Shown: positions 1 through 24,000, counted from the first letter of the stretch. The stretch is 24,000 nt of DNA from Crassaminicella indica (GCF_019203185.1 NZ_CP078093.1:1437058-1461057), one strand, 5' to 3'. The notes: generated from the sequence alone by a model not told the origin. Numbers and translations are program-made.

Positions 1-160
1 ATTCCTGAAATAGTGCAAATTATGAGGGATAAAGGGAGTGTGTCCTCCCCGTTGAGAGTAAGGGTTGCCTGTTAAGGTGGAAACTTAAATATCAAACCTC
101 TCACGAAGCCACCGATTAATGTCTCGGTGGTAGTTCACGAGTTAAAGTAAAAAGTTCAAT
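1..160 (+). ncRNA. Probable right-end / omega-RNA module of an IS200/IS605-family TnpB element whose tnpB lies upstream of the window
   Basis: Positions 105-159 have the same architecture as 8538-8598, which lies just downstream of the TnpB remnant. The shared layout is GAAGCC, then a GC-rich stem-loop (ccaccga/tcggtgg, 109-130), then AGTTCAC (132-138), then an A-rich tail ending AAAAAGTTCAA. Confidence 0.4.
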
Positions 161-479
161 ACACTGAAAGATAAGCTGTCGCTTCACAAAGGCTTCGCCT
201 CCTTTAAAATTGAATTTGGTTTCAAGTTATGCAAATGTCTATAGTATAATATATTAATAGGTGATAAATTTGAAATATTATACTATAAAAGATAAATATA
301 AAAATATTAATAAATCACCTAAAATGAAAAAAATAATTAAAAGCTTACAAAGACAAGTATCAAGAAAATATGAAATTATAGGAAAAAGCTATGAAAAAAT
401 AATGGCTGTGAGGTAAGCTTTTATGTTGCATCCATTGGATATGGAGCGAGAGAATTAAAATAATAAGTGGGGTGATGCG

Positions 480-1466
480 ATGATTTTAGTATGTGGAGGA
501 GCAGGATATATTGGAAGTCATACTGTATATGAGCTTGTAGAACAAGGAGAAGAAGTTATTGTTGTTGATAATTTACAAACTGGGCATAAAGGTGCAGTAC
601 ATGAAAAATCAAAGCTTTATCAAGGAGATATTCGTGATAAAGAATTTTTAGATAAAGTGTTTAGTGAAAATAATATAGAAGACGTTATTCACTTTGCAGC
701 AAATTCTTTAGTTGGAGAGAGTATGGTCAATCCCTTAAAATATTATGACAATAATGTATATGGAACACAAGTATTATTGGAGGCTATGAATAAACACAAT
801 GTGAAAAGAATAGTATTTTCATCTACAGCTGCAACATATGGAGAACCTGAAAATATTCCTATTTTGGAGAATGATAAAACAGAACCCACTAATCCATATG
901 GAGAGACGAAGCTAGCTATGGAAAAAATGTTTAAATGGGCTGACTATGCATATGGAATCAAATACATTTCTTTAAGATATTTCAACGTAGCGGGAGCACA
1001 TACAAATGGTAAAATTGGAGAAGATCATAATCCAGAAACACATTTAATACCATTGATCCTTCAGGTACCTCTTGGTAAGCGGGAGCATATTTTCATATTT
1101 GGTGATGATTATGATACCCATGATGGAACATGTATTAGAGATTATATTCATGTAACTGATTTAGCAAATGCACATATTTTAGCAGTACAAAAGTTAAGAA
1201 ATAATGGAGAAAGCTCTATTTACAACTTAGGAAATGGAGAAGGCTTTACAGTAAAAGAAATGATAGAGGCTGCAAGGAAGGTGACTAATCATCCGATTCC
1301 AGCAGTAGTTAAAGATAGAAGAGCAGGAGATCCTGCAAAATTAGTAGCATCATCAAAAAAGGCAATGAAAGAGTTAGGATGGCAGCCCAAAATTTCAAAT
1401 ATAGAAGATATAATTGCTAGTGCGTGGAAATGGCATAAAAACAGCCCTAATGGATTTGAAGATTAA
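480..1466 (+). CDS. galE: UDP-glucose 4-epimerase
   Basis: 328 aa. N-terminal Rossmann motif GGAGYIGSH, an SSTAATYG segment and the YGxxK catalytic motif ([11 protein letters not shown]). Length is typical of GalE. An RBS GTGGGGTGA lies upstream. Confidence 0.93.
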
Positions 1467-1593
1467 GGGGTGAGCAGATATACCTTGAAAATAAAAACCA
1501 AAGAAAATTAAAGGAATTTACCGAATATTTAATCAAAACCTTCATAAGAAGAATATAGAGCTAGAAATAACAAAATATTATAAAAATAAAGGC

Positions 1594-1622
1594 TTGAATG
1601 ATATTCGTATAAATGGTATATA
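1594..1622 (+). promoter_or_regulatory. Candidate sigma-A promoter of the hsp20 gene
   Basis: TTGAAT (1594-1599), a 17-nt spacer, then TATATA (1617-1622), which overlaps TATAAT at 1619-1624. Confidence 0.4.
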
Positions 1623-1630
1623 ATAATTAA

Positions 1631-1647
1631 GGTCAAAGAAAGTCAAA
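1631..1647 (+). promoter_or_regulatory. CtsR operator (class III heat-shock repressor box)
   Basis: GGTCAAA-GAA-AGTCAAA matches the CtsR direct-heptad consensus RGTCAAA-NAN-RGTCAAA exactly. It lies between the -10 box and the RBS of hsp20. Confidence 0.7.
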
Positions 1648-1665
1648 TATATGGAGGTGTTGCTT

Positions 1666-2118
1666 ATGTTTGGAATGATTCCTTTTAACAGAAGAAATCA
1701 GCTTCAAAGAAGAAGCAATGATTTGTTTGGCGTTGGAAGCTTTTTTGATGAGTTTTTTAACGATTCATGGTTTATGCCAATGAGTATGCAAAATAGTCAG
1801 ATGAAGGTAGACATAAAAGAAAATGAAAAAGAATATTTTTTAGAGGCAGAACTTCCAGGCGTGAATAAAGAAGACATTAATATTGATCTTAGAGATGATT
1901 ACCTTACAATTTCTGTAAAAAGCAATGAAGTGATTCATGAAGAAAGAGAAAATTATATTAGAAAAGAAAGAAGATACGGTTCAATGTCAAGAAGCTTTTA
2001 TGTAGATAATATTGAACATGAAGGAGTAGAAGCAAAATTTGAAAATGGTATTCTTACAATAAAATTACCTAAAAAAGAAATAAAAGAAGTAAAAAGTAGA
2101 AGAATAGATATTCAATAG
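1666..2118 (+). CDS. Hsp20/alpha-crystallin family small heat-shock protein
   Basis: The alpha-crystallin domain pattern is present (DIKENEKEYFLEAELPGVNKEDINIDL ... FENGILTIKLPK). I place the start at the ATG 6 nt after GGAGGTG, not at the track start of 1651. Confidence 0.9.
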   Translation: MFGMIPFNRRNQLQRRSNDLFGVGSFFDEFFNDSWFMPMSMQNSQMKVDIKENEKEYFLEAELPGVNKEDINIDLRDDYLTISVKSNEVIHEERENYIRKERRYGSMSRSFYVDNIEHEGVEAKFENGILTIKLPKKEIKEVKSRRIDIQ

Positions 2119-2125
2119 TAAAATG

Positions 2126-2172
2126 AGCTGTCTCAGAATAGAAGATATATTCTATACTGTGACAGCTTTTTT
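2126..2172. terminator. Bidirectional rho-independent terminator between hsp20 (+) and the DUF134 gene (-)
   Basis: Long hairpin agctgtctcag...ctgtgacagct with an inner atagaa/ttctat pairing, followed by TTTTT. Confidence 0.6.
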
Positions 2173-2566
2173 ATAAATCTTGAAGCCCTAAGCCTTGATG
2201 CATTTTATTTTTTCTTCCGTGTCTATTTCTATGACAGATGCAGGTTTCACATTCTCTTTTATCTTCAAATTCACTACAAAGCTTATAATTGCCACCTTCT
2301 ATTTTTAAAGCTTTTCCGTTTATCAAGCAATTTGCTAACTTTTTTCTTGCTTCTTCATAGATTCTTTGTAGAGTTGTTCGAGCAATTCCCATTAAATTTG
2401 CACTTTCTTCTTGAGTGAGTCCTTCTAAATCCATTAGCCTGATAGCTTCATATTCTTCTACAGTCATATAAATATATTCTTTTATATTATTAAAATCATC
2501 GATAGGTCCAAAAGTATTAACCTTTGGTAAAAAGCATACTCTTCTCCATTTCCTTGGTCTTGCCAT
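2171..2566 (-). CDS. DUF134 (UPF0251) family predicted DNA-binding protein with a Cys-rich C-terminal tail
   Basis: The N-terminus MARPRKWRRVCFLP is characteristic of DUF134. A sigma-70 region-4-like HTH is present (GLTQEESANLMGIARTTLQRIY). The C-terminus has a C-x10-C-x2-C-x-C-H pattern. Confidence 0.85.
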   Translation of the reverse strand: MARPRKWRRVCFLPKVNTFGPIDDFNNIKEYIYMTVEEYEAIRLMDLEGLTQEESANLMGIARTTLQRIYEEARKKLANCLINGKALKIEGGNYKLCSEFEDKRECETCICHRNRHGRKNKMHQGLGLQDL

Positions 2567-2771
2567 AATTTTTTCCCTCCTAATAGTATATTTGAGTTTG
2601 ATATATATTATATCATATATAGCTTTAGTTTTTTACAAGCATATGATCTCAACTTAATTTTTGAAAGCTTTCGCATCGAAAAAGATGGAAATTTGTCAAA
2701 TGCACAATAAAATTGGTGATTTGGTCAATATATTTTTATTAAAAATTTATATATAATGAACTCAAGTTGAT

Positions 2772-2785
2772 AGAAAACGTTATCA
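2772..2785 (+). promoter_or_regulatory. Candidate catabolite-responsive element (cre, CcpA site) upstream of the GntP/glycerate kinase operon
   Basis: AGAAAACGTTATCA matches the cre consensus TGWAANCGNTNWCA at 13 of 14 positions. It lies ~60 nt upstream of the permease start. Confidence 0.35.
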
Positions 2786-2842
2786 CCATTTCAAAAAAAA
2801 TAGGAAAGCTTTTCAAAAATAAAAGAGAGAGAGGCGAAGAAA

Positions 2843-4096
2843 ATGCAAGTAAGTGCTTTAGGAGCAGTTGTTGGATTAGTAGTCGCAATTATTTTGATTT
2901 TAAGGAAAGTACATCCAGCTTATGGACTGATTACAGGAGCTATTGTAGGTGGATTAGTAGGTGGTGCAGGACTTGGAGAAACAGTTACATTGATGATTGG
3001 AGGAGCTAAAAATATTATGCCTGCAGTTTTAAGGATTTTAACAGCAGGAATATTAGCAGGGGTATTAATAGAATCTGGTGGAGCATCAAAAATGGCAGAG
3101 ACTATTATAGAAAAAATAGGAGAATCAAAGGCCTTAGCTGCATTGATGATTGCTACTTGTGTATTAACAGCAGTAGGGGTATTCGTTGATGTGGCAGTTA
3201 TTACTGTATCACCAATTGCTTTAGCAATTGCACAAAGAACAAACATTTCAAAATCAGCTGTTTTATTAGCTATGATTGGTGGAGGAAAAGCAGGAAATAT
3301 TATGTCGCCAAATCCAAATACAATTGCAGCAGCAGAAACTTTCAAATTAGATTTATCCAGTGTTATGGCAGCAGGAATTGTACCAGCGATTTTTGGCTTG
3401 ATAATTACATATTTTTTAGCAAAATCTTTAATAAATAAAGGGAATACTGTAAAGGATGAAGAATTAACTGAAATATTTGAAGAAAAACCAAGTTTCTTCG
3501 CAGCAATTATAGGACCATTAGTAACAATTGGATTATTGTCATTAAGACCAATTGCAGGAATTAAAGTAGATCCATTGATTGCATTGCCTTTAGGTGGATT
3601 GATAGGATGTTTAGCAATGGGGAAGATAAAAAATATCAATACTTATGCAGTGGCAGGACTAACTAAAATGAGTGGAGTTGCCATTTTATTGATCGGAACA
3701 GGTACTATAGCAGGAATTATCGCTAATTCTGCATTAAAAGATGTAATTATTGATGGGTTAAGTAGTTTTGGACTTCCAGCTTTTGTGTTAGCACCGATTT
3801 CAGGTATACTAATGTCTGCTGCAACTGCTTCAACTACTTCAGGAACAGCAGTAGCAAGCTCTGTATTTGGCACAACTATTTTGGCATTAGGAATAAAACC
3901 ATTAGCGGGAGCAGCAATGATTCATGCTGGTGCCACTGTATTAGACCATTTACCACATGGAAGTTTTTTTCATGCAACAGGAGGAAGTGTATATTTAGAT
4001 ATTAAGAATAGATTAAAAGTTGTTCCGTATGAATCTTTAGTAGGTTTAACGATGACAATTATTTCAAGTGTTATTTATGGGGCGATTTTAGCTTAA
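2843..4096 (+). CDS. GntP-family anion:H+ symporter, probably a glycerate or sugar-acid permease
   Basis: 417 aa, polytopic and Gly/Ala/Ile-rich with GntP-like segments. The substrate guess comes from the glycerate kinase and CdaR regulator immediately downstream. Confidence 0.85.
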   Translation: MQVSALGAVVGLVVAIILILRKVHPAYGLITGAIVGGLVGGAGLGETVTLMIGGAKNIMPAVLRILTAGILAGVLIESGGASKMAETIIEKIGESKALAALMIATCVLTAVGVFVDVAVITVSPIALAIAQRTNISKSAVLLAMIGGGKAGNIMSPNPNTIAAAETFKLDLSSVMAAGIVPAIFGLIITYFLAKSLINKGNTVKDEELTEIFEEKPSFFAAIIGPLVTIGLLSLRPIAGIKVDPLIALPLGGLIGCLAMGKIKNINTYAVAGLTKMSGVAILLIGTGTIAGIIANSALKDVIIDGLSSFGLPAFVLAPISGILMSAATASTTSGTAVASSVFGTTILALGIKPLAGAAMIHAGATVLDHLPHGSFFHATGGSVYLDIKNRLKVVPYESLVGLTMTIISSVIYGAILA

Positions 4097-4139
4097 TATT
4101 AATTGAGTAAATATAAATGGGAAGAGGTTAGTGTAGAAA

Positions 4140-5297
4140 ATGAAAAAGGATATGACAATTGTTTTAGCTCCAGATTCTTTTAAAGAAAGTATGACTGCAA
4201 AGGAAGTCTGTGAGGCAATGGAAAGAGGCATAAAGAAAGTTGATGCAAATATTAAATGTATTAAGGTACCAATGGCTGATGGAGGAGAAGGTACTATGCA
4301 GTCGTTGGTAGATGCAACAGATGGAAAAGTATATAAAGTAAAAGTTCAAGGACCTTTAGGGAGAGAAGTAGAAGCTGAATATGGAATTTTAGGAAATGGA
4401 GAAATAGCTGCTATAGAAATGGCAAGTGCTAGTGGCATTCAATTAGTATCAGCGAAAGAAAGAAATCCAATGAAAGCTTCTACCTTTGGAACAGGACAGT
4501 TGATAAAAGCTTGTTTAGATCATCCAATAAAAAAATTGCTAATTGGAATAGGAGGCAGTGCAACCAATGATGGTGGTGCTGGGATGATACAAGCTTTAGG
4601 AGGAAAATTACTAGACAAAGACGGAATAGAACTTCCTTTAGGTGGAGGTGAGCTAGGAAGACTAGCAAAAATTGACTTAAGTAATTTAGATACTAGATTA
4701 AGAGATATAGAAATAGAAGTAGCGTGTGATGTAAACAATCCTTTAGTAGGACCGAAGGGAGCTTCTTATGTGTTTGGACCACAAAAAGGAGCAACAGAAG
4801 AAATGGTAAAAATATTAGATGAAAATCTTGAACATTACGGAAAAAAAATAAAAGAATTTTTAGGGAAAGATATTATGAATGTACCTGGAGCAGGAGCAGC
4901 AGGTGGATTAGGTGCAGGGCTTATGGCTTTCTTAAATGGAACATTAGTAAACGGTATTCAAATGGTAGTGAAATATACTAAGCTAGAAGAAAAAATAAAA
5001 AATGCAGATATTGTTTGGACAGGTGAAGGAAGTATAGATCATCAAACAATATATGGAAAAACTCCACTTGGTGTAGCACAAGTTGCAAAAAAATATAATA
5101 TTCCAGTAATTGCTTTAGCTGGAAAAGTAGGGCATGGAGTAGAAGTGTTATATGAAAATGGTATAGATGCAATTTTTAGCATTATGCAGGGTGTAAGCTC
5201 TTTAGAAGAAGCTTTAGTTGATGGAAAAAAGAATACAGAAAAGGTAAGTGAAAATATAATTCGAATGATCAATATGATACAAAAGAAAATAAAATAG
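4140..5297 (+). CDS. glxK: Glycerate kinase (class I, GlxK/GarK family)
   Basis: The family N-terminus IVLAPDSFKESMTAKEV is present, together with PMADGGEGT, IGIGGSATNDGGAGM and GAGAAGGLGAG motifs. ATG 4152 (MTIV...) is an alternative start. Confidence 0.9.
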   Translation: MKKDMTIVLAPDSFKESMTAKEVCEAMERGIKKVDANIKCIKVPMADGGEGTMQSLVDATDGKVYKVKVQGPLGREVEAEYGILGNGEIAAIEMASASGIQLVSAKERNPMKASTFGTGQLIKACLDHPIKKLLIGIGGSATNDGGAGMIQALGGKLLDKDGIELPLGGGELGRLAKIDLSNLDTRLRDIEIEVACDVNNPLVGPKGASYVFGPQKGATEEMVKILDENLEHYGKKIKEFLGKDIMNVPGAGAAGGLGAGLMAFLNGTLVNGIQMVVKYTKLEEKIKNADIVWTGEGSIDHQTIYGKTPLGVAQVAKKYNIPVIALAGKVGHGVEVLYENGIDAIFSIMQGVSSLEEALVDGKKNTEKVSENIIRMINMIQKKIK

Positions 5298-5337
5298 TAA
5301 AAATATGTAGTTTTATTATGTAAATAATGTTACTATC

Positions 5338-5378
5338 ATTATGATTCGCTAATAAATATTGGTGAATCATAATTTTTA
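5338..5378 (+). terminator. Rho-independent terminator after glycerate kinase
   Basis: A 12-bp stem attatgattcgc / gtgaatcataat (11 of 12 paired) with a 12-nt loop, followed by TTTTT. Confidence 0.5.
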
Positions 5379-5409
5379 TATTTTTGACTTTTACATAGGG
5401 AGGATATGA

Positions 5410-6450
5410 ATGAAGTTATCTAAAAATCTAGCTCAAAAAATAGTTAAAGAAATGATGAAGGTTATTCCTTATAATGTAAATGTTATGAATGAAAAAGGTA
5501 TGATTATTGGAAGTGGCGATCGAAATAGAATTGGAAAGATACATGAAGGAGCGGTGAAAGCTATTGAAAAAAAGCAGATGATTGAAGTTCATAAACTTGG
5601 AAAGGGTGCTAAGCTCGGGGTGAACGAACCTATTTTGATTAATGGAGAAGTTGTTGGAGTTGTTGGTCTTACAGGAGATCCCGAAGAAGTTCGTCCTTTT
5701 AGTAAATTGGTTCGTGTTACAGCTGCTTTATTAATTGAACAGGCGAAAAGATTAAAACAAGATCAAGAAAAAGAAAAACAAATGGAAGAATTTCTTTATG
5801 AATTAGCCTATAGAAAAAAAGAATATGATAAAGAATTTTATTCATTATCTAGCAATTATGGTGTAAATCTTGATAATAATTATCAAGGGATTATATTGAT
5901 TGGAGAAAATATGGAAAATTTTGAGAAAACATTAAAAAAGTTACTTCCTATGTCTACCCATTTTTTACGATTAGATGCTCAGCGGGTGGTATTATTTTTA
6001 GAAGAGAATAAAAAAAATCATATGCTAATTCAACTGCTTGAAGATCAAGAGGAAATAAAAAAAATGGGAGTAGGTGATTTTTCTAAGCCTTTTTCTAATT
6101 CTTTAGAAAAAGCAGGGCTTGCTATTGAGATAGGGAAAAAAATAATGCCGAGTAAAAAAGTATATACATATAAAGAATTGGAATTTTTTATTGGTCTAAC
6201 ACATGAAAATAAAAATAAAAGAATTCATTTGATTAAAAGCTTAGAAAGAGCAGGAGAAAAGCTAGAACTAATAAAAACACTTCAAACATATATTGAAGCA
6301 AATGGAGAAATGAACGAAACAGCAAAACATTTGAATATACATAGAAATACTTTAAATTATCGTTTGGAAAAAATATATGAGTTAACAGAAAAGCATCCTA
6401 AAAATTTATTAGACTTAGTAGAGTTGCTTTCAGGGATTGTATGGAATTAG
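5410..6450 (+). CDS. CdaR/PucR-family sugar diacid regulator
   Basis: The N-terminal sugar-diacid recognition domain is present (AQKIVKEMMKVIPYNVNVMNEKGMIIGSGDRNRIGKIHEGA). The C-terminus carries a PucR-type HTH (ETAKHLNIHRNTLNYRLEKI). RBS GGGAGGA lies 5 nt upstream. Confidence 0.9.
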   Translation: MKLSKNLAQKIVKEMMKVIPYNVNVMNEKGMIIGSGDRNRIGKIHEGAVKAIEKKQMIEVHKLGKGAKLGVNEPILINGEVVGVVGLTGDPEEVRPFSKLVRVTAALLIEQAKRLKQDQEKEKQMEEFLYELAYRKKEYDKEFYSLSSNYGVNLDNNYQGIILIGENMENFEKTLKKLLPMSTHFLRLDAQRVVLFLEENKKNHMLIQLLEDQEEIKKMGVGDFSKPFSNSLEKAGLAIEIGKKIMPSKKVYTYKELEFFIGLTHENKNKRIHLIKSLERAGEKLELIKTLQTYIEANGEMNETAKHLNIHRNTLNYRLEKIYELTEKHPKNLLDLVELLSGIVWN

Positions 6451-6585
6451 TGCATATTTTTTCATCTATAAGAAAAGAAGGGAGCGTTTGATGGTCTAAT
6501 AAATATAGATATAGATTTAGCTATGGAGGTTTTAACTTTTTGAGCAATCATATTGATTTATCTAATTCTATGTGTTTTAATTGTT

Positions 6586-6798
6586 AAATATATAGGGATC
6601 CAACTCAAGAAATTAAAAAAGAGTTAAAAATATAATTCATCAAACAGTAGCTAGGTGTTCAGAATCAGAAGATGAATTATTTAATGATTTTTCATCAGTT
6701 TACCAAAAACTCAATTCTCTTAAAGACAAAATAAAGTCTATTGTATATGCAAAAAGCTTTTATAAATAATTAAACTTTGAAGTTGGATCCCTATAGAT
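6586..6798. repeat. ~210-bp segment bounded by ~25-bp imperfect terminal inverted repeats (MITE-like or invertible-segment-like)
   Basis: tatagggatccaact (6591-6605) is the exact reverse complement of agttggatccctata (6781-6795). The similarity continues for ~10 more nt at the interior end of each repeat. The interior holds a start-less 48-codon open frame (6623-6769). Confidence 0.55.
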
Positions 6799-6825
6799 AA
6801 ACAACATCAACATTAAAAAAGAAAT

Positions 6826-7003
6826 ATATAAAGATAAGTGAATGACTTCGATAACTTTTGTAAAAAAACTTACTGAAATTTCATAAAAAATACGTTAAGA
6901 ACCTTCATTGTTTGAACGAAGTGAGTTTTGAAGGTTTAGTATTTTTTCATGGAATGAAGTTTTGTTTTTTCAAAAGTTATCTGGAATGAACTATCTTTTA
7001 TAT
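6826..7003. repeat. ~178-bp long imperfect palindrome (extended hairpin)
   Basis: gataacttttg (6850-6860) pairs with caaaagttatc (6971-6981). aaagata (6830-6836) pairs with tatcttt (6992-6998). accttca (6901-6907) pairs with tgaaggt (6929-6935) around a 21-nt loop. The middle of the arms is gapped. Confidence 0.6.
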
Positions 7004-7071
7004 TTCATTTTGAAGTTGTTTACCTATATATATAAGAATTTTAAAATTATAAGAAGTTAGGAGATGGTTTT

Positions 7072-7914
7072 GTGAAAAAATATTTAAAAATGGTAGGAAA
7101 TATATTTATGTATTCAATTATATATTTTGTACTTCAAATTGCAGCAATATTTGCTGGTAGTATTTTTTATGCAATAAAGTATGCTGGTAAGGTTCCAAAT
7201 GAAGAATTGGTAGGCAAAATTCAAGAAGGTATTACACAAAATACATTTATTTTTGTAGCCACAGCTGCAATTGTTACGTTAGTGATTTATATGCTAATAC
7301 TAAGAAACAAAGAGGAAAACTTATGGCAAAGGTGTAAATTTGAAAAGCTTTCTGTAAAACAGTATATATGGATTGTGCTTGGGCTTATCAGTTTATCCTT
7401 TGTTAGTAGTAATGTAGTTATGTCTACACAACATTTATTTAAAAGCTACGAACAGGTTTCAAAAAGTATAGCAGCAGGAAGTGCATCATTTTTAGGGGCA
7501 ATTTGTGTATTGATTTTATTGCCTATTTTTGAAGAAGTTTTGTTTAGAGGACTTATTTTTAATGAATTAAGAAAACATATCAATATTATTATTAGCGTTG
7601 CTTTGCAGGCTCTTATATTTGGTCTTTTTCATGGGAATATGTTACAAGGCATTTATACTTTCTTTTTAGGTATAATTTTAGCCATTATTTATGTTTGGAG
7701 TAAATCTATATGGGCGCCTATTGTAGGTCATATTGTCTATAATATTATGGGGATTATTGTATTCCCAAGAATACTTAATTATAGTATAAAATTTGCGACT
7801 ATACTTATTATTCCAGGTGTTATAGCTTCAGTAGGTTTTATGATTCCTTTATATTTGCAATACAAAAGATCTTATGAGGAATTATCTAATGTAGATGCAT
7901 CTATTCAATCATAA
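7072..7914 (+). CDS. CPBP-family intramembrane glutamic endopeptidase (CAAX protease / Abi, PF02517-like)
   Basis: 280 aa and multi-TM. It has the three CPBP motifs EEVLFRG, FGLFHG and HIVYN. GTG start lies 7 nt after AGGAGA. Confidence 0.88.
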   Translation: MKKYLKMVGNIFMYSIIYFVLQIAAIFAGSIFYAIKYAGKVPNEELVGKIQEGITQNTFIFVATAAIVTLVIYMLILRNKEENLWQRCKFEKLSVKQYIWIVLGLISLSFVSSNVVMSTQHLFKSYEQVSKSIAAGSASFLGAICVLILLPIFEEVLFRGLIFNELRKHINIIISVALQALIFGLFHGNMLQGIYTFFLGIILAIIYVWSKSIWAPIVGHIVYNIMGIIVFPRILNYSIKFATILIIPGVIASVGFMIPLYLQYKRSYEELSNVDASIQS

Positions 7915-7932
7915 TATTTAGTGCCTATCATA

Positions 7933-7999
7933 TTAAATAATGTTCAAAAATTTATGGAAGATGTTAATAAAAATGGGATAGAACTTAAATAAATGAATA
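7933..7999 (+). pseudogene. 3'-terminal remnant of a paralogue of the bPH-domain gene at 10629-10973
   Basis: A 67-nt stretch matches 10914-10980 with about 5 mismatches. It reads in frame as NVQKFMEDVNKNGIELK*, against NIQKFIEDVKKNGIELK* in the intact gene. No upstream part of the gene is present. Confidence 0.6.
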
Positions 8000-8041
8000 T
8001 TGTATCGAGTATTTATATTATTAACTAAAAATAAAATCTAA

Positions 8042-8449
8042 CAAAGAATAAAGGTTGCTAAATTACATGAAAAAGTAACGAATCAAAGATTGGATTTTAT
8101 TCATAAATTATCTAAAAGAATTATAAGCGAAAACCAAGTTGTAGTTCTTGAGGATTTAGCGGTCAAAAATATGATGAAAAATGATAAATTAGCACAAAGT
8201 ATTTCAGATGTAAGTTGGTATAAATTTGTTACTATACTTGTATATAAAGCAAAGTGGTATGGAAGAAAACTTCATAAAATAGATAGATGGTATCCATCAT
8301 CAAAAACTTGTAGTGAATGTGGGTATGTTATGGAAGATATGCCATTACAAATAAGAGAATGGAAATGTCCTAAATGCGACAGTATTCATGATAGAGATAT
8401 AAATGCAAGCAAAAATATTCTAAAACAAGGATTAGTAGATATAGCATAA
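8042..8449 (+). pseudogene. tnpB: 5'-truncated TnpB (IS200/IS605-family OrfB, RNA-guided nuclease), C-terminal ~135 codons only
   Basis: The open frame from 8042 reads QRIKVAKLHEKVTNQRLDFIHKLSKRI...VVVLEDL (RuvC-II Glu), then CSECG...CPKCDSIHDRDINASKNI (CxxC/CxxC zinc finger and RuvC-III Asp). The WED/REC and RuvC-I parts are absent, and there is no ATG or RBS. Confidence 0.85.
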
Positions 8450-8600
8450 AAATAAGAACCGTAGGTCTTACGGAGATAGCCTGTGGAGATAGTAGGTTAC
8501 GAGGTTTATGAAGCAGGAAAAGTTCTTGGATACACCAAGAAGCCCCCACTTCAGCGTGATCAAGTGGAGGGAGAGTTCACAGCTAGAAAAAAGTCAAGAT
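8450..8600 (+). ncRNA. Omega-RNA (reRNA) scaffold / right end of the degraded IS605-family element
   Basis: It lies directly 3' of the tnpB remnant and is hairpin-rich. Hairpins are ccgta/tacgg (8459-8473), cttgg/ccaag (8525-8539) and a 9-bp GC stem (8543-8571), followed by AGTTCAC (8574-8580). The 3' module recurs at 105-159. Confidence 0.55.
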
Positions 8601-8641
8601 GAGGATAAATTACACCCAATACATTAAAAGGGAGGACAAAT

Positions 8642-9127
8642 ATGAGAATGCTAAAGACTTGTAATGATTTTTTGTATAACATGAAGACTCCCAAATATGT
8701 GGTGTTCATGGCATGTGTAGGTTATGCATCTTCAATTATTCTCTTAAACATTATCTACTTGATTATGGGTATTAATTTTAGTCAAGATGGAGGACCAACT
8801 TATATTAATGTTTTGGATGAAATATTATTTGCCATAATTTTATCTCCTATAATTGAAACTTTAGTATTTCAAACATTTGTATTTACAGTGATGAAAGAAA
8901 TGAGATGGTTTAAAAGTAAAGAATTTTTAATTATGCTATTCTCTGCTGTGTGTTTTAGCGGAATGCATATGATTTATAATGCTTATTATGCTATGAGTGC
9001 ATTCATAATAGGGTTGATCTTAGCATATTCATTTTCAATTTATAGTAAAAAGGGAAAGAAAGCATCTGTAGTAGTTATTTTGATACATAGTTTTATAAAT
9101 ATGATATCGGTTATATTTTCATATTAG
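8642..9127 (+). CDS. Small CPBP/Abi-like membrane protein (degenerate CAAX-protease motifs), possibly an immunity-type protein
   Basis: 161 aa and multi-TM. Motif-like segments are IETLVFQ, FSGMHMIYN and LIHSFIN. RBS AGGGAGG lies upstream of ATG 8642. Confidence 0.65.
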   Translation: MRMLKTCNDFLYNMKTPKYVVFMACVGYASSIILLNIIYLIMGINFSQDGGPTYINVLDEILFAIILSPIIETLVFQTFVFTVMKEMRWFKSKEFLIMLFSAVCFSGMHMIYNAYYAMSAFIIGLILAYSFSIYSKKGKKASVVVILIHSFINMISVIFSY

Positions 9128-9225
9128 GAAGAAGATTAAATTGTAGAGATAAGGGGGATTTTGTCAACAAGTAATTTTATTACCTATATAACAGTAGAAA
9201 AGCAATTCTTATACTCTTGGTTGCT
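8804..9225 (+). repeat. Direct repeat copy 1 (~420 bp), covering the 3' two-thirds of the small CPBP gene plus ~100 bp of downstream tail
   Basis: Near-identical to 10048-10490. The encoded peptides differ at only 2 residues. Confidence 0.9.
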
Positions 9226-9379
9226 CTTTTGCTGTTTAGTTTAAAAAAATTTATTTAATAAATATTATGAAATATTGGTGTAATATGAAATTTGCTTATA
9301 ATTTTTTGTATTGTTGTTATACAAATCTAAAATGGACATTTGAGGATAAAGACAAATTATAAATAGAGAGGTGCTGGGA

Positions 9380-9970
9380 ATGGGTTGGATTGGATATGAT
9401 ACGGAAGAAAAATGGATACAGTTTAGTAGAGAAATAGATGGTAAATACGTAGAAGGTGGATTATTCAAATCTTCACAGGTTAAAGCAAATATATCTAATT
9501 GGAGAATTGTTTTAGATACACAGCTTATTGCAACAGGGCGAACACGTACTACTCATACTAGGATACGAGCACGTTTTGTGAATATATCAGGATTTACTTT
9601 TAAAATTCATAAAAATGGCTTATTTAGTAAGATAGGTAGATTATTTGGTATGCAGAATATATTGATAGGCGATAGCATATTTGATGATAAATTCATAATT
9701 AAAGGAAATGATGAACAAAAAGTAAAACAATTATTTTCAAATAAAAAGATTAGAGAAATGATAAATGCTCAATCTGGAATATATTTGGAAATTACAGATG
9801 AGTACGGAGGTAGTAATATATTAGAGAATAATATTGCCGAATTAAAGTTTAGTGTTGATGGTGAAATAAAAGATGTAGATAGATTAAAACAATTGTTTGA
9901 ATTATTTGAGAAATTATTAAATGAGTTATGTAATATGGGAATGATAGATAGGATAAATTCTAAATTATAA
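9380..9970 (+). CDS. Hypothetical protein (no domain recognised)
   Basis: 196 aa, soluble, with continuous coding character. ATG 9380 follows GAGAGGTG. The track start of 9371 is the GTG inside that RBS. A possible promoter is TTGTAT-N16-TAAAAT at ~9307-9334. Confidence 0.6.
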   Translation: MGWIGYDTEEKWIQFSREIDGKYVEGGLFKSSQVKANISNWRIVLDTQLIATGRTRTTHTRIRARFVNISGFTFKIHKNGLFSKIGRLFGMQNILIGDSIFDDKFIIKGNDEQKVKQLFSNKKIREMINAQSGIYLEITDEYGGSNILENNIAELKFSVDGEIKDVDRLKQLFELFEKLLNELCNMGMIDRINSKL

Positions 9971-10047
9971 GCTCGCTGGAGGTTCAAAATGATAGCGAAT
10001 AATAGTTGTAGATCACAGAAAAAAACACTAACAATCTACTTGGAAGA

Positions 10048-10490
10048 ATTAATGTTTTGGATGAAATATTATTTGCCATAATTTTATCTCCTATAATTGA
10101 AACCTTAGTATTTCAAACATTTGTATTTACAGTGATGAAAGAAATGAGATGGTTTAAAAGTAAAGAATTTTTAATTATGCTATTTTCTGCTGTGTGTTTT
10201 AGTGGAATGCATATGATTTATAATGCTTATTATGCTATGAGTGCATTTATAATAGGGTTGATCTTAACATATTCATTTTCAATTTATAGTAAAAAGGGAA
10301 AGAATGCATCTGTAGTAGTTATTTTGATACATAGTTTTATAAATATGATATCGGTTATATTTTCATATTTGTGAAATTTTCATATTAGGAAGAAAAGAAT
10401 TAAATTGTAGAGATAAGGGGGATTTTGTCAACAAGTAATTTTATTGCTTATATAACAGTAGAAAAGCAACTCCTTATACTCCGGGTTGCT
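10048..10490 (+). repeat. Direct repeat copy 2 (~443 bp)
   Basis: Same sequence as 8804-9225. It carries an extra 17-nt local duplication (ttgtgaaattttcatat) at the end of the CPBP frame and a few substitutions and indels in the tail. Confidence 0.9.
10057..10374 (+). pseudogene. Duplicated C-terminal fragment of the small CPBP-like gene, lacking the N-terminal ~57 codons
   Basis: 105 codons, ~98% identical to residues 58-161 of the 8642-9127 product. The only possible start is a TTG with no RBS. The frame is closed by TAG at 10009-10011. Confidence 0.65.
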
Positions 10491-10628
10491 ACGAAGAATG
10501 CTTTTGAGAAAAGCGAATTAGACTTAAAAAAATACAAAACAGATAATTACTTAAAAGGGAACAAGATTGCTTAGTCAAACTTGCAAACTAGTGTTTTAAC
10601 TAGACATATTATAAAAGGAGAGAAAATA

Positions 10629-10973
10629 ATGAATAGTATATTGTTAGCAATTGCAATAATTTTTGTAGTAGTAGGAAGCCTTTCGTATTTGTTATCTACA
10701 AGCTATTGTATAACAAATGGACAAATTATTATTAGAAGTGGCTTTGCTAAAACAAATATTGCTATTAGTGAAATAAAGCATATTTTTATATCTAATCAGT
10801 ATTCACAACCAGAAGAAAAGGACGAAACATGTATATACCTATCAATGTCATATTACAATGTAACGGATAGGATAGTTATTAAAATGAATAATAATAAAAC
10901 ATACTTTATTGCTTTAAACAACATTCAAAAATTTATAGAAGATGTTAAGAAAAATGGGATAGAACTTAAATAA
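10629..10973 (+). CDS. Small membrane-anchored bacterial PH-domain-like protein (bPH/DUF1200-like)
   Basis: 114 aa from the ATG after AAGGAGAG. It has an N-terminal TM helix followed by the pattern Y.I.NG.I.IRSG....I.I.EI..I. The upstream part of the track ORF (10581-) lacks an RBS. Confidence 0.5.
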   Translation: MNSILLAIAIIFVVVGSLSYLLSTSYCITNGQIIIRSGFAKTNIAISEIKHIFISNQYSQPEEKDETCIYLSMSYYNVTDRIVIKMNNNKTYFIALNNIQKFIEDVKKNGIELK

Positions 10974-11188
10974 ATGAATAATATTTTCATCACCTTAAAA
11001 GAATTGTTTACATGGAGATAAAGTAGAATTATATGATGTAGTGGCTATTTAGCCCCTTATCGAATTTGAACAAATTAAAATTATATGAGAATGGTAAAGA
11101 CTTACTGTTCAGAAAAGAAAACGTATAGAACTGTAGTAATAGACAATCCTTTTTCTTGCATATAATGAATTATGCAGGGGGAGGGATA

Positions 11189-11956
11189 ATGTTGAAAAGA
11201 TGTTTATTATGGATAATGATCTACAGTTTATGTATGAGTATGCTGCTTTATGTAGGCAGCTTTTTTGAGCATACAGAAAACAAGGTGGACTTAAATGCAC
11301 CTATAAGATTATGTAAGGAAAATGAATATGTAGGATGGGAAGAAAAAAAGCTTAAAGAAAATCCTGATTATAAAAATCTTTGGATACTTATAGATATTAA
11401 TGAAAAAAGATTAGAATTGATTGATTTAGATTATAAAAAAATTCTACGAAAATACAGAATTGCAAGTGGCAAGCCAAGTACTCCATCTCCTATTGGTAGT
11501 TGGAAAATTATTGGAAAAGGAAGATGGGGAGAAGGCTTTGGTACAAGGTTTATGGCACTTAATGTACCGTGGGGCAAATACGGAATACATGGTACCAACA
11601 AACCAAATTCTATTGGATGGGCATCTTCTCATGGTTGTATAAGAATGAACAATAAGGATGTAGAGGAGTTATATAAGTTTGTCAAAGTAGGTACTCCTGT
11701 GACCATACAGGGAGGTGTCTTTGGTCCTTTTGGGAATGGATTTCGGATAATAGAGCCAGGCTTTAGGGGTTCAGATGTTTATGAAGTACAAAGGTTTATG
11801 AAAGAAAAAGGATATTATCCACTATGGGTGGATGGTATTTACGGAGAAGGTATGAAAAGATATGTGATTAAATTCAGAAAGGATCATGGACTAAATCTTA
11901 CACATAATATAGATGGAGAATTTTATAAAGCTTTAGGAATACAGTTGTTTGAATAA
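11189..11956 (+). CDS. L,D-transpeptidase (YkuD domain) with a C-terminal peptidoglycan-binding domain
   Basis: The catalytic motif HGTNKPNSIGWASSHGCIRM is present. A PG_binding_1-like C-terminus follows (GSDVYEVQRFMKEKGYYPLWVDGIYGEGMKRYVIKFRKDHGL). ATG 11189 follows GGGGGAGGG, and an N-terminal signal/TM segment is present. Confidence 0.88.
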   Translation: MLKRCLLWIMIYSLCMSMLLYVGSFFEHTENKVDLNAPIRLCKENEYVGWEEKKLKENPDYKNLWILIDINEKRLELIDLDYKKILRKYRIASGKPSTPSPIGSWKIIGKGRWGEGFGTRFMALNVPWGKYGIHGTNKPNSIGWASSHGCIRMNNKDVEELYKFVKVGTPVTIQGGVFGPFGNGFRIIEPGFRGSDVYEVQRFMKEKGYYPLWVDGIYGEGMKRYVIKFRKDHGLNLTHNIDGEFYKALGIQLFE

Positions 11957-11991
11957 AAGTTTCTGCTGAGATATAGTAGGAACTTTTTTTA
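11957..11991 (+). terminator. Rho-independent terminator
   Basis: aagtttctgct / agtaggaactt stem (two G-U pairs) followed by a T7 run. Confidence 0.6.
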
Positions 11992-12087
11992 TTAGGCAAA
12001 ATAATTTTATATAAAAATGTGGCAAGAATCCTACTTTTTTATTTTTTTACATATACTTTTATGAATAGCTTTTAAGGAGGGAGCAGC

Positions 12088-13191
12088 ATGCTTATATTTA
12101 TTACAATGAAGAAAAAAAGATTAATGATATTATTAGGAATTTTTACTTTTTTTATTTTGTGCATGCTTTTATTCCTTTTTGTTCCTAAAGTATCTACTGT
12201 TTTTGTAGAACAAGAAATATCACATGAACTACAGAAGATTTTTGATAAAAGAACTAATGCTATTTTAAATAATGATATGGAAGCGCTTAAAAATCTATAT
12301 GATTGTTCAAGAAAATATGGATTATGGGCTTATGAGCATGAGAAGAAAAAAATGAAATATTTACATGGATGGTCTGAAAAACAGGGAATAAAATTTACAG
12401 ATATTAATCCAATTGTAATGGTGAAATGGATAAAGGATAAAGGAGATCGCATTACTGTTAATTTGACTGTCTGTTCTGAGTATAAATATGTTTATGAAAA
12501 CGATCCAGAAAAAATAAATCTTTTTAGAATAGGAACTTATCATTCTTTAGATATTAGACCTACTGAAGAGGGGTGGGTGATTATTAGAGAATGGTATACA
12601 GATCCATTTGCAGATTCTATGCATCTTGAACAAGTAAAAACAGAAAAAATAAAAGAATATATATTATCTCAGGATGTCAGAGATTTCTCAAATATGATAG
12701 AAAGAAGAAAAAATGCTGTATGCTATGCAGATAAATATTGTGGAGCAGCAGGTGATAGAGAATACTCTTATAATAAGAAATATAAAAACTATAATCCATT
12801 AGGAGGAGATTGTGCAAACTTTGCTTCTCAAATTTTGTACGAAGGAGGAAAATTTAGAAAAAACTATTCATGGAATTATGGAAAGGGTGCTACAAGGGCG
12901 TGGATCAATGCGCATGGCTTTAAAGATTATATGCTCTATAGTGGAAGAGCTTCTAAGGTTGCTTATGGAACTTATGACAAAGTATATAAAGCTGCTTATA
13001 AGCTTTTACCTGGTGATTTTATAGCTTATGAAAAAAATGGAAAGATTACACATATATCTGTGATAACAGGTGCTGACTCTAAAGGGTATCCTCTTGTAAA
13101 TTCGCATAATACAGATAGATATAGAGTACCATGGGATCTTGGCTGGAGTGATAGAGATATAAGGTTTTGGCTTATTCATGTGCATTTTTGA
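12088..13191 (+). CDS. Putative amidase-domain protein (Amidase_6, PF12671-like), membrane-anchored
   Basis: N-terminal TM segment. The C-terminal segment GGDCANFASQILYEGG ... GDFIAYE ... HISVITG ... LVNSHNTDR is typical of the 'putative amidase domain'. RBS AAGGAGGG lies upstream. Confidence 0.75.
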   Translation: MLIFITMKKKRLMILLGIFTFFILCMLLFLFVPKVSTVFVEQEISHELQKIFDKRTNAILNNDMEALKNLYDCSRKYGLWAYEHEKKKMKYLHGWSEKQGIKFTDINPIVMVKWIKDKGDRITVNLTVCSEYKYVYENDPEKINLFRIGTYHSLDIRPTEEGWVIIREWYTDPFADSMHLEQVKTEKIKEYILSQDVRDFSNMIERRKNAVCYADKYCGAAGDREYSYNKKYKNYNPLGGDCANFASQILYEGGKFRKNYSWNYGKGATRAWINAHGFKDYMLYSGRASKVAYGTYDKVYKAAYKLLPGDFIAYEKNGKITHISVITGADSKGYPLVNSHNTDRYRVPWDLGWSDRDIRFWLIHVHF

Positions 13192-13314
13192 AAAATTATA
13201 GAAACCAAAGTTTCTTTATATGATTACTATGATTTTTATTTGAAAATATGATGACATATGTATTTATATAATGTATAATAATGGTAAACTTGGGGCAGGT
13301 ATAGGGGGGGACGA

Positions 13315-14784
13315 ATGATGTTTAGGAACAGAAAAATAGTAAAACAAATAAATGAACTTATTGAAAATTTTGAGAGTAATGATGTGAGTAGTTTGGAGAA
13401 AGCAGATAAGGAGAATTATGGAAATAAGGTTGTGAAATTATTTACAAAGATATTAAAAACCTGTAAGGTGAGTATACCAAGAATCAATCAGCTGATAAAA
13501 GGGACATTACGTATAGCAACGGAAGTGAGTACCTTTAATGTAGGCTTGTTTCATTTTTCAAGTGATATAAAAAGAGTAGCTATAAAACTAAAAGAAGCTT
13601 CTGAAACTATGGGGGCAGCTATTCAGCAAACAAATGCAAGTATGACTCAAGTAGCAGATACAATAGTGGAACATGCATCTTCTGTTGAAAATATTTTAGT
13701 ACAAACAGATACATTATTAAAGATTACAGAAACAAATGATAAAATGATTAAGCAAATGAAGAAGATGCAGGCAGATGTCTCTAATAGTGCTGTTTCAATG
13801 GATGAAGATACGAAAAATTTATTATCAGTAATAGAAGAAATGAAAAATATTGTTGCAGGGATTAGTGAGATTGCAGGGCATACAAATTTATTGGCTTTAA
13901 ATGCAAGTATTGAAGCAGCAAGAGCAGGTGAAAATGGTAGAGGTTTTGCAGTAGTTGCAGATGAAGTTAAAAAGCTTGCAGAAAGCACAAAAGAACAATT
14001 ACATTCAGTAGAAACAATGATGCTTACAATAGAGGCTGTATCGAATAAAAGTAGAGAAAGTGTGAAAGATACATTAAAAGCTATTGGAAATATAGATAAA
14101 TATACAGAGCAAATGATAAGAGCTTTTGCTGAAAGTAGAAGCGTTATAGAATCTGTAAGTAGTGGAATCAAAGTTATGGCAGATAGTACGGAAGAAATTA
14201 GTGTAGCTAGTCAACAAGTGAGTGCAGCTATGCAGGTTGTCAGTGAAGATAGTAATAAATTATTATATGTTGCAGATGATCTATACAAAAAATCAGAAGA
14301 AATTAGCCGGTTAGGAAATGAAATAGAAAGAATAGAAGAGGAGTTATCACATCTTTCTAAAATCAGTGGAAAAATGAGCAATGAAGCATATTTTAAAATC
14401 AGCAACGATGATTTTATAGAAATACTAGAGCATGCTATTCATGGGCATATAAATTGGATCAATACGTTGCAGAAGATGGCTGAAGAAATGAAAATTCAGC
14501 CAATACAAATAGATGGAACAAAATGTAAATTTGGGCATTTTTATTATGCTGTAAATCCTGTTCATACTGAAATCAAAAGAATTTGGGGTAAAATTGAGCA
14601 AATTCATCTAGAACTCCATGCATTAGGACATTATGTTATGGAGCATATTGAAAATAACGATAGAATCAGTGCGCAGAGAGATAGTAAAAAAGCAAAGGAA
14701 TATTCTCAGAAAGTAATGGAAATGTTTGTTGCCTTAAAGGAAAAAACAAAAGAACTTTCACAACAAGGAATAGATGTTTTTTAA
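13315..14784 (+). CDS. Soluble methyl-accepting chemotaxis protein with a C-terminal CZB (chemoreceptor zinc-binding) domain
   Basis: The MCP signalling hairpin core is [35 protein letters not shown]. The CZB pattern is [10 protein letters not shown]...CKFGHFYY...[10 protein letters not shown]. No TM segment is evident. Confidence 0.88.
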
Positions 14785-14830
14785 GATAAGAGTTCAAGGT
14801 TTAATTTGGATATAAATGTAATACAGTACT

Positions 14831-14862
14831 AGAAAAGAGGTGGAAATTTCCGCCTCTTTTCT
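14831..14862. terminator. Bidirectional terminator between the convergent MCP and holin-like genes
   Basis: A 13-bp stem agaaaagaggtgg / ccgcctcttttct with a 6-nt loop. A/T runs are built into both arms. Confidence 0.7.
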
Positions 14863-14885
14863 AATATGAATTAGGGTGACAGGAA

Positions 14886-15152
14886 TTATTTTTGATCGGT
14901 GTAATTTTTTGTTTTTATATTACTTACTACATTACAAACTGTATCGCATGTTCCAACTGATGCAATACCAGTGAACAAGCCGTAGATGATATATTCTGCC
15001 GTAGATGAGAATTTTAAGAACAGAAAGCTACCTAATACACCTAATGGCAGAGCGATTAAATGAGCATATCTTTTGGCAAGTCCAAATTTTTCTAGCGTTT
15101 CGGTAATACCAAAAACGACAACAATCAATATACCTATTTTAGAGTCTATCAA
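14886..15152 (-). CDS. Small two/three-TM protein resembling phage holins (A118/Hol118-like architecture)
   Basis: 88 aa. TTG start lies 5 nt after AGGGGTGA. Hydrophobic helices are followed by a charged C-terminal tail (KTKNYTDQK). The family assignment is from memory of holin layouts only. Confidence 0.4.
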   Translation of the reverse strand: MIDSKIGILIVVVFGITETLEKFGLAKRYAHLIALPLGVLGSFLFLKFSSTAEYIIYGLFTGIASVGTCDTVCNVVSNIKTKNYTDQK

Positions 15153-15291
15153 GATATCACCCCTGCTTTAAGATACGATAAATAGGACGAGGTTGTGATA
15201 CATTTTATAAAATAGATCATTAAAAATGTGCATATTAGATAATATAAATGTGATATAATATCTCATAGCTTGAAAGAAAGGAAGAAAAGAG

Positions 15292-16884
15292 ATGATTCGT
15301 GTAAACGAAGTAAAATTATCATTAGATGAGAACACAAGTATTCTAAAAGAAAGAATTGCAAAAAAATTAAAGATAAATGAAAAGGATATTATTGATTATA
15401 AAATATATAGAGAATCAATAGATGCGAGGAGAAAGAATATTTCATTTGTTTATAGCATTGATGTACAGGTGAAAAATGAAGAGAAAATATTAAAGAAGAA
15501 TAAAAATGTAAAAAAGAGTCCTTCTCTTGAATATAAGGATATAGCTTCAGGAAATAAAAGATTGGAGAATCAACCTATTATTATTGGTATGGGACCTGCT
15601 GGTATGTTTGCAGGATTAATTCTTGCAAAGAGAGGATATAGACCTATTATATTAGAACGAGGAGAAGATGTAGATACAAGGACAAAGGATGTAGAAAGCT
15701 TTTGGAATATTGGAAAACTCAAAATAGATTCAAATGTTCAGTTTGGTGAAGGGGGAGCAGGAACCTTTTCAGATGGAAAATTAACCACTAGAATAAAAGA
15801 TATAAGATGTAGAAAAGTATTGGATGAATTTGTAAAGATGGGTGCACCAGAGGAAATTCTTTATGTGCAAAAGCCTCATATTGGAACAGATATTTTAAAG
15901 AATGTAGTAAAAAATATAAGAAAATCCATAGAAGCTTTTGGGGGAGAGGTTAGATTTAAAAGTAAAGTAACGGACTTTTTCATAGAAGATGGGAAGATAA
16001 AGGGATTGGAGATTAATGGAAGTACAAGAATAGCTGCGAAAGAGGTGATTTTGGCTATAGGTCATAGTGCAAGAGACACTTATGAAATTTTACATAAAAG
16101 AGGAGTACAAATTAGGCAAAAGCCTTTTTCAATAGGGGTACGCATAGAGCATCAACAGGGCATGGTGAATAGGTCTCAGTATAAAGAATTTGCAGAGCAT
16201 CCAAGATTAGGTGCTGCTGATTACAGACTAACTTATCAGAGCAAAAATGGTAGAGCGGTTTATACATTTTGTATGTGCCCGGGAGGAACAGTTGTTGCTG
16301 CAGCATCTGAAGAGAATATGGTAGTAACTAATGGTATGAGTGAATATAAGCGTGACAAAGAAAACGCGAATAGTGCTTTATTAGTACAGGTAAATACAGA
16401 TGATTTTGAAAGTGATCATCCACTTGCAGGTGTAGCATTTCAACAAAAATGGGAAAAACTAGCCTTTCAAGCAGGAGGCAGTAATTATTTTGCACCAGCT
16501 CAATTAGTAGGGGATTTTCTAAAGGATGTACCGTCAAATAAATTAGGAAATGTAAAGCCTTCTTATTTACCGGGTGTGAAATTAACAGATTTAAAAAAAT
16601 GTCTTCCAGGCTTTGTGATAGAGTCTATGAAGGAAGCTATTATTGAGATGGATAAAAAATTAAATGGGTTTGCCATGAGCGATGCAGTCATGACAGGAGT
16701 AGAAACAAGAAGCTCAGCACCTATTAGAATAGAAAGAAATGCGGATACAATGGAAAGCATCAACATAAAAGGTATGTATCCTATTGGGGAAGGAGCAGGA
16801 TATGCAGGGGGGATTATTTCTGCTGCGGTAGATGGGATAAAAGCAGCAGAGAGGATTATAGAGAAATATACACCTTTCATATAA
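15292..16884 (+). CDS. FAD-dependent oxidoreductase of the COG2509 family (uncharacterised FAD-dependent dehydrogenase)
   Basis: 530 aa. Dinucleotide-binding motif IIIGMGPAGMFAG, then GEGGAGTFSDGKL and GEGAGYAGGI near the C-terminus. Confidence 0.85.
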   Translation: MIRVNEVKLSLDENTSILKERIAKKLKINEKDIIDYKIYRESIDARRKNISFVYSIDVQVKNEEKILKKNKNVKKSPSLEYKDIASGNKRLENQPIIIGMGPAGMFAGLILAKRGYRPIILERGEDVDTRTKDVESFWNIGKLKIDSNVQFGEGGAGTFSDGKLTTRIKDIRCRKVLDEFVKMGAPEEILYVQKPHIGTDILKNVVKNIRKSIEAFGGEVRFKSKVTDFFIEDGKIKGLEINGSTRIAAKEVILAIGHSARDTYEILHKRGVQIRQKPFSIGVRIEHQQGMVNRSQYKEFAEHPRLGAADYRLTYQSKNGRAVYTFCMCPGGTVVAAASEENMVVTNGMSEYKRDKENANSALLVQVNTDDFESDHPLAGVAFQQKWEKLAFQAGGSNYFAPAQLVGDFLKDVPSNKLGNVKPSYLPGVKLTDLKKCLPGFVIESMKEAIIEMDKKLNGFAMSDAVMTGVETRSSAPIRIERNADTMESINIKGMYPIGEGAGYAGGIISAAVDGIKAAERIIEKYTPFI

Positions 16885-16885
16885 G

Positions 16886-16915
16886 AATAACCAGCAATTT
16901 GCTGGTTATTTTAGT
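16886..16915 (+). terminator. Rho-independent terminator
   Basis: Perfect 26-nt palindrome aataaccagcaaatttgctggttatt followed by a T-rich run. Confidence 0.75.
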
Positions 16916-16964
16916 ATATGAATAGTAGTGTTGTGTTTTGAAGTTGGAATCTTATATTTGAAGC

Positions 16965-16993
16965 TTTACAATACATATCAAATATGATATAAT
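16965..16993 (+). promoter_or_regulatory. Strong sigma-A-type promoter with an extended -10
   Basis: TTTACA (16965-16970), 17-nt spacer, TATAAT (16988-16993), preceded by TGa (16985-16987). It lies ~445 nt upstream of the next CDS. Confidence 0.6.
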
Positions 16994-17438
16994 ATTCTTG
17001 CTAAGAGTACGCGAAAAAATCGTGTCTTATCCTATAAAAGAATAGAAGCAATTAAATTAAAGAAAGCTTTCATTTAAATTTTGTCTGATCAGGACATTGC
17101 TTTTCTTTATTATTCTTTCTGATTATTTATTCTATCATTTGCTTATATTTAAAAATTTTACCTTGTATGAAAAGATCATAAAAATTGAATAAAAATTTTA
17201 TCCTGTAATCATTTTTGACTGTGCATACTGAATGTATGTGTGGTAGAGAAATGTTAATTTTTTACACCTCTATAAATGCAGAATATTACAAAAATTACAT
17301 CTATTTACAAAACAACATGAGGAAACACATGGATGTGTTGTTGTGTGCTAAATATATGGTTTCTTAATATTTATGAATAACTAGTGAATTGAAACGATAG
17401 TGCTGTAGAAATAAGAAGAATAGTAGGGAGGTTGTTAG

Positions 17439-18569
17439 ATGAAAGGAAATTTATTTAAAGAACTTAAATTTGCTGTTATCGGTGCAGGACATGGAGGACA
17501 AGGAATAGCTGGTTATTTAGCTTATAAGGGATATAAAGTTAATCTATATAATCGTAGCATTGAAAGAATTAAGAAGATTAAGCAAAGAGGGTATATTGAT
17601 CTTGTAGGAGATGTTGTTGGAAGAGGAATACTAAATTTAGTTACCAATAGTATTGAACAAGCTATAAAAAATGTAGATGTAATTATGGTTGTGTTACCTG
17701 CTAGTGCACACAAATTCATTGCAAACAATATTGCGCCTTTTGTAACAAAAGATCAATATATTGTCCTAAATCCCGGAAGAACAGGAGGCGCATTAGAGTT
17801 TAAGAGTATTATCGCACGGCATAATCCATTAAAGGAAGTTTGTATTGTGGAAGCACAAACACTTCTTTTTGCATGTAGAGCGTTAGAAGAAGGAAAGGTG
17901 AAAATATTCAGCAAAAAAGAAGAAGTAAAAGTTGCAGCCCTTCCAGCTGTAAGGAATCATGAATTCATCAATAAAATCAATGAAGTGTTTCCAGAATTTA
18001 CACCAGCTTCAAGCGTGCTAGAAACAAGCTTTAATAATGTAGGTGCTCTCCTTCATCCTATTCCAACAATTTTAAATTGTGCTAGGATTGAAAATACAAA
18101 AGGGGATTTTAGATATTATATAGATGGCATTACTCCTGCTGTAGCTAAAATTATTGAGCAGGTAGATGAAGAAAGAATTCAGGTGGCGAGAGCTTTAGGG
18201 GTTAAAGTTATGTCTTTAAAAGAATGGTTGGCATACACATATAATGCTTATGGAAATACCCTATGTGAAGCGTTAAAGAATGCAAAAGGATATTGGGGAA
18301 TTCAGGCACCTATGAGTTTGGATACTAGATATATTTATGAAGATGTACCTCAAAGCTTAGTTCCTATTTGGGATATGGCAAACCATCTAAGTTTGCAAAC
18401 TCCAACTATTCAAGCCATTGTTCACTTAGCATCTATTCTTCATAATACGGATTATTATAGAAGTGGCAGAAAAGTAATAGATATGGGACTAGAAGGATTA
18501 TCTATAAATGAAATACAGGCTTTCGTCATCGATGGTCAAGTATCAGATTCAAGAGGAGTGGTAGCGTAA
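17439..18569 (+). CDS. NAD(P)-dependent octopine/nopaline (opine) dehydrogenase family protein
   Basis: Rossmann motif VIGAGHGGQGIAGYL. The C-terminal helical-domain pattern is LLHPIPTILNCARIE...FRYYIDGITPAVAKIIEQVDEERIQVARALGV. RBS GGGAGG lies upstream. Confidence 0.85.
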   Translation: MKGNLFKELKFAVIGAGHGGQGIAGYLAYKGYKVNLYNRSIERIKKIKQRGYIDLVGDVVGRGILNLVTNSIEQAIKNVDVIMVVLPASAHKFIANNIAPFVTKDQYIVLNPGRTGGALEFKSIIARHNPLKEVCIVEAQTLLFACRALEEGKVKIFSKKEEVKVAALPAVRNHEFINKINEVFPEFTPASSVLETSFNNVGALLHPIPTILNCARIENTKGDFRYYIDGITPAVAKIIEQVDEERIQVARALGVKVMSLKEWLAYTYNAYGNTLCEALKNAKGYWGIQAPMSLDTRYIYEDVPQSLVPIWDMANHLSLQTPTIQAIVHLASILHNTDYYRSGRKVIDMGLEGLSINEIQAFVIDGQVSDSRGVVA

Positions 18570-20221
18570 TGAAAAAATATTTAGGAGCAGCAATTGGAAA
18601 TTGTGTACATGTAGGTGGTGTTGTAAACTTTTTAAGACTTGCAGAGGAAGAAGGAAATACTGTTGAATTTTTAGGAGCAGCAGTTAAAATAGAAAAATTG
18701 ATAGCTGCCATTATTAATATAAAGCCTGATGTGGTGAGTATAGGTTTTAGATTAACTCCTGATGCAGTAAGACCTTTACTTAATGAACTTAAAAAACATA
18801 TATATGAAAAAAATTTAAAAGATATAGAGTGGATTTTTGGTGGAACAAAACCTGTAGCAAAGATTGCAGAAGAATATGACTTTTTTTCTAAAATATTTGA
18901 TGGTACAGAGGATTTAGATGATGTCATCAATTATATAAGAGGAAGAAATTTAAAAGAAGCTTCAGGGAATGAACCTCAAAATATTGTTGAAAGAATAGCA
19001 TCTAAGTATCCATATCCAGTTATTAGGCATCATTTTGGTCTGCCATCCTTTGAAGAAACATATGAAGGGATAAAAAAGATTTCAGAGGCAAAGGTTTTAG
19101 ATGTGATTTCTATAGGGCCAGATCAAAATGCACAGGAAAACTTTTTTACACCAGAAAAAATGGATCATGATTTAGATGGAGCAGGTGGAGTACCATTAAG
19201 AAAAGTAGAAGACTTTAAAAAATTATATGAAGCTTCTCAAAGAGGCAATTACCCGCTATTAAGATGCTATAGTGGAACAGCGGAAGTTTTTCGGTTTGCA
19301 GAAATGCTGAAGGATACTATAAATAATGCATGGTGTGCTGTGCCTCTATGCTGGTACAATGTATTAGATGGAAGGGGTCAAAGAGAAGTTTTAGAATCTA
19401 TTACACAGAGCCAGCAGTTGATGAAGTGGCATGCAAAGAGAAATATTCCTATAGAGGTAAATGAAGCCCATCATTGGAGTTTAAGAGATGCTCATGATAC
19501 TATTGGTGTAGCTATGGCATATTTAGCAGCTTATAATGCAAAGAAAATGGGTGTCAAAAATTATATTGCTCAATATATGTTTAATGTACCTCCATCTATG
19601 TATCATAGTATGGACCTTGCTAAAATGCTTGCAAAAATAGAGATGATTGAATCATTAGAAGATGAGAACTTTAAAGCATATCGACAAGTAAGGGCAGGAC
19701 TTGCGAGCTTGAGTGCGGACTTAGATGTAGCAAAGGGGCAATTAGCAGCTTCTACCTATCTTGCTATGAGCATAAAACCTCATATTGTTCATGTAGTAGG
19801 CTTTAGTGAAGCAGATCATGCAGCAAAGCCTGAAGATGTAATTGAAAGCTGTAAAATTGTAAGAGGAGTTATAAGATCTACACTTCATGGAATGGCAGAT
19901 ATGACTAAGGATCAGGCTGTGAAGAATAGAAAAAATGAGCTAATAGAGGAAGCAAAAATTTTATTGAACACAATAAAATCTCTATATCCTGAAAGTAAAG
20001 ATCCTTGGAGTGATCCAAAGGTACTTACAGATGTTATCAAGAGGGGAATTATTGATGCACCACATTTAAGAGGAAATAAGAGTGCAAAGGGAACTTTAGA
20101 AACAAGGATCGTAAATGGAAAATGTATGGCTTACTCTAAAAGATTAGGAAGAGTCGTTTCTGAAAAGGAGAGAATTACTGAACTGTTGAATAATGAAATC
20201 GATAAAAGCTTTTCTGCATAA
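18569..20221 (+). CDS. Protein with an N-terminal B12-binding-like Rossmann domain fused to a large TIM-barrel-like domain; function unknown
   Basis: The first ~125 aa follow a glutamate mutase S / MtaC-like layout (GAAIGNCVHVGG ... PDVVSIGFRL ... IFGG), with C-x-H-x-x-G in place of D-x-H-x-x-G. Its start overlaps the upstream stop (TAATG). Confidence 0.6.
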   Translation: MKKYLGAAIGNCVHVGGVVNFLRLAEEEGNTVEFLGAAVKIEKLIAAIINIKPDVVSIGFRLTPDAVRPLLNELKKHIYEKNLKDIEWIFGGTKPVAKIAEEYDFFSKIFDGTEDLDDVINYIRGRNLKEASGNEPQNIVERIASKYPYPVIRHHFGLPSFEETYEGIKKISEAKVLDVISIGPDQNAQENFFTPEKMDHDLDGAGGVPLRKVEDFKKLYEASQRGNYPLLRCYSGTAEVFRFAEMLKDTINNAWCAVPLCWYNVLDGRGQREVLESITQSQQLMKWHAKRNIPIEVNEAHHWSLRDAHDTIGVAMAYLAAYNAKKMGVKNYIAQYMFNVPPSMYHSMDLAKMLAKIEMIESLEDENFKAYRQVRAGLASLSADLDVAKGQLAASTYLAMSIKPHIVHVVGFSEADHAAKPEDVIESCKIVRGVIRSTLHGMADMTKDQAVKNRKNELIEEAKILLNTIKSLYPESKDPWSDPKVLTDVIKRGIIDAPHLRGNKSAKGTLETRIVNGKCMAYSKRLGRVVSEKERITELLNNEIDKSFSA

Positions 20222-20248
20222 AAGGTAGTCGATCGACTACCTTATTTT
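20222..20248 (+). terminator. Rho-independent terminator
   Basis: Perfect 22-nt palindrome aaggtagtcgatcgactacctt followed by ATTTT. Confidence 0.75.
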
Positions 20249-20354
20249 AAATTAAAAAAATATATATAATCTTACACCATAATGTATTTGATAGCATAAT
20301 ATGTAATGAAATCATAAAACGATATGTACTAGCCTTTTGAATGGAGGGGGTAAA

Positions 20355-20915
20355 GTGGAGGAGGTTAATAGAGAAGAATTAATTTTAAAGGATTCAGAGA
20401 TGGAGCTAATAGATACAAATGCTTTAGAGCATATAGAAAAAAAATCTAATAAAAGCTTATCAGTTATGCTTGAAAAGCTTTTGCGCAATGACAAGATTCT
20501 GCCGATTCTATTCTATGCATGGATAAATAGGCAAGAGAAAAAAAGTATAGAACCTTATTGGACTGATCAACTAAAAAATATAGTAGAAAAGGCGGAAAAT
20601 CTATTAGAGGTTTTGTATGCATTAGATGATTATACAAAGGATGAAGAAAGGTATAATGGTACTTATAAGCAAAATAAACCAGTAGAGCTATTAGAAGTTA
20701 TCAGACCCCATGTATATGGTATTAGTAGACAAAAAATAGATCAAGCAATTGCAGTAAATGATTGCTTGAGCCGATTAAAGGAAAATAAAGGTGATTTAAT
20801 AGAAGTATTTGAAAATATTACAGATATATTGGAAATACTAGAAATAAAAAAAGGTACTGATATGAAAAAAACCTTAAATAAAGCAAAAGAGATCATACAA
20901 ATTATGAAAAGGTAA
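20355..20915 (+). CDS. Hypothetical protein (predicted helical, no recognised domain)
   Basis: ~186 aa with consistent coding character. GTG 20355 lies 4-5 nt after GGAGGGGG. The track's TTG at 20337 is upstream of that RBS. Confidence 0.55.
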   Translation: MEEVNREELILKDSEMELIDTNALEHIEKKSNKSLSVMLEKLLRNDKILPILFYAWINRQEKKSIEPYWTDQLKNIVEKAENLLEVLYALDDYTKDEERYNGTYKQNKPVELLEVIRPHVYGISRQKIDQAIAVNDCLSRLKENKGDLIEVFENITDILEILEIKKGTDMKKTLNKAKEIIQIMKR

Positions 20916-20916
20916 A

Positions 20917-20948
20917 AGTTTCTGCTCTGCAGGAACTTGTTTCTTTTT
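20917..20948 (+). terminator. Rho-independent terminator
   Basis: agtttctg / caggaact 8-bp stem with a 5-nt loop, then a T-rich tail. Confidence 0.5.
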
Positions 20949-21007
20949 GTAGCTTTTAGGGAATAATATATACATAGTTTAATGCTTGTATATTTTTAAA
21001 ATTTATA

Positions 21008-21036
21008 TTGACAAAATAAGAAAAATATACTAAAAT
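21008..21036 (+). promoter_or_regulatory. Sigma-A promoter of the HesB-like selenoprotein gene
   Basis: TTGACA (21008-21013), 17-nt spacer, TAAAAT (21031-21036). A 7-bp GC-rich 5' hairpin (21044-21062) and RBS AGGAGG (21071-21076) follow. Confidence 0.65.
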
Positions 21037-21083
21037 GTAAGCAACCCCCTATGGGAGGGGGTAAATAAAAAGGAGGTTTGTCT

Positions 21084-21389
21084 ATGTATATAAATGTTTC
21101 AGATAAAGCAAAGGAAATGATTACAAAGCAATTAAAAGAGAAGGAACAAGAAAGTGCCTTTTTAAGAATATTTATCAAGGGCTTTGGTTGAGGTGGTCCA
21201 ACATTTGGAATAGCCCTGGAAGGGTCAAAAGATGATGAAAAAGATTACCTTGAAGAAGTAAATGGATTAAAGATCATAGTAGAAAAAGATTTATTAAATC
21301 AGTTTAAAAATTTTCAAATAGATTATTCTGATGGATGGTTCTCTAAAGGATTTAGAATTATTGCAGGAGCAGGAGGTTCATCTTGCTAA
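21084..21389 (+). CDS. HesB/IscA-like selenoprotein, with Sec encoded by in-frame TGA at 21189-21191
   Basis: ATG lies 7 nt after AGGAGG. Reading through the TGA gives a 101-aa product: MYINVSDKAKEMITKQLKEKEQESAFLRIFIKGFG-U-GGPTFGIALEGSKDDEKDYLEEVNGLKIIVEKDLLNQFKNFQIDYSDGWFSKGFRIIAGAGGSSC. The G-F-G-U-G-G position corresponds to the conserved Cys of HesB-like proteins (the TIGR01911 family contains Sec members). Confidence 0.8.
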
Positions 21390-21452
21390 AAAATCCAAGA
21401 GGAGCATTATACTAGGATAATTGTTTTAGTTTTACAGCAAGGAGTTGAGACA

Positions 21453-21944
21453 ATGGCCGCAAAAAAATCACATCAATCATGGTCATGGATTTTAATGGTG
21501 CTATTCATCACACTATCTATTGTAGATATACGTTTTGGATTATTAGGATTTATCTGTATGGGTGCTCCTATTTATCATGCTTTACGAGGAGAAGGAAAAA
21601 TTCATTGTTCTAAATATTGTCCAAGAGGTTCTATATTAGGTAAATTTCTTCAATATATAAGCTTAAACAATAATTTGCCAAAAGCTTTTAGAGGAAAAAA
21701 TGCGAAGAATATATTATTAACGATTATGATGGTTATGTTTGGTATATCTTTATATCATGCATTTTATCAACCTAATGTGCTAAGAGCAGTAGCTTTTGCT
21801 GTTTTTAGATTGATGATGGCATCATTCATATTAGGGATTATAATGGGAGTTATTTTCAAGCCACGCAGTTGGTGTCAAGTATGTCCTATGGGTCATGCAA
21901 CAGGGCTAATAAAAGAAAGTCAGGATAAAAAAGCGAAAAAATAA
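21453..21944 (+). CDS. Membrane protein with two CxxCP-type motifs (4Fe-4S-binding, Fer4_5-like)
   Basis: 163 aa and multi-TM. Cysteine motifs are HCSKYCPRG and SWCQVCPMG. RBS AAGGAG lies 8 nt upstream. Confidence 0.6.
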   Translation: MAAKKSHQSWSWILMVLFITLSIVDIRFGLLGFICMGAPIYHALRGEGKIHCSKYCPRGSILGKFLQYISLNNNLPKAFRGKNAKNILLTIMMVMFGISLYHAFYQPNVLRAVAFAVFRLMMASFILGIIMGVIFKPRSWCQVCPMGHATGLIKESQDKKAKK

Positions 21945-22040
21945 ATAAAAAATTGAATCAGTTGCTTGATTTTGTGTGTAAAGCAGTAGTATAGTGGGTA
22001 TAGAATGATTGAGTATTTCAAAAATAAGGAGGAGTTTTAT

Positions 22041-22271
22041 ATGAGTAAAAATGTAGTAGTATATTCAAGTAATACATGTATATACTGTAAGGAAGCAAAG
22101 GATTATTTAAAATCATTAGGAGTGGAATATACAGAAAAAAATGTTTCTACAGATATGGCAGCTAGAAAGGAATTGATCAAAAAAGGATTCATGGGCGTGC
22201 CAGTAATTATGGTAGATGATGAAGTAATTCAAGGATTTGATAAAGACAAAATAGATGAATTATTAAAATAG
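22041..22271 (+). CDS. Glutaredoxin-like protein, YruB/NrdH type
   Basis: 76 aa from the ATG after AAGGAGGAG. Motifs [19 protein letters not shown] (CxxC active site) and [16 protein letters not shown]. Confidence 0.85.
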
Positions 22272-22276
22272 TGTAT

Positions 22277-22315
22277 TAAAAACGTGCTGTGACGAAAAGT
22301 CGCAGCACGTTTTTA
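22277..22315 (+). terminator. Rho-independent terminator
   Basis: acgtgctgtgac / gtcgcagcacgt 12-bp stem with loop GAAAA, then TTTT. It lies inside the 5' part of the track ORF 22317-, which argues for a later start of that gene. Confidence 0.8.
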
Positions 22316-22403
22316 GTTGTTTAAAATAAAATTTTGTTTAAAATCTAGTGAAATTGCTAACAATTATATAGGAGATGAAGGAATAGAAAATAGAAAGGAT
22401 CAG

Positions 22404-23414
22404 ATGCGTATGAAAATTGGCATACCTAGGGGATTGTTCTATTACTATTATTATCCTCTTTGGACAAAATTTTTTGAAACATTAGGAGCAGAAGTTATTG
22501 TATCTGGAAAAACCAACAAGCAGATTATAGATAGTGGTGTGCAGCATACAGTAGATGATGCATGTCTTCCTGTAAAGATATACCATGGTCATGTAATGGA
22601 TTTGAAGGACAAGGTTGATCTTATATTTGTACCCAAAATTATGAGTATTTATAAAGGTGAATATATTTGTCCTAAATTTTGTGGGCTACCAGAAATGATC
22701 AAAAGTTCATTAAAGGATTTACCGCCTATTATAGATACAACTATTGATTTTCATAAATCCAAAAAAAAATTATTGAAAACTGTATATGAGATAGGAAAAT
22801 ATGTTACGCATGATAAAAATAAAATTCATTTTGCATTTGAACAATCGCTCAAGCAGCATAAAGCTTATATGGATTATATGAAAAAAGGGATACTACCTAC
22901 AGATATTGATGGTAGCAAAAGGCTTCAGTGTATTCATTCGTGTAAAAATAAGAAGAAAATCCTTCTTTTAGGACACCCCTATAATATATATGATGCATAT
23001 CTTAGTATGAATATCATAGAAAAATTAAGAAAAAATCATCTTCATGTGATGACGCAGGATACTTTTGATACTAGGATTATTAATGAAAAGGCAGCAACAA
23101 TGGATAAGAAGATGTTTTGGAGCTTTGGAAGAAAAGTATTAGGAGCAGCTCTTTATGCTATGGAACAAAAAGATATTCAGGGGATTATTTATCTATCAAG
23201 CTTTGGATGTGGTATAGATTCTGTTATAGCAGATATTATTGAAAGAAGAACAAGGAGAAATGCTGATAAACCATTTATTTTGCTCACATTAGATGAGCAT
23301 ACAGGGGAAGCTGGAATAGATACAAGAATAGAAGCATTTGTAGACATGATTCAATGGAGGGAAAAAAATGAAAATTACATTTCCACACATGGGAAATATG
23401 TATCTACCAATTAA
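22404..23414 (+). CDS. Acyl-CoA dehydratase activase-related protein (DUF2229 family)
   Basis: The N-terminus MRMKIGIPRGLFYYYYYPLWTKFFETLGAEVIVSG is typical of DUF2229 proteins. I moved the start downstream of the terminator. ATG 22410 is an alternative start. Confidence 0.75.
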   Translation: MRMKIGIPRGLFYYYYYPLWTKFFETLGAEVIVSGKTNKQIIDSGVQHTVDDACLPVKIYHGHVMDLKDKVDLIFVPKIMSIYKGEYICPKFCGLPEMIKSSLKDLPPIIDTTIDFHKSKKKLLKTVYEIGKYVTHDKNKIHFAFEQSLKQHKAYMDYMKKGILPTDIDGSKRLQCIHSCKNKKKILLLGHPYNIYDAYLSMNIIEKLRKNHLHVMTQDTFDTRIINEKAATMDKKMFWSFGRKVLGAALYAMEQKDIQGIIYLSSFGCGIDSVIADIIERRTRRNADKPFILLTLDEHTGEAGIDTRIEAFVDMIQWREKNENYISTHGKYVSTN

Positions 23415-24000
23415 AGCTATGTTTGATGATTTGGGAGTAGAGGTTGTTGTACCTCCTAAAAATAGTAAAAAAACATTAGAAATTGGTACTAAATATTCAC
23501 CTGAGCTTATTTGCTTGCCTATGAAGATCAATTTAGGAAATTATGTAGAAAGTATAGAAAAAGGTGCAGATACTATTGTAGTGACAGGAAGCTGTGGACC
23601 TTGCAGATTTGGTTATTTTGCAGAGGTAGAAAAGGAGATTTTAAAGGATTTAGGTTATGATGTGGAATTTGTAGTATTAGAAGCACCTGATGGAGACATA
23701 AAGGAATTTTATAACCGAATTAGCAAAATTGCTAATACAAAAAATATGATAAAAATTGCAAAGGCATTAAAGGGTGGTATAAGTGTACTAAAGAAAATTG
23801 ATAAGCTTGAAGAGCAAGTACTAAAATTAAGACCTTACGAAAAAAATAAAGGAGATATAGATAAAGTTTATAAGAAACTTATAAGCAATCTTGAAAATAT
23901 TACTGGAGCTCAAAAAATGCTCCAATTGATCAGTCAAGCTCAAAGAGATATAGAAAAAATACCTCTTGATTATAACAGAGATGTTCTAAAGGTTGGGTTA
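23368..24000 (+). CDS. Second DUF2229 / 2-hydroxyacyl-CoA-dehydratase-like subunit, 3'-partial (runs off the window)
   Basis: ATG 23368 follows GGAGGG. The 211 open codons to the window end begin MKITFPHMGNMYLPIKAMFDDLGVEVVVPPKNSKKTLEIGTKYSPELICLPMK...GSCGPCRFGYF. It overlaps the upstream gene by 47 nt. It is absent from the track because no stop is reached. Confidence 0.75.
   Translation, partial: MKITFPHMGNMYLPIKAMFDDLGVEVVVPPKNSKKTLEIGTKYSPELICLPMKINLGNYVESIEKGADTIVVTGSCGPCRFGYFAEVEKEILKDLGYDVEFVVLEAPDGDIKEFYNRISKIANTKNMIKIAKALKGGISVLKKIDKLEEQVLKLRPYEKNKGDIDKVYKKLISNLENITGAQKMLQLISQAQRDIEKIPLDYNRDVLKVGL

Follow-up and report, generated by a model that had tools for sequence, protein, structure and literature searches.

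A bacterial SECIS recruits SelB carrying Sec-tRNA(Sec) by a well established mechanism, of which the E. coli fdhF element is the prototype. The HesB-like proteins are one of 25 classic bacterial selenoprotein families and have members in Clostridia such as Alkaliphilus (PMC1794560); the TIGR01911 family has been listed with the motif UxGP (PMC13188914), and the Methanococcus maripaludis member MMJJ_08070 was validated by 75Se labelling (PMC11097638). Members such as those of Alkaliphilus metalliredigens and Desulfitobacterium hafniense combine a HesB/IscA fold and Sec at the first conserved Cys with a length of about 100 residues, a Gly/Ser/Cys-rich C-terminus, and an anaerobic clostridial host. 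In a 24,000-nucleotide stretch of Crassaminicella indica DNA, hereafter the window, we found a gene whose predicted product resembles this family in all of these respects, and which differs from it in three: its clade has a single C-terminal Cys, its score against TIGR01911 is marginal, and its neighbourhood (a CX3CP membrane protein, a YruB-type glutaredoxin, and a candidate CsoR-type operator) was not found described in the papers on the family that we consulted. With the A-type Fe-S carriers (IscA, SufA, ErpA) the protein shares a PF01521 domain and, at residue 36, the position of the first ligand Cys. In contrast to those carriers, the predicted Sec replaces this Cys, the C-x-C motif is reduced to one terminal Cys, and the score against the carrier model TIGR00049 falls below the cut-off.

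We consider it highly probable that positions 21084 to 21389 of the window encode a 101-residue selenoprotein of the HesB/IscA fold, made by SECIS-directed read-through of an in-frame UGA and belonging to an operon with probable CsoR-type repression. The gene lies on the plus strand and consists of 101 codons (Met1 to Cys101, with Sec36) and a TAA. Its ATG is at 21084, the sole in-frame TGA is codon 36 (21189-21191) in the context G-F-G-[TGA]-G-G-P, and 65 sense codons lead from there to the stop at 21387-21389. Read as Sec, codon 36 gives the motif U-G-G-P, in keeping with the family motif UxGP. On the plus strand the ORF listing held only a truncated piece of 37 residues (21078-21191). An ORF of 60 residues on the minus strand (20996-21178) lies across the promoter, the leader, and the codons for the N-terminal part, and we rejected it as a gene because it overlaps a plus-strand gene under purifying selection. 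A scan of the 24-kb window for other TGA-interrupted genes gave antisense artefacts only.

These results agree with a preliminary description of the locus, which had reported the interrupted frame with its 65 further codons, the promoter, the AGGAGG, and the ATG, had taken the antisense ORF to be spurious, and had expected the gene to be mis-annotated. Six proteins encoded in the window are identical to proteins of Crassaminicella indica (Clostridiaceae; genome of 2.76 Mb). In the deposited annotation of this species the neighbouring accessions QXM05149 to QXM05151 run consecutively across the gene with none assigned to it; it therefore lacks a protein record, having been either overlooked or entered as a pseudogene. 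Judged by its sequence, it is an unrecorded, otherwise ordinary member of an established family, and its recognition corrects the genome annotation by a real C. indica gene. What is new beyond family membership is the reinterpretation of the leader element and the conserved context of regulator and glutaredoxin.

Searches for relatives bore directly on the reading of the interrupting codon. The protein-database search returned eight full-length homologues with 43-79% identity, and in every one of them the residue recorded for the UGA is W. Four of these eight homologues are encoded on five contigs that we examined (L001-L005); all five have TGA at that codon, and under table 11 they do not translate into the recorded protein. 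In the four homologues covered by this check, the recorded W is thus an artefact that arose when genes on short contigs were called with an alternative code, and public protein databases list a false Trp for relatives where Sec belongs. Our scan of reference genomes used a pattern with [W/C] at the Sec position and was therefore blind to TGA genes; it returned three distant relatives (L006-L008) with Cys at the site, in the context G-M-G-C-G-G-P. A DNA pattern that required TGA retrieved 88 metagenome stretches. With the window and the earlier loci counted, 91 of the 94 pattern matches were genuine full-length homologues with a read-through frame, and the TGA was found at the same codon in all 91, the window included, at identities down to 43%. 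Sequence comparison thus indicates that the TGA orthologues and the Cys relatives form a classic Sec/Cys pair. The preliminary description had counted termination of the homologues at this position as evidence against a selenoprotein; the homologues carry TGA or Cys across the site and none of them ends there.

For the profile searches, the read-through protein was used with U replaced by C. It scored 67.1 bits against NCBIfam TIGR01911 (HesB-like protein), which is above the cut-off of 66.35 by a margin of less than 1 bit, and 37.9 bits against Pfam PF01521 (Fe-S_biosyn domain; gathering cut-off 26.3), so that both of the family matches foreseen in the preliminary description were obtained. 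Scores were below the cut-off for the sister model NF038090 (IscA/HesB family, selenoprotein-containing subfamily; 64.5 versus 85) and for TIGR00049 (52.8 versus 58.8 bits). Residue 36 aligned with the first cluster-ligand Cys of 1NWB (Aquifex Aq_1857) and of 2APN (Haemophilus HI1723), where the aligned ligand Cys lies in the context GGC-SG, and this places the predicted Sec at the conserved Cys of HesB/IscA proteins, as had been suggested. From the profiles and the PDB alignments, the predicted fold is clearly HesB/IscA. Since the protein lacks a C-x-C and scores below the TIGR00049 cut-off, a carrier function is not established for it.

Of the A-type ligand residues the protein has Sec36 and Cys101 only, with no C-x-C. 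Cys101, encoded at 21384-21386 on the plus strand, is the single Cys of the protein and probably pairs with Sec36. It is invariant among close homologues; 66 of the 67 distinct family members with complete sequences have a Cys among their final four residues, and in 53 of the 67 this C-terminal Cys is the sole one, about 63 residues after Sec. The A-type C...C-x-C ligand set therefore appears to be reduced here to a minimal Sec/Cys pair, which could act as a redox-active selenenylsulfide or could be a metal- or sulfur-binding site. If the latter, such a two-ligand site could be completed across a dimer.

Upstream of the gene lies one for a hypothetical protein of 186 residues (20355-20915; QXM05149.1), which is ended by an intrinsic-terminator-like hairpin and T-run on the plus strand at 20916-20948, composed of a 10-pair stem (20916-20938) followed by GTTTCTTTTT. 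Because of this site, the HesB-like gene would open a new transcription unit. A sigma-70-type promoter (TTGACA-17 nt-TAAAAT; plus strand, 21008-21036) agrees with the consensus at 11/12 positions, with a -35 box TTGACA at 21008-21013 and a -10 box TAAAAT at 21031-21036. As a consensus match only, it is a putative promoter, from which transcription would start; TTGACA and a TATAAT-like box recur at the equivalent relative position in homologous loci. The RBS, AGGAGG at 21071-21076 on the plus strand, was read from the sequence 7 nt 5' of the ATG, and GGAGG is kept ahead of the aligned start codon across homologues.

Between the -10 box and the RBS, and beginning 9 nt after the former, is an inverted repeat CCCCCT/AGGGGG at 21045-21061 (CCCCCTATGGGAGGGGG) that had been described as a leader hairpin. 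The repeat is present as described, and we somewhat favour a different role for it, that of a CsoR/RcnR-family (PF02583) operator in the DNA, in view of the motifs at homologous loci and their linkage to PF02583 genes. Type 2 operators of the CsoR family are G-tract pseudopalindromes with a 5'-TAC-X9-GTA-3' hallmark (PMC3902906), and the bound S. mitis cst operator is ATATACCCTTATGGGGTATAT (PMC8643695). The window element resembles this operator and that of S. lividans (ATATACCCCTNAGGGGTATAT) in the order of its tracts, C-tract then G-tract, and in its placement between the -10 box and the start codon. It differs from them in being longer (AAC-X15-GTA, and so outside the canonical TAC-X9-GTA) and in the absence of a regulator gene from the window.

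The C-tract/G-tract repeat is unique in the 24-kb window, with 0.09 expected by chance. Among 68 upstream regions of homologues, 31 show a C-tract and then a G-tract after the -10 box and ahead of the RBS, against a background of 0.7 in shuffles and of 2.5% in other windows of the same loci, and the opposite polarity was seen in a single region. Such fixed polarity argues against the alternative that 21045-21061 is a 5'-terminal stem-loop of the RNA, acting as an mRNA stabiliser or a translational element, which we regard as less likely even though the repeat could fold into a G-C-rich hairpin of 6 bp (-13.3 kcal/mol in context) and would sit close to the transcript's 5' end or right at it. 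The noncanonical spacing of the window element and the lack of a PF02583 gene in the window would also suit an RNA stem-loop, but the wider set of homologous loci points the other way. In 11 further homologous upstream regions the site is an exact TAC-X9-GTA (0.01 expected), the operator form that has been experimentally defined (PMC3902906, PMC8643695), and the window, with CAACCCCCTATGGGAGGGGGTAA, falls into a long-spaced class that makes up 25 of 66 distinct upstream regions (0.02 expected). It is this long-spaced class that has PF02583 genes in the same operon, with such genes in cis at 10/25 of its loci versus 1/41 of the others (p=1.3e-4). A role as an operator and a role as an RNA hairpin are not mutually exclusive.

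The PF02583 genes of the homologous loci scored 84-88.5 bits against a cut-off of 22.8; they directly follow the HesB(Sec)-Grx genes in ten loci and lie within 3-7 kb in six more. The regulators that they encode have a Cys...Cys arrangement in which Tyr or Asn replaces the Cu-ligand His, and are without a close match to any characterised subgroup. An x-C-x-C pattern characterises persulfide sensors, not those of Cu (PMC8643695). Compared with known CsoR/CstR systems, therefore, the linked regulators represent an uncharacterised x-C-(Y/N)-C branch, and the genes that they would regulate are neither copper-efflux genes nor known sulfide-detoxification genes. A search of the 24-kb window found no PF02583 gene. 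An ORF of 88 residues on the minus strand (14886-15152) was considered as a CsoR-family repressor and rejected, as it had no tblastn match and its product appears to be a small hydrophobic membrane protein. Under the operator reading, the G-tract pseudopalindrome would probably be the site at which the gene is repressed, by a CsoR-family protein with the non-copper x-C-x-C pattern whose own gene would lie outside the window in C. indica.

Downstream on the plus strand are two further genes that the HesB-like gene is predicted to head as a unit. The first (21453-21944; QXM05150.1, annotated as a 4Fe-4S binding protein) encodes a 163-residue membrane protein with CX3CP and CX2CP motifs, a Fer4_5 assignment, and a weak NapH-like match. 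The second (22041-22271; QXM05151.1) encodes a YruB-family glutaredoxin-like protein of 76 residues with a CxxC, which scored 89.5 bits against TIGR02196 (cut-off 88.55). A glutaredoxin-like homologue on the same strand, within 1.5 kb downstream of the HesB-like gene, was found at 22 of 60 distinct loci, its start usually 11-47 nt past the HesB stop. In eight loci, the window among them, the CX3CP membrane protein is inserted between the two. The interval from 21300 to 24000 showed no terminator-like site, and the transcription unit may thus extend further.

The conserved glutaredoxin-like neighbour and the linkage to a CsoR-family operator and repressor offer a lead, open to experiment, on what HesB-like selenoproteins do. 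We tentatively suggest that in this clade they lead a stress-inducible module rather than serving general Fe-S assembly, that the module is repressed through G-tract operators by the x-C-(Y/N)-C branch of CsoR, and that, by analogy with CstR, the signal may be a thiol-reactive metal or a reactive species of sulfur or selenium. The proposed module joins the Sec/Cys protein of HesB fold to a YruB-type glutaredoxin, and some members add a CX3CP membrane protein. If true, this would for the first time give a functional and regulatory setting to selenoproteins whose role has been unknown for twenty years.

Returning to the gene itself, the part of the frame beyond the UGA is clearly constrained. 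In comparisons with the five closest homologues, pN/pS was 0.19-0.34 for the 65 codons that follow the UGA, at a pS of about 0.5-0.6, and as low as before the UGA (the pre-UGA value for L038 is invalid owing to a 2-codon indel). The C-terminal 65 residues are conserved in homologues and under purifying selection.

The presence of the gene would imply Sec decoding in C. indica, a deep-sea Clostridiaceae species. Within the 24-kb window itself the tRNA scan gave no tRNA, and no sel genes were found. At homologous loci the HesB-like gene adjoins tRNA-Sec, selA, selB, and selD in two cases (L025 and L072), tRNA-Sec, selA, and selB in another (L044), selA and selD in L051, and selA in L079. It is reasonable to suppose from these comparisons that C. 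indica decodes Sec. Some lineages are documented to have lost the Sec trait and HesB-like selenoproteins (PMC1794560), and it might be argued that C. indica has recently lost Sec decoding and that an ancestral selenoprotein gene is now silent or truncated. We regard this as quite improbable, because promoter, RBS, frame, hairpin, and C-terminal Cys have each stayed intact, and a pN/pS equally low after and before the UGA, at a pS of about 0.5, leaves little room for long neutral decay. An intact and constrained gene would hardly be expected had this species long gone without Sec decoding.

Constraints published for bSECIS elements are a loop of 3-9 nt, a stem of at least 4 bp, a G in the first two loop positions, a distance of 16-37 nt from the UGA, and an MFE of -7.5 or lower (PMC13188914). 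Two candidate hairpins had been proposed in the preliminary description, tccaa/ttgga at 21197-21209 and ccct-GGA-aggg at 21214-21224, and only the second had comparative support as the bSECIS. Its apical part spans 21213-21225 on the plus strand, with a GGA loop (21218-21220) and a stem made up of G21213.U21225, three C-G pairs, and U21217-A21221. The bSECIS hairpin as a whole lies 22-38 nt after the UGA, the distance from the UGA to the loop is 26 nt, and the free energy over 47 nt is -8.6 kcal/mol, all in agreement with the published constraints. The element resembles the bSECISearch consensus as a stem-loop within the coding sequence just 3' of the UGA with the pattern N1-G-G-N-N2. Compared with the E. 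coli fdhF element, it is much shorter and has no evident bulged U.

Support for this second hairpin came from covariation and from a synonymous-codon control. At the family level its helix spans 21211-21227 (alignment columns 23-28/34-39). In an ungapped alignment of 64 distinct sequences, 81.5% of the cells of this helix were paired and five of its six pairs showed changes on both sides. For the whole tested structure (both helices), none of 500 shuffles matched the observed paired percentage or covariation score, and both values were lower in slid-partner controls. When codons were resampled with the protein held fixed, the family mean was -6.5 kcal/mol versus -1.6 kcal/mol for the synonymous-codon shuffles (Wilcoxon p=7e-12), and 51 of the 64 sequences were at or below 0.05. 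The window copy, with a short stem of 4-5 bp, gave -5.5 versus -2.1 +/- 1.8 kcal/mol and was borderline at 0.053. The hairpin was not found in the three Cys relatives, which have a similar peptide (0, -2.4, and 0 kcal/mol). Five divergent family members also lacked it at this position, and these may use another stem.

Other approaches to the same region were less informative. Single-sequence folding of the post-UGA region was no better than shuffles (z=-0.46 and +0.23), so that thermodynamics alone proves nothing here. RNAalifold did not recover the hairpin from the mixed alignment of 64 sequences, likely because this included a subgroup without the hairpin and two sequences in a shifted register, and an explicit pair count was used in its place. 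An Rfam scan of the window gave no match.

The other candidate, UCCAA-CAU-UUGGA at 21197-21209 on the plus strand, was only weakly supported. Its outer pairs were unpaired in 29-34 of the 64 sequences, and its two inner C-G pairs were invariant, as they fall in CCN and GGN codons. Its excess over synonymous shuffles was small, with the window copy scoring 0.26. It is probably a by-product of Pro and Gly codons and for the most part forced by them.

The covariation and codon control support the hairpin at 21213-21225 as a bacterial SECIS element and candidate SelB site. In the sequence of events that we propose, transcription from the promoter yields a message on which the UGA at codon 36 would be bypassed as a stop, with the hairpin, its GG-containing apical loop 26 nt past the UGA, acting as the SECIS. 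SelB and Sec-tRNA(Sec) would be recruited, Sec inserted, and translation continued to the TAA at 21387. It is from sequence comparisons that we infer Sec insertion in C. indica, as we do the Sec/Cys chemistry and the binding of a repressor.

The same observations weigh against readings in which no selenoprotein was ever made from this frame. Within the window TGA terminates two of 23 ORFs and Trp is encoded 61 times by TGG versus one in-frame TGA. TGA is hence an ordinary stop here, which excludes genome-wide reassignment and makes the read-through site-specific. The ordinary use of TGA as a stop, both in the standard code and in those two window ORFs, and the missing protein record in the deposited annotation might suggest a Cys-type HesB/IscA gene broken by a TGY-to-TGA nonsense mutation, leaving a 35-residue fragment or nothing. 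Such a pseudogene is more improbable still than a recent loss of Sec decoding, given the same-codon TGA in all 91 homologous matches, window included, down to 43% identity, the low pN/pS (0.19-0.34) of the 65 downstream codons, and a covarying hairpin 3' of the TGA that is missing from the Cys homologues. Least probable of all, despite the W recorded in all eight database homologues, is that the UGA is read as Trp or another standard amino acid through reassignment (code 4 or 25) or leaky read-through, since that W is artefactual where checked (L001-L005, four of the eight homologues, with TGA in the DNA), the TGA and TGG usage of the window speaks against it, and the true non-Sec relatives carry Cys and not Trp. 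For the selenoprotein that we favour, the predicted Sec-containing tryptic peptide is IFIKGFG-U-GGPTFGIALEGSK.

A compact gene order, in which the HesB-like selenoprotein gene is followed by a YruB-type glutaredoxin gene and then by a gene for a CsoR-family (PF02583) repressor, was observed at the homologous loci L011, L028, L037, L039 (2499-3323, for example), L046, L054, L058, L060, L071, and L083. The repressors encoded by these three-gene units carry an x-C-(Y/N)-C motif. Seven of the units had sufficient upstream sequence and passed a scan for the G-tract pseudopalindrome, a candidate operator for repressors of this family; it was found upstream of L011, L028, L039, L054, L071, and L083, whereas L060 showed no more than a partial C-tract. 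The presence of this element ahead of units that contain their own PF02583 gene suggests, from the sequences, an autoregulated operon belonging to an uncharacterised branch of the CsoR family.

One subgroup of the HesB-like proteins is marked by the motif MTGIGUGGPRF, and in these loci the selenoprotein gene adjoins genes of the selenocysteine (Sec) machinery. The genes for tRNA-Sec, selA, selB, and selD were all present in L025 (280-5906) and L072, and subsets of them in L044, L051, and L079. The selD reading frame of L025 begins at profile position 75, which may reflect an N-terminal in-frame Sec codon of its own. The G-tract operator was absent from the MTGIGUGGPRF subgroup. In a second, divergent subgroup (L022, L041, L049, L077, and L093), characterized by the peptide motif GFGUGGPKFGI-D/S/E...P, the hairpin was missing from its usual place downstream of the UGA. 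In some of its members the UUUGG(A) of the Phe-Gly codons is able to pair with the (U)CCAAA of the Pro-Lys codons, and this predicted pairing may serve as an alternative SECIS.

In the public protein collections (Logan, JGI), the Sec residue of the HesB-like selenoproteins P0001-P0008 is given as Trp, an artefact of translating short contigs under a code in which TGA specifies Trp. For the five contigs L001-L005, which code for four of these eight proteins, translation with table 11 does not give the recorded protein. Such translation of short contigs is a systematic route by which selenoproteins hide in these databases.

Directly downstream of the HesB-like gene, the window encodes a small membrane protein (21453-21944) with the motifs CSKYCP and CQVCP, an Fer4_5 match at 23.7 bits, and weak similarity to NapH, a quinol dehydrogenase subunit. 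In only eight loci does its gene separate the HesB-like gene from the glutaredoxin-like one; the protein might connect that pair with the membrane redox pool. The start codons of the next two genes (22005-22271 and 22317-23414) are ambiguous: the longest glutaredoxin-like reading frame opens at 22005 and the deposited protein (76 AA) at 22041, while the DUF2229/HGD-D protein has NCBI versions of 365 and 336 AA. No terminator-like site was found between the HesB-like gene and these two genes. Upstream lies a hypothetical protein of 186 AA without a family match (QXM05149.1, 20355-20915); L005 and L038 have relatives of it, 34-45% identical, immediately ahead of their HesB-like genes, which may make it a conserved neighbor within the closest clade.

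Elsewhere in the window, the region 7072-10374 contains three paralogous intramembrane proteases of the CPBP/Rce1-like type (7072-7914, 8642-9127, and 10057-10374) and, among them, a fragment from the C-terminus of an IS200/IS605 TnpB (8090-8449; 119 AA corresponding to positions 246-360 of 360), probably a decayed insertion element. A gene cluster at 15292-20221 encodes an FAD-dependent protein (PF21688), a member of the octopine/nopaline dehydrogenase family, and a protein of 550 AA that, apart from its N-terminal B12-binding domain, matches no family; the genes for the latter two overlap at 18569. A copy of the B12-domain protein, 78% identical, is found in L034 approximately 8 kb from the HesB operon.
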